Shown: piece by piece, positions 1 to 64,000 of the stretch
How positions within the stretch are numbered: the first letter of the stretch is position 1
Layout of the letters: every line of letters starts with the position of its first letter
Made by a program: the position numbers and the translations under genes
Notes under the pieces: model-generated
What the model saw: only the letters and a program-made list of their open reading frames with translations
The model's database searches: none
What the model was told of the DNA's origin: nothing
DNA from: Clostridia bacterium
GTDB taxonomy: Bacteria > Bacillota > Clostridia > CAKSNL01 > HGM11501
DNA: 64,000 nt
Reading direction: 5' to 3'
Assembly (NCBI GenBank): GCA_045545475.1
Contig: JAZQAZ010000002.1
Location: 35,071-99,070 of the forward strand

Positions 1-2322
1 ATAACACTTCCTTCTTTAACTGTTATTTCGGGATTTTCCTACACTCCCAGAACCGGAGGATCTACCACAGGATTTGTATTAAAATATGAACTTTATGCAG
101 CTGATGAAACATCAGAATTAAAGCTTATTAAATCCGGTGAGTTTGAAAAGAAGCTTGAAGAACAGACAGTTAAGTTTGACTATAATATCGAAGCTAAAAC
201 TGTTGTATTCAGAATGACTGAAACAGTTGCAACTTCAGGCGTTGTTGCAGAGTTTGACCTTCTTGCGGAAGATTCATCCCTCAGCAAAAAGGCGATTTCC
301 GATATAAGCGGTGCAACTCTTGAGGCAAGAAAAGAGGAAGAGGCTGCAGAAAGCAACAACAGTGCTGTATATGATAAAAGCACATGGAAGGCAGAAGCTT
401 CCAGCGTAATGGGCAAAATGGACGGCTCCTGGGTGCTTGACGGTAAGAGAGAAACCTACTGGCACACATACTACGAAGCAATAGACGGTAAGGCAGAAAA
501 CAAGACTCCTCCTCCTTATGACCTTACAATAGATTTGGGAGCAGAGTACGTTATTTCCGGTTTTGTTTACACTCCCAGAGAGGGTAATTCTACTACAGGC
601 CGTGTTACAAAGTATGAGTTTTACGGCTCTGACGGAAGCGATGACTTCAAACTTATTGCATCCGGCAGCTTTGTAAGCGATATGGAAATAAAGAATGTTA
701 AATTCAAAAATAACATTCCCGTTAAAAAGGTACAGTTCAAGATTCTTGAAGTTGTGGGCGGATGCGGCGTTGTAGCAGAATTTGACCTTTTGAAGGAAAA
801 TTCTTCACTTTCCAAGGTTGCACTTTCATCTGTTAAGGCTGAAGTGGTAGAAGCGACAAGTGGCGAAGCGGCAAAACCCGCGGCACCCACTACACCTGCA
901 GCTCCCGTAGCTCCTACTACACCTACGGGTGATTCCAAGAAGGTTGAAGGAGAAGTTCCCGTTGACGAGAGATACGTTGATAAAAACGGCTGGACCGCTT
1001 ATGCAAAGGACAGCTTCCCCTCAGGAAATACCATCGAAAAATCAATCGACGGCGATCCTAAAACCTTCTGGCATTCATACTATACAGCGGGTGAAAACGG
1101 AGGGGAGAACGTAAGACCTCCCATGCCTTATGATGTAATTTATACTCTTCCTAACGTTACAACAGTAGCAGGCTTCTGCTACACACCCAGACAGTCATCC
1201 GGTTCAAACTCCGGACGAGTTCTTGAGTATGAAATTTATGTAACAGGTGACGATTCCGATAACTGGGTGAAAATTACAGAAGGCAAGTTTACAAACGATG
1301 ATGCCGCAAAGGATGTTGACTTTGCAGCAAACATCGATGTAAAGAAGGTTATGTTCAGAATAACCTCCGGTATGAACAAATATGCCGTAATCGGTGAGTT
1401 TGACCTTATGGTTGAAAACGGACAGCTTGAAAAGGTTGAACTTGCAGGCTATGAACAGTTTGTAAAGGACAACAGAGTGTTCAAGCTTGATCCCAATCTT
1501 ATCGGTGCAGAAAGCGATTCTGTATGGAGCGGTCACATCGGAGCACACGCTTTTGACGGTAACTACGGAACCTTCTGGCACAAGAATCCTTCCGATACCG
1601 GCACAATGCTTCTTAAGGTTGACCTTGGAAAGATTTATACCGTGGCAGGATTTACCTATTATCCCAGACGTGACGATATAAAGGGACACTGGAAAAAGTT
1701 CAACCTCTATGCAAGTGTTGACGGAAACGAATTTTTCCCTGTTCTGGAAGATGAAGTTTTGGATGTTATTGATTTTACAAGCAAGGATGTAAGATTTAAT
1801 GAACCTGTAGAATTCCGCTATGTAGAATTTGAAATCACCGAATATCACGGCCATTGTGCTGCTGCAGAAATTGAATTCTATCAGACAAAGGAAATTGCAG
1901 TTGAAGAATCAAAATCCGAAAAATATGTTCTTCAGATAGATAACCCTGTAATAATATCCGAGATAGACGGAGAAGTTAAGGAAACAACACTTGACGTTGC
2001 TCCCTTTATAAAAAACAGCAATACAATGATTCCCTTAAGAGGATTGCTTGAAGCCATGGGTGCAACCATTGAATGGAACGGCGATAACCAGAGCATAAAA
2101 ATTGTAAAGGAATCTATCACAATTGATATGCAGATAAGAAATATTCTGGTTTATGTTACAAACGTAAAGGGTACAGTTCGCTATTCCTTCAGAACAGCCC
2201 CCGTAATAAAGGACGGAAGAACCTTTATTCCCTTAAGATTCATATCGGAAAATCTTGGATATGAAGTCGCATGGGACGGAGAGACAAGAACAATTACCAT
2301 AACAACTCCCGAAATTGAATAA
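1..2322 (+). CDS. Secreted multi-domain carbohydrate-binding protein, 5'-truncated by the window edge. It has at least 4 F5/8 type C (discoidin/CBM32-like) repeats and a C-terminal copper-amine-oxidase-N-terminal-like (stalk) domain.
   Basis: Frame 1 is open from base 1: ITLPSLTVISGFSYTPRTGGSTTGFVLKYELY precedes the ORF-track Met at 214. The repeat motif is YWH-x-YY..PPPYD-x-TIDLG..SGF-x-YTPR..G-R-V-x-x-YE-x-Y. A Pro/Ala/Thr linker (AKPAAPTTPAAPVAPTTP) is present. The C-terminus reads TMIPLRGLLEAMGATIEWNG and RTFIPLRFISENLGYEVAWDG. Confidence 0.8.
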   Translation: MTLPSLTVISGFSYTPRTGGSTTGFVLKYELYAADETSELKLIKSGEFEKKLEEQTVKFDYNIEAKTVVFRMTETVATSGVVAEFDLLAEDSSLSKKAISDISGATLEARKEEEAAESNNSAVYDKSTWKAEASSVMGKMDGSWVLDGKRETYWHTYYEAIDGKAENKTPPPYDLTIDLGAEYVISGFVYTPREGNSTTGRVTKYEFYGSDGSDDFKLIASGSFVSDMEIKNVKFKNNIPVKKVQFKILEVVGGCGVVAEFDLLKENSSLSKVALSSVKAEVVEATSGEAAKPAAPTTPAAPVAPTTPTGDSKKVEGEVPVDERYVDKNGWTAYAKDSFPSGNTIEKSIDGDPKTFWHSYYTAGENGGENVRPPMPYDVIYTLPNVTTVAGFCYTPRQSSGSNSGRVLEYEIYVTGDDSDNWVKITEGKFTNDDAAKDVDFAANIDVKKVMFRITSGMNKYAVIGEFDLMVENGQLEKVELAGYEQFVKDNRVFKLDPNLIGAESDSVWSGHIGAHAFDGNYGTFWHKNPSDTGTMLLKVDLGKIYTVAGFTYYPRRDDIKGHWKKFNLYASVDGNEFFPVLEDEVLDVIDFTSKDVRFNEPVEFRYVEFEITEYHGHCAAAEIEFYQTKEIAVEESKSEKYVLQIDNPVIISEIDGEVKETTLDVAPFIKNSNTMIPLRGLLEAMGATIEWNGDNQSIKIVKESITIDMQIRNILVYVTNVKGTVRYSFRTAPVIKDGRTFIPLRFISENLGYEVAWDGETRTITITTPEIE

Positions 2323-2323
2323 T

Positions 2324-2358
2324 AAAAAACGGTGCGGAATTTTCCGCACCGTTTTTTT
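2324..2358 (+). terminator. Rho-independent terminator
   Basis: Stem acggtgcgga / tccgcaccgt with a 4-nt loop and a T7 run, immediately after the stop at 2320-2322. Confidence 0.85.
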
Positions 2359-2481
2359 ATGAAACTTCACTTTCGATAAACTTTCGGTTGGTGGGATGTT
2401 GACAATTAAAGAAAAAAGTACTATACTGAGATGGAAAGAAAAATAGCAAAATATATCAATTCAATTGGACAATATAAATCA

Positions 2482-2510
2482 TTGACATTAATAATGCGCT
2501 AGGATATAAT
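2482..2510 (+). promoter_or_regulatory. Sigma-70-type promoter candidate
   Basis: TTGACA (2482-2487), 17 nt, TATAAT (2505-2510), about 30 nt upstream of the 2542 start. Confidence 0.55.
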
Positions 2511-2541
2511 AAAATCGCACAAAAGGGAAAGGGTTGATTTA

Positions 2542-5283
2542 ATGAAAAAAGTATGTATCTTGCTTACGGTTCTGGCTATGCTTATGTCAATGTGCATAGC
2601 TATATCGGCATCGGAAGATATTGTCCTGCTTCCGTCTGATGTGGATTATCAGACGGGTGTTTCGGTTTCTTCCGGTGAAATTGCCAAAATCAGAGCGGGA
2701 GGCCGCTTTGGTTTTGAAGGCGTTGACCTTACGGGGATAAAATCGATAACTGTTGAAGGTACCTGTAATTACGAGGGACGTAACAACGAAATTTTACAGG
2801 TGAGAGTGGGAAGCCCCGATAACGGCGGAACAGTAATTGCCTATGTAAGAATGGACGACGATACAAAGTCGAGCTTTTCTGCAGATATTGAAGTTCCCGT
2901 AACAGGCGTACAGAATTTATATTTTGTGGCACAGTTTTCCGGCGTAAGTGCTCCGGTGGCAGCCACCAAGGTAAATAAGGTTATTTTATCAAAAGAGCCT
3001 TCGGGAAATGAAAAATATGTTCCCATTCCCGATTCTGCCATAATAGATAACTACCACGATACTTGGGTTGCTGTTGACGGCATGGGCCGTGCTGTTGCCG
3101 ATTATGAAGAAGTTGGCGACCTTAGGGGCGAAGAAACCGAAATCGGTATGTTTTACTGGAATTGGCACGCCAGAGGAGAAAGTAACGTAAGAATCCCCTG
3201 GAAAATAAATGCTGAATTTCCCGAGGCTTATGACGATTACGAGCATCCTGCATGGGACTTAAAGGGCAGGTATTACTGGAATGAACCCATCTTCGGTTAT
3301 TATGACAATCTTGACTACTGGGTATACAGAAAGCAGGCAATACTTCTTGCCAATGCTGACGTTGACGTAATTTTCTTTGACGGAACAAATATGGCTAATG
3401 TATGGTATGCAGGTCTTAAAGTACAGTATGAAGCTTGGCGTGATGCAAGAGAATCCGGAGTTGATGCACCGGGTATTTCCTGGATTACATCCTGGAAGAC
3501 AGACCGTACACAGGCTGTTAAATACATATATCAGGAATTCTTCCGTGAGGGTAGATATTCTGATCTTTGGTATTACCGTGACGGCAAGCCTATGATTATT
3601 ACTGACAGAGCTCTTGTGGAAAGACTTGAATATCCCAATGACAGCATTGACGGGGCAATAACAAGGGAAGCCTTCAATTTCTTTTCTATGTACAGAACAG
3701 CAAGCCGTATTGAAGATAAAATAGGTCCTAATGATCAGCTTATGTGGCTTGATGTTTATCCTCAGAGTCTTTACGGTCAGGATGCATCGGGAAGAATACA
3801 GTTTGTATCATTGGGTATTGCAAAGAATGAATCTTATGTCTGGGGTCCCGGAACTGTCGGAGTATTCTCTGATCCCTATACAATGGGCAGAAGCTACACT
3901 GTGGCCTTCGGTGAAGACTGGAGAGAGGGAGCATACAGAGAAAACTACTTCTTCCTTGAGCAGGCAAGTCGTGTTCTTGACGTAGATCCTGCCTTCGTAT
4001 TCGTTGATGGCTGGAACGAGTGGATTGCAGGCAGACAGCACAGCTATTCTGGTGTTGAAAACTCCTTTGTTGATACCTATGATAACGAAGGAAGCAGAGA
4101 TATTGAACCCACACGAGGCGAGCTTAAGGACGATACCTACTGTCAGTTTGTTGACTTTGTAAGAAAGTATCAGGGCGTTCGCCCCGCACCTTTAGCAAGT
4201 GCTGAAAAGACAATTGATCTTGCAGGGGACATTGCTCAGTGGAACGATGTTTCTCCTGAATTTATCAACGATAATACGGATTTTGAGCGTGACAGCACAG
4301 GATATGTAAATCCTGATACGGGCGAGCGTTTCCATTATACAACAAAGGTGAATAATGCAATTTCCCGAGCAAAGGTTGCAAGAGATTCTGAAAACTTCTA
4401 CTTTATGGCAAAAACAACACGTCCTATCGTGGAAGGAACAGAAAACTGGATGAACCTTTACATAAATGTGGACAGAAACTATGCAACAGGCTTTGAAGGT
4501 TATGACTATGTTGTAAACTTTACCGGTGCAGGCGTAATTTCAAAGTTTGCCGATAAGGCATATACCGTTACAGATATTGGAAATGTTTCCTATAAGGTTA
4601 CAGGCGATACGCTGGTTATCGTTGTTCCAAAAGCTTTAATAGGCGAAACAGGAAAAGCTGACCTTGAATTTAAGTGGACAGACTCTGTTGACCCGAAGGG
4701 AGATATAGTTGAATTCTACAACGGCGGAAGCGTTGCTCCCATGGGACGCTTTAACTTCCTCTACACAGAAATAGCTCAGGTTGCTTTAAGTGAGGCTGAA
4801 AAATCTGCATTTACAGATGGGGCAATGATAGGCGAGGGTAAAATCAAAATGATTGCCGACGGTGCAAAGATGAAAGTTTATGAACCTGATACGAGATGTG
4901 TTCCCGTAATGGATAACGGTGTATTGTATTATCCTGCACGTGCACTTAACGATATTTTAGGCTATGGTGAAACAAAGGTTGAGTTTGAAGCAGATGATAA
5001 CATTCTTCATGTATCAACTCATAAGCTTGACGAAAATGACGATATAAGCGACGAATACTGGATTTATTCTGAAGTTGGTTCGCTTGATGCAAGAGTAAAC
5101 GGCTATCACAAAGCTCTCACAAATCCTGTAAAGATGATAAACGGAATTCCTTATGTGCCCGTAACCTATCTTTCAGATTGTCTTAGCTGGAAGCTTTATG
5201 ATGCAGGCGACGGAATTTATGCAATGAGCAAAACGGGAATTTCAGAAGAAATTATTGCCGGCGCAAAGGCACACTTAGGATAA
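2542..5283 (+). CDS. Secreted putative glycoside hydrolase with an N-terminal CBM6/35-like module, a central catalytic-like domain of unassigned family and a C-terminal stalk domain.
   Basis: Signal peptide MKKVCILLTVLAMLMSMCIAISA. CBM6/35-like segment: FGFEGVDLTGIKSITVEG..VRVGSPDNGGTVIAY..VTGVQNLYFV. Central motifs: MFYWNWH, DVIFFDGTN, FVDGWNEWIAG. C-terminal motifs: VLYYPARALNDILGY and IPYVPVTYLSDCLSW. RBS: aaagggaaaggg. Confidence 0.55.
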   Translation: MKKVCILLTVLAMLMSMCIAISASEDIVLLPSDVDYQTGVSVSSGEIAKIRAGGRFGFEGVDLTGIKSITVEGTCNYEGRNNEILQVRVGSPDNGGTVIAYVRMDDDTKSSFSADIEVPVTGVQNLYFVAQFSGVSAPVAATKVNKVILSKEPSGNEKYVPIPDSAIIDNYHDTWVAVDGMGRAVADYEEVGDLRGEETEIGMFYWNWHARGESNVRIPWKINAEFPEAYDDYEHPAWDLKGRYYWNEPIFGYYDNLDYWVYRKQAILLANADVDVIFFDGTNMANVWYAGLKVQYEAWRDARESGVDAPGISWITSWKTDRTQAVKYIYQEFFREGRYSDLWYYRDGKPMIITDRALVERLEYPNDSIDGAITREAFNFFSMYRTASRIEDKIGPNDQLMWLDVYPQSLYGQDASGRIQFVSLGIAKNESYVWGPGTVGVFSDPYTMGRSYTVAFGEDWREGAYRENYFFLEQASRVLDVDPAFVFVDGWNEWIAGRQHSYSGVENSFVDTYDNEGSRDIEPTRGELKDDTYCQFVDFVRKYQGVRPAPLASAEKTIDLAGDIAQWNDVSPEFINDNTDFERDSTGYVNPDTGERFHYTTKVNNAISRAKVARDSENFYFMAKTTRPIVEGTENWMNLYINVDRNYATGFEGYDYVVNFTGAGVISKFADKAYTVTDIGNVSYKVTGDTLVIVVPKALIGETGKADLEFKWTDSVDPKGDIVEFYNGGSVAPMGRFNFLYTEIAQVALSEAEKSAFTDGAMIGEGKIKMIADGAKMKVYEPDTRCVPVMDNGVLYYPARALNDILGYGETKVEFEADDNILHVSTHKLDENDDISDEYWIYSEVGSLDARVNGYHKALTNPVKMINGIPYVPVTYLSDCLSWKLYDAGDGIYAMSKTGISEEIIAGAKAHLG

Positions 5284-5296
5284 GGAGGGATAAAAT

Positions 5297-7321
5297 ATGA
5301 AAAAGTTAATATCTTTATTAATTACATTCTGTATGGTTTTATCTCTCGGCACAGTTCTTTCATATGCAGAGGATGAAATGCTTGATAAAAGCGGGTGGAC
5401 TGCAGAAGCCTCCAGCACATTTGCAAATTATACAGCAGAAAAAGTTCTTGACGGTAAGAGGGAAACATACTGGCACACGTATTATGAAGTAGTGGAGGGC
5501 AGGGCAGGAAACAAAACACCCCCTCCTTATGAGCTCACAATTGACCTGGGCAGAGAATTCGTTATTTCAGGCTTTTCATATCTTCCGAGAACAGGGGAGT
5601 CATCAACGGGAAGAGTTACAAAGTATGAAATCTACGGCTCGGACGGAACAGATAACTTTGTTTTAATCGGCTCGGGAGAATTTCCCAATAACGAGGATGA
5701 AAAAACAGTAAAGTTCAAAAACAACATTCCTGTTAATAAGATTAAGTATAAGATACTTGATGCCGTTGGCGGATGCGGCGTTGTTGCAGAATTTGACCTT
5801 GTCAAGGAGGATGCTGCACTTCCCAAGGTGGTGCTTTCTGATGTAACAGCTGAAACCTTTGTATCGGAAGCTCCTAAGGCAGAGGAAAAGCCCAAGGAAG
5901 AAAAACCTGCTGCAGGTACAGTGGCACCGTCGACCGGCGAGAAAAAGGTTGAAGGAGAAGTTCCCGTTGATCCGAGATACGTGGATAAAAACGGATGGAC
6001 AGCCTATGCAGAGCACAGCTTCCCCACGGGAGATACACCGGAAAAGTCCATCGACGGTAACCCAAAAAGCTACTGGCACTCATATTTCAAGACGGTTGAC
6101 GGAGTAAATCAGAAGGCACCCATGCCCTATGATATGATTTATACCCTTCCTTCCGTAACAAGCATAGCAGGCTTTTGCTACACCCCCAGACAGACCGATG
6201 GTTCAACATCAGGTATCGTACTTGAATATGAATTTTACGGAAGTGCGGACGGCTCCGATAACTGGGTAATGATTGAATCCGGCACATTCACAAATGACAG
6301 AGCCTCAAAGGACGTTCACTTTATATGCAACCTTGATGTTAAAAAGGTTATGTTCAGAGTTAAGTCCGGTCTTAACGGCTATGCTGTAATAGGCGAATTT
6401 GACCTTATGGTAAAAAGGGATGGAATTACTACCGTACCTCTTTCCGAGTATGAAGCATATAAGGAAGAAAACAAGGTGGTATATGTTGATACAGACGGAA
6501 TAAAGGCAGAATCCAGCTCCGAATGGACAGGTCATGCTGCATCGCTGGCGGTTGACGGAAATCCGGGCAGCTACTGGCATAAGAATCCCGATGATAAGGG
6601 AATGATTCTTTTAAGGATTGACCTTGGCAGGGAATACGAAATAGCAGGCTTTACCTATTATCCCAGACGTGACGATATAAAGGGACACTGGAAGAAGTAC
6701 AATATGTATGCAAGTACCGATGATAACGAGTATGTATCTGTACTCAGTGGTGCGACTTTTGATGTAATTGACTATACAAGTAAGGATATAAGGTTTGCAG
6801 AGCCTGTTAAAATGCGATATGTGGAATTTGAAATAGACGAATACCACGGACACTGTGCGGCGGCTGAAATAGGCTTTTATCAGACAAAGGAAATTGTTCA
6901 GGAAGAAAAGGTTTTTGAAAAATATGTACTCCAGATAGATAATCCTTTGATAAAGTCTGAGATAAATGGCGTAACAAAGGAAACGACTCTTGACGTGTCT
7001 CCATTCATTAAAAATGGTAATACGATGATACCTTTAAGAGGTTTGCTTGAAGAAATGGGTGCAACCATTGAATGGAACGGCGACAATCAATCTATAAAGG
7101 TTAAAAAAGGCTTAATCACAATAGATATGCAGATAAGAAGAAAACAGGTTTATGTGACAAACGCCAAGGGAACTATTCGTTATTCATTCAGAACAGCTCC
7201 CATAATAAAGGATTCAAGAACCTTTATTCCGTTAAGATTCATCTCTGAAAATCTTGGGTATGATGTAATCTGGAACGGTGAAACAAGAACCATTACGATT
7301 CAGACTCCCGAAGAAGAGTAA
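5297..7321 (+). CDS. Secreted protein with three F5/8 type C (discoidin) repeats and a C-terminal stalk domain; paralog of the 1-2322 product.
   Basis: Signal peptide MKKLISLLITFCMVLSLGTVLSYA. It has the same repeat motifs and domain order as 1-2322. By eye the C-terminal ~130 aa are about 80% identical (EKYVLQIDNP..TMIPLRGLLEEMGATIEWNGDNQSIK..RTFIPLRFISENLGYDVIWNGETRTITI). RBS: aggaggg. Confidence 0.85.
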   Translation: MKKLISLLITFCMVLSLGTVLSYAEDEMLDKSGWTAEASSTFANYTAEKVLDGKRETYWHTYYEVVEGRAGNKTPPPYELTIDLGREFVISGFSYLPRTGESSTGRVTKYEIYGSDGTDNFVLIGSGEFPNNEDEKTVKFKNNIPVNKIKYKILDAVGGCGVVAEFDLVKEDAALPKVVLSDVTAETFVSEAPKAEEKPKEEKPAAGTVAPSTGEKKVEGEVPVDPRYVDKNGWTAYAEHSFPTGDTPEKSIDGNPKSYWHSYFKTVDGVNQKAPMPYDMIYTLPSVTSIAGFCYTPRQTDGSTSGIVLEYEFYGSADGSDNWVMIESGTFTNDRASKDVHFICNLDVKKVMFRVKSGLNGYAVIGEFDLMVKRDGITTVPLSEYEAYKEENKVVYVDTDGIKAESSSEWTGHAASLAVDGNPGSYWHKNPDDKGMILLRIDLGREYEIAGFTYYPRRDDIKGHWKKYNMYASTDDNEYVSVLSGATFDVIDYTSKDIRFAEPVKMRYVEFEIDEYHGHCAAAEIGFYQTKEIVQEEKVFEKYVLQIDNPLIKSEINGVTKETTLDVSPFIKNGNTMIPLRGLLEEMGATIEWNGDNQSIKVKKGLITIDMQIRRKQVYVTNAKGTIRYSFRTAPIIKDSRTFIPLRFISENLGYDVIWNGETRTITIQTPEEE

Positions 7322-7324
7322 AAT

Positions 7325-7362
7325 AAAAACTGTGCGAAGAGTTTCTTTTCGCACAGTTTTTT
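7325..7362 (+). terminator. Rho-independent terminator
   Basis: Stem ctgtgcgaa / ttcgcacag followed by a T6 run. Confidence 0.8.
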
Positions 7363-7402
7363 AGTCTTTGCATATTCTGTCAATAGGGAAAGGAAGGTGA
7401 AA

Positions 7403-7900
7403 ATGGTAATAACAGTTCCTTACGACAGAATAAAGGCGACGGAATATGCATCAAAGTGGGCATATCTAAGAAATCCCGACTATTACAATTTCAATTCCCT
7501 TGGCGGCGATTGTACAAATTTTATATCGCAATGTTTATATGCCGGAAGCGGTGAAATGAATTATCCTGTCTGGTATTATTACAGTATTAATGACCGCTCT
7601 CCGTCCTGGACCGGAGTTGAGTTTCTATATGATTTTCTTGTGAAGAACAAAGGACAGGGGCCAAGGGGAATCGAATGCAATATTGAGGATTTGAGACGTG
7701 GTGACGTTATTCAACTGGACTTTGACGGTGACGGAACGTTTTCCCACAGCCTTTTGGTAACAGATGTAAAATATCCCATAACACCTTTTCATATTTTAAT
7801 TGCGGCACATACTGTGGATTCGTTAAACCGTCCGCTTGACAGCTATAGCTTTAAAAGGGCAAGATTCATTCACATAGAAAATGTGGGAAAAAGCATATAA
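7403..7900 (+). CDS. Putative amidase-domain protein (Amidase_6-like, cysteine peptidase fold)
   Basis: Motif GGDCTNFISQCLYAGS. The ATG at 7403 lies 5-6 nt after RBS aggaagg. The ORF track starts 6 nt earlier at a GTG. Confidence 0.6.
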   Translation: MVITVPYDRIKATEYASKWAYLRNPDYYNFNSLGGDCTNFISQCLYAGSGEMNYPVWYYYSINDRSPSWTGVEFLYDFLVKNKGQGPRGIECNIEDLRRGDVIQLDFDGDGTFSHSLLVTDVKYPITPFHILIAAHTVDSLNRPLDSYSFKRARFIHIENVGKSI

Positions 7901-7934
7901 AAAGGCTTATCGCAACAGCGATAAGCCTTTTTTC
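7901..7934. terminator. Bidirectional hairpin terminator between convergent genes
   Basis: aaggcttatcgc-aaca-gcgataagcctt flanked by an A-run and a T-run. Confidence 0.75.
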
Positions 7935-8403
7935 ATGCAAGTTTTTTCAATTCTTTTCTTGAAATAAAGAAAAGAATTAATCCGAGTAAAGGAATTAAAA
8001 ACGTAACGAATAAATGAATTCCAAACCCTGTGAACGGAACCATTGTAACAAGCATTATATATGAGAAAATCAATGCTCCGAGTTCGGTTTCAAATCCGAA
8101 AACTAAAAAGAAAATACAAATCAAAGGAATGAGGAACATAATTGCTGCTTGATAAAGGCAAAGCTTTAGGTAAATTTCCTTTGCAAGCTTCTTTCCGAAA
8201 TGGAAAAGCAGGAAAAAGTATGCTGTGTAGAGTAGGGAGGTTATAATCTGGGGGATTGTTGCATCACTGAAAATGTCAATTTCCAAAACCGGTCTTCCCA
8301 GATAAGCATCAAACAGAAAGTAAACCGATAAAGCATAGAGTGCGATGAAGCCTGAAATAAGTGAAATATTTAATTTGTGTTTTTTTATAAATTCCAAAAT
8401 CAT
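7933..8403 (-). CDS. Small polytopic membrane protein (4-5 predicted TM helices), function unknown
   Basis: Hydrophobic throughout. Its start overlaps the upstream AraC stop in an ATGA arrangement on the minus strand. Confidence 0.6.
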   Translation of the reverse strand: MILEFIKKHKLNISLISGFIALYALSVYFLFDAYLGRPVLEIDIFSDATIPQIITSLLYTAYFFLLFHFGKKLAKEIYLKLCLYQAAIMFLIPLICIFFLVFGFETELGALIFSYIMLVTMVPFTGFGIHLFVTFLIPLLGLILFFISRKELKKLA

Positions 8404-9323
8404 GATTGCATATCTTCCTCCATCTTGTTTTTTACGGATTTCTTTTGTTTTTCTGCCTTGATTCTGTTCTGCTTTCGGTATTTAAGAGGTGATACACCGT
8501 TGATTTCTTTGAAAACAGACGAAAAGTAGTTGCTGTCGTTAAAGCCACATTCGTAGGCGATTTTGCATATTGACTTATCGGTGTGGATAAGGCGTGACTG
8601 TGCCTCCTTAAGGCGGATGATGGTTAAATATTCCTTAAAGCCGAAACCCGTTATGCTTTTGAAAAGCCTTGAAAAATAGCTCGTTGAAAGACTGGACATT
8701 TCGGCCATCTGCTCTAAAGTTAAATTCATTTTGTAATTGACAGAGATGTACTGTGTTACATTTTCAATCGGGATATTTGTGCGGCTATAGGGTTTATCCA
8801 TAGAAGGATTTCTTAGCATAAGGGAGAAAAGCTCTGTCATATAGCCTGAAATCAGAAGATTTGAATATGAGTCAAAATTCTGATGCTCTTTTGAAATTTT
8901 TTCGAAAATTGCAGTGATTTCGGGAATTGTATCTTTCGGCGGACGGTAAATATTAAGAGCAAAAAGATTGTAAATATCAATTGCAAGGGATGGCGTGATA
9001 TAAGGCTTTGAAAAGTTAATAAGATAGCGGTCTGTCGCTTCGTTAAAATAAATTGTTTTGTGTATAACGCCCTTTGGAATCAATACAAGGTCACCGGCTT
9101 CAACTTCAAACAGCTTGTTCTCGATAAAGTACCGGCAGTGGCCTTCTGCAAGAAAATAAATTTCATACATATTATGATAATGACCGTTGGTTGTGGCGGC
9201 AACGCTTTCACGTCTTGAACGGTCATAATAAAAGTTGTCATACCTGTAAAGCTTGGGCGTGACAAAGGGACGGGAATCTTCAGTTGTGATGTTTTTGTCT
9301 ATTAACCCTTTCTTTATTGCCAT
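8400..9323 (-). CDS. AraC-family transcriptional regulator (cupin sensor plus HTH)
   Basis: C-terminal HTH: LEQMAEMSSLSTSYFSRLFK..IAYECGFNDSNYFSSVFKEINGVSPLKYR. The start is trimmed to MAIKKG (ATG at 9323), which is preceded by RBS aaaaggaggc. The ORF-track extension lacks an RBS. Confidence 0.85.
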   Translation of the reverse strand: MAIKKGLIDKNITTEDSRPFVTPKLYRYDNFYYDRSRRESVAATTNGHYHNMYEIYFLAEGHCRYFIENKLFEVEAGDLVLIPKGVIHKTIYFNEATDRYLINFSKPYITPSLAIDIYNLFALNIYRPPKDTIPEITAIFEKISKEHQNFDSYSNLLISGYMTELFSLMLRNPSMDKPYSRTNIPIENVTQYISVNYKMNLTLEQMAEMSSLSTSYFSRLFKSITGFGFKEYLTIIRLKEAQSRLIHTDKSICKIAYECGFNDSNYFSSVFKEINGVSPLKYRKQNRIKAEKQKKSVKNKMEEDMQS

Positions 9324-9492
9324 ATTCTTCGCCTCCTTTTTGATAATAGTTTTCCTGTTTTTCTTCAGTATAACACAAATGACAAAAAAATCAAGAAAAA
9401 TCGTAAAAAAAGGCAATATTTTAAAGGAAATCTTATTGAAATTGTTGTAAAATAGTGATAAAATATAATAAAAAATATTAGGGGGTATTTTA

Positions 9493-10491
9493 ATGAAAAC
9501 AGCTTATCAGTTCAACATTGAAAAAATGCAGGAAGTAAAGCCTTCTATGGCATATCAGGGTAAGGATTTGCTTTCATGGCAGAAGGAAGCAAGAGCGAAG
9601 CTTTCAGAACTTATCGGTCTTCACACCTTCTCTAAGTGTGCACCCGAACTTGAAATTGAATATGAAAAGAAAATTGAAGGTGCTACAGAAATCCGCTTCA
9701 CATACCAGAGTGAAGAGGGCTACAGAGTGCCCTGCCATCTTCTTCTTCCCGATGGAGTAGAAAATCCTCCCGTTATCATCTGCCTTCAGGGACATTCAAC
9801 AGGTATGCATATATCCCTCGGCAACCCCATTTATCCCAATGATGAAGCAACCATCAAAGGCGGCGACAGAGATTTCTGCGTAAGAGCCGTAAAGGAAGGT
9901 TATGCGGCAATCGCTATGGAGCAGAGAAACTTCGGTGAATGTGGCGGTAAGCCCGGTGGAACAGACTGTATGTATTCCGCAGTAACCTGTATGCTTTTCG
10001 GAAGAACAACAGCAGGTGAGAGAGTCTGGGACATACAGAGATTAATTGACCTTCTTGAATCTGATTTTGCTGATAAGGTTGACGTTAAAAATATCTGCCT
10101 TATGGGTAACTCCGGCGGTGGTACAGCAACAGCATATACCGCAGCACTTGAAGACAGAATTGTTCTTGCAATGCCTTCTAGTGCTATGTGTACATATAAG
10201 GATTCTATCGGTGCAATGCCTCATTGCCATTGTAACTTCGTTCCTCATATCGCAGAATACTTCGATATGGGTGACCTTCTTGCAATGTCATACCCCAAGT
10301 ATTATATTCAGGTAAACGGAATTCAGGATAATATTTTCCCGATTAAGGGTGCTGAAGAAGTGTTCGAACAGGGTAAGTCCGCTTACAGAGAAATGGGCGC
10401 AGAAGATAAATTAGCTCACGTTAAAGGCCCCGAAGGTCACCGCTTTTATGCTGATATGGCGTGGCCTTTAGTACATAAATTCATCAAATAA
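9493..10491 (+). CDS. Alpha/beta-fold serine hydrolase (putative carbohydrate esterase)
   Basis: Nucleophile elbow LMGNSGGG, downstream His (GPEGHRFY), and genomic context beside uronate genes. Confidence 0.6.
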   Translation: MKTAYQFNIEKMQEVKPSMAYQGKDLLSWQKEARAKLSELIGLHTFSKCAPELEIEYEKKIEGATEIRFTYQSEEGYRVPCHLLLPDGVENPPVIICLQGHSTGMHISLGNPIYPNDEATIKGGDRDFCVRAVKEGYAAIAMEQRNFGECGGKPGGTDCMYSAVTCMLFGRTTAGERVWDIQRLIDLLESDFADKVDVKNICLMGNSGGGTATAYTAALEDRIVLAMPSSAMCTYKDSIGAMPHCHCNFVPHIAEYFDMGDLLAMSYPKYYIQVNGIQDNIFPIKGAEEVFEQGKSAYREMGAEDKLAHVKGPEGHRFYADMAWPLVHKFIK

Positions 10492-10513
10492 TGAATTTAT
10501 GTACGCGAGCGTA

Positions 10514-10618
10514 GCAAATGGAACAACCATTTGCGAAGCAAGGTTGATGCAGCGTAAAAATGCGAAGAGCATTTTAGCTGTGTCAACTAAATCTTATCAA
10601 AACGCAAATGGCGTTTTG
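10514..10618. repeat. Cluster of three short GC-clamped hairpins (REP-like) in the intergenic region
   Basis: gcaaatgg-aacaa-ccatttgc (10514-10534), aaaatgc-gaaga-gcatttt (10557-10575) and caaaacgc-aaatg-gcgttttg (10598-10618). Confidence 0.6.
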
Positions 10619-10674
10619 CCCACTTTATAGGCAAAACCATATCTAACCATAAACTAACTAAAAGGAGAATCACT

Positions 10675-11961
10675 ATGTTTGCAGGAAAAGAAAAAACAAA
10701 AAGACCTGAACGAGTTATTCAGTTCGGCGAAGGCGGATTTTTAAGAGGCTTTTGTGACTGGATGCTTCAGATTATAAACGAAGAAACCGACTGGAACGGT
10801 AGCGTTACTGTTGTTCAGCCCATTGAAAACGGTATGTGCGAAATGCTTGAGAAGCAGGATTGCATGTACACCCACGTTATAAGAGGCGTTGAAGGCGTTG
10901 ATACAAAGTTAATCGACGTAATTTCAAGATGTGTAAATCCCTATGCGGATTACGATGCATATCTTGCACTGGCAGAAAATCCCGACTTCCGTTTTGTTAT
11001 TTCAAACACAACAGAAGCAGGTATAAGCTATAATGAGGGCGATAAGCTAACAGACCGTCCCCAGAAATCCTTCCCCGCTAAGGTAACAGCCCTTCTTAAA
11101 AAGAGATTTGACTTAAAGCTTCCCGGATTTATTTTCCTTCCCTGCGAGCTTATTGAAAAGAACGGCACAACACTTAAGGAAATCATCCTCCGCTATGCGG
11201 ACGAGTGGAATTTAGGCGATGACTTCAAGACCTTTGTTGAAAAGGAAAACGTGTTCTGTAACACATTGGTTGACAGAATCAACACAGGCTTCCCCAAGGG
11301 TGAGGATTTAGGTCTCGGCTACGAAGACAATATGTTAAATACCTCCGAGTATTTCCACCTTTGGGTAATCGAAGGACCTTCGGATAAGGTTTTAGAAATT
11401 CCATTTGATAAGACAGACCTTAATGTAATCGTTACCGACGATATGACGATGTATCGCACAAGAAAGGTAAGAATCTTAAACGGTGCACACACTGCAATGA
11501 TTCCCTATGCACTTCTTAAGGGCGTTGAAACCGTTGGAGACTGTATGGCAGATGAAACTATGAGCACCTTTGACAAGGCTTGTGTATATGATGAAATCAT
11601 TCCCACACTTGACCTTCCCAAGGAAGAACTTTTATCCTACGCTGACAGCGTGTTTGAGCGTTTTGCAAACCCCTATATCAGACACTTCTGCTCATCCATT
11701 TCCTTAAACTCCGTAAGTAAGTTCAAGGTAAGAGTGTTGCCTTCACTTCTTGAATATATCAAGAGATATGGAAAAATGCCCGAAAAGCTTTTATTCTCCT
11801 TTGCAAGACTTATCGAGTTTTATAAAACCGATATGCCCAACGACGACAAGGACGTTATGGAGTTTATGAAGAAGGCAACTGTTGCCGAAATTCTCAAAAA
11901 CGACAAGCTCTGGGGCGAAGACTTAAGCTTCTTATGTGGCGAAGTTGAAAAGTATATATAA
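10675..11961 (+). CDS. uxaB: Tagaturonate reductase (altronate oxidoreductase), mannitol dehydrogenase family
   Basis: The N-terminus RPERVIQFGEGGFLRGFCDWMLQIINEETDWNGSVTVVQPI matches the UxaB signature as I recall it from E. coli UxaB. RBS: aaaaggag. Confidence 0.85.
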   Translation: MFAGKEKTKRPERVIQFGEGGFLRGFCDWMLQIINEETDWNGSVTVVQPIENGMCEMLEKQDCMYTHVIRGVEGVDTKLIDVISRCVNPYADYDAYLALAENPDFRFVISNTTEAGISYNEGDKLTDRPQKSFPAKVTALLKKRFDLKLPGFIFLPCELIEKNGTTLKEIILRYADEWNLGDDFKTFVEKENVFCNTLVDRINTGFPKGEDLGLGYEDNMLNTSEYFHLWVIEGPSDKVLEIPFDKTDLNVIVTDDMTMYRTRKVRILNGAHTAMIPYALLKGVETVGDCMADETMSTFDKACVYDEIIPTLDLPKEELLSYADSVFERFANPYIRHFCSSISLNSVSKFKVRVLPSLLEYIKRYGKMPEKLLFSFARLIEFYKTDMPNDDKDVMEFMKKATVAEILKNDKLWGEDLSFLCGEVEKYI

Positions 11962-11974
11962 AGGGTATGATCAT

Positions 11975-13345
11975 ATGAAAATCAATAAACTTGACAATGT
12001 GGATGTAAACCTTGCCGATGGCCATAAATATGCCGACAGGGATATAAAGATGGGGGAGAACATTATAAAATACGGTTGCCCCATAGGTCACGCTACAAGC
12101 GATATCAAAAAAGGTGAACACGTCCACACACACAACGTAAAAACCAATCTTAAGGACAATCTTACATACGAATACAATCCGAAGTTTTACGACCTTCCCG
12201 AAGGCGATAAAACAAAAACCTTTATGGGTTATGTGAGAAAGAACGGCGACGTCGGTATAAGAAACGATGTGTGGATAGTAAACACGGTCGGCTGTGTAAA
12301 CAAAGTTGCTGAGAAAATTGCAGCTGCAACGGGTGCACTTTTCTTCCCTCATCCTTTCGGATGCTCCCAGCTTGGAGATGACCAGGATGTCACACAGAAA
12401 ATCCTTAAGGGAATGATAAATCATCCCAATGCCGCAGGCGTTTTGGTGCTTGGCTTGGGTTGCGAAAACAACAACATTGGTGAAATGAAAAAGGTGCTTG
12501 GCACCTGGGACGATGAAAGGGTTAAGTTCTTAATCACTCAGGAGTGCGAGGACGATGTGGCAGAAGGTATCAAAATAGTAAAAGAACTTCAGGCATATGC
12601 CGATACCTTTAAAAGACAGCCAGTTAGTGTATCCGCACTTAAGGTTGGCTTAAAGTGCGGCGGAAGCGACGGTTATTCGGGTATCACCGCAAATCCCTTG
12701 GTTGGTAGAGCGTCGGATAAACTTATTTCCATGGGTGCAAGCTGTATTTTAACAGAGGTTCCCGAAATGTTCGGAGCTGAACATTTGCTTATGGAAAGAG
12801 CTGAAAACGAAGAAATTTTCAATAAGACAGTCAGTCTTATAAATGACTTTAAGGACTATTTCACACGTCACGGTCAGGTGATTTACGAAAATCCCTCTCC
12901 CGGAAACAAGGCGGGCGGAATAACAACCCTTGAAGAAAAGTCATTGGGATGCGTTCAGAAGGGCGGTCTTTCCAAGGTTGTTGACGTATTAACCTACGGC
13001 GACACCGTTACCAAAAACGGTCTTTCCCTTCTTAACGGACCCGGAAATGATATCGTTGCAATAACAAACCTTATGGCATCGGGCGTACATATCATTCTCT
13101 TTACAACAGGTCGCGGTACACCCGTTGGCTCAAGCGTTCCCACGGTTAAAATTTCCACCAATGAAAACCTCTACAAGCACAAGAAAAACTGGATTGACTT
13201 TGATGCAAGCCCCACACTTAAGGGTCTTGACTTGTCAGATGAGCTTGTTTCCTACATCATAGAAGTTGCAGAGGGCAAAGAAACAATGAACGAAATTAAC
13301 GGATACAGAGAAATTTCAATATTTAAGGATGGTGTAACATTATGA
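11975..13345 (+). CDS. uxaA: Altronate dehydratase
   Basis: SAF-like N-terminus (KINKLDNVDVNLADG..IIKYGCPIGHATSDIKKGEHVHTHNVKTNL) and a large dehydratase C-domain. The start is trimmed to the ATG at 11975, downstream of the uxaB stop. Confidence 0.88.
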   Translation: MKINKLDNVDVNLADGHKYADRDIKMGENIIKYGCPIGHATSDIKKGEHVHTHNVKTNLKDNLTYEYNPKFYDLPEGDKTKTFMGYVRKNGDVGIRNDVWIVNTVGCVNKVAEKIAAATGALFFPHPFGCSQLGDDQDVTQKILKGMINHPNAAGVLVLGLGCENNNIGEMKKVLGTWDDERVKFLITQECEDDVAEGIKIVKELQAYADTFKRQPVSVSALKVGLKCGGSDGYSGITANPLVGRASDKLISMGASCILTEVPEMFGAEHLLMERAENEEIFNKTVSLINDFKDYFTRHGQVIYENPSPGNKAGGITTLEEKSLGCVQKGGLSKVVDVLTYGDTVTKNGLSLLNGPGNDIVAITNLMASGVHIILFTTGRGTPVGSSVPTVKISTNENLYKHKKNWIDFDASPTLKGLDLSDELVSYIIEVAEGKETMNEINGYREISIFKDGVTL

Positions 13346-14703
13346 GTTTTATCAATGACGATTTCATGCTCAAAAACAAAACAGGTAAGCGTCTTTTCGA
13401 AGAATATGCAAAGGACCTTCCCATAATCGACTACCATTGCCATCTTGTTCCCAAGATGATTGCAGAGAATTATAAGTTTAAGAGCACCTATGATTTGTTC
13501 CTCGGCGGTGACCACTATAAGTGGCGTCAGATGCGTTCAAATGGTGTTCCCGAGGAAGATATTACAGGCTCTACTCCCGATTATGAAAAGTGGTTACAGT
13601 GGGCAAGAACAATGCCTCTTCTTATCGGAAACCCCTTGTATCACTGGACACATCTGGAGCTTAAGAGATATTTTGATATTGATAAGCCTCTTACGGAAGA
13701 AACTGCAAAGGAAATCTGGGATAAGTGTAATAAGCTCCTTGCACGTGACGATTTTTCCGCTCAAGAGTTAATCAAGAAGTCCAACGTTGAAGTTATCTGC
13801 ACAACAGACGATCCAGTTGACAGCCTTGAATACCATCAGCAGCTTAAAGGCTTTTCCACAAAAATTCTTCCTACCTTCCGTCCTGATAAAATTGTGGAAA
13901 TCAATAAGGAAACTTTCCTTCCTTATCTTGAAACTTCAAATGTAAAGACATTTGAAGACGTTCTTCATTTCCTTACAGAGAGAATTGAATTCTTCCATTC
14001 TGTAGGCTGCCGTCTTTCCGACCACGCTCTTGAATATGTACCCTTTGGCATCGGCGATGCTAAGGCTGTATTTGAAAAGAAGGTTAACGGTGGGGTTGTT
14101 ACCTATGAGGAAGAAAACATCTATAAGACAGCGGTACTTAAGCACTGTGCATCAGAGTACGTAAAGCGTGACTGGACAATGCAGCTTCATATCGGTGCTC
14201 TTCGTAACAACAACAGAAAGATGTATGAAAAGCTTGGTCCCGACACTGGCTTTGACTCCATCAACGACCTTTGTATAGCTGAAAAGCTTTCTGCATTCTT
14301 GGGAAATCTTGAGTATGATTATGTTCTTCCTAAGACCATACTCTACACCCTTAATCCCAAGGACAACTTCGTAATCGGCACAATGCTGGGTAACTTCCAG
14401 AAGGCACCCACAGCAGGTAAAATCCAGTTCGGCTCCGGCTGGTGGTTCAACGATCACCGTGACGGTATGGAAGCTCAGATGATGGCTCTTGCAAACCTTG
14501 GCGTACTGGGAAGATTCGTTGGTATGCTTACAGACTCAAGAAGCTTCGTATCCTATACAAGACACGAGTATTTCAGAAGAATACTTTGTAATATGATTGG
14601 TAAGTGGGTAGAAGAGGGCGAATATCCCAACGATAAGGCATCATTAAAGAGAATTATCGAAGGAATCTCCTACTACAACGCAAAGGAATATTTTAAGTTT
14701 TAA
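13342..14703 (+). CDS. uxaC: Glucuronate/galacturonate isomerase
   Basis: Motif LPIIDYHCHL, about 450 aa in length, and a 4-nt ATGA overlap with uxaA. Confidence 0.9.
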   Translation: MSFINDDFMLKNKTGKRLFEEYAKDLPIIDYHCHLVPKMIAENYKFKSTYDLFLGGDHYKWRQMRSNGVPEEDITGSTPDYEKWLQWARTMPLLIGNPLYHWTHLELKRYFDIDKPLTEETAKEIWDKCNKLLARDDFSAQELIKKSNVEVICTTDDPVDSLEYHQQLKGFSTKILPTFRPDKIVEINKETFLPYLETSNVKTFEDVLHFLTERIEFFHSVGCRLSDHALEYVPFGIGDAKAVFEKKVNGGVVTYEEENIYKTAVLKHCASEYVKRDWTMQLHIGALRNNNRKMYEKLGPDTGFDSINDLCIAEKLSAFLGNLEYDYVLPKTILYTLNPKDNFVIGTMLGNFQKAPTAGKIQFGSGWWFNDHRDGMEAQMMALANLGVLGRFVGMLTDSRSFVSYTRHEYFRRILCNMIGKWVEEGEYPNDKASLKRIIEGISYYNAKEYFKF

Positions 14704-14704
14704 T

Positions 14705-14741
14705 AAAAAAATGTAGAATGCTTTGCATTCTACATTTTTTT
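14705..14741 (+). terminator. Rho-independent terminator
   Basis: atgtagaatgc-ttt-gcattctacat followed by a T7 run. Confidence 0.85.
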
Positions 14742-14771
14742 CAATCTCCTGCAAAAGGGGCTGTAATTATT

Positions 14772-15584
14772 TTACAGCTCCTTTTTTCTGTATTCGCTTG
14801 GCGGTATTTTATATCTTTTTTTAAAAAGTCTGCTGAAATACAGGGGATCGGAAAATCCCACGGATATGGCAATTTCCGTTATGGTGTTTTTTGTTGATAA
14901 AAGCATTTCGGCGGCAGTTTTAAGGCGGATTTCATTTTGGTATTTAATCGGTGTCATACCGGTGATTTCCGAAAAGAGGTGGGAAAAGCGGCCCATGGAA
15001 TAACCTGCTTTTTTGGAGAGAAAGCTTAGCGAAAGATTCTTTTCATAATTTAAGTTTATATAGGTTAAAACAGGAAGTATGCTGTTTTGAAGTTCACTTC
15101 TTACGGGCGTTTTTACGGCTTCTTCAATGTTATATATAAGCTCAAGAAATGATGCAATACAAAGCTTTTTGCCCCTGGGTGAATTTCTTCGCTGAATCAT
15201 TTCGGTAAATGAATCACTTACTGCTTTGGATGATGAAATCAGATATACGCCACCTGAGAGAGAGGATGCGGATAAAATTTCCTCAATGGCGCTTCCTGTA
15301 AAATGACACCAGAAGGATGAGCTTGCGGCGCCCAATATATATTTTTGCTTTTGTCCCGGGGTGTATATCACAAAATTTCCCTCGGAAAAGTCAAAGGCTT
15401 CATTTTCATAGAAAACCGTACAGTTTCCTTTGATGAGGAGCAAAATGTGATAGTCCTTTCTTCCGTCTTCGCGGATTACGGTACAGCTGCTTGAAAGATT
15501 CTGAATTCCGGCACTGTTGATTTTTATATATTCGTCGGACTTTTCGTCTGTTTTATCCATATGCTTTCCGTCATAAATTCGCAT
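14772..15584 (-). CDS. AraC-family transcriptional regulator
   Basis: HTH: LSFLSKKAGYSMGRFSHLFSEITGMTP..IAISVGFSDPLYFSRLFKKRYKIPPSEYR. The start is trimmed to MRIYDG (ATG at 15584) with RBS aaggtga. Confidence 0.85.
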   Translation of the reverse strand: MRIYDGKHMDKTDEKSDEYIKINSAGIQNLSSSCTVIREDGRKDYHILLLIKGNCTVFYENEAFDFSEGNFVIYTPGQKQKYILGAASSSFWCHFTGSAIEEILSASSLSGGVYLISSSKAVSDSFTEMIQRRNSPRGKKLCIASFLELIYNIEEAVKTPVRSELQNSILPVLTYINLNYEKNLSLSFLSKKAGYSMGRFSHLFSEITGMTPIKYQNEIRLKTAAEMLLSTKNTITEIAISVGFSDPLYFSRLFKKRYKIPPSEYRKKEL

Positions 15585-15705
15585 AATTATCACCTTATTT
15601 TGAATTATTGTAGCATAGAACAGCATTTTTGTCCATATGGATTTTCATATTGTGCATAGACTTACAGGCTTGTTTTTGTTATATTCATAAAGAGGAGGCG
15701 TTAAT

Positions 15706-17019
15706 ATGAAAAAAATAGCTTTTATCGGGGCGGGAAGCCTGCAGTTTACATCAAGCTGTGTCCGCGATTTACTGACCTTTCCTGCATTTTCCGAATGCGA
15801 ATTTGCCCTTATGGATATTAATGAGGAAAATCTCAAAAACATCACGGGTGTGGTTAATACCATAATAGAAAAAATGAATTGTCCTGGCTGTAAGGTAAGT
15901 GCAACAACAAACAGAGCAGAAGCACTGAAGGATGCCGACGGTGTGCTTTGTACCGTCTTCAATGGGGATGTTGATATATGGCAATATGATATCACAATCC
16001 CGAAAAAATACGGAGTGGATATAAACGTGGGGGACACAAGAAGCGTATCAGGTATTTTCAGAGCGCTTCGGAATATTCCTTTAATGCTTGATATATGTAA
16101 GGATATTGAAAGGTATTGCCCCAATGCGGTTTTTCTTAACTATACCAATCCTATGTCCATGCTTTGCGGTGCTATGCAGAAATACTCTTCGGTAGAAGTG
16201 ACGGGCCTTTGCCACAGTGTTCAGGGGACTGTGAAAACCTTGGCAAAATGGCTTTCCGTTCCTTATGAAGAAATTGAGTATAAATGTATGGGCGTAAACC
16301 ATCAGGCGTTTTATACGGTACTGAAGCATAAGGGAGAGGATCTTTATCCCCGCCTTCTGAGGCTTATGGAAAATCCCGATATTTTTAATATAGAACAGGT
16401 GAGAAACGAGATGTTCTTAAAGCTTGGCTATTATGTGACGGAATCCAGCGGACACAATTCGGAGTATAACGGGTGGTTTCGTAAAAGACCTGATTTAATT
16501 GAAAAATACTGCACCCACGGCACAAACTGGAATCCGGGCGAATATGCTTTTTCATTGAAAATACGGCAAAGGCGAAAGGAAAATCCTAAAGCTCAGTATG
16601 AAAGATGGTATAAAGAGGAGTTTTCAAAGAAAAAAAGTATTGAATATGCAGCAGATATATTCAATGCCAGATTCGGGGACGGACGGCCCTTTATATTCAA
16701 CGGTAATGTGCAAAACTGCGGTTCAATTAAAAACCTTCCTTATGATGCCTGCGTAGAAGTTCCGGTGGTGGCAGACAGAATGGGCTTTAAGACCACTATC
16801 GCGGGAGAGCTTCCGCCACATCTTGCCATATTGGTAAATACCACGGCGATGATTGAAAATCTCGTGATTGAAGCAGCAATGGAAAAGTCAAAGGAAATGG
16901 TTTACAGGGCTGTGTACAACGATCCTTTAACCTCAGCTGTATGCTCGCTGGATGAAATTAAAAATATGTGCGATGAATTATTCACGGCAAATCAGGACTT
17001 TTTAGGAGATTATAAATAA
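15706..17019 (+). CDS. Family 4 glycoside hydrolase (NAD/Mn-dependent), possibly an alpha-galacturonidase/alpha-glucuronidase given its context
   Basis: N-terminal MKKIAFIGAGSLQFT dinucleotide-binding motif, the GH4-type TGLCHSVQG motif, and RBS agaggagg. Confidence 0.8.
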   Translation: MKKIAFIGAGSLQFTSSCVRDLLTFPAFSECEFALMDINEENLKNITGVVNTIIEKMNCPGCKVSATTNRAEALKDADGVLCTVFNGDVDIWQYDITIPKKYGVDINVGDTRSVSGIFRALRNIPLMLDICKDIERYCPNAVFLNYTNPMSMLCGAMQKYSSVEVTGLCHSVQGTVKTLAKWLSVPYEEIEYKCMGVNHQAFYTVLKHKGEDLYPRLLRLMENPDIFNIEQVRNEMFLKLGYYVTESSGHNSEYNGWFRKRPDLIEKYCTHGTNWNPGEYAFSLKIRQRRKENPKAQYERWYKEEFSKKKSIEYAADIFNARFGDGRPFIFNGNVQNCGSIKNLPYDACVEVPVVADRMGFKTTIAGELPPHLAILVNTTAMIENLVIEAAMEKSKEMVYRAVYNDPLTSAVCSLDEIKNMCDELFTANQDFLGDYK

Positions 17020-17051
17020 AATAACGGCACCCACAGGGTGCCGTTATTTTT
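17019..17051. terminator. Bidirectional hairpin terminator
   Basis: ataacggcaccc-aca-gggtgccgttat with flanking A and T runs, between convergent genes. Confidence 0.8.
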
Positions 17052-17057
17052 GCTTTT

Positions 17058-17891
17058 TTATTCAGATAACATTTTGCAAAGCTCTGGGATAACGGGCTCA
17101 AATGCGGCGCCGTACCAGTGATTATCCAATGTGGCTGTGTACTTTATCGCAAGATAGGTATAGTCTGCGGCGATTTTAGAAGCTTCATAAGCTGTCCTTC
17201 CGCGAAGGAGTGCACCGGAAAAAGCAGAAGCGAAAATATCACCTGTTCCGTGACAGCTGTTAGGAAGCTTTTCATGTTCGTAGTAGGAATATTCTCCGTT
17301 TTCAAAAACAACAACTCCGGTTTTTCCTTTTTCATAGGAAATTCCCGTAAAGATTATGTTTTTGCAGCCTGCATCCGTAAGCTTTTTAATTAAGGAATCA
17401 ACATAAGCTCTATCGTAAGTTTCCTTATATTCCGTATCTGTCATAAAGCAGGCCTCGGTGATGTTGGGAAGTATGTAGTCGGCATCACGGCAAAGGGAAA
17501 GCATTTCCTTTGCATAAACTTCGTCAAAGCCATAGTAAAGCTTGCCGTTATCTGCCATTGCAGGGTCAACTATCTTCAATGAGTCCTCCTTTGAAACCGC
17601 AGAAAAGATGTCTTTTACATAACCAATCTGCTTGGTGCTTCCTAAATATCCTGTATATATGGCATCAAAGGAAATTCCTTCTTTAACCCAATGGTCTTTT
17701 ATTCCGGGCAGGTCTTCCGTAAGATCGCGGAAGGTAAAGTCCGTAAATCCGCCGGTGTGGGTGGATAAAACCGCAGAGGGGAGAATGGAACACTCTACTC
17801 CGCAGGCGGAAACGATTGGGAGTGCAACGGTCATTGAACATTGACCTACGCAGGAAATATCCTGAATGGTAAGAAGTCTTTTATAGCTCAT
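17058..17891 (-). CDS. pdxK: Pyridoxal/pyridoxamine kinase (ribokinase superfamily)
   Basis: N-terminus LTIQDISCVGQCSMTVALPIVSACG. C-terminal GTGDIFASAF anion-hole motif. RBS: aagggg. Confidence 0.8.
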   Translation of the reverse strand: MSYKRLLTIQDISCVGQCSMTVALPIVSACGVECSILPSAVLSTHTGGFTDFTFRDLTEDLPGIKDHWVKEGISFDAIYTGYLGSTKQIGYVKDIFSAVSKEDSLKIVDPAMADNGKLYYGFDEVYAKEMLSLCRDADYILPNITEACFMTDTEYKETYDRAYVDSLIKKLTDAGCKNIIFTGISYEKGKTGVVVFENGEYSYYEHEKLPNSCHGTGDIFASAFSGALLRGRTAYEASKIAADYTYLAIKYTATLDNHWYGAAFEPVIPELCKMLSE

Positions 17892-17983
17892 AAAAATGCC
17901 CCTTTACAAATTTTGTTTTCTGTATTATAATATTAATCTGATAATATGTAAATAATCAAAAAAGGAGAATTTTATATAACCAG

Positions 17984-19042
17984 ATGAAAGAGAAAAAATA
18001 TTTGGATGTATATAAGAAAATAAAAAATAAAATAACCGAAGGTGAGCTTAAAAAAGGAGAAAAGTTACCATCCAAGCGTGTTACGGCTGAAAAGGAGAAT
18101 GTCAGCGTAATAACCGTGGAAAAGGCATACGGTATGCTGACGGACGAAGGCTATATAACACCGAAAGAGCGAAGCGGATATTTTGTGTCCGACATTGAAG
18201 TGCTAAAGGACCGAGAGGAAGAAAGCAAAAAAAGCATAACTTATCTTTCGGAGGAGACTGGCGAAATTTCGGAATTTGAATATTCGCTGTGGTTTAAGAC
18301 CGTAAGAAAGGTAATTTCTGAAAAAGGTGAGCTTCTTTTCCGTAAAGCACCCGGAAGGGGATGTGCCGTTTTAAGAAACTCAATAGCATCCTACCTTTTA
18401 AGATATCGTGGAATTTTCACTTCGCCTGAGAATATAATAATCGGCTCCGGTGCGGAGCAGCTCTATGCTTCGGCGGTGAAAGTGCTTGGCAGAGATAAAA
18501 TTTACGGAATAGAAAATCCATCATATTCACAGATTGAAGCGGTGTATCGGGGAGAGGGCGTAAAAATAAAAAAGCTTAAAATGGGAAATGACGGCATAAG
18601 GTCAGAAGAGCTTGTAAATGGTGGCTTTGATGTGCTTCATGTGACACCTTTTAAAAGCTTCCCTTCCAATGTCACCACCTCGGCAGGTAAAAGGTATGAA
18701 TATCTTTCATGGGCGATGAAAAAGGGATTTATCATAGAGGACGATTTTGGAAGCGAATTTTTTGCTCCCGGTGCAAGCCGCGAAACATTGTATTCCATGA
18801 ATAAGGGGAAAAATGTTTTATACATAAACACCTTTTCAAAAAGCCTTTCGCCGTCTATGAGAATAGGGTATATGATTCTGCCGGGCAGCTTATCTGATAA
18901 ATACGAAAAAGAACTTGGTGCCTTTTCCTGCTCGGTGCCGGTACTTGACCAGTATGTGCTTTCAGAGTTTATTGATAGCGGAAGCTTTGAACGCCACGTC
19001 AACCGTATGAGACGAAAGATAAATAAAGACTTGACAAAATAA
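17984..19042 (+). CDS. GntR/MocR-family regulator (wHTH plus a PLP aminotransferase-like domain), PdxR-like, unusually short
   Basis: wHTH: LPSKRVTAEKENVSVITVEKAYGMLTDEGYI. Aminotransferase-fold PLP-lysine motif NTFSKSLSPSMRIGY (Lys at about residue 286). The gene is divergent from pdxK. Only about 66 aa follow the PLP lysine. Confidence 0.7.
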   Translation: MKEKKYLDVYKKIKNKITEGELKKGEKLPSKRVTAEKENVSVITVEKAYGMLTDEGYITPKERSGYFVSDIEVLKDREEESKKSITYLSEETGEISEFEYSLWFKTVRKVISEKGELLFRKAPGRGCAVLRNSIASYLLRYRGIFTSPENIIIGSGAEQLYASAVKVLGRDKIYGIENPSYSQIEAVYRGEGVKIKKLKMGNDGIRSEELVNGGFDVLHVTPFKSFPSNVTTSAGKRYEYLSWAMKKGFIIEDDFGSEFFAPGASRETLYSMNKGKNVLYINTFSKSLSPSMRIGYMILPGSLSDKYEKELGAFSCSVPVLDQYVLSEFIDSGSFERHVNRMRRKINKDLTK

Positions 19043-19058
19043 AATTTTGTAGTATAAT
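19031..19058 (+). promoter_or_regulatory. Sigma-70-type promoter driving the TPP riboswitch
   Basis: TTGACA (19031-19036), 16 nt, TATAAT (19053-19058). The -35 box lies inside the last codons of the upstream regulator gene. Confidence 0.65.
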
Positions 19059-19065
19059 GAATTCA

Positions 19066-19165
19066 GCAAAAGGGGGAGCTTGCGCATGCAAGCTGAGAGT
19101 AAGCGTAATGCCGCTTAGACCCGTATAACCTGATTTGGGTAATGCCAACGAAGGGATAATAGCTT
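19066..19165 (+). promoter_or_regulatory. TPP (THI-box) riboswitch aptamer
   Basis: The conserved elements are visible: gggggagc..ctgagag..agaccc..aacctgatttgggtaatgccaacgaaggga. Confidence 0.85.
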
Positions 19166-19173
19166 AGCTTTCA

Positions 19174-19205
19174 GGCTGTATCCTTTTTTGGATGCAGCTT
19201 TTTCA
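19174..19205 (+). terminator. Riboswitch expression-platform terminator
   Basis: ggctgtatcc-tttttt-ggatgcagct (one G-U pair) followed by ttttt. Confidence 0.7.
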
Positions 19206-19514
19206 TTTGTGCGCGCGACAGATGAAAAGCGCATTTCCGGTTTCATTTGCCGGAAAAAGCTTTAAGAAAAGCGAATTATCAATCCTTGCCTTTTGCGATA
19301 TTATCAAAGCACACGGAAGTCACTCGATATATGGTTTGAATTTTTTATTCAAACTCTTAAACCTTAAACGCAGGGAAATTTAGTGCAATTTCAATGCGGA
19401 GGACGAAGTAAGGCTGGCGCCTTTCGAGGACGACAAATTGAAAGAGTGCAAATTTACCAAGTTTAGGGCGTGTATGGAGTGTCTTATGTGTGCTTCCTGA
19501 AAGGATTGAAAAAA

Positions 19515-20144
19515 ATGAAAACAAAAAAACTTGTAGTCTGTGCAATGCTTATTGCACTGGGCAGTGTGCTTTCGGTAATTCAGCCCTTTGCACTGCCTTT
19601 CGGCGGGGGAATAACCCTTGCTTCAATGATGCCTGTATGCTTAATCGGTATGATTTACGGAATGAAGACAGGCGTTTTATCGGCACTCTGTTTCAGCGTG
19701 ATTCAGATGTTTTTAGGAGCATCCACCATTGGTGCGGCATTTTTGCCCGGGGAAGACCAGATGATTTTGTGGAAAGCCATTTTAATGTGCTTACTTGACT
19801 ATACCCTTGCGTATACGGTTTTAGGCTTATCAGGCATTTTCAAAAACAAAATCAAAAATGATGAGGTTGCAATTCTTGCAGGTTCTGCCTTTGTAACCTT
19901 CCTTCGCTACGTAGCCCATATCCTCTCCGGTTACATACTCTGGGGAAGCTACGCAGAGTGGTTCTTTTCTCAGGAAGGATTTTATGCCTTCGGTGAAAAA
20001 ATACTTAATGCTTTTTCGGGAAACGGACTTGCCTTTATCTATTCGGTAATTTATAACGGCCTTTATATGGTTCCCGAAATCATCATTACAGCACTGGTTA
20101 CGCCGATAGTTTATAAGGCTCTTAAAAAATCAAAAGCGTTTTAA
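19515..20144 (+). CDS. thiT: Thiamine transporter ThiT/YuaJ (ECF S-component type)
   Basis: Six-TM small membrane protein. The segments LLDYTLAYTVLGLSGIF, FLRYVAHILSGYILWGSYA and YSVIYNG parallel ThiT as I recall it. It lies downstream of the TPP riboswitch. The start is trimmed to MKTKKL with RBS aaagga. Confidence 0.75.
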   Translation: MKTKKLVVCAMLIALGSVLSVIQPFALPFGGGITLASMMPVCLIGMIYGMKTGVLSALCFSVIQMFLGASTIGAAFLPGEDQMILWKAILMCLLDYTLAYTVLGLSGIFKNKIKNDEVAILAGSAFVTFLRYVAHILSGYILWGSYAEWFFSQEGFYAFGEKILNAFSGNGLAFIYSVIYNGLYMVPEIIITALVTPIVYKALKKSKAF

Positions 20145-20146
20145 TT

Positions 20147-20181
20147 AAAAAGCCACGAAAACATTTGTTTTCGTGGCTTTT
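20147..20181. terminator. Hairpin terminator between convergent genes
   Basis: agccacgaaaac-attt-gttttcgtggct with flanking A and T runs. Confidence 0.8.
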
Positions 20182-20183
20182 GC

Positions 20184-20858
20184 TTATTCTTTTTCTTTGC
20201 TTGCTCCATGCTTAAGGTTTTCTTTGTAAATAACTATTGCGTTGCTTGAATTTAAGCCGATTTTCTCAATGTAACTTGGTGCATAAACCGAAAGGTGGTT
20301 GAGGATTTCGATAAAGTGGGCACTTAAGTGATGCCTTCCGCAATAGTTGAAAATAGAAAACAAACGGGGAATTTCAAATATTGTCGGAGTAATCGAACCG
20401 TCGGGATAGTACCAGATGTAAACATCGTCTTTTAAAGTGGCGTAAGAAAGTGCAAGGGGACTTACATCCTTTTCGGCAAATTCCTTTTCCATTGTCAGAA
20501 CTTCGTTGGGATAGATAAGAACCTGAGGGATGAGCGGAGTAGGCTCTCCCTCCGGCATAACCTTTCTTCTGAAAGTGAGGTCTTCAGTATCCCAATGAAG
20601 AGTTACACCTTCTACATCCAATGGAATCAAGCGATCGTCAGTACGAGTGGTAGAGACTTTTAATTGATCCATTTGGATGTCGTCATCTTCTTCGTCTGTG
20701 TGTGGAAAACGATTTATGCAGAAGTCAATTCTGTCTTTGTAATATGCAACTTCTGTAGGAACAAAGGTAAAGTCTTTGCAGTAAATTGCCTTAGGTCCAA
20801 CTTCAAATATGTTATATACAAGTACCGGTTTTTCCTTTTTCTTCAAGAATCTGAACAT
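20184..20858 (-). CDS. Hypothetical cytoplasmic protein (224 aa), no domain recognised
   Basis: Good RBS (ggagg) and 26 nt downstream of the preceding minus-strand gene. No motif is recognisable by eye. Confidence 0.6.
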   Translation of the reverse strand: MFRFLKKKEKPVLVYNIFEVGPKAIYCKDFTFVPTEVAYYKDRIDFCINRFPHTDEEDDDIQMDQLKVSTTRTDDRLIPLDVEGVTLHWDTEDLTFRRKVMPEGEPTPLIPQVLIYPNEVLTMEKEFAEKDVSPLALSYATLKDDVYIWYYPDGSITPTIFEIPRLFSIFNYCGRHHLSAHFIEILNHLSVYAPSYIEKIGLNSSNAIVIYKENLKHGASKEKE

Positions 20859-20884
20859 GGTTTTCCTCCGGATTGTGTGTTTGA

Positions 20885-22591
20885 TTACAGCTGGGAATTT
20901 TCTTCCTTAGCACAAATAGCATCATATTCTTCACGAAGCCATTCGTCGCGGCTTTCTAAAAATTCACCTGTGTTAAAGTCATAGCGATAGGTTAAAACAT
21001 CTACCCAGTATGCATAGTTTTTGTAAATTTTAAGGTATTCGATACCGCCACGGCTACCGCAATTCAAATATTTATAGGAACCGTCCAACTTGAGTTCGTA
21101 GAGATTGTAATAATAATTATCAGCGTTTTCATATCCCTTTTTGTGGCCGTATGTAAAGCCGACTCTTTTTCCGTCCGGAAGAGTAATGTGCTTTGAGTAG
21201 AAGAATGTGGACCAGGATAACTTATCAAACAATTCTTCATTGGTCTCCTTAAGATATAAAGAAACAGCAGTGTCAAGCTCGTTTGTATTATCGTAGCTAT
21301 ACACATTTTCGTCAGTGGCAGAGTTACGGATTATAGGAGTGAAATCTCTTGTGTAGCTTAAAGAAATTATCGGTGTAACGCATTCGTTATCATCATAATA
21401 TTCGCCGTCAAAGGGTTTGAATATATCTGAATTACTGATAAAGTAAAGCTTTGTATCTCCGCTTTCGTGGGAATATTTATAAAAACCGGAAGGTGTCTGG
21501 AGAATATTTTTGCTGCCGGTAATTTCGAAAACTTTGGAGTATGCCGAGATAGTCTTCATTTTACCGCTCTTTAAGTCAAAAAGAATGCTGTTTTCAGAGC
21601 TGGAGGAAGAAATATACGCCAAAGAGCCATAACGTGTTATGGTAGAGTAATCCATGGGAACTGTAGCTTTTACAGTCATGTTGTTTGTGTCAATATAAAC
21701 AGGTTTATATGAGCGTGAAGGTGTGAAAAATACTGATGATTCTTCAGATATTATAATGCTACGTCCTGCAACCATATATTCTGCGGGTTTTAAAATGGCA
21801 AAGTCCGAAAGATTGAAGAGGTCAATTCTTGCCCAAAGGTAGTCGGCATTGCTGTAAAAAGCAATTAAAAGCTGATGGCCGTTATATACAAAGAATTCGT
21901 TTGCGGTAAAGTTAATATCATTTCCAAAGCTTCCGAAAAATGTCCAAAGTGTTCTTTCGTTTAAATAAATTTCTCTTCCTTTGGAGCCCAAAAGAGCTTC
22001 GTAAGGAGTTGTGAGAGTAATTATAACAGCATTGTCTTCGATGGGATCACGAATGCCTTCAACAAAATAAGTGCCATCCTGTGAAACGGTATAGGGAACT
22101 CTGGGTATACTTTTTATAACATTATGTGAATTGCTTTTAAGGTCATAGTAATAATTGTAATAGTCATTGTTTTTGTCATACACCTGGAATAAAATAAGGT
22201 GGTCGATTTTAGCCATATAATAAACGTCGTCACCCTGGATAAAATCGGATGGGATATAAGAAGTTTTGTCAAAATCCAGAACACAGGTTTTATTGTTTCC
22301 CTGTAAATCTGATTTCCAGAGCTGAGTATGCTCGCAGGGATGATATCCGTGCGTAAGGAAATATATATTGTTTCCTACTATAAAGAAATTACCGAAATCT
22401 ACTTTTGCATCCATTGAAACTGTGAGAACATCTTTCTCATTCATAGGGGTAGCTGTTTGAGGGTTACCAAAAGCAGATACAGGAGTCTCCGTAGATGATG
22501 CCGGAGAATCTCCCGCCCATACTTTAGCACCACAGGCAAAACAGAAAGCAGCTTCGTCAGGGAGCTGTTTGCCACATTTAATACAGAACAT
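20885..22591 (-). CDS. Zinc-ribbon protein with a large Tyr/Asn-rich beta-rich C-terminal region (possibly DUF5050-like beta-propeller)
   Basis: The N-terminus is MFCIKCGKQLPDEAAFCFACGAKV (CxxC..CxxC). The start is trimmed to the ATG at 22591, preceded by RBS aaaaggagga. No TM segment is present. Confidence 0.6.
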   Translation of the reverse strand: MFCIKCGKQLPDEAAFCFACGAKVWAGDSPASSTETPVSAFGNPQTATPMNEKDVLTVSMDAKVDFGNFFIVGNNIYFLTHGYHPCEHTQLWKSDLQGNNKTCVLDFDKTSYIPSDFIQGDDVYYMAKIDHLILFQVYDKNNDYYNYYYDLKSNSHNVIKSIPRVPYTVSQDGTYFVEGIRDPIEDNAVIITLTTPYEALLGSKGREIYLNERTLWTFFGSFGNDINFTANEFFVYNGHQLLIAFYSNADYLWARIDLFNLSDFAILKPAEYMVAGRSIIISEESSVFFTPSRSYKPVYIDTNNMTVKATVPMDYSTITRYGSLAYISSSSSENSILFDLKSGKMKTISAYSKVFEITGSKNILQTPSGFYKYSHESGDTKLYFISNSDIFKPFDGEYYDDNECVTPIISLSYTRDFTPIIRNSATDENVYSYDNTNELDTAVSLYLKETNEELFDKLSWSTFFYSKHITLPDGKRVGFTYGHKKGYENADNYYYNLYELKLDGSYKYLNCGSRGGIEYLKIYKNYAYWVDVLTYRYDFNTGEFLESRDEWLREEYDAICAKEENSQL

Positions 22592-22812
22592 AAATAATCC
22601 TCCTTTTGATGATGTGAAAATTTTGCTACTATAGTATAGCATAAAGCTAAGCTTCTGTCAATTGAAAGAGAGGCTTTTGAAGATTCTGATCTTTGAATTT
22701 AATGCGGCATGAAATGCATTTTGAAATGTAAGATATGGACAAATGCGATAAAATATGTTATGATAAAACCAGCATAAAGTTGTGCTGAAATAATATGTTT
22801 TGAGGTGATTAT

Positions 22813-23271
22813 ATGAAGATGTTAAAAAAATTGATGGTTGTTATGTTTGCTTTGGTGTTGGCTCTTGCATTGGCAGGTTGCCAAAAGGACTACATAAGCG
22901 AAGAGAAAGCGGAGGAATTTTTGACTAAAGCTGCGGAAATTGAAGAATACAGCGAAATTAAAAATAAAAATACTATAACTCAGGCTGATATCAATATTGA
23001 AAGCTACAATATATTCTTAAAATGGGATGAACTCCTTAATGAAATATACACTTATTTAAGTGAGAATATGGAAGAAGAGGACTTTGCCATCCTTGAAGAA
23101 GACGAGCTTTTATGGATTGCTGAAAAAGAAGCGGCAATAGAAGAAGCGGCGAAGTACTGGGAAGGCGGAAGCGGTGAAGCTATGGTGAGAAACGTGACGG
23201 CGTCAGACTATACAAAGGACAGATGCTATTATCTTATATCCATAGTGAAGGGCGAAAAGCTTCCGGAATAA
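22813..23271 (+). CDS. Lipoprotein with a DUF1311/LprI-like (lysozyme-inhibitor-like) domain
   Basis: Lipobox LALALAGC. DUF1311-like pattern: WDELLNEIYTYL..LLWIAEKEAAIEE..YTKDRCYYL. Confidence 0.6.
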   Translation: MKMLKKLMVVMFALVLALALAGCQKDYISEEKAEEFLTKAAEIEEYSEIKNKNTITQADINIESYNIFLKWDELLNEIYTYLSENMEEEDFAILEEDELLWIAEKEAAIEEAAKYWEGGSGEAMVRNVTASDYTKDRCYYLISIVKGEKLPE

Positions 23272-23305
23272 GGAAGGCTTAAAGACATCATTTTGCCGAA
23301 AGGTA

Positions 23306-23334
23306 TTGACATAGTATCCAATATGATGTATAAT
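23306..23334 (+). promoter_or_regulatory. Sigma-70-type promoter candidate
   Basis: TTGACA (23306-23311), 17 nt, TATAAT (23329-23334), preceded by TG. Confidence 0.6.
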
Positions 23335-23364
23335 GATAGGGAATATTATATTGGAGGTTTCTTT

Positions 23365-25056
23365 ATGGGAAAGATTAATTTAAAGCTCAACGAAGTTGAA
23401 AAATTTGACTCTATTAAAGATATGCTTAATAAGGCAGTTGCCGCTTGCGGTGATAAGCCATTATATAAGTGGAGAGACGGTAAGGAAATAAAGTCTGCTT
23501 CCTACAACGAATTCAGAAAGACCGTTGACTATCTCGGAACAGCACTTTCTTCCATCGGTATGGCAACAAAGCACGTTGCAACATCCGGTGAAAACAGCTA
23601 TAACTGGATTTGCACTTACCTCGCAATGCTTATGTCCGAAGGCGTTTTCGTTCCCATTGACAAGGAAATGCCCATTGACGATATGGTCAGAGTTGTAAAC
23701 AACTCCGACAGTGAAGTGTTCTTCTACGCATCAAAGTTTGAGGATATTTTCCACGAAAGAGAAGCGGAATTCACTAACATCAAGTACTTCATCGGCTTTG
23801 ACCGTGAAGAGGACGAGGGGAAGTTCTTATCCTATAAAAAGTTCCTTGAAAAGGGCAAAAAGCTCTACGAAGAAGGGGACAGAAGCTACGTTGATATGCA
23901 GGGCGATCAGAACGTACTTAAGATGCTTATCTACACCTCCGGTACAACAGGAGATCCCAAGGGTGTTATGCTTTCTGAGCACAATCTTTGTTCCATGATT
24001 TACTACGGAATGCAGGTATCAAGTATTTCAACAGTTGAGCTTGCAGTACTTCCTTTCCATCACACATACGAGGCTGTTCCCGGAATACTTGTTGGTATTC
24101 ACGGCCACGCTACAATGTGCATAAATGCACAGCTTACTCAGGTTCTTAAGAATATGCAGGAGTTTAAGCCTGACTATATGTATATAGTTCCCGCTTTTGC
24201 GGAGCTTTTCTATAAAAAGATATGGGAAGCAGCTAAAAAAGGCGGTAAGGAAAAGGGACTTAAGATTTTAATCAAGGTAAGTAACTTCTTAAGGAAGTTC
24301 GGAATTGACCTTCGTAAGAAGTTCTTTAAGACAATTCACGAGTCTTTTGGCGGGAACCTTTTCAAGCTCATCTGCGGCGGTGCTCCCGTTCGTGCAGAGC
24401 TTGGCGAGTTCTTTGACAGCATCGGTATTTTCCTTATGAACGGTTACGGCATTTCTGAATGTTCTCCCTTAATCGCCGTTAACAGAAGAGAACATAATGA
24501 CTGTACAACAGTTGGTTTCGTGCTTCCCTGCCTTGAAATGAAGCTTCTTGACGAGACAGAAGAAGGCATCGGAGAAATCTGCGTTAAGGGTGACAACGTA
24601 ATGCTTGGCTATTACAAGCGTCCCGACCTTACAGAGGAAGCTATTAAGGACGGTTGGTTTGCAACAGGCGACTATGGAAAGCTTGATCCCGAAGGAAGAC
24701 TCAAGATTACAGGCCGTAAGAAGAATATGATTGTTTTAACCAACGGTAAAAACGTATATCCCGAAGAGCTTGAAGAGCAGATTGGTAACCTTGATTATGT
24801 TAAGGAAGTAGTGGTATATGCAATCCCCGATGAAAACGGTCAGGAAGATGCCCTTCAGGCAGAGGTATTCCTTGATGAAGATTTAGTTAAGGCGATGGCA
24901 GAGGAAAACATTGAAGCACGCCTTATGAAGGACATCAACGAAACCTTCAAAGATTACCCCAGATATAAGCAGATTGCAAAGGTTAAAATCAGAGATAAGG
25001 AATTTATCAAGAATTCCTCCAACAAGATTAAGAGAAACTTAATCGGTAAAGAGTGA
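23365..25056 (+). CDS. fadD: Long-chain-fatty-acid--CoA ligase (AMP-forming acyl-CoA synthetase)
   Basis: AMP-binding motif IYTSGTTGDPKGVMLSEHN, plus GYGISECSP and TGDYGKLDPEGRLKITGRKK. The start is trimmed to MGKINL with RBS ggagg at 23353. Confidence 0.8.
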   Translation: MGKINLKLNEVEKFDSIKDMLNKAVAACGDKPLYKWRDGKEIKSASYNEFRKTVDYLGTALSSIGMATKHVATSGENSYNWICTYLAMLMSEGVFVPIDKEMPIDDMVRVVNNSDSEVFFYASKFEDIFHEREAEFTNIKYFIGFDREEDEGKFLSYKKFLEKGKKLYEEGDRSYVDMQGDQNVLKMLIYTSGTTGDPKGVMLSEHNLCSMIYYGMQVSSISTVELAVLPFHHTYEAVPGILVGIHGHATMCINAQLTQVLKNMQEFKPDYMYIVPAFAELFYKKIWEAAKKGGKEKGLKILIKVSNFLRKFGIDLRKKFFKTIHESFGGNLFKLICGGAPVRAELGEFFDSIGIFLMNGYGISECSPLIAVNRREHNDCTTVGFVLPCLEMKLLDETEEGIGEICVKGDNVMLGYYKRPDLTEEAIKDGWFATGDYGKLDPEGRLKITGRKKNMIVLTNGKNVYPEELEEQIGNLDYVKEVVVYAIPDENGQEDALQAEVFLDEDLVKAMAEENIEARLMKDINETFKDYPRYKQIAKVKIRDKEFIKNSSNKIKRNLIGKE

Positions 25057-25060
25057 GTGA

Positions 25061-25101
25061 AAAAAGCACCTGTTCAATTAAAAGTTGAACAGGTGCTTTT
25101 T
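25061..25101 (+). terminator. Rho-independent terminator
   Basis: agcacctgttcaa-ttaaaag-ttgaacaggtgct followed by a T-run. Confidence 0.85.
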
Positions 25102-25163
25102 ATGAAATATTAGGGCAAGTTACGTATTGTCCGGTTGTATTGTAATAATTTGTGTGTTAAGAT

Positions 25164-25265
25164 GAGATTCTTCACTGCGTTCAGAATGACAATATTGCCT
25201 TCTTCTGTCATTCTGACGTTTCTCATACTATGTCATTATGAAGGAGCTTGCGACTGAAGAATCTC
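25164..25265. repeat. Palindromic intergenic repeat element (inverted arms of about 27-34 nt), dispersed family
   Basis: The left arm gagattcttcactgcgttcagaatgac (25164-25190) is the exact reverse complement of 60697-60723. The right arm is gtcattatgaaggagcttgcgactgaagaatctc (25232-25265). An internal gtcattctgac also occurs. Confidence 0.8.
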
Positions 25266-25366
25266 TTTCATAACAAATGAGTAGCATTTGGGTTATAAAT
25301 AAAAAACTGGACAAGAGGAAAATTTTGTGATAGGATGTTTATATCAAAAGTATCGGAGGGATAAAA

Positions 25367-27142
25367 ATGCTTAAAAAGATCGGCTCATTTTTGCTTATAG
25401 CAGTTATGCTTATGGCGGTATTGACACCGCTTACAATAGTGGCGGCTCAAAGCGGAAAATGCGGAGATAATCTAACATGGACGCTGGATGATGCCGGTAC
25501 GCTTACCATTGCGGGCTCAGGAGATATGTGGAACTGGGAACTTGGTGGGTCTCCGTGGTCCAGTTTTAAAACTCCTATAAATAGGGTTGTAATAATTTAT
25601 GGGGTGACAAGCATAGGAAACTATGCATTCTATGCTTGTAATCTCACGGCAATAAGTATACCGCAAAGTGTGACAAGCATAGGGGATGGGGCGTTCGATT
25701 TTTGCAAAATTCTCACATCGATAAACATCCCATCAAGCGTGACAAGCATAGGTGAAAGGGCGTTTTCTTTTTGCGATAGATTGGTGGCAATCTTTGTGGA
25801 TGACAACAATCAAAATTATTGTAGTATAAACGGAGTTCTTTTCAGTAAAGATAAAAAAATTGTTTTGTGCTATCCAGCAGGTAAAAGGGAAGCTAATTAT
25901 ACAATTCATGAAGGAGTAACCGACATAGGCGAATATGCTTTCTTTTGTTGCAAAAGCCTTACGTCCATAAGCATTCCGTCAAGCGTAACAACGATAGAAG
26001 ATTGGGCGTTTGCTTTTTGCGACAGCCTCATGACAATAAGCATTCCGCCATGCGTGAAGAGCATAGGTGAATATGTGTTCTATAGTTGCGACAGCCTCAC
26101 GACAATAAACATCCCATCAAGCGTGACAAGCATAGGGGATGGGGCGTTCGGTTGGTGCGAAAGCCTCACATCGATAAACATCCCATCAAGCGTGACAAGC
26201 ATAGGGGATGGGGCATTCTCTTATTGCGACAGCCTCGTGGCGATATTGGTTAACAGCAGCAACACTGAATATTCAAATGATGAATATGGAGTGCTTTTTA
26301 ATAAAAATAAAACAAAAATTATACAATATCCGAACGGACGTAAGGAAACTACATATACCATTCCGTCAAGCGTGACAAGCATAGGGAATAACGCGTTTGA
26401 GTTTTGCAAAGGCCTCACGTCAATAAGCATTCCATCAAGCGTGACAAGCATAGGGGAAGAGGCGTTCTCTTATTGCGACAGCCTCACCTCAATAAGTATC
26501 CCTGACAGCGTAACAAGCATAGGGGAAGAGGCGTTCTCTTATTGCGACAGCCTCACATCGATAAAGATACCGTTTAGCGTAACGTACATAGGGGGAGACG
26601 CATTCTACAAGTGCAGAAGACTCACCGACATATATTACGCCGGAAGTGAAGCAATGTGGGAAACTTTAGCAAAAGATGTCGAAGTTCCTGATACTACAAA
26701 AGTTCATTACTATTCTGTTGCACCGGGAACGGTTATAGGCTCGGCGCTTCGCACAAACATAACTGCGGCGATAAACGGCCATGCAATTCCTTCGTTTAAT
26801 GTTGACGGCTATACATACATAGTGGCAGAAGACCTTAAGGATTATGGGTTTGCTGTGTACTTTGACAATTCAACACGGACCCTTGCTATAAATCGTGACA
26901 ATTCAAAGACAGACGTTACAAGAAACTATGTGAAACCTTATGTTCCAAAGAGCGAAGTGGGAATAAAAGAGCACAACATTGTGGCAACGGACATAGTGAC
27001 TTATCTCGACAATAACTACGCTCAAAGCTATAATATAAACGGACTTACGATAATCCCGTTTAATGAGCTTGGAAGATACGGCGCTGTTTATTACGACAAC
27101 GCTACCCGTGTGATAAGTGTAACCATTCCCGGACTCAATTAA
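25367..27142 (+). CDS. Secreted leucine-rich-repeat (BspA-type LRR_5) surface protein with a C-terminal stalk-like repeat region
   Basis: Signal peptide. About 14 repeats of the type L-T-S-I-x-IP-S-SVTSIG-x-x-AF-x-x-C-x-x-L. The C-terminus reads INGHAIPSFNVDGYTYIVAEDLKDYGF and NINGLTIIPFNELGRYG. Confidence 0.8.
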   Translation: MLKKIGSFLLIAVMLMAVLTPLTIVAAQSGKCGDNLTWTLDDAGTLTIAGSGDMWNWELGGSPWSSFKTPINRVVIIYGVTSIGNYAFYACNLTAISIPQSVTSIGDGAFDFCKILTSINIPSSVTSIGERAFSFCDRLVAIFVDDNNQNYCSINGVLFSKDKKIVLCYPAGKREANYTIHEGVTDIGEYAFFCCKSLTSISIPSSVTTIEDWAFAFCDSLMTISIPPCVKSIGEYVFYSCDSLTTINIPSSVTSIGDGAFGWCESLTSINIPSSVTSIGDGAFSYCDSLVAILVNSSNTEYSNDEYGVLFNKNKTKIIQYPNGRKETTYTIPSSVTSIGNNAFEFCKGLTSISIPSSVTSIGEEAFSYCDSLTSISIPDSVTSIGEEAFSYCDSLTSIKIPFSVTYIGGDAFYKCRRLTDIYYAGSEAMWETLAKDVEVPDTTKVHYYSVAPGTVIGSALRTNITAAINGHAIPSFNVDGYTYIVAEDLKDYGFAVYFDNSTRTLAINRDNSKTDVTRNYVKPYVPKSEVGIKEHNIVATDIVTYLDNNYAQSYNINGLTIIPFNELGRYGAVYYDNATRVISVTIPGLN

Positions 27143-27147
27143 AAGCA

Positions 27148-27184
27148 AAAGCCTCACTTTTTAGAAAAAAGTGGGGCTTTTTTA
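27148..27184 (+). terminator. Rho-independent terminator
   Basis: aaagcctcactttt-tag-aaaaagtggggcttt followed by a T-run. Confidence 0.75.
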
Positions 27185-27244
27185 TTGACTAAACAAGGGC
27201 GGTGTAGTATAATTATCCTTGTAAAAATAAAGGGGAGGGTTAAC

Positions 27245-29338
27245 ATGAATAAGACTTATGCTCTTATAGAAAAACTGAAAACTCCGGCTCGTGAGTTTTC
27301 TCCCATGCCTTTCTGGTTTTTAAATGACGACTTTACCGATGAGGAAATTATCCGTCAGCTTACAGACTTTAATGCTCACGGTGTTCACGGTGTTGTTCTT
27401 CACCCCAGAATTGGCGTGCCGGAATCAATTCAGTATTTATCCGATAAATTTATGCACTTTATGAAGGTGGCTGTGGAAAATGCCGCACGCCTTGATATGA
27501 AGGTTATTTTATATGATGAGGCAATGTATCCTTCGGGAAGTGCCCATGGTTTGGTTGTTGCTGCAAACCCCAAGTTTGCATCCCAGGCAATTATCCTTGC
27601 CGATAACACAGACGAAGGAAAGCTCATCTGCAAAACCGAAAGCGGAAAGTACATAATGCAGGTAAACAGTAACGGCAAGATTAGAGGTATTCACTTCGGT
27701 GAGGACGACGGACAGCCGAATGCTCCTTTGGCAGCAGACCTTCTTAATCAGGAATCTGTTAATAAGTTTATTGAGCTTACCCACGAGCGTTATTATGCCG
27801 AGGTTAAGAAATATTTCGGAAACACTGTAATCGGCTTTTTCACCGACGAGCCTTCATCCCTGGGAAGAGGAGCAAGAAGAGGATGCTTCCCCTGGACATG
27901 GGGCTTTGAGGATGTAATAACCTCTCTCGGCGGAAAGCTTTCCGACCTTGAAGGTCTTTATACAGGCGAAAATAACGAAACCATCGAAATTTATAAAAAG
28001 GCACTTTTTGACCGTGAAAACGATATTTACTATAAGAGTCTTTCCGCCTGGTGCGAAAACCACGGCATCGCTCTTATGGGACATCCCCACAAGGGTGACG
28101 ATATCGAGTGCGAAAAATACTTCCAAGTTCCGGGTCAGGACATCGTTTTAAGATGGATTGCTCCCGAAAAGGGCGGTCTTTCAGGCGGTAACGAATCGGC
28201 TCAGGGTAAATGCTCTGCCGATGCCGCAAGGGTCATGGGACGCAGAAGAAACTCCAACGAGTGCTACGGTGCCTGCTGTAAGGATAACATTCCCTGGAAT
28301 TTCAACGGCGGTGACCTTAAGTGGTATACCGACTGGCTGGGCGTAAGAGGTGTAAACTTCTTCATTCCTCACGCTTTTTACTACAGCGTAACAGAAAAAA
28401 GAAAGGACGAACGTCCCCCGGATGTAGGTCCCAACAATATCTGGTGGAAGCACTTTGACACCATCGCAACCTACATAAAGAGAATTTCCTGCCTTATGAC
28501 AGATTCTAAAAATGCCACAAAGCTGGTTGTTCCCTGCAAAAACCGTGAGCTTTCCATTGACGAGGTTGCTCCTCTTTATGAAAATCAGGTGGAATTCAAC
28601 TATGTTCCCGAAAGCTTCATAACAGAGGAAAATGTAAAAGATGGAGTTCTTACAATCGGTGAAAACAGCTACGAATATGCTTACTGCGATAAAAACGGCG
28701 TTCTTCCCACATTGAAGCAGGCGAAGGATATTTCGGAACTTCCAGAAAGAACGGTTTATCTTGATAAGCCCTTCAAGGACCTTAGAGCAACCCACATTAT
28801 AAAGGACGGAGTTGACGTATTCTTCTTTACAAACGAGGGCGAAGAAGAAATTTCTGCAAAGGCTAAAGTGGATGCAGCAGGCCAGCTTGTTGCAATGGAT
28901 TTCTGGAAGGGCACGGTTAAGGAAATAAGCTGCAAAACCGTGGGCGATAAGACTGAATTTAATCTTAACTTAAAGCGTCGTGAAAGCATTGCAATTTTAG
29001 TTGATGAAACAAAAGAAGCAAAGGAATTTTCTGAAGAAGCAAAGGTTTATGTAAATCCTGAGTTTACCTTGATTTCCGACGATGAAGAAAATTTCGTAAA
29101 AACCTACGAAGCAAAAATCACGGTAGAAGAAACAGAAAACGTATACCTTAAGGTGACGGGTGAAGAAATGGCAGAATGCTTTGTAAACACAAATTTCTGC
29201 GGCTTCAGCCTTTGGAACGAGCACGAATTTTATCTGACGCCTCTCCTTAAGAAGGGCGAAAATAAAATTATGATAAAGATGACCGGCAGTGCAGTGAACC
29301 GCTTTACCGATCACCGCTTTGAATACGGTCTTATGTGA
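27245..29338 (+). CDS. Putative glycoside hydrolase, family not assignable by eye
   Basis: The N-terminus PAREFSPMPFWFLNDDFTDEEIIRQLTDFNAHGVHGVVLHPRIG resembles the TIM-barrel glycosidase families that begin this way. A GH36 gene lies nearby. The start is trimmed to MNKTYA with RBS ggggaggg. Confidence 0.4.
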   Translation: MNKTYALIEKLKTPAREFSPMPFWFLNDDFTDEEIIRQLTDFNAHGVHGVVLHPRIGVPESIQYLSDKFMHFMKVAVENAARLDMKVILYDEAMYPSGSAHGLVVAANPKFASQAIILADNTDEGKLICKTESGKYIMQVNSNGKIRGIHFGEDDGQPNAPLAADLLNQESVNKFIELTHERYYAEVKKYFGNTVIGFFTDEPSSLGRGARRGCFPWTWGFEDVITSLGGKLSDLEGLYTGENNETIEIYKKALFDRENDIYYKSLSAWCENHGIALMGHPHKGDDIECEKYFQVPGQDIVLRWIAPEKGGLSGGNESAQGKCSADAARVMGRRRNSNECYGACCKDNIPWNFNGGDLKWYTDWLGVRGVNFFIPHAFYYSVTEKRKDERPPDVGPNNIWWKHFDTIATYIKRISCLMTDSKNATKLVVPCKNRELSIDEVAPLYENQVEFNYVPESFITEENVKDGVLTIGENSYEYAYCDKNGVLPTLKQAKDISELPERTVYLDKPFKDLRATHIIKDGVDVFFFTNEGEEEISAKAKVDAAGQLVAMDFWKGTVKEISCKTVGDKTEFNLNLKRRESIAILVDETKEAKEFSEEAKVYVNPEFTLISDDEENFVKTYEAKITVEETENVYLKVTGEEMAECFVNTNFCGFSLWNEHEFYLTPLLKKGENKIMIKMTGSAVNRFTDHRFEYGLM

Positions 29339-29346
29339 GGTATTTT

Positions 29347-29829
29347 ATGGAAAAGCTTCTGGACAAAACAGACTATGCTATTCTTAACTGCCTTAAGAAA
29401 AATGCAAGAATGAAGGCATCTGACATTGCAAAGGAGATTAATCTCTCGGTTTCTGCCATCTTGGAGCGAATCAAGAAGATGGAGGTCGCAGGAATTATTG
29501 AATCCTATACGATTACTCTTAATCAGAAAATTTTAGGCAACGATCTTATAGCTATGATGGATGTAAGTTTGGAACATCCTAAGTTTTACGACAGCTTTGT
29601 TGAAATGATTAAAAAGAGCGAACATATTCAGTCTTGCTATTATTTAACTGGCAAGCACGATTTTCTCCTTAAGATATTGACGGATTCCTCCGACAGCTTG
29701 GAGCGTATTCACAGAGAAATAAAAAGTATGGAGGGAGTTGGGGCAACGGAAACCCACTTTGTATTAAAGTCGGTTAAAAATGAAATTGCATCAATTCCCG
29801 GCTCAGATGAGCTAATACAGTTAAAGTGA
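29347..29829 (+). CDS. Lrp/AsnC-family transcriptional regulator
   Basis: LDKTDYAILNCLKKNARMKASDIAKEINLSVSAILERIKKME, followed by a RAM/ACT-like C-domain. Confidence 0.85.
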   Translation: MEKLLDKTDYAILNCLKKNARMKASDIAKEINLSVSAILERIKKMEVAGIIESYTITLNQKILGNDLIAMMDVSLEHPKFYDSFVEMIKKSEHIQSCYYLTGKHDFLLKILTDSSDSLERIHREIKSMEGVGATETHFVLKSVKNEIASIPGSDELIQLK

Positions 29830-29841
29830 GAAGGTCTTTTT

Positions 29842-30948
29842 ATGACAAAACGTATATGTGCCGTAGTTAATACTGCGGCACTTCTCCATAATTTGAGAGA
29901 AGTAATAAAAAAGGCAAACGGTAAAAAAGTTGTTGCCGTAATAAAGGCTGATGCTTACGGACATGGGGCCTTGAAAGCTGCGGAAATTTATGAAGAGTAT
30001 GCAACAATGTATGCTGTTGCCACAAGCGATGAGGCATTGGAATTAAGAAGTGCCGGCACAAAAAAGGACATATTAATCCTTGCTCCGGTACCGACTGAGG
30101 ATATGGCAGTGCTTATTGAAAATGACATAATCCTTACTGTTTCCGATATTGAAGGAGCAAAGACAGTATCTTTAGAGGCTGAAAAAACAGGGAAAATTGC
30201 CCGCATCCATGGGGCAATTGATACCGGCATGAGCCGCATCGGATTTTTTCCGACAGATGAAAGCGTTGCTGAACTTAAAGAAATTGCAAGTTTGCCTTTT
30301 GTTTCACTGGAAGCAATTTTCACCCATTATGCCAAGGCGGATGAGAAGGACAAGAAGTGGATGAACATACAGACCGAAAGGTTTACTTCGTTTGCAGACG
30401 CACTGAAAAAGGAAATGCCGCATTTGAATTTTCATATTGCCAACAGTGCCGGCATAATGGAGCAGGACGAACAATACGGAGATTTTGTAAGGGCAGGAAT
30501 TGTTTTATATGGACTTTATCCTTCAAACGAGGTTGATAAAACAGCATTAAAGCTTATTCCGGCACTTAGTTGGAAGAGCAGAGTGTCATCTTTAAGATGG
30601 GTTGAAAGGGGTGAGGGGATAAGCTATGGACATACATATGTGGCAGAAGAAAGAATCCGTGTGGCAACAGTATCCTGCGGATATGCCGACGGCTATCCGA
30701 GACTTCTTTCAAACAGGGGAAGAGTGTTGATAAACGGGGTAAGCTGCAAAATCCTCGGAAGAGTGTGCATGGATCAGTTTATGGTTGATGCATCAAATGC
30801 TAATGTAAAGGTTGACGATGAGGTTATCTTAATCGGTAAAAGCGGAACTGAGGAAATTACAGCCGATGAAATTGCAGGACTTACGGGGACCATAAACTAT
30901 GAAGTTGTCTGCGATATAGGAAAGAGAGTTCCCAGGATTTACGAATGA
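29842..30948 (+). CDS. alr: Alanine racemase
   Basis: PLP-lysine motif AVIKADAYGHG, plus the C-terminal VCMDQFMVD and INYEV motifs. Confidence 0.9.
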   Translation: MTKRICAVVNTAALLHNLREVIKKANGKKVVAVIKADAYGHGALKAAEIYEEYATMYAVATSDEALELRSAGTKKDILILAPVPTEDMAVLIENDIILTVSDIEGAKTVSLEAEKTGKIARIHGAIDTGMSRIGFFPTDESVAELKEIASLPFVSLEAIFTHYAKADEKDKKWMNIQTERFTSFADALKKEMPHLNFHIANSAGIMEQDEQYGDFVRAGIVLYGLYPSNEVDKTALKLIPALSWKSRVSSLRWVERGEGISYGHTYVAEERIRVATVSCGYADGYPRLLSNRGRVLINGVSCKILGRVCMDQFMVDASNANVKVDDEVILIGKSGTEEITADEIAGLTGTINYEVVCDIGKRVPRIYE

Positions 30949-31041
30949 TGCTAAAAGTGACAAAATGACATAGAAAAGCGACAAAAAGCCATGGAAATTA
31001 TATTTCCATGGCGTTATAATACATATAAAGGAGGCGTTTCT

Positions 31042-33240
31042 ATGGCAATAATATATGATGAGGTAAATAAAATATTTAACCTGCAGACTAAAAATTCAAG
31101 CTACATAATGGGTGTGGTATATGACAAATATCTTGTGCACATTCATTACGGTAAAAGGCTTAACTATACAGCATCTGCATCAGATATGCTTGGATTTTCT
31201 GTTAACCGTGGGGGTAGCATTTCTCCTTTTGATTACGGAAACGAGGGCCTGGGAAATATATGCCTTGACACTCTTCCTCAGGAATATGCAACCTATGGCT
31301 CGGATTTGAGGGAGCCTGCGTTTCATGCGGAATTTGAAGACGGCACAAGCTACACAAAACTTTTATATAAGGGGTATAAAATTTATAAGGGCAAAGAGCC
31401 GATAAAAGGACTTCCTTCGGTATACACCGAAGCGGGAGATAAAGCTGAAAGCATAGAATTTGAGCTTTACGATGATGTTAAAAAACTCACCGTTATATTA
31501 AAATATACCGTGCTTGATGATTTTGACGCCATAAGCCGCCATGTTACGGTTATTAATAATTCCGACGAAAACGTAAAACTTAAAAAGGTTATGAGTACGG
31601 CAATAGATTTTAATAATGCTGACTATAACTTTACAACATTAAACGGCTCATGGGCCAGAGAGCGTCATATTCAGAGAGTACCTCTCCATAAGGGCGTTCA
31701 GGGTGTTGATTCAAAGCGTGGTGCATCAGGGCACCGCCACAATCCCTTTATTATGCTATCTTCCCTTGATGCAACAGAGGACTATGGCGAAGCATACGGC
31801 TTTTCTTTGGTTTACAGCGGAAACTTTGAAGCAACGGCAGAGGTTGAATATAACTGTGCCACAAGAGTATTGATGGGCATAAATTCCTTTGATTTTTCTT
31901 GGCTGCTTGCTCCCGGAGAAAGCTTTGATTCTCCTGAAGTTATAATGGTATATTCGGGAAGCGGAATAGGAGAAATGTCAAGAAACTACCATAAACTTTA
32001 CAGAACCCGCCTTTGCAGAGGGAAATACCGTGACAGTGTGCGTCCCGTTCTTATAAACGTGTGGGAAGCGGTTTACTTTACATGCAATGAAGAAAAGATT
32101 CTTGCAATTGCCGAAAAGGCAAAGGATGTGGGAATTGAGCTATTGGTGCTTGACGACGGATGGTTTGGAAAAAGAGATTCTGATAACTGTTCTCTCGGAG
32201 ACTGGGTTGTATACAAGGAAAAGCTTCCCTCAGGAATAGACGGTTTAGCAAAGAAAATTAACGATATAGGCCTGAAGTTTGGACTCTGGTTTGAGCCTGA
32301 AATGATTTCTCCGGATTCCGACCTTTACAGAGCTCATCCCGATTGGTGCATACATATACCGGGAAGAGGAAGGGGGCTTGGTCGTCACCAGCTGATACTG
32401 GACCTTTCAAGAGACGAGGTTTGCGATTATATCATAGAATCTGTGGCAAAGATTTTGTCCTCCGCTAATATCAGTTATGTAAAGTGGGATATGAACAGAA
32501 ACATGTCGGAAATCGGAAACGAGGTGCTGCCAAGAGAAAGGCAAAGGGAGCTTCCGCACAGATATATGCTTGGATTGTATCGCGTGCTCCAGGCCCTTAC
32601 AAGTCGCTTCCCCGACATACTTTTCGAGGGCTGTGCGGGCGGCGGTGGCAGATTCGACCCCGGTATGCTTTATTACTTCCCGCAAATCTGGGCAAGTGAT
32701 GATTCCGATGCCATAGAAAGACTATATATCCAGGAAGGAACAGCTTTGGTATATCCTGTGTCAACTGCGGGGGCTCACGTTTCTGCCGTTCCAAACCATC
32801 AGGTGGGAAGAACCACTCCGCTTCACACGAGAGGAAATGTGGCGATGACAGGGCAGTTCGGCTATGAGCTTGATTTAACGAAGCTTTCGGAGGATGAACT
32901 TAATACAATAAAAAATCAGGTTGCAACCTATAAAAGCTTCGGAACTAAAATTACAGAAGCAAACCTTTACCGTTTAAGGAGTTCTTTCTATGGTAATGTC
33001 ACGGCATGGGAATTTCTGTCAGAAGAAAGAGATTTTGCGGTAGTTATGGTTGCCAATAAGCTGGGAATTCCTTCTGCACCGAATGAGTTTATAAAGCTTA
33101 AGAATCTTGTTCCCGATGCAGAGTATAAGGAAAGAGCTACGGGAAAAGTTTACAGGGGGGAATTTCTTGAAGCTGTGGGCATGGCATATGCTCCGTCAAG
33201 AGATTTCAATTCTGTAATGTTAGTGTTTGAAAAGATTTAA
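31042..33240 (+). CDS. agaA: Alpha-galactosidase, GH36
   Basis: Motifs LVLDDGWFGKRD, YVKWDMNR and EGCAGGGGRFD. The start is trimmed to MAIIYD with RBS aaaggagg. Confidence 0.9.
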   Translation: MAIIYDEVNKIFNLQTKNSSYIMGVVYDKYLVHIHYGKRLNYTASASDMLGFSVNRGGSISPFDYGNEGLGNICLDTLPQEYATYGSDLREPAFHAEFEDGTSYTKLLYKGYKIYKGKEPIKGLPSVYTEAGDKAESIEFELYDDVKKLTVILKYTVLDDFDAISRHVTVINNSDENVKLKKVMSTAIDFNNADYNFTTLNGSWARERHIQRVPLHKGVQGVDSKRGASGHRHNPFIMLSSLDATEDYGEAYGFSLVYSGNFEATAEVEYNCATRVLMGINSFDFSWLLAPGESFDSPEVIMVYSGSGIGEMSRNYHKLYRTRLCRGKYRDSVRPVLINVWEAVYFTCNEEKILAIAEKAKDVGIELLVLDDGWFGKRDSDNCSLGDWVVYKEKLPSGIDGLAKKINDIGLKFGLWFEPEMISPDSDLYRAHPDWCIHIPGRGRGLGRHQLILDLSRDEVCDYIIESVAKILSSANISYVKWDMNRNMSEIGNEVLPRERQRELPHRYMLGLYRVLQALTSRFPDILFEGCAGGGGRFDPGMLYYFPQIWASDDSDAIERLYIQEGTALVYPVSTAGAHVSAVPNHQVGRTTPLHTRGNVAMTGQFGYELDLTKLSEDELNTIKNQVATYKSFGTKITEANLYRLRSSFYGNVTAWEFLSEERDFAVVMVANKLGIPSAPNEFIKLKNLVPDAEYKERATGKVYRGEFLEAVGMAYAPSRDFNSVMLVFEKI

Positions 33241-33242
33241 TG

Positions 33243-33280
33243 AAAAATCCGCCTTTTGTTCATAAAAGGCGGATTTTTTT
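33243..33280 (+). terminator. Rho-independent terminator
   Basis: aaaatccgcctttt-gttcat-aaaaggcggatttt followed by a T-run. Confidence 0.85.
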
Positions 33281-33333
33281 GTTTGACATAGGTATAACAA
33301 TATGGTAAAATATAAACTGGATGGAAGGGGGGA

Positions 33334-34038
33334 ATGCGAATGAAGTTTTTTGATTTTATTGCAGAACTCATATTTCCACCGAGGTGTGCATGCTGTCTTA
33401 AAGTGATAGGAAAGCACACTGTTTTTTGCGGAGACTGTATGCCGGAAATTCTTTTTGTTGACGGAGTCGCCTGCGAAAAATGCGGGATTCCGCTTTCTGC
33501 AAATTTTCCGTCTCCCGTATGCGGAAGATGCAGGGAAAGAAATTTCAGCTTTGATAAAAATATTCCACTCATGGAGCATTTCGGATGCGGCAGGGAAACG
33601 GTTATTAACATGAAGTATAAGAGCCACCCGGTTATAAAGGATGTGGCAATCCTTATGGCAAACCGCATTATGCCGATTTTAGATTTGATTGATGAAGTAA
33701 CCTTTGTTCCCATGACTAAAAAAGAGGAAAGAAAAAAGGATATACATATAACATATTTCCTTTCAAAGGAAATCGCAAAGCTTATAGGCGTTCCTCATAA
33801 AGAATTACTTTGCAAGACAAGGGAAACAAAGAAACAGAAGGAGCTTACCGAAAAGGGCCGTATTGAAAATGTCAGAGGTGCTTTCGAGATAAAAGGTGAC
33901 GTTAAAGGAAAGACCGTCTTGATTATTGATGACGTTTTTACAACTGGTGCAACAATGGAAGAGTGTGCAAAAGTATTAAAAAGAGCGGGTGCCTTTGCTG
34001 TGTTTTCAGCTACGGCAAGCATTCGTAACAGGGAGTAA
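33334..34038 (+). CDS. comFC: ComF-family protein (double zinc ribbon plus phosphoribosyltransferase domain)
   Basis: Cys pairs PPRCACC, FCGDC, CEKCG and VCGRC, plus the PRTase motif VLIIDDVFTTGATM. An alternative ATG at 33340 has better RBS spacing. Confidence 0.75.
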   Translation: MRMKFFDFIAELIFPPRCACCLKVIGKHTVFCGDCMPEILFVDGVACEKCGIPLSANFPSPVCGRCRERNFSFDKNIPLMEHFGCGRETVINMKYKSHPVIKDVAILMANRIMPILDLIDEVTFVPMTKKEERKKDIHITYFLSKEIAKLIGVPHKELLCKTRETKKQKELTEKGRIENVRGAFEIKGDVKGKTVLIIDDVFTTGATMEECAKVLKRAGAFAVFSATASIRNRE

Positions 34039-34041
34039 AAT

Positions 34042-34743
34042 ATGATTGATATGCATTCTCACATCCTTCCGGGCATAGATGACGGAGCTGAAAATGTGAA
34101 AGAGGCTCTCACGATGCTGGAGGACGCATATAAAAAAGGGTGTAGTACGGTTGTTGCAACGCCTCATTTAAGAGCATATTCCGAAGAAGAAATTGAAGAA
34201 GCTCTTAAAATGCGAGATATGGCCTATGAAAATCTTATGAGCGAGGCAAAAAAAGGTGAAGCTGTAATTCCTGAAATTAAGCTGGGATTTGAAGTTTTGC
34301 TGGATAAGGAAATCACAGTATTTCCATCCTTTAGGAAGTTATGCATTGAAGGCACAAATGCTATGCTTGTGGAAATGCCGATGCATCATTGGGATGCTTT
34401 CGCACTTTCAAGAATAGATAACCTCAAAAAAGAGGGGATTTTGCCAATAATAGCACATCTTGACAGATATATCGTATTTAAGAAAAATCTGGAGCGGGTC
34501 CTTTCTATGGAAGGTGTAATTTATCAATTTAATGCTGAGGCTTTTTTGGGAAGACATAGGCTTAATCTTATCAAAAAAACACTAAAAATGGGAAAGACGG
34601 TGGTTGTCGGAAGTGATATGCATCATAGTGCAGGGGTAAGAAGAAGCAGGCTTTATGAAGCATATAGAAAGATGATTGGTAAGAGAAAAGACTATGAGGC
34701 TGTGTTTGAGGGAAATGCCCATAGAATTTTATTTAATAAGTGA
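34042..34743 (+). CDS. Manganese-dependent protein-tyrosine phosphatase, CpsB/YwqE (PHP) family
   Basis: N-terminal MIDMHSHILPGIDDGA, followed by ATPH and GSDMHH metal-ligand motifs. Confidence 0.8.
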   Translation: MIDMHSHILPGIDDGAENVKEALTMLEDAYKKGCSTVVATPHLRAYSEEEIEEALKMRDMAYENLMSEAKKGEAVIPEIKLGFEVLLDKEITVFPSFRKLCIEGTNAMLVEMPMHHWDAFALSRIDNLKKEGILPIIAHLDRYIVFKKNLERVLSMEGVIYQFNAEAFLGRHRLNLIKKTLKMGKTVVVGSDMHHSAGVRRSRLYEAYRKMIGKRKDYEAVFEGNAHRILFNK

Positions 34744-34761
34744 CATAAAGGAGATATAAAG

Positions 34762-35451
34762 ATGAGTAACTGGACAAACAGCATAATAACAGATGAACTG
34801 GCTACATCTGTAGGGTTGGGAGAGTTTTTTATATGTACAGCGGTGTCTCTTATACTTGGTGTTTTAATAGCTCTTTGCCATATGTATAAAAACCCTTCTT
34901 ATTCAAAAGGTTTTATTATGACAACAGCACTTCTTCCTTTTATTGTTCAGGCAATTATAATGGTTGTAAACGGTAACGTGGGAACAGGTGTTGCAGTTGC
35001 AGGAGCTTTCAGCCTTATAAGATTCAGAAGCGTACAGGGAACAGCTAAGGATATATGCACTATTTTCCTTGCAATGGCAGTTGGCCTTGCTTCGGGTGCG
35101 GGCTTTATATTCATAGCAATAGCTCTTACTGTAATTACATGTATTATTTTGCTTCTTTATGTGAAAATCGACTTTGGCGGGGCAAGGGATGCAGAAAAAA
35201 TTCTTAAAATTACAATTCCGGAGAACTTGGAATATGAGGGTGCTTTTGATGAGATTTTTGAAAAGTACTTAAAGTCTTATGAAATTATCGGAACGAAAAC
35301 CACGGATATGGGAAGCTTATACCGCCTTACATATCGAGTGGTACTTAAGGACATAAAGGAAAGCAAGGCTTTTATAGACGACCTTCGAACCAAAAACGGC
35401 AACCTTGAAATTGCCCTTAATATTAGAACAGAAAGTGAAAAAGCACTGTAA
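34762..35451 (+). CDS. DUF4956-like membrane protein
   Basis: Four TM segments, the motif AFSLIRFRSVQGTAKDICTIFLAMAVGLASGAG, and a soluble C-terminal tail. Confidence 0.55.
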   Translation: MSNWTNSIITDELATSVGLGEFFICTAVSLILGVLIALCHMYKNPSYSKGFIMTTALLPFIVQAIIMVVNGNVGTGVAVAGAFSLIRFRSVQGTAKDICTIFLAMAVGLASGAGFIFIAIALTVITCIILLLYVKIDFGGARDAEKILKITIPENLEYEGAFDEIFEKYLKSYEIIGTKTTDMGSLYRLTYRVVLKDIKESKAFIDDLRTKNGNLEIALNIRTESEKAL

Positions 35452-35457
35452 GAAACG

Positions 35458-35490
35458 AACACCGCAAGGCTACGGCCTTGCGGTGTTTTT
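35458..35490. terminator. Hairpin terminator between convergent genes
   Basis: caccgcaaggc-tacg-gccttgcggtg followed by a T5 run. Confidence 0.8.
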
Positions 35491-36499
35491 ATACCCTTTC
35501 AATTGCTACGGCATGGGAAATACCCGGTATGGATTCCCCTTGTTTTGAAAGCTCAGGGCTCATTAAGGCACCGGTTGCGGCAAAGAGCACTCTTTTAAGT
35601 TCTCCTGATTCCAGTTTGGGCAGAATATAACCGCAAAGTACACTTGCACTGCATCCGCAACCGCTTCCGCCTGCGTGAACATCCTGTTTTTCCAAATCGT
35701 ACATTTCGCATCCGCAGTCAAAATGATTATTTCGTATATCAAAGCCGTCACGGAGCAGAAGCTCATCGGCAAGGGCACTTCCCAGTGTTCCCAAGTCCCC
35801 GGATATTAAAAGGTCATAGTAGTCGGGTGCGAGTGAAAGGTCTCTGAGGTGGTTTTTTACGGTATCCGCAAAAGCCGGTGCCATGGCACTTCCCATGTTG
35901 GCGGCATCTTTAATTTCCTTATCCACTATTTTGCCTACTGTGGCACTGGTGATTTTAAGCTTTGTCTTTTCACCGGATAAAACGATGCAACCTGATGCCG
36001 TTGCAGTCCATTGTGCTGTGGGAGGCCTTTGAGCACCGTACTCTAGTGGAAAGCGGAATTGTCTTTCAGCACAGCAGAAGTGAGAACTTGTGGCATTGCC
36101 TGAAAGGTTAGCAAATCCTGAAGCAACAGCCATGGAGGAGAGCATAAGGCCCTCTGCCATGGTTGAACAGGCACCGTAGATTCCTATATAGGGGACATTT
36201 AAATCTCTTATGGCATAAATGCTGCTGACACACTGGTTTAATAAATCGCCGGAAAAAAGCACATCGGCATCGGAAGGGGATTTTCCACACTTTGAAAAGG
36301 CAAGATTAACCGTTCTTTTAAGCATTTCAGACTCGCCTGCTTCAAAGCTTTTTTTACCGAAGTACTCATCGGGTTCAATTTCGTCAAAGTAATTGCCTAA
36401 GGGGCCTTCGCCTTCCTTTTTGCCTGCCACCGAGGCATAGCTCTTTATATATGGAGTATCTTCAAATATAACACTTTGTTTTCCTTTATGGACAATCAT
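35489..36499 (-). CDS. spoVAD: Stage V sporulation protein AD
   Basis: Thiolase-like fold. Long collinear similarity to B. subtilis SpoVAD as I recall it (GDLLNQ, ATSSHF..AERQFR.P.EYG.Q, GSAMAPA..DT, GGSGCGCSA, ATGAL.SP, ESIP). Confidence 0.9.
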   Translation of the reverse strand: MIVHKGKQSVIFEDTPYIKSYASVAGKKEGEGPLGNYFDEIEPDEYFGKKSFEAGESEMLKRTVNLAFSKCGKSPSDADVLFSGDLLNQCVSSIYAIRDLNVPYIGIYGACSTMAEGLMLSSMAVASGFANLSGNATSSHFCCAERQFRFPLEYGAQRPPTAQWTATASGCIVLSGEKTKLKITSATVGKIVDKEIKDAANMGSAMAPAFADTVKNHLRDLSLAPDYYDLLISGDLGTLGSALADELLLRDGFDIRNNHFDCGCEMYDLEKQDVHAGGSGCGCSASVLCGYILPKLESGELKRVLFAATGALMSPELSKQGESIPGISHAVAIERV

Positions 36500-36508
36500 A
36501 AAAACACC

Positions 36509-36946
36509 TCACATGAAATAATAGATAAGGCCGCATATTACGCTGGTTAATCCACCGTATGTCAATACGGGGCCTGCAATTGAAAACATCTTTACTCCAA
36601 CGCCCAGAATGTATCCTTCGGGTACAAATTCCATGGCAGGTGAAACTATTGAATTGGCAAATCCGGTTACGGGAACCAATGTGCCTGCTCCACCTACTTT
36701 TGCAATTTTATCATATACGCCTATTGCGGTAAGAATGGCAGAAGCTAAAATTAAAGTAACGGTAACCAAAGCTCCGGAAACTTTATCCGAAACATTTAAA
36801 GAGGAGTAAAAATCAAGGAGAATCTGCCCTGCGGCACAAATTGTCCCGCCTGTTAAAAAAGCAAAGGCGGTGTTTTTTATTATGGGAGATTTTTTAGCCA
36901 TGGAATCGGAAAGCTTTTGGTAGTCCTTTTTGGAAATTTCGCTCAT
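36509..36946 (-). CDS. spoVAC: Stage V sporulation protein AC
   Basis: About 145 aa membrane protein with AFLTGGTICAAGQ. It lies immediately upstream of spoVAD. The start is trimmed to MSEISKK with RBS aaaggag. Confidence 0.85.
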   Translation of the reverse strand: MSEISKKDYQKLSDSMAKKSPIIKNTAFAFLTGGTICAAGQILLDFYSSLNVSDKVSGALVTVTLILASAILTAIGVYDKIAKVGGAGTLVPVTGFANSIVSPAMEFVPEGYILGVGVKMFSIAGPVLTYGGLTSVICGLIYYFM

Positions 36947-37098
36947 ATAAAAACTCCTTTTTACCTTTTTATTTAGTTTTAACATAAGAGGAAAGTTTAT
37001 GCGAAAAAAATATTTACATAAAATTAATTTATTTTAGTGGAATTTTTTTATAAAGTGTGTTATACTGTAATTTACTATGGGAAAGGATTGATTTTTTT

Positions 37099-39345
37099 AT
37101 GATGATGTGTACGAGATGCCATAAAAATGTGGCGGTCGTGTTTATAACAAAGCTTGAAAACGGAAAGACAATAAACGAAGGCCTTTGCCTTAAGTGTGCC
37201 AAGGAAATGGGAATTCCGGCGGTTGATAAAATTATGCCCAATATGCCTGATATGGAAAACTTATCGGAGGAAGAACTTGAAAACATGACGAATCAAATTG
37301 CCGATATGTTCGGAGGAGAAATTCCCGGCATGATGAGCGGACTGTTTCCAAAAAGCGGTGAAGAAGCTTCCTACGATGACACAGAAGATGTAAAGGAAGA
37401 TAAACAGGATAAAAAGGACCCCGGCAAAAAACAAAATAAAAGAAAAATGCTGGAAACTTTCGGAACCAACCTTAATGAAAGAGCAAAAGAAGGCAAGGTG
37501 GACCGAGTAATAGGGAGAGACAGGGAAATTCAGCGTTTGATTGAAATACTTAATCGCAGACAAAAAAATAACCCCTGCTTGCTTGGTGAACCCGGAGTGG
37601 GTAAAACCGCTATTGCAGAGGGCCTTGCTGTAAGGATTGTGGAGAAAAAGGTTCCGGAAAAACTTCTTGATAAGGAAGTCTATGCTCTCGACTTTACGGC
37701 GATTGTCGCAGGAACTCAGTTCAGAGGACAGTTTGAGGCGAGACTTAAGGGAATCCTTGAGGAAGCCAAAAAGTGTGGCAATATAATACTTGTAATTGAT
37801 GAAATCCATAATATTATGGGTGCAGGCGATGCAGAAGGTGCAATGAACGCCGCAAACATATTAAAGCCAGCTCTTGCCAGGGGAGCGGTGCAGATAATAG
37901 GTGCAACAACTCTTACAGAATACAGAAAGCACATAGAAAAAGATACGGCTCTGGCGAGGAGATTTCAGACAATTATCGTTGATGAGCCGTCGCTTTCTGA
38001 AACTGTGGAAATATTAAAGGGAATAAGACCGTATTATGAAAATTATCATCATGTAATAATATCGGATGAGTGTTTGAGAGCAGCTGCGGTTTTATCCGAG
38101 AGATACTTAAATGAAAAGTTTTTGCCGGATAAAGCTATTGACGTAATAGACGAAGCAGGCTCCAAGGCTAATCTTGCCAATGAGGCGTTGGCACGTCTTA
38201 CCGTATTAAAGCGTGAACTAAATAAGCTTACTGCGGAAAAGGAAGCTGTGGAAAACGACGATTCCATTGATTACTATAAAAAGATGTCCGAGTACAAGAC
38301 GAAAGAGGAACAGCTCGGGGCGGAAATTTCACAGCTCGAAAAAGCCAGCGAATTTACTTCGCTGACTGTGGATCACATTGCGTCAGTAATTGAGAATATG
38401 ACAAAAATTCCTGTTCAGAAAATAACTGAGCTTGAAACAGATAAGCTTTTGTCTCTGGAGGAGATTTTGCACAAGAGAGTAATAGGACAGGATAAGGCTG
38501 TGGATGCTGTTGCCCGTGCAATCAGGCGTAACCGTGCGGGACTCTCTAAAAAGATGCGTCCTGCGTCATTTATATTCGTAGGTCCAACAGGTGTTGGTAA
38601 AACAGAGCTTGCAAAGGCATTGGCAGAGGCTATGTTTGACAGCGAGGATTATATTATCCGTATGGATATGACAGAATATATGGAAAAGCATTCCGTTGCC
38701 AAAATCATCGGTTCACCTCCGGGATATGTGGGTTATGACGACGCCGGTCAGCTTACTGAAAAGATAAGACGTCGCCCGTATTCTGTTATTCTGCTTGATG
38801 AAATTGAGAAGGCACACCCTGACATTCATAACATTCTTTTACAGATTTTAGATGACGGAAGACTTACAGACAGCCATGGTAAGGTAGTAAGCTTTGAGCA
38901 TGCTGTAATTATTATGACTTCTAATGCAGGCTCTGACTGGAAAGGTTCGGGTCTTGGATTTACACCGGATGCGGCAGCGGCAGATTCCGAAAAGGTAAAG
39001 CGTGCTCTTAAGGATGTTTTCCGTCCTGAATTCTTAAACAGAGTTGACGAGGTTGTGGTGTTTAATCGAATTACTGAAGAGGATTCTTTGAAAATTGTTG
39101 ACATCATGCTTTCTGACATTACCTTTATGCTTTCCGAAAAAGGCATAAAGCTTGTTGTGACAGAGGAGGCAAAAAAGTATATTGCATCAAAAGGATATGA
39201 CGATAAAAACGGTGCAAGGCCCATGCGTCGCCTTATATCCAATGATATGGAAGATATTGTGGCAGAGGCCATTATAAGAGGAAAGCTTAAAGCGGGAGAT
39301 ATATGCACTATAGGTATTGTAGAAGATAAACTTGCGATAGTATAA
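37099..39345 (+). CDS. clpE: ATP-dependent Clp protease ATP-binding subunit, ClpE-type (N-terminal zinc ribbon, two AAA+ modules)
   Basis: CTRC-x22-CLKC zinc ribbon at the N-terminus. Walker A motifs GEPGVGKTA and [10 protein letters not shown] ClpP-docking-like loop GLGF is present. No ClpC-type N-domain repeats are present. Confidence 0.8.
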
Positions 39346-39350
39346 AACTC

Positions 39351-39379
39351 TTGCAAAACGGATTTTATTATGTTATAAT
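39351..39379 (+). promoter_or_regulatory. Sigma-70-type promoter for rnpB
   Basis: TTGCAA (39351-39356), 17 nt, TATAAT (39374-39379) with an extended TG at 39371-39372. Confidence 0.65.
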
Positions 39380-39384
39380 GACGA

Positions 39385-39747
39385 GGATGTAGGACAGACA
39401 ATCGCGGGACAGGAGAAATCCTGTAATGAGGAAAGTCCGGGCTCCCGGGCAAAGGATGCCGGGTAACTCCCGGTGAAGGTAACTTTAAGGAAAGTGCAAC
39501 AGAAACATACCGCCTGTAGAATTTTTAATATTTTTCTATGGGTAAGGGCGAAATGGTGAGGTAAGAGCTCACCGGCTTCGGGGTAATCCGAAGGCCGTGT
39601 AAACCCCATCCGGAGCAACGTCTGCAATGGCGAAAAGGGTAAAAGATGGCCCGTCTCCTTTTCGGCAGGCGGCTTTAGCCTTGCAGAGATGCATGGCATA
39701 GATAGATGATTGTCTGATACAGAACCCGGCTTACAGTCCTGCTTCAT
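39385..39747 (+). ncRNA. rnpB: RNase P RNA, bacterial type A
   Basis: Universal motifs gaggaaagtccgggc, agtgcaacagaaa, ggtaagagc, gtaaacccc, tagatagatgattg and acagaacccggcttac. P1 (gtaggac/gtcctgc) and P2 (agacaatc/gattgtct) pair. The end coordinates are good to about 5 nt. Confidence 0.92.
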
Positions 39748-39781
39748 AAAAAAGAGAGCGTATAAATACGCTCTCTTTTTT
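39748..39781. terminator. Bidirectional hairpin terminator shared by rnpB and the convergent capD-like gene
   Basis: agagagcgta-taaa-tacgctctct with an A-run upstream and a T6 run downstream. Confidence 0.85.
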
Positions 39782-41672
39782 AATTATCTGTTCTTTTATA
39801 TGTGGGGACAACCTTGTGTACGGCTTCTTTTATTATGTCCGGATCCGATGTTTTGACAGCCTCCGACAATACGGAAAGTTTTTGATTGACTTCTTCGATT
39901 GTAATATCGAAGGGCTTTCCGATGAATATTTTTTCGTGAGAGGTATCGGTTAATCCTTCTTCGCTCATTAAAAGTTCCTCGTAAAGCTTTTCTCCGGGAC
40001 GAAGACCTGTAACCTTAATTGGAATGTCCACATTGGGAGTGAATCCTGAAAGACGTATAAGGTTTTCAGCAAGGTCATAAATTCTTACCGGACTTCCCAT
40101 ATCAAGTACAAATATTTCTCCGCCACCCGCATTTGCCGCCGCTTGAATTACAAGCTGAGAGGCTTCGGGTATTGTCATAAAGAATCGGGTGATGTCCTTG
40201 TGGGTTACGGTAACAGGACCACCGTGGGCAATTTGTCTTTTGAAAAGAGGGATAACACTTCCGTTGGAGCCAAGTACGTTTCCGAATCGTACAGCAACAA
40301 ATTTAGTATCACTTACCTTATCCATTGCCTGAATAATCATTTCGCACATTCTCTTTGTTGCACCCATGACATTTGTGGGATTAACGGCTTTGTCTGTGGA
40401 AATCATTACAAACTTTGAAACGTTGTGTTTTGCGGCATAAGTGGCAACGTTATATGTGCCGAATACATTGTTTTTAATTGCTTCTCCGGGCGAATCTTCC
40501 ATAAGAGGAACGTGCTTGTGTGCAGCTGCATGGAAAATTATGCTGGGTTTATATGTGGAAAATACAGCATCAAGGCGTTCTCCGTCTCTGATAGATGCAA
40601 TTATCACGGAAAGATTTAAATCGGGATAACTTCCACGAAGCTCCATCTGGAGGTCATAGGCATTGTTTTCGTATATATCAAGAACGATAAGGTGGGAGGG
40701 GGAAAACTTGGCAATCTGTCTGCAAAGCTCGCTTCCGATTGAACCTCCTCCGCCGGTTACCATAACGACCTTTCCTTTAATATCTTCTTCAACTGCACTG
40801 TTGTCAAGTACAATGCTGTCTCTTGCGAGAAGGTCTTCGATTTCTACGTTACGGGAAACAAATTTTTGCGGATCACCGTCCACAAGTGAGTTTTTTGCAC
40901 TTTCCATAATTTTAAGTTTACAGCCTGTTTTGTTGCATTTATTAAGAATGGCTGTACGCTCTTTTGCGGAAAGTGAAGGAATAGCAAGGTGTATTTCGTC
41001 AACGGAATGGTTTGAACAGATGGATTCAATATCATCAAGCGAACCTAAAATACGAACATCCTCTATGAAAGAGTTCTTTTTTCTGTAATCATCATCTATA
41101 AATCCTACAATATTGTAAAATACATTGGAATTGATATCGGTAATGAGGTTGTGAAGCAATATGTTTCCGCCGTCACCGGCACCGATGATAAGAACGTTTA
41201 CCGTTTTTGAAGAGGTTGTTTTTTGCTTTCTGATTTTTGATATTTTTGATATTCCTCTTATTGCCATTCTTGAAAGAATAGCCCAAAGGAAAAATGTTAT
41301 ATTATAAAGAACGGCAAAACGTTCACCGATATACTGCGATACACCAGAGAAGAAAAGGGAACTTATAAGAGTATTGATTGCAGAAGAAATGATTAGGGAG
41401 AATATAAGTCTGATATAATTCTTTGTGCCTGCATAAAGCCACATTACTTGCTGACTTCTGGACAAGGTGATTGTAAGAAGGTATATAGCTATGGTAATCA
41501 GAAGATATAAAACATCAAAATTATCGAAAGAGGTTTTAACGGTAAAAATGTCAGGGATTGAATGAACTGATGTGTTTAAAAAAACCTTGGTAAAGAAATA
41601 TACTAAGATGGCTACAATAAAATCGTAAAACAATAAATATCTGTTTCTTGTGAATTTTTTAAAGTATTTCAT
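39780..41672 (-). CDS. capD: Membrane-anchored polysaccharide biosynthesis protein, CapD/EpsC-type NDP-sugar 4,6-dehydratase/epimerase
   Basis: N-terminal TM helices and two Rossmann motifs (IIGAGDGG and VTGGGGSIGSEL). The start is taken at the second Met (41672) because of the ggggag RBS. 41693 is also possible. Confidence 0.8.
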   Translation of the reverse strand: MKYFKKFTRNRYLLFYDFIVAILVYFFTKVFLNTSVHSIPDIFTVKTSFDNFDVLYLLITIAIYLLTITLSRSQQVMWLYAGTKNYIRLIFSLIISSAINTLISSLFFSGVSQYIGERFAVLYNITFFLWAILSRMAIRGISKISKIRKQKTTSSKTVNVLIIGAGDGGNILLHNLITDINSNVFYNIVGFIDDDYRKKNSFIEDVRILGSLDDIESICSNHSVDEIHLAIPSLSAKERTAILNKCNKTGCKLKIMESAKNSLVDGDPQKFVSRNVEIEDLLARDSIVLDNSAVEEDIKGKVVMVTGGGGSIGSELCRQIAKFSPSHLIVLDIYENNAYDLQMELRGSYPDLNLSVIIASIRDGERLDAVFSTYKPSIIFHAAAHKHVPLMEDSPGEAIKNNVFGTYNVATYAAKHNVSKFVMISTDKAVNPTNVMGATKRMCEMIIQAMDKVSDTKFVAVRFGNVLGSNGSVIPLFKRQIAHGGPVTVTHKDITRFFMTIPEASQLVIQAAANAGGGEIFVLDMGSPVRIYDLAENLIRLSGFTPNVDIPIKVTGLRPGEKLYEELLMSEEGLTDTSHEKIFIGKPFDITIEEVNQKLSVLSEAVKTSDPDIIKEAVHKVVPTYKRTDN

Positions 41673-41877
41673 CTGAGACAGCTCCCCTTGCATAGAAATA
41701 TCCTATATTCAATTTATTATATCATATTGATTAAGGAAAAGCAAGGGGCAAAAAAACAAGGAATCTCTACGATTTTTCTCGAAAAACTTGATTTTTAATA
41801 GTTAATGTGGTAAAATATTATATTAAATTATTACATTAAATTATTATACTGATTTTTATAGTAGGAAATGGGAAGAG

Positions 41878-43506
41878 GTGATTCCTATATTTGATACATT
41901 GATACGAGTGCATTTTTCTAAAAAAGTGTACTTTTTCGTTGCACTGTTATTAATTATGTTTTGCGGAATCTTTGAGGTTATCCTTCCCAAGATAATAGCC
42001 GATGTTTTAGAGTGCGGTGTAGCACAGGCAGATTTTACCGTGATTTACGAAATGATTATAAAAATGATGGTGATTTCCGGACTTATTGCTGTTTTCAGCT
42101 ATTTTGCATCGGCATTGCTGGCAGTGGCAAAATCCGATTTTGAAAATAACTTGCGTTTGGGGATATTTAAGAAATATCAAACATCCTGTGAGATGGAAGT
42201 TACGAGCGGTAAAAGCGTAACGATGCTTACAGCTGATGTTGATAAGGTTTCAGACATTGTGATTTTTGCCGTAGAACTTGTTTTCAAACCCTTCGTGATG
42301 ACTGTTCTCAGCTTTATAATGATATTTTTTATCGATAAATATGTGGGATTATGCTTTTTGTTTTTCTTTTTGATGCAGATAGTGCTTATTAATTACTTCT
42401 CGAAGAGATTACAGCACGGATTTGAAAAGGTGCAATCTGTAATAGATAAAATAAACAGCCATATTCAGGAAGTTTTGGAAAATATAAAATTCGTCAAAAT
42501 TTCATGTTCTCAGAAATATGAAAGCGATAAGTTCGATGAAATGAATGAAAAAAGATACGATGAAAAAGTGTATATACTGAAAAAAATAAGCTATTTTAAT
42601 CCTTTGGTTGCTTTTTTTATGAATCTGGCATTGGCACTTACGGTTGTTTTTCTGGGAATAAAAAACAGCTGGTCCGGTGCAGAGGTGGGCAGTGTGATAA
42701 TGCTTATATCTTATGCAGAGCAAATTGTAACGGCTATCGTTTCCTCGGGCAGAGGAATTCAGCAGTTTTCAGAATATAAGGCATCGTACGGGAGACTGAA
42801 AGAAATATTATTTAAAGAAGAGCCGGCAGATAAGACTTACGGTACGGGAAAAATAAGCCAGGTTACTTTTGATGATGTAACGTGCGTTGATTCAAATGGA
42901 GGAACTTTGTTTGAAAATTTGAATTTCACAATAAAAACCGGAGACAGAATTGCCGTAATCGGAAGTACAGGATGCGGAAAAACACTTTTTTCAGGGCTTT
43001 TTTCAGGAAGCAGCAAGCCTGATTCCGGAAAAGTTATAATAAATGATAATAATGAAATGGCGAAATTCAGCAGAGACAAAGTTGCGTATGCAGGAGAAGG
43101 AAACGGAATATTCTCTCTGAGCATTTATGATAATATTTCTCTCGGTAGGGATAATCTTTCGTTAGAGGAAGTTGAAAAGATAGTTGACGTTGTGAGGCTT
43201 AATGATTTTGTTGATAGCCGTAAATATAAATTGAAAACAATGCTTACGTCTGACGGAAGCACTGTATCCGGAGGAGAGAGGCAACGCATTGCTTTGGCAA
43301 GGGCATTGGCTGGAAAGCCTGATGTACTGGTAATTGACAATTCGACGTCTTCTGTTGATTATTTATCCGAAACGGAAATACTGCAAAATATTACAGAATA
43401 TATGCCGGAATTAATGATTGTTTTTATTACGCAAAGAAACAACAGCTTGAAAAATGTCGTGGAGAAACTTAATTTTAAGGAACAGAAGGTGTTTGCCGTT
43501 GGATAA
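41878..43506 (+). CDS. ABC exporter half-transporter (TMD-NBD) with a non-canonical Walker B and H-loop
   Basis: Walker A is GSTGCGKT and the signature is VSGGERQRIALARAL. Walker B is VLVIDN (Asn where the catalytic Glu is expected). The H-loop region reads ITQR (Gln where His is expected). The start is a GTG and is uncertain. Confidence 0.8.
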   Translation: MIPIFDTLIRVHFSKKVYFFVALLLIMFCGIFEVILPKIIADVLECGVAQADFTVIYEMIIKMMVISGLIAVFSYFASALLAVAKSDFENNLRLGIFKKYQTSCEMEVTSGKSVTMLTADVDKVSDIVIFAVELVFKPFVMTVLSFIMIFFIDKYVGLCFLFFFLMQIVLINYFSKRLQHGFEKVQSVIDKINSHIQEVLENIKFVKISCSQKYESDKFDEMNEKRYDEKVYILKKISYFNPLVAFFMNLALALTVVFLGIKNSWSGAEVGSVIMLISYAEQIVTAIVSSGRGIQQFSEYKASYGRLKEILFKEEPADKTYGTGKISQVTFDDVTCVDSNGGTLFENLNFTIKTGDRIAVIGSTGCGKTLFSGLFSGSSKPDSGKVIINDNNEMAKFSRDKVAYAGEGNGIFSLSIYDNISLGRDNLSLEEVEKIVDVVRLNDFVDSRKYKLKTMLTSDGSTVSGGERQRIALARALAGKPDVLVIDNSTSSVDYLSETEILQNITEYMPELMIVFITQRNNSLKNVVEKLNFKEQKVFAVG

Positions 43507-45256
43507 ATACCGTTTGGATTCGCACATTGGGAAAAAAGTAATTAAAGAAACGTTTCACACTTATATTTCAAGCGAGAAAAAAACATTGATTTTTGTAACG
43601 GCTCTTATACTATTTGCACTCTTTCTGGAACTTTGCATTCCTGTTTATCTGGAAGAAATAATAAATATTTTTGTATACAAGAAAACGGATACAAACGTAA
43701 CCATTTCCATATGCAAGCTGCTTTGCACATTTGTCTTTTTGGCTATAGCTGAAATACATAAAAATAAAATCATGGCAAAACTGGCAGAAAAGCTTGGAAA
43801 GAACCTGCGTGAAAAAGTATTTGGCGGATTTGTATCCATGTCCTGCGGAAACATTGATAAATACAATCACGGAGATCTTATGAGCCGTCTTGTAAATGAT
43901 ATAGAAAAGATAAGCTCGGTTATTGATTTGTACGATATGCTGCTGTCCACTTCTGTAATGACAATAGGTACAATGGTGCTTATGCTTTCTAAAAACATGA
44001 AATTGGCTGCTGTCTCCTTGGTTGTGGGGTTGATTTCGTTTCTGCTTATCAAAATTCTCTCAGGCGTAATGAGAGACTGCTACTTTGAACAACAGATAGA
44101 AATCGGAGCATTGACAACGGATATTGAAGAAGTCGCAAGAAACAGTAAAACCATTGACAATACAAATTCACATAATTTTTTCTTTGGCAGAGTTAAAAGG
44201 CAAAGTGAAAAGTTTAAAAAAATCAGGCAAAAAACCATGATAATAAATGCTATTCTTCCTTCAGCTGTGTTGATTTTAGGAAACCTTAACTGCATTTTAT
44301 TGATTTTTCTGGGATATGACAGTGTTGTTGAAGGTATCGTTACAATAGGTGCACTTCAGAGCATCATAATGTATTCAAAGCAGTTTATGGAGTCTGTTAA
44401 CATGCTTGGGGATACATCCATAAAGATACAAGGTTTCTTTTCGGGATGTGACAGAATTTCCGAGCTGTTTGAAAACAGCAGTGCGGATTATGAAAATAAT
44501 GTTTTAGAAGAAAACGTGAACCATAACTACGCTGTAATGTTTAATCGTGTTACTTTCGGTTATGCCGAGGATAAACCGATTTTAAAGGATTGCAATTTTA
44601 GAGTGGAAAATGGGAAAAAGGTTGCATTGATAGGATATACCGGGTGCGGCAAATCCACAATTTCCAATTTGATGATGAAGCTCTATGAGGGCTATCAGGG
44701 AGAAATATTTATAAAAGGTAAGGATTTGAAAACCATAAGCGATACTTCGCTGAAAAGTATGGTGGCTGTATCTTTACAGGAACCGAAAATTACAGCAGGT
44801 ACGGTTTATGAAAATATAATATACGGTTTTGAAGAAGGAAAAAGGGAAGATGTGGAAGAGCTAATCCGTCTTACCGATTTGGGAGAATTTGGCCGTTTCT
44901 TTCCTGAAGGACTTGATACGGTTGTTTCAAATTCAAGTCTTACATTAAATCAGAAACAGATAATTTCAGTTATAAGAATTCTCAATGCAGATCCGGATAT
45001 TATTATTTTCGACGAAACTTTGGCGGGATTTGACAGTAATAACAACCTCAAAATTAAAGAGAAGCTTATGGAAAGATTTTCTGATAAAACGATTATATTT
45101 ATCGGGCATGACCTTGAAAACTTTAAAAATATGGATCTCATATATGTTCTTGATGACGGATGCATAGAAGAACAGGGAACGCACGATGAATTGATAAAAC
45201 TTAAGAAAAAATATTATAGCTTGTATAACATTCAGCAAGCAGGAAAGGAAATATGA
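43454..45256 (+). CDS. ABC exporter half-transporter (TMD-NBD) with a degenerate signature motif
   Basis: Walker A is GYTGCGKST, Walker B is IIIFDE and the H-loop is IGHD. The signature position reads LTLNQKQ instead of LSGGQ. The ATG at 43454 overlaps the upstream gene by 53 nt. A TTG at 43499 is an alternative start. Confidence 0.8.
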   Translation: MSWRNLILRNRRCLPLDKYRLDSHIGKKVIKETFHTYISSEKKTLIFVTALILFALFLELCIPVYLEEIINIFVYKKTDTNVTISICKLLCTFVFLAIAEIHKNKIMAKLAEKLGKNLREKVFGGFVSMSCGNIDKYNHGDLMSRLVNDIEKISSVIDLYDMLLSTSVMTIGTMVLMLSKNMKLAAVSLVVGLISFLLIKILSGVMRDCYFEQQIEIGALTTDIEEVARNSKTIDNTNSHNFFFGRVKRQSEKFKKIRQKTMIINAILPSAVLILGNLNCILLIFLGYDSVVEGIVTIGALQSIIMYSKQFMESVNMLGDTSIKIQGFFSGCDRISELFENSSADYENNVLEENVNHNYAVMFNRVTFGYAEDKPILKDCNFRVENGKKVALIGYTGCGKSTISNLMMKLYEGYQGEIFIKGKDLKTISDTSLKSMVAVSLQEPKITAGTVYENIIYGFEEGKREDVEELIRLTDLGEFGRFFPEGLDTVVSNSSLTLNQKQIISVIRILNADPDIIIFDETLAGFDSNNNLKIKEKLMERFSDKTIIFIGHDLENFKNMDLIYVLDDGCIEEQGTHDELIKLKKKYYSLYNIQQAGKEI

Positions 45257-45257
45257 T

Positions 45258-47414
45258 ATGGAAAACAAGTCAATTTATATCAATGTAGAGGATCAACAGT
45301 CACTTATTCATCTTGGAAGTCTTGACTCATTTGATATAACCGCAGGGGGAAAGAAAGCGGCAAAGTTGATATTGAGTTATTTAAAGAAGAATGACAAGTC
45401 AAAACTTGAAAGAGCTATAAAAGTATATGAAAGCATAATTCCCAATGAAAATTTCGGTGGAGAATATACTGCACTTGAGTGGCTTTGCAAATTTTTCCTT
45501 GCTCCTTCCAAGGTTAAAGAGGATTTACTTTCCATTCCCATAAACAAGAGCTTTTACAATTTATTGTGCGACAATAATTATGAAAATCTTATTACCTATT
45601 TGAAGTACAAATACCACATCGTTGAATACGGACCCGGAGATAACATTGAAATAAAGGCTCAGATGAGATTCTTGGAAGACTTTATTTTGTTTAACAACCC
45701 GGACAGAGAGCGTTGGGAAACCACAAGAGAAAATATTGAGAAGTTAAACCTTAAGCCGGGAAGCAGCATAGCTGACGTGGGTTGCGGTCCCGGATATTAT
45801 TCCTTTAAGTTTGCGGATATCGTGGGCGAAGAAGGAAAGGTATACGCAATAGAGACAAATCCGAAGCATCTTGATTTCCTCAGAGGCTATGTTAAGGACA
45901 ATGATGTAAACAATGTTGAAATTGTGGAAAGCAGCTTTGAGGGAATAGGTTTATCTCCCGATATAAGAGTTGATGCCGTATACATATGCTCGCTTTATCA
46001 TAATGTATATGCGGCATTTACCGATGCCGAGAGAAATCAGTTTGTTAACAGTATAAGAACCGCTCTTAACGATGGGGGACAGCTTATCATTGTTGATAAT
46101 GACCTTGTTGCAGGACAGGATTTGCCTTATCACGGTCCTTATGTAAACAAAGATATGCTTATCAGCCAGCTTTATTATTACGGCTTTGAGCTTAAGGATA
46201 AGTTCCAGTTCTCCCCCCAGAGATATGTGCTTATTTTTGATAAGGTCGACATTCCTTTGGCCAAAACGCCTGAGGAAAAAGAGGGAAGCATTTTGGTTAA
46301 GTCAACTTCTTCTCTTGTAAGATACAGAATTATCGGAACCTCCACCTCCGGTTATACAATGAGGGGCAAACGCATCGGCCGTGTAATGTATGAAGGCTTT
46401 GTGGAAAATAATGAAGCTAAGTTAAAGGAAGCTTATGAAGGTTTTTCCAAGCTGTGGCCGCAGGAGCGTATTGGCGATGACTATACTGCGTTTATGTGGT
46501 TCATTGAATATAAGCTTGCGGACGAAGAAAAGCGTAAAGTTATGACAAAAGACCTTCTGACTAAATATTACGCCGATTATTTCTGTTCCAATGATTTTGA
46601 AAGGTTCAAGACTTATGTTTTCTATAAGTTCCATCTGGAGCTTCCTGACATTGATGACGCTTCCGATGATACAAACTATGAGTATAACGGCAAAGATTTC
46701 TCCATCGGAACATTGAACCAGTGGAATGAATTTCTTGTGTTTGACAATCCCAACAGAAATTTATGGGAGCAGACAGAGAAAATGTGTGAATTCTTCAATG
46801 TCAAAAAGGGAGAATATATTGCGGATATTGGCTGTGGCGGCGGATTTTTTACATGGTATTTCTCAAAGGCAGTAGGAGAGACAGGACGTGTATATGCAAC
46901 GGAAATAAATAAGGATGCTCTTTATTACCTTGAAGATTTCATAAATAAAAACTCTGTTTCCAACATAAAACCCATTATTACAAAAATGAATGATGCCGGA
47001 CTTCCCAAAAACAGTGTAGACACAATATTTATGTGCTCAATGTATCATGCTGTTTATATTACGGACATAGAATTTGTAAAGGATTCCTTTATAAGTACAA
47101 TTCATAAAGCACTCAGAAAGGGCGGCCGATTGATAATTGTAGATAACAATGTTACCGAGGAGGGTGTGACTCCTTATTACGGCCCCGGAATTCATCCTGA
47201 CTTAATTGTGAAGCAGTTGAAATTTTACGGATTTGATTTAAAGGAAAGATTTGAACTGATTCCTCAAAGATATGCTCTTGTTTTCGAGAAAAATCCTGAC
47301 TATAACGAAAAAGAGATGGGAGGTAAGGACAAGAATGGAAGAGAAAATACTGGCGGTATATGGAGAAAACGACTCCTCAGAACCAAAAAGGATGCAATGC
47401 CGCACGAGGGGTGA
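45258..47414 (+). CDS. Tandem-duplicated class I SAM-dependent methyltransferase (two [helical N-domain + MT] halves in one polypeptide)
   Basis: Motif I occurs twice (IADVGCGPGYY and IADIGCGGGFF), and post-I/II motifs occur twice (GKVYAIE/GRVYATE; GGQLIIVDN/GGRLIIVDN). The halves also share FNNPDRERWE/FDNPNRNLWE, YYGFELKDKFQFSPQRYVLIF/FYGFDLKERFELIPQRYALVF and YTALEWL/YTAFMWF. Confidence 0.75.
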   Translation: MENKSIYINVEDQQSLIHLGSLDSFDITAGGKKAAKLILSYLKKNDKSKLERAIKVYESIIPNENFGGEYTALEWLCKFFLAPSKVKEDLLSIPINKSFYNLLCDNNYENLITYLKYKYHIVEYGPGDNIEIKAQMRFLEDFILFNNPDRERWETTRENIEKLNLKPGSSIADVGCGPGYYSFKFADIVGEEGKVYAIETNPKHLDFLRGYVKDNDVNNVEIVESSFEGIGLSPDIRVDAVYICSLYHNVYAAFTDAERNQFVNSIRTALNDGGQLIIVDNDLVAGQDLPYHGPYVNKDMLISQLYYYGFELKDKFQFSPQRYVLIFDKVDIPLAKTPEEKEGSILVKSTSSLVRYRIIGTSTSGYTMRGKRIGRVMYEGFVENNEAKLKEAYEGFSKLWPQERIGDDYTAFMWFIEYKLADEEKRKVMTKDLLTKYYADYFCSNDFERFKTYVFYKFHLELPDIDDASDDTNYEYNGKDFSIGTLNQWNEFLVFDNPNRNLWEQTEKMCEFFNVKKGEYIADIGCGGGFFTWYFSKAVGETGRVYATEINKDALYYLEDFINKNSVSNIKPIITKMNDAGLPKNSVDTIFMCSMYHAVYITDIEFVKDSFISTIHKALRKGGRLIIVDNNVTEEGVTPYYGPGIHPDLIVKQLKFYGFDLKERFELIPQRYALVFEKNPDYNEKEMGGKDKNGRENTGGIWRKRLLRTKKDAMPHEG

Positions 47415-48033
47415 AAACCTTGTCGGAGTATTGCTGGAAAAAGAAGAAGTTCCAGGTGTTTCTGAGCAGGTAATGAATGTGTGTATAGACAGTTTTATGA
47501 AAAGGCCTTCCACAAAACGCTTTGCCCTTAATGTGATTTCGAATTTTGTCAATAATATTGTCTATATGAAAAAGAAACCCGGCAATCCTTTGCCTTACAC
47601 CGCCGCATTACTGTTTTTGTCCGGAGGCAAGGCAAACTGCAATGTTTCGGGAAAGGGCAATGTTTTGTATTTTTCTGAAGACGAAACGAAAATTTTCAAC
47701 AATGCAAATATTCAGGATCTTGGTGTTAAAACCAGCTACGTCCTTGAAGTAAACAATGAGTTTAAATTACAAAAGGGGACTAATTCATTTCTCCTGTGTA
47801 CCGACGAATTACTTGAGCAAATTGAACCTGATGAAATTAAAAGGTTGCTTCAGGAATCAGAGTCTCCGAATGAGTGGATGGACAAAATAATCGGCTCGTG
47901 CGAAAATAAAGATGTATCGGCAATGGCTTTGATATTGGGTAAAACTAAAAGAGGCGGAAAATTGCTTAAATTTATTCCATTCATTATAGCAATACTGATT
48001 GCACTTGGCCTTTTGATATGGAGGCTGCTATGA
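47335..48033 (+). CDS. PP2C-like protein with degenerate catalytic motifs and a C-terminal TM anchor (putative pseudophosphatase)
   Basis: FLLCTDELLEQIEPDEI resembles the PP2C LLCSDGL motif. The tail KLLKFIPFIIAILIALGLLIWRLL is a TM helix. RBS gggagg lies 11 nt before the ATG at 47335. The gene overlaps the upstream gene by 80 nt, so the start is uncertain. Confidence 0.4.
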   Translation: MEEKILAVYGENDSSEPKRMQCRTRGENLVGVLLEKEEVPGVSEQVMNVCIDSFMKRPSTKRFALNVISNFVNNIVYMKKKPGNPLPYTAALLFLSGGKANCNVSGKGNVLYFSEDETKIFNNANIQDLGVKTSYVLEVNNEFKLQKGTNSFLLCTDELLEQIEPDEIKRLLQESESPNEWMDKIIGSCENKDVSAMALILGKTKRGGKLLKFIPFIIAILIALGLLIWRLL

Positions 48034-49427
48034 GTAAAAAAAGTATAGTTTTAAAGTGTCTTGGTCTTTTGATAGCCGCATTATCCATTGCACTGTCATA
48101 TGTAATTACCATTGAAGGATTTGATGCACGGGCAATACACACCGTTGGCGTACTTATTGCCACGCTGGCACTTTTAATCTTTGAATCTTTTAACGTATGT
48201 ATTACGTGTCTTTTATCTGCGGCACTTTTGTACATTAACGGATGCGTAGGAAATATAACGGAGGCGTTTTCCGGTTATACAAACCATATTCTTTATTTTA
48301 CAATCGCATCCTTCGGTATTTCCACGGCACTGCAGAAAACAGGATATATGCAGAAAGTAATATATTCTCTGATAAAAAGGAAAGAGTGCAGCATCAAGGG
48401 CATAATAGCAATTTTCATGATATGCTGTGCCATAATATCTGCGTTTATTTCAAATGTGGTTGCGGCGGTTGTGCTCTTACCCAGTGCTTTGGAAGTGCTT
48501 AAGCTTTATGATGCGGAAGAGGATATGAAAAAGACAAAGCGATGTCTTCTTATATGCATGACGTTATCTGCCATGATAGGGGGACTTATAACCCCGGCAG
48601 GCTCAAGTATAAATCTTATTTGTATAGATATGCTTGAAAGATACGGCAATTTGTCTGTAAGATTCATCGACTGGTGCATCATAGGAACTCCCTTGGTTGC
48701 AGTTATGCTTCTGGTTGTGTTCTTTATAACAACGAAAATATACAAGCCTGTGGAATTAAATAAAGAGAAAACGGCAAATTTCACGTTTGATGTTAAAGAT
48801 GATAGCGAGGTAAGCGAGGGTAAAAAAATATTTACGGTAACGATTATACTACTTACTATTCTCGCATGGTTTTTAAGCTCGTGGATTACACAGATAAATA
48901 TAACTGTTGTATCCCTGATTTGCCTTACGTTGTTTTTCATGCCGAAATTCGGAATTCTTTCATGGGAAGAGTTCTCCGAAGGAATTTGCTGGCCCACATT
49001 CTTTATTGCCGGTGCAATGATTACTTTGGCATCTTTGGTAAATGAAACGGGAATGACGAGTTATCTCGTAAGCAAGGTATTCCCGAGTGAGATACCTAAT
49101 CAGTATTTTGCTACATTTTTAGTTGCGGCAGTAACATTTGCTTTTATGGTTTTTGTTCCTGTGGCACCTGCGGCGGCAACGGTGCTTGTCCCGCTGATGA
49201 TATCGTTTGCACAGCAAATGGGTTGCAATCCCGTTATGCTGGCGATGACAGCAAGTTTCTGTGTTTGTAACTGTTATCTGTTTCCGATTGATACGGTTAT
49301 GGTTGTTGCCTATGAACAGAAGGCGTTTACAATGTTTGAACTGCCACGTGCAACTGTGTGGATACAGTTGGCGATGATTGCTATTGCCGGCAGCTGGATG
49401 CCGTTTATTTTCAATATACTATATTAA
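48030..49427 (+). CDS. Anion transporter of the DASS/SLC13 (ArsB/NhaD permease superfamily) type
   Basis: About 465 aa and polytopic, with an internal two-fold repeat architecture and hairpin-like segments GGLITPAGSSINL and PVAPAAATVLVPL. It has an ATGA overlap with the upstream gene. RBS: ggagg. Confidence 0.6.
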   Translation: MSKKSIVLKCLGLLIAALSIALSYVITIEGFDARAIHTVGVLIATLALLIFESFNVCITCLLSAALLYINGCVGNITEAFSGYTNHILYFTIASFGISTALQKTGYMQKVIYSLIKRKECSIKGIIAIFMICCAIISAFISNVVAAVVLLPSALEVLKLYDAEEDMKKTKRCLLICMTLSAMIGGLITPAGSSINLICIDMLERYGNLSVRFIDWCIIGTPLVAVMLLVVFFITTKIYKPVELNKEKTANFTFDVKDDSEVSEGKKIFTVTIILLTILAWFLSSWITQINITVVSLICLTLFFMPKFGILSWEEFSEGICWPTFFIAGAMITLASLVNETGMTSYLVSKVFPSEIPNQYFATFLVAAVTFAFMVFVPVAPAAATVLVPLMISFAQQMGCNPVMLAMTASFCVCNCYLFPIDTVMVVAYEQKAFTMFELPRATVWIQLAMIAIAGSWMPFIFNILY

Positions 49428-49439
49428 GGAGGCTGACAG

Positions 49440-50546
49440 ATGAATTCTATCAAAGGTAAAATTGCTTATGCACTTGTGCTGTCTCTTGCTTGCGGATTGT
49501 TTGGTTATTTCGGAGCAACGCTTGCAACAAGAAATGCAAAAGTGACCACTGTAGCAGCATCGGATGAGGCTGTTATGAAGGCGGAAGGAAGATTTGTTAC
49601 ATATACAGATAGTCTGGATAACAAAATTTCTGATATTGTTCCCGGAATTGCAAACAGTGTTGTTGAAATATCAACCGAGAGTGTTTCCACGGGAATTACA
49701 ATGAGGCAGTACATATCCGAAGGAGCCGGAAGCGGCGTAATCGTTACGGTGGACGGATATATCGTAACAAATAACCATGTTATAGAGGAAGCTAATAAGA
49801 TAACCGTGAGATTACGTAACGGAGCGTCTTATGAAGCAAAGCTTATCGGCACTGATCCTCAGACGGATATTGCTGTCATCAAGATAGAGGAAAACAATCT
49901 TGAGGCGGCAAAAATGGGAGATTCGGACACTCTGAAGGTGGGAGAGCTGGCGATTGCCATAGGCAATCCTTTAGGTCAGCTTGGAGGAACTGTTACTGAC
50001 GGTATAATAAGTGCTTTGGACAGAGAGATTACCATCGATAATGAGACGATGACTCTTCTGCAAACAAGTGCTTCCATAAATCCCGGTAATTCCGGAGGCG
50101 GATTGTTCAATGCAAAAGGCGAACTTATCGGTATAGTAAATGCAAAATCATCGGGAAGCGATATTGAAGGTCTTGGTTTCGCTATCCCCATTAATATTGC
50201 AAAGAAAATAGTTGACGATATTATGGCCTATGGCTATGTAAAGGGACGTGTTGATGACGGCTTGACTCTGGTGGAAATTAATGACTACGGAACAGCCAGA
50301 ATGTACAGAGTGCAGACACTTGGCGTTTATATTTCGGAAGTAACTTCTGAAAGTGCAAAGAGTGCAGGCTTTACATCCGGAGATATTATTATATCGGTTA
50401 ACGGAGTGAAAATAAGTTCTTCTTATGATTACGAAACCATCATCAGAAGCAAAAATATTGGGGATACTGTTTCTGTTGAAATACAAAGGCAAGGACAAAA
50501 CAGCACTATAAATCTGGTTCTTACAGAAGAAAACAATACACAATAA
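49440..50546 (+). CDS. htrA: HtrA/DegP-family serine protease (trypsin-like domain plus PDZ), membrane-anchored
   Basis: N-terminal TM helix. Catalytic triad context: TNNHVI, TDIAVIKI and GNSGGGLFN. The PDZ-like tail contains SGDIIISVNG. Confidence 0.85.
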   Translation: MNSIKGKIAYALVLSLACGLFGYFGATLATRNAKVTTVAASDEAVMKAEGRFVTYTDSLDNKISDIVPGIANSVVEISTESVSTGITMRQYISEGAGSGVIVTVDGYIVTNNHVIEEANKITVRLRNGASYEAKLIGTDPQTDIAVIKIEENNLEAAKMGDSDTLKVGELAIAIGNPLGQLGGTVTDGIISALDREITIDNETMTLLQTSASINPGNSGGGLFNAKGELIGIVNAKSSGSDIEGLGFAIPINIAKKIVDDIMAYGYVKGRVDDGLTLVEINDYGTARMYRVQTLGVYISEVTSESAKSAGFTSGDIIISVNGVKISSSYDYETIIRSKNIGDTVSVEIQRQGQNSTINLVLTEENNTQ

Positions 50547-50553
50547 GGGAGAT

Positions 50554-51999
50554 ATGAAAATGGATTTGAAAGAAAAGCAGCAGCTGATACAGCATGCCGA
50601 AGAAGTGTATCAGCAAATTGAAAAATTACAAAAACTCGGATTGATATGTGACGACGGAGATTTTGTACCTTCAGTGCATTATCCTCCCATTACTCAGTAT
50701 CCTGATGCTTCTGTGGAAGAATATCTTGGGGATTACACCTTACCGGAAGACGGTTTGATGGACATTTATGTACATATACCTTTCTGCATTCAGCATTGCA
50801 TATTCTGTCATTATCCCGGACTTGCAGGAGAATGCAAAGAGGAAAAAGAAAAGTACATATCTTATCTTATAAGAGAAATTGATATTTATCTTAAGCGATT
50901 TAATATCGAAAAGATTTCGCCACGTTCAATATTGCTTGGTGGCGGAACACCCACATATCTTACTCCTGAATTATTGGATCATTTCCTTACAGAGTTTGAT
51001 AAGCGTGTTGATTATTCTCATTGTAAGCAGTACAATGTGGACCTTGACCCCAACTCTATCTTGGGAGAAGACGGAACAAAAAGATGCGAAATCATGAAAA
51101 AGCACGGAATAACCCGCTTGACCATCGGAGTTCAGTCTCTTGATGACAAGGTACTTAAATATATGAATCGTGCACATTCTGCAGCAATGGCTGAAGAAGC
51201 TATTAAAAAAGCCGTTAGCTACGGATTTGATGTTAATATTGAGTTCATATACGGTTTCCCCGGCGAGACGATAGACAACTGGATCGAAGTTATGGAAAAG
51301 GCAGTTACAATGCCTGTTAACGAGATACAGATATACAGATTGAAAGTGCAGTCTTATGGTGACAAGCAGGGTATAATCAACAGATATGAAAGAGGCGAAG
51401 CAGAAGGTGATATTCCCGATTTCAAGACAACAATGATTATGAAGCAGATTGCGATTGATATTCTTGCTAAACACGGTTATAACGAGACGATAAGACGTGT
51501 ATACTCTAAAGACAAGAGGATTTTCTCACACTATGCATATAATCAGTGCTGTAATCAGTATGACCAGGTAGGTTTTGGTCTTACAGGTTTCTCAAGCTAC
51601 CGCGATAGATTTGACATCAATACACAGAACTTTGACGAATATTATGCGAGAATTGACAAAGGCGAGCTTCCCATCACCCGTGGATACAAGAGACCTCACG
51701 ATGAGCAGATTCGTTGGGCGATAGTTCTTCCTTTGAAAAATACGGAAGTAATAAAGAAGAGATTTTTCACAAAGACCGGTGTTGAATTTGACAAGGTATT
51801 CAGAAAGAAGATAGAAACCCTTAAGGAATATGGCCTTGTAAGAGAAGATGAAAGACTCTTTGAGCTTACAGAGCTTGGCGGTTTTGTTGCCGATGAAATA
51901 TGCGAATGCTTTAATTCTGATGAATACAAGCCGTTCCCAAGAGAGAGATATGCAGAAGGACCGTTAAATCCCTATAACGACAACAAAATATTTGAATGA
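50554..51999 (+). CDS. Radical SAM protein of the HemN/HemZ (oxygen-independent coproporphyrinogen dehydrogenase-like) family
   Basis: HIPFCIQHCIFCHY (CxxxCxxC) and GGGTPT, followed by a HemN_C-like tail. About 480 aa. Confidence 0.75.
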   Translation: MKMDLKEKQQLIQHAEEVYQQIEKLQKLGLICDDGDFVPSVHYPPITQYPDASVEEYLGDYTLPEDGLMDIYVHIPFCIQHCIFCHYPGLAGECKEEKEKYISYLIREIDIYLKRFNIEKISPRSILLGGGTPTYLTPELLDHFLTEFDKRVDYSHCKQYNVDLDPNSILGEDGTKRCEIMKKHGITRLTIGVQSLDDKVLKYMNRAHSAAMAEEAIKKAVSYGFDVNIEFIYGFPGETIDNWIEVMEKAVTMPVNEIQIYRLKVQSYGDKQGIINRYERGEAEGDIPDFKTTMIMKQIAIDILAKHGYNETIRRVYSKDKRIFSHYAYNQCCNQYDQVGFGLTGFSSYRDRFDINTQNFDEYYARIDKGELPITRGYKRPHDEQIRWAIVLPLKNTEVIKKRFFTKTGVEFDKVFRKKIETLKEYGLVREDERLFELTELGGFVADEICECFNSDEYKPFPRERYAEGPLNPYNDNKIFE

Positions 52000-52034
52000 T
52001 TTTTTATTAACATATTAGTGAAAGGACAGTGTTT

Positions 52035-52325
52035 ATGAAGAAAAAAATCAAGATTACCATACTGGTGATATGCGTAATAGCACTTGCTGTACTCATTTTC
52101 GGCTTTATGGGGAAATTAAAGGATAGGCCTCCGAGAAAAGGACCTATTCCGCCAAACGGAGAAATCCAGCAAAGCGGAGAAGTTCCGCCAAACGAAGAGA
52201 CTCAGCTGAACGAAGAGGCTCAGCCAAACGAAGAGGCTCAACAAAACGAAGAAAATCAACAAAACGAAGAAACTGTTTCTGAAATGCCGGATGCATCCCA
52301 GGACACTAATGAAGAGGTGGAGTAA
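52035..52325 (+). CDS. Small membrane-anchored protein with an acidic tandem-repeat tail
   Basis: N-terminal TM helix KITILVICVIALAVLIFGFMG, followed by PNEETQ LNEEAQ PNEEAQ QNEENQ QNEET repeats. The ATG at 52035 lies 8 nt after RBS aaagga. The gene abuts the FtsX gene start. Confidence 0.5.
   Translation: MKKKIKITILVICVIALAVLIFGFMGKLKDRPPRKGPIPPNGEIQQSGEVPPNEETQLNEEAQPNEEAQQNEENQQNEETVSEMPDASQDTNEEVE
52188..52274 (+). repeat. In-frame 18-nt tandem repeat (about 4.8 copies) inside the 52035 CDS
   Basis: ccaaacgaagagactcag / ctgaacgaagaggctcag / ccaaacgaagaggctcaa / caaaacgaagaaaatcaa / caaaacgaagaaact. Confidence 0.85.
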
Positions 52326-53933
52326 ATGTATATAATCAAAAATGCATTGAGAAATATTTTCAGATCTGTCGGAAGAAACGTTCTTATCGGTATAATAGTA
52401 TTGGTAATTGCGTGCTCAGCTTGCGTTGCTCTTTCAATCAGAGAATCTGCAAATAAGGCAAGAGAAGAAAATATGGACTTACTTGATATAACTGCTCATA
52501 TTAATGTTGACAGACAGTATATCATGAATGAAATTAACAGCAGCAGAATTGACATGTCTAATCAGGAAGAAATGAAGGAAGCTCTTTCCGGTATATCCGA
52601 GCTGAGCCTTGATGAACTTCTTGGTTATGCAGAGTCAGAACATGTAAAAAGCTTTTACTATTCGGCTACGGTTACATTAAACGGTGAAAATGAGCTTTTG
52701 CCCATCGATACAACAGGTGTATCCAACAGCAGCGACACTACTGATTCAACATCTATGCCTGGTCCCGGTGGTGGCCCCTTCGGAGGATCACCCGGACAGC
52801 CGATGACAATGATGGGAACACAGGGTGACTTCGGCGTTATAGGATACAGTTCCGACGAAGCTATGGAAGATTTTATAGAAGGAACAAGCAGCATAACTGA
52901 AGGAACAATGTTTGAAGAGGCTACTTCAGAATACGATTGCGTTGTTTCTGATGAACTTGCAACATATAACTCCCTTAACGTTGGTGATGTGATTTCTCTT
53001 TCTAACCCCAATAATTCGGAAGAAATTATAGAGCTGAATGTGGTAGGTATTTATGACAATACCGACAATTCAGAAAGCTCAACAGGATTTTCAACATCAA
53101 CAGATCCTGCCAATAAAATATTAATGAGCTACACGGCACTTAGTGAAATCATTGATGATTCTGCTGAGAATGCAACAACAAGCGGTGACGATGAATACTC
53201 AAACGAAATAAGAAGTACACTTTCAGGAACATATGTATTTGCTGACATAGAATCTTATGATGCATTTGATGCAGAATTAAAGACTATGGGCCTGGGAGAT
53301 AAATATGTTCTCACATCAAACGACGTTGCTTCTTACGAAGCAAGCTTGCTTCCCCTTGACAACCTTAAGGATTTTGCGACAACATTCCTTTGGGTAATAC
53401 TTATTATCGGTGCGATAATTCTTGTTGTAATTAATATATTCAACATCAGAGAGCGTAAATACGAAGTAGGTGTTATGACAGCTATCGGAATGAAAAAATC
53501 AAAAGTTGCACTTCAGTTTGTAATAGAAATATTTGTTGTTACTCTTATAGCAATATTCTTAGGTACTGCAATTGGAGCAGCTACTTCAGTACCGGTAACA
53601 AATTCATTGCTTGCGTCACAGATTGAACAGCAGACTTCCAACGAACAGCAGACGGAGGCAAATTTCGGAAGACCGGCAATGCCCAGTCCCGGAGGACAGG
53701 GAGGACCAGGCCAAGGCGGTCCTTCACAGGGCGGCAGCTCAGGTAAAATGCTCAAGGGCGGAGATGTAGAAGGCCCCGTGGACTACATTGACAGCGTTTC
53801 ATACTCTGTAGATATCAATCTTGTATATCAGATGATGCTTATAGGAATATTGTTAACAATAGTATCCAGCAGCATTGCAATATTGTTTATCATGAGATAT
53901 GAACCTTTGAAGATATTAACTAACAGAGACTAG
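52326..53933 (+). CDS. FtsX-family ABC transporter permease (MacB-type, large extracytoplasmic domain)
   Basis: N-terminus IIKNALRNIFRSVGRNVLIGI. C-terminal four-TM FtsX module (RERKYEVGVMTAIGMKKSKV). Gly/Pro-rich inserts PGPGGGPFGGSPGQP and PSPGGQGGPGQGGPSQGGSSG. Confidence 0.75.
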   Translation: MYIIKNALRNIFRSVGRNVLIGIIVLVIACSACVALSIRESANKAREENMDLLDITAHINVDRQYIMNEINSSRIDMSNQEEMKEALSGISELSLDELLGYAESEHVKSFYYSATVTLNGENELLPIDTTGVSNSSDTTDSTSMPGPGGGPFGGSPGQPMTMMGTQGDFGVIGYSSDEAMEDFIEGTSSITEGTMFEEATSEYDCVVSDELATYNSLNVGDVISLSNPNNSEEIIELNVVGIYDNTDNSESSTGFSTSTDPANKILMSYTALSEIIDDSAENATTSGDDEYSNEIRSTLSGTYVFADIESYDAFDAELKTMGLGDKYVLTSNDVASYEASLLPLDNLKDFATTFLWVILIIGAIILVVINIFNIRERKYEVGVMTAIGMKKSKVALQFVIEIFVVTLIAIFLGTAIGAATSVPVTNSLLASQIEQQTSNEQQTEANFGRPAMPSPGGQGGPGQGGPSQGGSSGKMLKGGDVEGPVDYIDSVSYSVDINLVYQMMLIGILLTIVSSSIAILFIMRYEPLKILTNRD

Positions 53934-53942
53934 GAGGGCCAT

Positions 53943-54587
53943 ATGAGTATATTAGAACTGGAAAAGATTTCTTTTTCCTATGACGGAAAAAATTATGTCT
54001 TAAAAGATTATTCCTGCACTTTTGAGCGCGGAAAGATTTATGCAATTATAGGTAAATCCGGAGCTGGTAAAACCACACTGTTGTCTTTACTTGCAGGACT
54101 GGATAAAGTAAAGGAAGGAAAAATTCTTTACGATGGCAAAGAGGTTTCGAATATAGACCGCTATTCTTACAGAAACAGTAATGTAGGTGTTGTATTTCAG
54201 AGCTACAATTTGTTACCTAAACTTACGGCAAAAGAAAATGTAGAGTTATCCATGGAAATATCTAAAAAGAAAATCAAGAACAAGCGTAAACGTGCAACTG
54301 AGCTTTTGAACAAAGTGGGTCTTCTGGATGATGAAATAGACAGACGCGTACTTAAGCTTTCGGGCGGTCAGCAGCAGCGTGTTGCTATAGCCAGAGCACT
54401 GTCTTTTGAGCCTGATATAATTTTAGCGGATGAACCTACAGGAAACCTTGACCCCGAAACACAGAATGAAATATTAAAGATTTTCAGAAAAATAGCACAG
54501 GAAGACAATAAGTGCGTAATTGTTGTAACACATTCTGATTCTGTTGCAAGTCAGGCAGATGTTGTATACGAACTTAAAAAAAGATAG
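53943..54587 (+). CDS. ABC transporter ATP-binding protein (MacB/LolD-type)
   Basis: Walker A GKSGAGKTT, signature LSGGQQQRVAIARAL, Walker B IILADEPTGNLD, H-loop VVTHS. Confidence 0.9.
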   Translation: MSILELEKISFSYDGKNYVLKDYSCTFERGKIYAIIGKSGAGKTTLLSLLAGLDKVKEGKILYDGKEVSNIDRYSYRNSNVGVVFQSYNLLPKLTAKENVELSMEISKKKIKNKRKRATELLNKVGLLDDEIDRRVLKLSGGQQQRVAIARALSFEPDIILADEPTGNLDPETQNEILKIFRKIAQEDNKCVIVVTHSDSVASQADVVYELKKR

Positions 54588-54600
54588 GGGGCAATAAAAC

Positions 54601-55371
54601 ATGAAAAAAATAATAGGAATATTTCTTACAATTGCGGTTTTGACATGTTTGCTTGGTACAATGAGTTTTGCTAATGACAACATAATAGTTAAGCTTGATG
54701 ACAAAGAATTGGTATTCGACCAGAATCCTGTTATTGTAAACGGCAGAACTATGGTACCTTTAAGAGTAATCTTTGAGAGCCTTGGTGCAACCATTGAGTG
54801 GGACGGAGCTACACAGACTGTTACAGCAACAAAGGGAGATATTAAAGTAATTGTTCAGGTTAATAATAACATAATGTTAAAAAACCAGGAACAGATCACA
54901 TTGGATGTTGCTCCTCAGATTATTGGTTCAAGAACTTTGGTTCCTGCGAGAGCAATTTCGGAAAGCTTTAATTGTAATGTTGCATGGGATGGGGATATAA
55001 GCCTTGTTAAGATTACAACAGAGAGCTACGCTGCTGCTGATACTGCAGCAATAAATGTATATGCAGCAGACGGAAGAGTAAAGGTTATAAAAGCATCCGA
55101 TGCTGAAATTTATGCAAGATACGGCTGGAACGAGAAGACCTTTACCATGTATGCAGCAGACGGAAGAACAATAGAAGTAAAGGAATCCGAAGTTGAGGCA
55201 TATGGACAGGTTGGATGGTTCATGTCAGAGGAAGAAGCTGCCAACGGCGGACAGGGTCCCGGTCCTGATGGACAGGAGCCACAGGAACCGGAAGAGCCAG
55301 AGCCTCCGGCAGAGGGAAGCGGACCTATGGGAGAAAAGCCTGAAAAACCCTCAAGACCTCCTCGCCCATAA
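54601..55371 (+). CDS. Secreted stalk-domain (copper amine oxidase N-terminal-like) protein with a duplicated YAADGR..GW motif and a Pro/Glu-rich tail
   Basis: Signal peptide. Stalk motifs RTMVPLRVIFESLGATIEWDG and RTLVPARAISESFNCNVAWDG. Two copies of YAADGR-x6-S-x-x-E-x-Y-x3-GW. Tail: GPGPDGQEPQEPEEPEPPAEG..KPEKPSRPPRP. Confidence 0.7.
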   Translation: MKKIIGIFLTIAVLTCLLGTMSFANDNIIVKLDDKELVFDQNPVIVNGRTMVPLRVIFESLGATIEWDGATQTVTATKGDIKVIVQVNNNIMLKNQEQITLDVAPQIIGSRTLVPARAISESFNCNVAWDGDISLVKITTESYAAADTAAINVYAADGRVKVIKASDAEIYARYGWNEKTFTMYAADGRTIEVKESEVEAYGQVGWFMSEEEAANGGQGPGPDGQEPQEPEEPEPPAEGSGPMGEKPEKPSRPPRP

Positions 55372-55376
55372 AAATG

Positions 55377-55411
55377 AAAAGTTCTGCAAACTTGGTTTGC
55401 AGAACTTTTTT
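55377..55411 (+). terminator. Rho-independent terminator ending the long plus-strand gene string
   Basis: gttctgcaaac-ttg-gtttgcagaac followed by a T6 run. Confidence 0.85.
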
Positions 55412-55431
55412 CTCGGGATAAAGCCGATTGG

Positions 55432-56133
55432 CGGTTGTTTATCAATATGCAAATAAAAAAGCCGTATACCTTTGGTATACGACCTTTTTATTTGGTGCCG
55501 GTGGCGGGACGCATATTGCTTCGCAATTTGCCTGGCTCATCGACCCAATTGCAGAGTAATTCGGTACCCGATTTCGCCGCTTTTTGCTAAAAACGATAAT
55601 CAATCGTTTTTTTACGCAAAAACCCTCTTAGTGTTCAAGTCCCTTTCATCAATATACAAATAAAAAGAGCAATATACCTTGCGGTACACTGCTCTTTTTA
55701 TTTGGTGCCGGTGGCGGGACGCATACGTTGATCTGCCCTGCTTGCCCACCGAAATGCCTTGCATTTCAGTACCGGACTTCGTACCGCTCGCCTAAAAACA
55801 ATAATCAATTGTTTTATAAACGGCTCGCGCCCTCTTAGTGTTCAAGTCCCTTTTATCAATATACAAATAAAAAAAGCCGTATACCTTTGGTATACGACCT
55901 TTTTATTTGGTGATGAGTGGCGGGACGCATATTGCTTCGCAATCTGCCTGGCTCATCGACCCAATTGCAGAGCAATTCGGTACCCGATTTCGCCGCTTTT
56001 TGCTAAAAACGATAATTAATCGTTTTTTTACGCAAAAACCCTCTTAGGGTTCAAGTCCCTTTTATCAATATGCAAATAAAAAAGCCGTATACCTTTGGTA
56101 TACGACCTTTTTATTTGGTGCCGGTGGCGGGAC
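55432..56133. repeat. Tandem array of three ~207-bp units. Each unit holds a copy of the last 18 nt of tRNA-Leu, a structured ~140-nt module and a copy of the tRNA terminator.
   Basis: tggtgccggtggcgggac occurs at 55493-55510 and 55703-55720, at 55908-55926 as a variant, and at 56116-56133 in the real tRNA 3' end. The shared flank is atcaatat[g/a]caaataaaaa plus a hairpin plus tttttattt. Modules 1 and 3 are near-identical and module 2 is diverged. Confidence 0.9.
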
Positions 56134-56202
56134 TTGAACCCGCACGCCATCGCTGGCAATGGATTTTGAGTCCACCTCGTCTGCCAATTCCAACACACCG
56201 GC
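56116..56202 (-). tRNA. tRNA-Leu (anticodon CAA), type II with a long variable arm and an encoded CCA
   Basis: The minus-strand sequence is gccggtgtgttggaattggcagacgaggtggaCTCAAAAtccattgccagcgatggcgtgcgggttcaagtcccgccaccggcacca. The acceptor stem is gccggtg/caccggc, the T-arm is gcggg-ttcaagt-cccgc and the anticodon loop is CT-CAA-AA. Confidence 0.92.
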
Positions 56203-56227
56203 GTTCGATAAATTATTATACAACATA

Positions 56228-56259
56228 AAAGGAAAAAAAGCAAGCACTTTTTTTCCTTT
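56228..56259 (-). terminator. AT-rich hairpin terminator candidate after tmcAL
   Basis: aaaggaaaaaaag-caagca-ctttttttccttt. The stem is weak and mostly A-T. Confidence 0.45.
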
Positions 56260-56266
56260 TTATAAA

Positions 56267-58477
<2,211 letters not shown>

Positions 58478-58480
58478 AAT

Positions 58481-58618
58481 TTCAACAAAGAAATTTTATT
58501 TCGAAATTCGTCCGTTCGTGAAAAAATACGAACAGTATTTTAGAACGGATGAACAGAAATACAAAAAACGCAAACAGCGGTTTTTGTATTCAACAAAGAA
58601 ATTTTATTTCGAAATTCG
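58481..58618 (+). repeat. 30-nt perfect direct repeat (two copies, 108 nt apart) in the pta-ackA spacer
   Basis: ttcaacaaagaaattttatttcgaaattcg occurs at 58481-58510 and 58589-58618. Confidence 0.9.
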
Positions 58619-58710
58619 GCGGAGCGTAAAAACGCAAACAAGCGTTTTTCGGCCTAATAAAAAATAAATTAAGTGAAATAATAAACTAAATATAAGAAAG
58701 GAAGATTTTA

Positions 58711-59919
58711 ATGAAAATCTTAGTTATCAACGCAGGAAGCTCCTCAATCAAGTATCAGCTTATCGATATGACGAATGAAACACTTCTTGCAAAGGGACAG
58801 TGCGACAGAATCGGCATTGAAGGTGCTAACTTCAAACATGTAAACGTGGCAAAGGACTATACTCATAAGACTGTTGTTGATATAGCAAACCACGGCGAAG
58901 GCATCAAGCTTATCATTGATGCTCTTACAAACCCCGAGTATGGCGTAATTTCAGCTATGAGCGAAATCAACGCAGTAGGACACAGAGTTGTTCACGGCGG
59001 CGAGAAGTTCTCCGGTTCCGTTATCATCAATGACGAAATCATCGAAGCACTTAAGGAGTGTTCTGAACTCAGCCCCCTCCACAATCCTGCAAACCTTACA
59101 GGTATAAAGGCTTGTACAGAAATTATGGGAGAAAACGTTCCCCAGGTTGGTGTATTTGATACAGGCTTCCATCAGACAATGCCTGACTTTGCATATCTTT
59201 ATGCAATTCCTTATGAATACTATGAAAAGTATAAGCTTCGTCGCTACGGCTTCCACGGCACAAGCCATCGTTATGTAACAGCTCGTGCTGCGGAGATGCT
59301 CGGCAAGAAGCCTGAAGAAATCAACATCGTAACCTGCCTCCTTGGTAACGGTTCTTCCATCACAGCTGTAAAGGGCGGTAAGTCCTTTGATACAACAATG
59401 GGTGTTACACCTCTTGACGGTCTTATGATGGGCACACGTTCAGGTTCCATCGACCCCGCTATCATTCCTTTCCTTATGGAAAAAGAAGGTCTTACAGCGA
59501 AGGATGTAGACGCTATTCTTAATAAGAAGTCCGGTATCCTTGGTATATCTCAGACAACAAGCGACAACCGTGACATCGAAGAAGGCGCAAGAAACGGCAA
59601 TGAGCGTTATAAGCTTATCGAAAGCATGCTCTGCCACCAGATTACAAAGTATGTTGGCGGTTATGCTGCAGCAATGGGCGGAGTTGACGCTATCGTATTT
59701 ACAGGCGCTATCGGCGAAAACAATCCCCAGTACCGGACAAGAGTTGGTAAGAACCTTGAATTCATGGGCGTAAAGGTTGATGAGGAAGCAAATAAGAAGG
59801 CATTCAGAACTTCTGACGAAAATGACATTTCCGCAGAAGGTGCAACTGTTAAGATGCTTGTTATCCCCACAAACGAAGAGCTTATGATCGCAAGAGATAC
59901 TTACGAGCTTGTAAAATAA
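58711..59919 (+). CDS. ackA: Acetate kinase
   Basis: MKILVINAGSSSIKYQL, GHRVVHGG, HNPANL, GFHGTSH and IVFTGAIGEN. Confidence 0.95.
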   Translation: MKILVINAGSSSIKYQLIDMTNETLLAKGQCDRIGIEGANFKHVNVAKDYTHKTVVDIANHGEGIKLIIDALTNPEYGVISAMSEINAVGHRVVHGGEKFSGSVIINDEIIEALKECSELSPLHNPANLTGIKACTEIMGENVPQVGVFDTGFHQTMPDFAYLYAIPYEYYEKYKLRRYGFHGTSHRYVTARAAEMLGKKPEEINIVTCLLGNGSSITAVKGGKSFDTTMGVTPLDGLMMGTRSGSIDPAIIPFLMEKEGLTAKDVDAILNKKSGILGISQTTSDNRDIEEGARNGNERYKLIESMLCHQITKYVGGYAAAMGGVDAIVFTGAIGENNPQYRTRVGKNLEFMGVKVDEEANKKAFRTSDENDISAEGATVKMLVIPTNEELMIARDTYELVK

Positions 59920-59929
59920 GTTTTAATAA

Positions 59930-59962
59930 AAAATCCTGAAAGCATTTGCTTTCAGGATTTTT
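59930..59962. terminator. Hairpin terminator between convergent ackA and ung
   Basis: aatcctgaaagc-attt-gctttcaggatt with flanking A and T runs. Confidence 0.85.
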
Positions 59963-60637
59963 CTATATATTCTTTATCTGCCAATCAATCGGCGACTTAA
60001 CCAGCGAAATTAATGTTTCGTTTGCCTTGGAAAAGTGTTTACATCCCATAAAGCCACGGGTGGCGGATAAGGGAGAAGGATGTGCCGCCGTAAAGATGTA
60101 GTGCTTGTTTTTATCAATAAGCTCCGACTTTGAAATGGCGTGCCGTCCCCAGAGAAGGAAGATTATAGGATCGTCCCTTTCTGAAAGTGCGGAAATAACA
60201 CGGTCGGTGAAAATTTCCCAGCCCATACCCTTATGGCTCATCGGCTCGCCTTCACGAACGGTCAGTAAGGTGTTTAAGAGTAGCACGCCCTGCTTTGCCC
60301 AGTCAACCAGGTATCCGTTATTTGGAATATAGCAACCGAGGTCGTCACGAAGCTCCTTATAGATATTGACAAGCGACGGGGGAGCGGGAATGCCGGGGCG
60401 TACCGAAAAGCACATTCCGTGAGCCTGACCGACTTCGTGATAGGGGTCCTGACCGATGATTACGATTTTTACATCCTTATACGCTGTGGTCTTTAATGCG
60501 GAGAAAATATCGTGCATATCGGGATAAACCGGTCCCTTTGCATATTCTTCTTTTAAAAACTGACGGAGCTTAAGATAATATTCCTTATTAAATTCATTTC
60601 CTATAATATTATCCCAGTCGTTACCTAGCTTTACCAT
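59963..60637 (-). CDS. ung: Uracil-DNA glycosylase
   Basis: VIIGQDPYH (catalytic water-activating loop), GVLLLN and HPSPLSA. The start is trimmed to MVKLGND with RBS aaagga. The ORF-track extension runs into an intergenic repeat. Confidence 0.9.
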   Translation of the reverse strand: MVKLGNDWDNIIGNEFNKEYYLKLRQFLKEEYAKGPVYPDMHDIFSALKTTAYKDVKIVIIGQDPYHEVGQAHGMCFSVRPGIPAPPSLVNIYKELRDDLGCYIPNNGYLVDWAKQGVLLLNTLLTVREGEPMSHKGMGWEIFTDRVISALSERDDPIIFLLWGRHAISKSELIDKNKHYIFTAAHPSPLSATRGFMGCKHFSKANETLISLVKSPIDWQIKNI

Positions 60638-60696
60638 AAAAACATTCCTTTCATACGGATAGTGGGAGGATTTGATTGTCATTACAACTTTTGCAT

Positions 60697-60773
60697 GTCA
60701 TTCTGAACGCAGTGAAGAATCTCTCGAATTTCACAATGGATTCTTCGCATCGCTATGCTCTGCTCAGAATGAC
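60697..60773. repeat. Palindromic intergenic repeat element, same family as 25164-25265
   Basis: The arm gtcattctgaacgcagtgaagaatctc (60697-60723) faces ggattcttcgcatcgctatgctctgctcagaatgac (about 60739-60773). Confidence 0.8.
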
Positions 60774-60810
60774 AGAGAAAAACAGGGAGAACTTTGCCCG
60801 TAGGTGTAGT

Positions 60811-60841
60811 AAAAAATGCGGGTGCAAAGCACCCGCATTTT
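60811..60841 (-). terminator. Rho-independent terminator after rpsU
   Basis: aaaatgcgggtgc-aaa-gcacccgcatttt, with the A6 run on the plus strand giving the T-run in minus sense. Confidence 0.8.
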
Positions 60842-60896
60842 AATTATCGTCTTTTTGTGAAACCCGCTTCTTCGTTAATGCGAAGGATAAAAGCCC

Positions 60897-61073
60897 TTAC
60901 ATGAACTTTCTCTTGCGAGCTGCCTCTGATTTCTTTTTACGCTTAACACTGGGTTTTTCGTAATGTTCTCTCTTTCTTACCTCGGAAATAACGCCTGCCT
61001 TAGCACAAGAACGCTTAAAACGACGAAGAGCACTGTCTAATGATTCATTTTCTTTAACTCTGATTTCTGCCAT
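60897..61073 (-). CDS. rpsU: 30S ribosomal protein S21 (58 aa, below the ORF-track length cutoff)
   Basis: My own translation is [61 protein letters not shown]: gagggaggg. Confidence 0.9.
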
Positions 61074-61159
61074 TGTAAATATCCCTCCCTCCGCAATTGC
61101 AATTGGCGAAACAAGTTTCGCCCCGATATAATGTGCGGGATTCTAAAAGTGATAAAGAG

Positions 61160-61188
61160 ATTATACCCCATATTTTATAATAAGTCAA
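61160..61188 (-). promoter_or_regulatory. Sigma-70-type promoter candidate for rpsU
   Basis: In minus sense: TTGACT (61188-61183), 17 nt, TATAAT (61165-61160). Confidence 0.55.
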
Positions 61189-62714
61189 GTTTTTTTCGAG
61201 AAAAATATTATTTTTTTATTTTTGAAAAGGAAAAGCAGAAAGAAAAGATAAATAACTACTCCTGAAAAAACTGAAATAAAGATAGAGACAACGGGGTTCA
61301 GGAAAGTGCATAGTGTATTATAAAGGCGGGACGCAGCAAAGAAGGCAACATAAGAAGGAACAAGAGGCAGGAAAATATTTCCGGCAAAGTCTTTATCTTT
61401 CGGAATGACAGAGAAAACCGAAGCGACCGTTGGGATAAAAAGAAAAATATTGGAAAGAATATATGAAGCGATATAGCCTGATATTCCGAAAAAAGGGATA
61501 AGTATAACTGTTAGTAATAGCTGAAGTGCGTTTCCCATAAATGAATAAAAGGAGGCTTTTTTGGCCTGGGATGCTGCGTTTAATATTGAAGTGAATATGT
61601 GCCTGAAGGTGGCAAGGATGGCCCCCATGGACATAAGCGGCAGAAAAAGTGCAACTCTTGAATCGGAAAATATGTGCTCGGCTATGGCACGGGAGAAGGC
61701 TGCAAGACAAAAAAATGCCGGAAAAGAAAAAAACGCAGTAACCGCAAGAACCTTGCTGATTTTTCGTTTTAAGGCAGATGTATTGCCTGCGGCAAGATTT
61801 GCCGAAACAAACGGAACCAGATTTACTGAAATAGCATTGGTGAAAACAGCAGGTAAAAATAAAAGCGGCATCACCATGCCTGATATAACGCCGAGTATTT
61901 CTGTGGCTTCGTTTCTGGAAAAACCGTACATGGTAAGCATCGCCGGAATTAAAATGTTTGATGCGGATACTAAAAATGTTTCTGCGGTCTTTGAGCAGGT
62001 TACGGGAACGGCAGTATCCAGCAGGGAGGGAAAGCATTTCTTGATTGGAAGCCTTTTTATACCTTTTGTAACACGGCGGTATGAAAAAAATAAAATTATG
62101 AGACTTAATGCTTCGCCTGCAAAAATTCCAAAGGTAAGTACTGCGGATGAACGTGTTATATCATTCTTGGCATAAAACAGAATAAGACATACTACCGTAG
62201 TTATTCTGAAAAGCTGTTCTGCAATTTCCGTAAAGGCAGGGATTTTAACAAATCCGTCTGCGTAAAAAGCCGATTTATATATGTTTTCAAAACCGGTTAT
62301 TAAAACCGCAAAGGCAAGTATTATTATGGAAGGAAAGCTTCTTTTGTCGCCCAGGATACCTGATAGCAGGGGAGCTGAAAAGATAAGTGAAATGAAAAGA
62401 ACAAGCGAAACAATTAAAACCAAAATGAGCGATGATACGGTATAGGCTTTCGCACCTTCCTTATCCTTTTTTGCTATGCATTCCGAGACAGCTTTCATGG
62501 AAGATACCGGAAAGCCTGATGCCACAATGGCACAACATACGGAATAAATCGGGGAGACGAGTGCAAAAAGTCCAAGTCCCTCGGCTCCGATAAAACGGCT
62601 TAAAAATATACGGTACAGAAAGCCTGTAAATCTTGTTACGATATTAGCCGAAGTCATGAATATGGTGTTATAAGTGAATGATTTTTTCTTCAAGTTTTTA
62701 CTCGGTCCTTTCAT
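61185..62714 (-). CDS. MOP-superfamily polysaccharide/lipid II flippase (SpoVB/MurJ-like)
   Basis: About 14 TM helices over 509 aa. The N-terminus IVTRFTGFLYRIFLSRFIGAEGLGLF is typical of SpoVB/MurJ-type proteins. No clear RBS is visible. Confidence 0.6.
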   Translation of the reverse strand: MKGPSKNLKKKSFTYNTIFMTSANIVTRFTGFLYRIFLSRFIGAEGLGLFALVSPIYSVCCAIVASGFPVSSMKAVSECIAKKDKEGAKAYTVSSLILVLIVSLVLFISLIFSAPLLSGILGDKRSFPSIIILAFAVLITGFENIYKSAFYADGFVKIPAFTEIAEQLFRITTVVCLILFYAKNDITRSSAVLTFGIFAGEALSLIILFFSYRRVTKGIKRLPIKKCFPSLLDTAVPVTCSKTAETFLVSASNILIPAMLTMYGFSRNEATEILGVISGMVMPLLFLPAVFTNAISVNLVPFVSANLAAGNTSALKRKISKVLAVTAFFSFPAFFCLAAFSRAIAEHIFSDSRVALFLPLMSMGAILATFRHIFTSILNAASQAKKASFYSFMGNALQLLLTVILIPFFGISGYIASYILSNIFLFIPTVASVFSVIPKDKDFAGNIFLPLVPSYVAFFAASRLYNTLCTFLNPVVSIFISVFSGVVIYLFFLLFLFKNKKIIFFSKKT

Positions 62715-62821
62715 TAAAGAAGTTTTTTAAAATATTATAATGAAAAAATTGACTTTGCTGTAAATTTGTGATAAAATATTTTTGTTATGTCCTATTTATA
62801 CGGGAAAGGAAGTTTTTTGAA

Positions 62822-63223
62822 ATGATTAAAAGAATTCTGTCAGTATCTCTTCTTGTTGTTATGGTGCTGTCTTTATTTACTTTTGCAGGATGTACAAATA
62901 AAGAAAAACCTATATTCGGTGAGGTTGCCATTATAGGGCCTGATGGAGAAAAACTTCTGGATTCGGAGATTTATGTTTCAAAACATAATGCTACGGCAGC
63001 GGACGCAGTTATAATGGCTTGCTCTGAAATGAAATTTGCATATACTTATGAAAACGGAATGTTCGATAATTTCGACGGACTTGCTTCAACGATGGAAGAA
63101 GGCTGGCTGTTTTATTCTGATTATGAGCTTTCAGAGGTTGGGGCAGGGGAATTTTTGCTGGAAGATTATTTTATTATAGAGTTCCGTTATGTGAATTATG
63201 ACGAAAGTTTCAACCTTGAATAA
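62822..63223 (+). CDS. Lipoprotein, possibly DUF4430 (transcobalamin-like fold)
   Basis: Lipobox LFTFAGC. The start is trimmed to MIKRIL with RBS aaaggaag. The domain call rests on size and on the EEGWLFY..ELSEVGAGEF pattern only. Confidence 0.45.
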   Translation: MIKRILSVSLLVVMVLSLFTFAGCTNKEKPIFGEVAIIGPDGEKLLDSEIYVSKHNATAADAVIMACSEMKFAYTYENGMFDNFDGLASTMEEGWLFYSDYELSEVGAGEFLLEDYFIIEFRYVNYDESFNLE

Positions 63224-63240
63224 AACCCTAAAAAAAACTC

Positions 63241-63269
63241 TTGACATTGTCGGGAAAAGATGCTAAAAT
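63241..63269 (+). promoter_or_regulatory. Sigma-70-type promoter (extended -10) for the L7Ae-rpsL operon
   Basis: TTGACA (63241-63246), 17 nt, TAAAAT (63264-63269) with TG at 63261-63262. Confidence 0.6.
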
Positions 63270-63308
63270 GCATAATTGTATGGGTATGTTTAGAAAAAGG
63301 TGATATAA

Positions 63309-63548
63309 ATGCTGGGTGAATTGCAGACTCAGGATAAGACCGTCGGGTTAAAGCAATCCATTAAGAAAATAAGAAGCGGTGAAGCTAAAAAAGTATTTAT
63401 CGCTCTTGACGCCGCACCGGGGTTGATTGATGAAATAAGCTCTGCGTGCAGTGAACGAAATATTCCGATAGTAGAAGTATCGGAGATGAAAGAACTTGGC
63501 AGAGCCGCAGGAATTGATGTTGGCGCTGCTGTTGTTGCTGTTTATTAA
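63309..63548 (+). CDS. Ribosomal L7Ae-family protein (YbxF/RplGB-like)
   Basis: 79 aa. Motifs GLKQSIKKIRSGEAKKVFIALDA and IPIVEVSEMKELGRAAGIDVGAAVVAV. It sits immediately upstream of rpsL, as in Bacillus. Confidence 0.75.
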   Translation: MLGELQTQDKTVGLKQSIKKIRSGEAKKVFIALDAAPGLIDEISSACSERNIPIVEVSEMKELGRAAGIDVGAAVVAVY

Positions 63549-63597
63549 TAGGCTTGCCTGTTAATATATAAAATTTTATTCAGGAGGTGAACGATTA

Positions 63598-64000
63598 ATG
63601 CCTACATTTAACCAGTTAGTCAGAACAGGCAGATCCACAAAGGTTACGAAGTCTACTGCTCCTGCGCTCCAGAAGGGTTTTGACTCTCTTAAGAACAAGG
63701 CTACAGACCAGAGCTCTCCCCAGAAGAGAGGCGTATGTACCTATGTTAAGACAAAGACCCCTAAGAAGCCTAACTCAGCTCTTCGTAAAATTGCCAGAGT
63801 AAGACTTACTAACGGTACAGAGGTAACAAGCTACATCCCCGGCGAAGGTCATAACCTTCAGGAGCACAGCGTTGTTCTTATCAGGGGCGGAAGGGTACGT
63901 GACCTTCCCGGTGTACGTTACCACATTATCAGAGGTGCACTTGATGCTTCCGGCGTTGCAAACAGAATGCAGTCCAGAAGTAAGTACGGTGCGAAAAAAG
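63598..64000 (+). CDS. rpsL: 30S ribosomal protein S12, 3'-truncated by the window edge
   Basis: My own translation is [92 protein letters not shown] aggagg at 63582. Confidence 0.95.

Follow-up and report, generated by a model that had tools for sequence, protein, structure and literature searches.

Tandem modules behind a clostridial tRNA-Leu gene look like a new mobile element of gut bacteria guided by base pairing

We showed that the 3' end of a tRNA-Leu(CAA) gene, together with its terminator, is present in three additional copies with a period of 205-210 bp in the stretch of clostridial DNA analysed here (64 kb; referred to as the window), and that the modules lying between these copies represent a widespread family, not local scars. 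Comparison of loci shows that the modules are mobile, with cores that have moved between tRNAs. We consider it somewhat more probable than the opposite that the array consists of three copies of a non-autonomous mobile element, which would be guided by base pairing and would probably move via an RNA intermediate. The combination of a guide complementary to the T-arm with a tag copying the tRNA 3' end gives it the appearance of a gut-bacterial mobile element of a new kind, guided by base pairing; this element class looks undescribed in the sources searched, and no description of the module family was found in that literature.

The repeats of the array were examined in detail. The 18-mer GTCCCGCCACCGGCACCA (minus strand) occurs exactly at positions 55493-55510 (tag 1), 55703-55720 (tag 2) and 56116-56133 (the tRNA gene itself), with no matches in shuffles, and in a 19-nt variant at 55908-55926 (tag 3). 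The resulting periods of 210/205/208 reproduce exactly those given in a sequence-only reading of the window, and TRF yielded a period of 207 with 3.4 copies (55438-56133). The same reading had described a trailer with a terminator hairpin accompanying each copy (with a different stem in one unit), nearly identical modules 1 and 3, and a diverged module 2 with conserved hairpins. All of this was corroborated: a terminator-like hairpin is found in every unit (terminator scan, 8 sites observed vs 1.4 expected, and alignment), and further alignments place the cores of modules 1 and 3 four substitutions apart, in addition to the variant tag, and confirm that module 2 has diverged from both while retaining the hairpins. 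Since module 2 is much more diverged than modules 1 and 3, the array is not the product of a recent triplication.

All parts of the array are located on the minus strand. The host gene (56116-56202; ARAGORN; Rfam tRNA, 51 bits) encodes CCA, and a TATAAT sequence at 56215-56220, upstream of the tRNA, is a candidate promoter. The T-arm (tRNA positions 51-63, GGGTTCAAGTCCC; 56129-56141) is the complement of the 5' 13-mer of the modules. The tRNA is followed by a trailer (56060-56115; terminator scan and alignment A1) composed of a terminator hairpin (stem 56086-56104), a T-run and an 18-nt A/T-rich leader reaching module 3. The core of this module (55927-56059) matches the covariance model R1 at full length (122.5 bits) and contains an intact guide, GGGACTTGAACCC, at 56047-56059; its fold has the family architecture (RNA fold z = -4.45) and comprises P1, a small hairpin (CCCU-AAG-AGGG), P2, P3 and P4. 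Tag 3, GTCCCGCCACTCATCACCA, is a variant copy of tRNA positions 59-76, whose CTCATC is complementary to GATGAG within module 3. It is followed by the unit 2 copy of trailer, terminator and leader (55851-55907; alignment; minus-strand terminator 55904-55870) and by the core of module 2 (55721-55850; R1, 117.4 bits, and alignments). Module 2 belongs to a different subtype; its nearest relative is the module of another locus (L005), and its guide carries one mismatch (GGGACTTGAACAC). Beyond tag 2, which matches tRNA positions 59-76 exactly, lie a trailer copy with a different terminator stem (AGAGCAGTGTACC/GGTATATTGCTCT) and a leader (55644-55702; alignment; minus-strand terminator 55702-55659, 20 pairs). 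The core of module 1 (55511-55643; R1, 124.5 bits) is of the same subtype as module 3; the four substitutions separating the two include one that puts a mismatch into the guide and one that produces an A-C mismatch within P3. Tag 1, again an exact copy of positions 59-76, precedes a distal copy of trailer, terminator and leader (55440-55492; sequence, TRF and alignment), whose distal end, classed as leader, stops at ...GATAAA, exactly where another core would start. The cores within the window measure 130-133 nt. No promoter was found in front of the modules, so their expression would need terminator read-through.

The module family (approx. 135 nt) is broadly distributed. The 5' 21-mer of the modules marks at least 119 genomic loci in Clostridia from gut and rumen, nearly always directly past a tRNA gene and its terminator (tRNAs for Leu, Pro, Thr or Met), and the loci collected around it contain 148 covariance-model matches. 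The phenomenon extends past tRNA-Leu(CAA), which goes beyond the sequence-only reading. The array architecture recurs across many studies, in over 100 independent assemblies. One cultured carrier of the modules is Emergencia timonensis SN18 (locus L082). Near-identical cores reside behind different tRNAs: (i) 96.5% identical cores at both Leu-CAG and Leu-GAG, where tags and trailers differ, and (ii) 90.6% identical cores at Leu and Thr, with different tags. Presence is patchy and copy number varies among close relatives, from one decayed stub up to three copies; truncated and mutated copies are frequent, and the truncated ones retain the 5' part of the core. The TmcAL protein of the window has no exact record, and relatives were reached via its homologues; the contig of the closest of them (locus L001, 98% identical TmcAL protein) breaks right before the tRNA.

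A conserved secondary structure is a typical feature of the family. Plain MAFFT alignment of the full set of 84 modules, followed by alifold, yielded a structure of poor quality, and a length-filtered seed with the covariance model R1 was used instead. Joint folding then revealed a covarying multi-helix fold: in alignment A2, compensatory changes occur at 27 of 37 pairs, while in alignment A3 93.3% of the cells pair (vs 71.0% in shuffles and 35-49% in slid controls) and 32 of the 37 pairs show double changes. On the tRNA-sense strand, GU+UG combinations (96) prevail over AC+CA (18), which identifies this strand (minus in the window) as the folded one. As compensatory substitutions preserve the structure on one strand, the modules qualify as structured non-coding RNA, presumably transcribed. 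This supports and extends one of two earlier proposals, that of structured, terminator-bounded RNAs exploiting the tRNA 3' tag. Because the minus strand is the folded one, the substitution in module 1 that had been read as a G-C to G-U change is real as a substitution, but creates an A-C mismatch.

The fold is not a single hairpin; it is a five-way junction with conserved single-stranded joiners, closed by helix P1, a pairing of guide nt 1-5 with the initial 5 nt of the tag. Triloops with a closing C-G pair (e.g. GCGAAGC) make up most of the hairpin loops. Pairing of the acceptor strand of the tag with the conserved GGUGCG joiner was ruled out, since this joiner remains constant while the tag changes (Leu, Pro, Thr) and alignment A2 reveals no covariation between them. 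Hammerhead, hairpin-ribozyme (A/GUC site) and HDV-like folds were discarded on visual inspection, as the modules lack the internal loops and pseudoknot strands that such folds need, and no catalytic motif, including self-cleaving ribozyme motifs, was recognised in the modules.

Over its first 13 nt, the module is exactly complementary to the T-arm (positions 51-63) of its host tRNA. In the window, the plus-strand terminus of all three modules reads ccctcttag[t/g]gttcaagtccc (minus strand, GGGACTTGAAC[A/C]CTAAGAGGG; 3 matches, none in shuffles). The sequence-only reading had correctly noted this shared end and regarded it as a T-arm-like hairpin in opposite orientation; on the functional strand it is instead the complement of the host T-arm. 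Its character as an antisense guide is an observation that goes beyond that reading. The T-arm GGGTTCAAGTCCC is present in 88 of 92 distinct host tRNAs, compared with 12 of 38 non-host tRNAs of the same loci. Moreover, a retargeted guide predicted a priori, GGATTCGAACCCTAAGAGGG, gave one match in the whole metagenome collection. This module is located behind a tRNA-Leu(TAG) with the T-arm GGGTTCGAATCCC, bears the tag of that tRNA, and fits the covariance model at full length (65.8 bits). Sequence comparison of this one variant lineage (L128), the only one from which the covariation is known, shows that guide and host T-arm covary. Guide nt 6-13 can pair with tRNA positions 51-58 and guide nt 1-5 with tag positions 59-63, in which case A58 adjoins G59 of the tag.

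The 3' tag is the neighbouring tRNA's own 3' end, starting at T-loop position 59 and often continuing through the terminator. In most tRNA-adjacent modules the 18-nt tag has no mismatches, even where the trailers are unrelated; tags lack CCA where the tRNA gene has no encoded CCA, and near-identical cores bear different tags. Comparison of the loci in this way shows the tag to be derived from the target tRNA. The change of tag with host tRNA is a further feature that the sequence-only reading did not contain. In young copies the repeat spans G59 to 0-5 nt beyond the terminator T-run, and the insert begins precisely at core G1. The most common distal boundary (38 of 82 arrays) is the exact tRNA 3' end, which site-specific or homologous recombination would fit at least as well as retroposition. 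The left boundary of the tag varies, being position 59 in most cases, approx. 56 in L128, and approx. 55-56 in L018, L050 and type B. The 18-nt length had suggested that the mature tRNA serves as primer or template of reverse transcription with a stop at m1A58; this idea was rejected, because CCA-less tRNA genes give CCA-less tags and because the left boundary varies.

We searched for genes and known families linked with the modules. Among 48 ORFs of at least 110 aa in the 64-kb window, there were no Pfam matches to integrase, transposase, reverse transcriptase or phage families, in agreement with the earlier statement that no integrase, transposase or phage gene is present. Twenty ORFs flanking modules in other loci gave no Pfam match to an integrase or recombinase, and no linked tnpA, tnpB or intI was found in the window or the loci examined. 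Inspection of interrupted or truncated modules and of the DNA downstream of tags for cargo or an integrase revealed only ordinary genes; those beside modules or tags include genes for an AraC regulator, oxidoreductases, a sigma factor, SfsA, RlmL and FeoB. The module 21-mer is absent from IMG/VR (2.9 million viral contigs), which argues against a phage attP, and a blastn search of phage and plasmid records matched nothing in the array of the window except its tRNA part, the modules having no matches. An Rfam 15 cmscan of positions 54500-57200 (E<=5) identified the tRNA only, all other matches being far below gathering and of unrelated types; the types without a module match include IS605-orfB, HEARO, HDV-like, hatchet, hammerhead, Y RNA/YrlA and tmRNA.

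These observations can be accommodated in the following model. The active form would be a structured nucleic acid of approx. 135 nt in the same sense as the tRNA, most likely an RNA produced by read-through from the tRNA promoter. Each unit would consist of a 13-nt 5' guide, a conserved multi-helix core and a 3' tag, and the guide would find its target, a tRNA gene or transcript whose T-arm matches, through base pairing. A template switch (copy choice) at the shared GUCCC could then link the core to the target's own 3' segment, which would place the new copy behind the tRNA terminator with the tag of that tRNA. The polymerase would be a reverse transcriptase provided in trans, and unequal crossing-over between tags, together with recombination with naive tRNA alleles, might enlarge and spread the arrays. 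We infer the RNA intermediate, the template switch and the trans-acting enzyme from the architecture of the copies. The retention of the 5' part in truncated copies counts against this model, as the opposite would be expected from incomplete reverse transcription of a sense RNA. More tentatively, the element might be viewed as a small RNA free of protein genes, with a programmable 13-nt antisense T-arm guide, which becomes joined to a tRNA 3' fragment either by its own catalysis (as a trans-splicing-like ribozyme) or by template switching of a hijacked reverse transcriptase; the splint geometry would also allow it to supply spare 3' halves for tRNA repair.

The other explanations were weighed against the same data. 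An assembly artefact, chance, or a simple local tandem duplication of no wider meaning can be regarded as refuted: repeats do cause contig breaks such as that of L001 just before the tRNA, but the recurrence of the architecture in independent assemblies, the absence of matches in shuffles, the divergence of module 2 and the family-wide covarying fold all contradict it. It is very unlikely that the modules are miniature integrative elements mobilized in trans by a tyrosine or serine recombinase, in which the 207-bp unit would approximate an attP, an identity block would restore the tRNA 3' end, and arrays would arise by serial attL/attR integration. A repeat running from the T-loop to the tRNA 3' end is the classical identity-block pattern of tRNA-integrating elements. 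The modules share this pattern with such elements, CIMEs and genomic-island scars: the direct repeat begins within the T-loop, most loci have an exact 18-nt repeat of positions 59-76, and arrays with the boundary at the exact tRNA 3' end include CCA-less genes. They likewise share the restoration of a complete tRNA, accretion in tandem, a hypervariable region distal to the repeat, a unit size resembling attP and a terminator provided to the tRNA by each unit. However, the modules differ from CIMEs in their unit size of approx. 200 bp and in having an antisense T-arm guide, and no site-specific recombinase was found in the window or the flanking ORFs, although an enzyme acting in trans would be possible. 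An identity block carried by the element to one cognate tRNA would break other tRNAs, whereas here the tag follows the host while the core is constant; the covarying single-strand fold of five helices, with its conserved joining strands and G-U bias, is unexpected for a double-stranded att site, and the guide/T-arm covariation would be left unexplained. The other earlier proposal, of decayed integrase-type att scars, is not supported in the form given, in view of these near-identical cores with different tags, the covariation of the 5' end, the lack of a linked integrase in the window and the loci examined, and the viral, phage and plasmid searches. Its notion of serial insertion at the tRNA 3' end holds; the modules are mobile and their tag is target-derived.

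Movement as folded single-stranded DNA, exposed as the sense strand on the lagging-strand template and processed by an HUH or tyrosine enzyme that belongs to the host or acts in trans, is unlikely. It has analogues in IS200/IS605 PATEs, integron attC sites and the CTX-phage attP, and it agrees with a structure conserved on one strand only, with the lack of a promoter preceding the modules, and with the partial terminal units of arrays. C-G-closed triloops of the GCGAAGC type, which dominate in the modules, are very stable as single-stranded DNA mini-hairpins. On the other hand, conserved cleavage tetranucleotides or a TAM-like motif are absent where the core ends, tag and terminator, which form the unit's left end, are target-derived and variable rather than conserved, the nucleotides before the tag show no conservation, no tnpA, tnpB or intI is linked, and Rfam contains no matching IS605-type or other mobile-element RNA. 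A five-way junction with conserved single-stranded joiners also exceeds the complexity of known ssDNA recombination sites; attC sites are imperfect hairpins, and the module ends, GGGACTTGAACCC and GTCCC, are (by eye) only 5/7 like the core sites RYYYAAC/GTTRRRY. It is also quite unlikely that the modules are primarily a host-beneficial small RNA, acting in cis as a spare 3' half or processing factor whose guide splints the T-arm (51-58) beside the tag (59-76) for tRNA repair or quality control, with mobility being secondary. The identity of the tag with the neighbouring tRNA despite unrelated trailers suggests selection on the tag; the placing of A58 beside G59 by the splint and purifying selection on the fold point the same way. 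Against this, patchy presence and copy number in close relatives, frequent truncated or mutated copies, divergent subtypes within arrays and cores hopping between tRNAs are traits of selfish elements, and no catalytic motif was recognised.

The proposed guided mobile element also has partial counterparts among known systems. Like IS200/IS605 omega/reRNA, PATEs and the IS110 bridge RNA, the modules have a scaffold of approx. 130 nt followed by a target-matching segment of approx. 18 nt and would choose the target by base pairing; their ends, complementary to opposite target strands around a short shared core, recall the left and right target guides of the bridge RNA. In contrast to these, they have no adjacent TnpA, TnpB, IscB or IS110 recombinase and no Rfam match, they leave a 60-80-bp target duplication where guide-RNA transposon ends leave none, and they lie behind a terminator without splitting the target. 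Similarly to R2 in rDNA and to SINEs, they are non-autonomous, lack their own promoter and would rely on co-transcription with a highly expressed stable-RNA gene; the ends of the insert resemble those of an RNA, with a defined first nucleotide and a 3' limit at the terminator of the transcript, the insert extending in young copies from core G1 to the terminator T-run, and the target segment is duplicated over a variable length. They differ in being bacterial, in lacking a known reverse transcriptase partner and a recognised self-cleaving ribozyme motif, in targeting by a 13-nt antisense guide, and in that truncated copies keep the 5' and not the 3' end. The position just past intrinsic terminators is shared with class C (IIC) group II introns, which are mobile through RNA and target by base pairing. 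Membership in this class is opposed by the size of the modules (approx. 135 nt vs more than 600 nt) and the absence of an Rfam intron match; domain V/VI and a GUGYG 5' end are missing, the paired target is the T-arm approx. 70 nt upstream and not the insertion point, and each unit includes a duplicate of the tRNA 3' end.

Independently of the mechanism, the family accounts for recurring assembly breaks and "partial tRNA" annotations beside tRNA-Leu, Pro and Thr genes, marks hot spots of synteny breaks, and provides a compact guide-plus-scaffold RNA as a candidate targeting tool; the covariance model R1 is directly usable for its annotation. If the proposed model is true, antisense pairing to the most conserved tRNA hairpin would constitute a new way of target choice for mobile DNA, whose specificity appears re-programmable, because one lineage has been retargeted from TTCAAGT to TTCGAAT loops. 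This would also be the first bacterial element that lives off tRNA-gene read-through, as R2 lives off rDNA, and it would hint that abundant Clostridia of gut and rumen have an as yet unrecognised route from RNA to DNA, or RNA catalysis.

The only tRNA gene in the window, tRNA-Leu(CAA) (56116-56202, minus strand; 51 bits in Rfam), ends in the 18 nt GTCCCGCCACCGGCACCA (tRNA positions 59-76), which recur exactly at 55703-55720 and 55493-55510 (no copies in shuffled sequences) and as a 19-nt variant at 55908-55926. TRF reports a period of 207 with 3.4 copies at 55438-56133. Each of these tags is followed by a terminator hairpin, a T-run, an A/T-rich leader and then a module of 130-133 nt, the minus-strand (tRNA-sense) order being tRNA, trailer-terminator-leader, core 3, tag, trailer, core 2, tag, trailer, core 1, tag and trailer. 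All cores start with GGGACTTGAAC(C/A)CTAAGAGGG and end directly ahead of the GTCCC of the tag. The neighbours of the array are housekeeping genes (a TmcAL-type nucleotidyltransferase, pta, ackA and an ABC transporter), and none of the 48 window ORFs of at least 110 aa matched integrase, transposase, reverse transcriptase or phage families. The sequence-only reading had described the array correctly, in its exact and variant tags, its period, its terminators and its lack of mobility genes. Copper-amine-oxidase N-terminal-like domains occur in the products of four window genes (within 214-7321 and 54601-55371). Two of these products also contain F5/8 type C domains, their genes resembling a tandem pair of recent origin. 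A distance of 60 nt separates the end of one of the four genes from the array, and a bidirectional terminator region is common to both.

The first 13 nt of the core (the guide) are the reverse complement of positions 51-63 of its own tRNA, the T-arm GGGTTCAAGTCCC. Module 3 (55927-56059), which adjoins the tRNA, has an intact guide and the variant tag; the guides of modules 1 (55511-55643) and 2 (55721-55850) carry a C-to-A change, and module 1 has an A-C mismatch in helix P3 as well. Module 2 represents another subtype, whose nearest relative lies in L005, a locus from a species with just 76% TmcAL identity. The window array is therefore old and composite rather than a recent triplication. Relative to the tRNA, the variant tag of module 3 has gained 1 nt and carries two substitutions; these changes create CTCATC (55912-55917), a perfect complement of GATGAG (55944-55949) located 30 nt upstream in the module. 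In module 2, the CCACCG of the normal tag finds its complement in a CGGTGG at a comparable position. Such complementarity could be due to chance, to templated (quasi-palindrome) mutation or to a real alternative helix.

The modules share a covarying multi-helix fold; the Rfam search proposed in the sequence-only reading returned no matching family. In the RNAalifold consensus of the seed alignment A2 (44 full modules), 27 of the 37 pairs show compensatory changes. The covariance model R1 found 111 + 37 matches across the module loci examined and scored the three window modules at 117-125 bits. In the 111-sequence alignment 93.3% of cells pair, as against 71.0 +/- 0.5% in shuffles (0 of 500 as high), both sides have changed in 32 of the 37 pairs, and sliding the partners by 1-3 columns lowers pairing to 35-49%. 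G-U and U-G cells (96) greatly outnumber A-C and C-A cells (18), which identifies the tRNA-sense strand as the one that folds. A multi-helix junction, closed by P1 (GGGAC/GUCCC), contains the small hairpin CCCU-AAG-AGGG. P2 is made up of outer and inner helices, P3 combines an outer UGC/GCA helix with a bulged GGU and with ACC/GGU, and P4 is variable, the conserved joining strands being GGUGCGNAG and CAAGCAGG. The single-sequence fold of window module 3 reproduces this architecture (z = -4.45). P2, P3 and P4 mostly end in triloops with a C-G closing pair (GCGAAGC, C-GCA-G, C-GGU-G; family alignments A2 and A3, e.g. window 55935-55947 and 55967-55981), not in GNRA or UNCG tetraloops. Loops of the GCGAAGC type form very stable DNA mini-hairpins, so the folded form may be RNA or single-stranded DNA. 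In one family member (L071:191-456), about 115 nt of additional structured sequence are inserted between the conserved 5' 21-mer of the module and P2, so the core can accommodate further domains.

The modules are not local to the window. A scan of one genome per species found the 21-mer at no fewer than 119 loci, and in nearly all loci listed it lies a few nt past a tRNA-gene terminator, which answers in the affirmative the earlier question of whether copies occur at other tRNA 3' ends. The carriers listed are gut and rumen Clostridia (Oscillospiraceae, Acutalibacteraceae, Ruminococcus, Anaerovoracaceae, Congzhengia and the isolate Emergencia timonensis). The 21-mer was absent from IMG/VR, and phage and plasmid records matched the window array in its tRNA part only. 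Arrays of a shorter module variant with the tag GTCCCTCTGGACCTACCA occur on rumen contigs binned as Alphaproteobacteria (L043:7568-7878, L062:99-284), which reflects either mis-binning or spread of the family beyond Clostridia. The contigs of the two closest relatives (L001:6100-6185, TmcAL 98%; L003:1190-1436, 93%) end shortly before the tRNA or within the first module, as would follow from repeats interrupting short-read assembly; MAGs therefore probably under-represent the family.

ARAGORN identified 92 distinct host tRNAs among all module loci listed: Leu-GAG (41), Leu-TAG (17), Leu-CAA (7), Leu-CAG (6), Leu-AAG (3), Pro (11; CGG 9, GGG 2), Thr (6; TGT 3, CGT 3) and Met (1). Exact GGGTTCAAGTCCC occupies positions 51-63 in 88 of the 92 hosts versus 12 of the 38 non-host tRNAs of the same loci; since the loci were selected by the module motif and not by tRNA, this match is an independent observation. 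We predicted, before searching, that a lineage targeting the T-arm most common in bacteria should read GGATTCGAACCCTAAGAGGG. This 20-mer occurred once in the metagenome collection (L128), 62 nt behind a tRNA-Leu(TAG) with the T-arm GGGTTCGAATCCC, so the guide has changed at two positions, in step with the two T-loop positions that these face. P1 changes along with the guide in this module, which terminates in the 3' end of its tRNA, CGAATCCCTTCGCCCGCACCA, and is matched by R1 over its full length (65.8 bits).

In most modules adjoining a tRNA, the 18 nt after the core equal tRNA positions 59-76 without mismatch, an identity kept even where the sequences beyond the tag are unrelated. Mature tRNA as the source of the tag was ruled out: genes without an encoded CCA also have CCA-less tags (L013, L048, L074, L084, L105, L113), so the template of the tag is the gene or the primary transcript. 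Leu-CAG and Leu-GAG are followed by cores 96.5% identical whose tags, trailers and leaders differ, and cores 90.6% identical lie behind Leu and Thr, so it is the core that moves, the tag and trailer being acquired from the target. In copies with two still near-identical trailers, the insert starts exactly at G1 of the core and the repeat extends from G59 to 0-5 nt past the terminator T-run.

Among orthologous loci reached via TmcAL homologues, the contents behind the same tRNA-Leu(CAA) differ between close relatives: a module resembling window module 2 together with a second module type (L005, TmcAL 76% identical to that of the window), a module resembling window modules 1 and 3 together with a truncated module (L006, 67%), a decayed stub only (L008, 67%), or a different core, type B (L002, 93%; L004, 79%). 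Type B (L002:5283-5640, L004:6353-6440, L005:2925-3010) is an unrelated structured core of two hairpins closed by the 9-bp stem GGGACTTGA/TCAAG(C)TCCC. It was unmatched by R1 and has in common with the main family only the 5' GGGACTTGAAC and the 3' TCAAGTCCCGCC, i.e. the T-arm-antisense 5' end and the T-loop-derived 3' end. The remnant that follows it, ...CC(C)TAAGAGGG, looks like the result of insertion into, or recombination with, the guide of a type-A module.

At their distal ends, 38 of 82 arrays lose similarity to the repeat unit exactly at the end of the tag; in the others it ends at the T-run (9), in the leader (5, the class of the window), inside the next core (14), inside the trailer (5) or before the end of the tag (9, some being detection errors), or the unit runs on past the sequence compared (2). 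Orthologous loci diverge directly after the tag (L023/L076 versus L034; L030 versus L070), and the DNA past it contains ordinary genes and no integrases at the loci examined. In three relatives (L004:6750-8624, L006:6832-8703, L008:6517-8388), the gene immediately beyond the tRNA-Leu array is of the Polysacc_synt_2/CoA_binding_3 type; its window counterpart (39780-41693, minus strand) lies 14 kb away on the other side, so that the break in synteny coincides exactly with the distal end of the array. The distal ends of arrays are therefore rearrangement hot spots.

The active form would be an RNA produced by read-through of the tRNA terminator; no promoter was found ahead of the window modules. 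Pairing of guide and T-arm would choose the target, and a copy-choice step at the shared GUCCC (P1) would join the core to the 3' segment of the target, with copying probably performed by a reverse transcriptase supplied in trans. Arrays may then arise by unequal crossing-over between tags, and recombination with naive alleles, using the tRNA as left and the tag as right homology arm, would generate the many arrays ending exactly at the tRNA 3' end. This RNA/copy-choice model is poorly fitted by the C-G-closed triloops and by truncated copies that retain the 5' end, and no enzyme for it was found among the window ORFs or in the flanks of the loci examined; these points keep alive a mechanism based on single-stranded DNA or on a recombinase acting in trans. 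Given their perfect tags and splint-like geometry, the modules may also serve the host by acting on the tRNA itself.

A full-text literature search gave no description of such modules, and their combination of features had no counterpart among the families compared. Together with the Rfam, phage and plasmid results, this leads us to file the family as a new kind of element, provisionally so because the literature search was keyword-based and limited: a mobile, structured module without a protein gene, whose 5' end is antisense to the T-arm of its host tRNA and whose 3' flank is the host's own 3' end.
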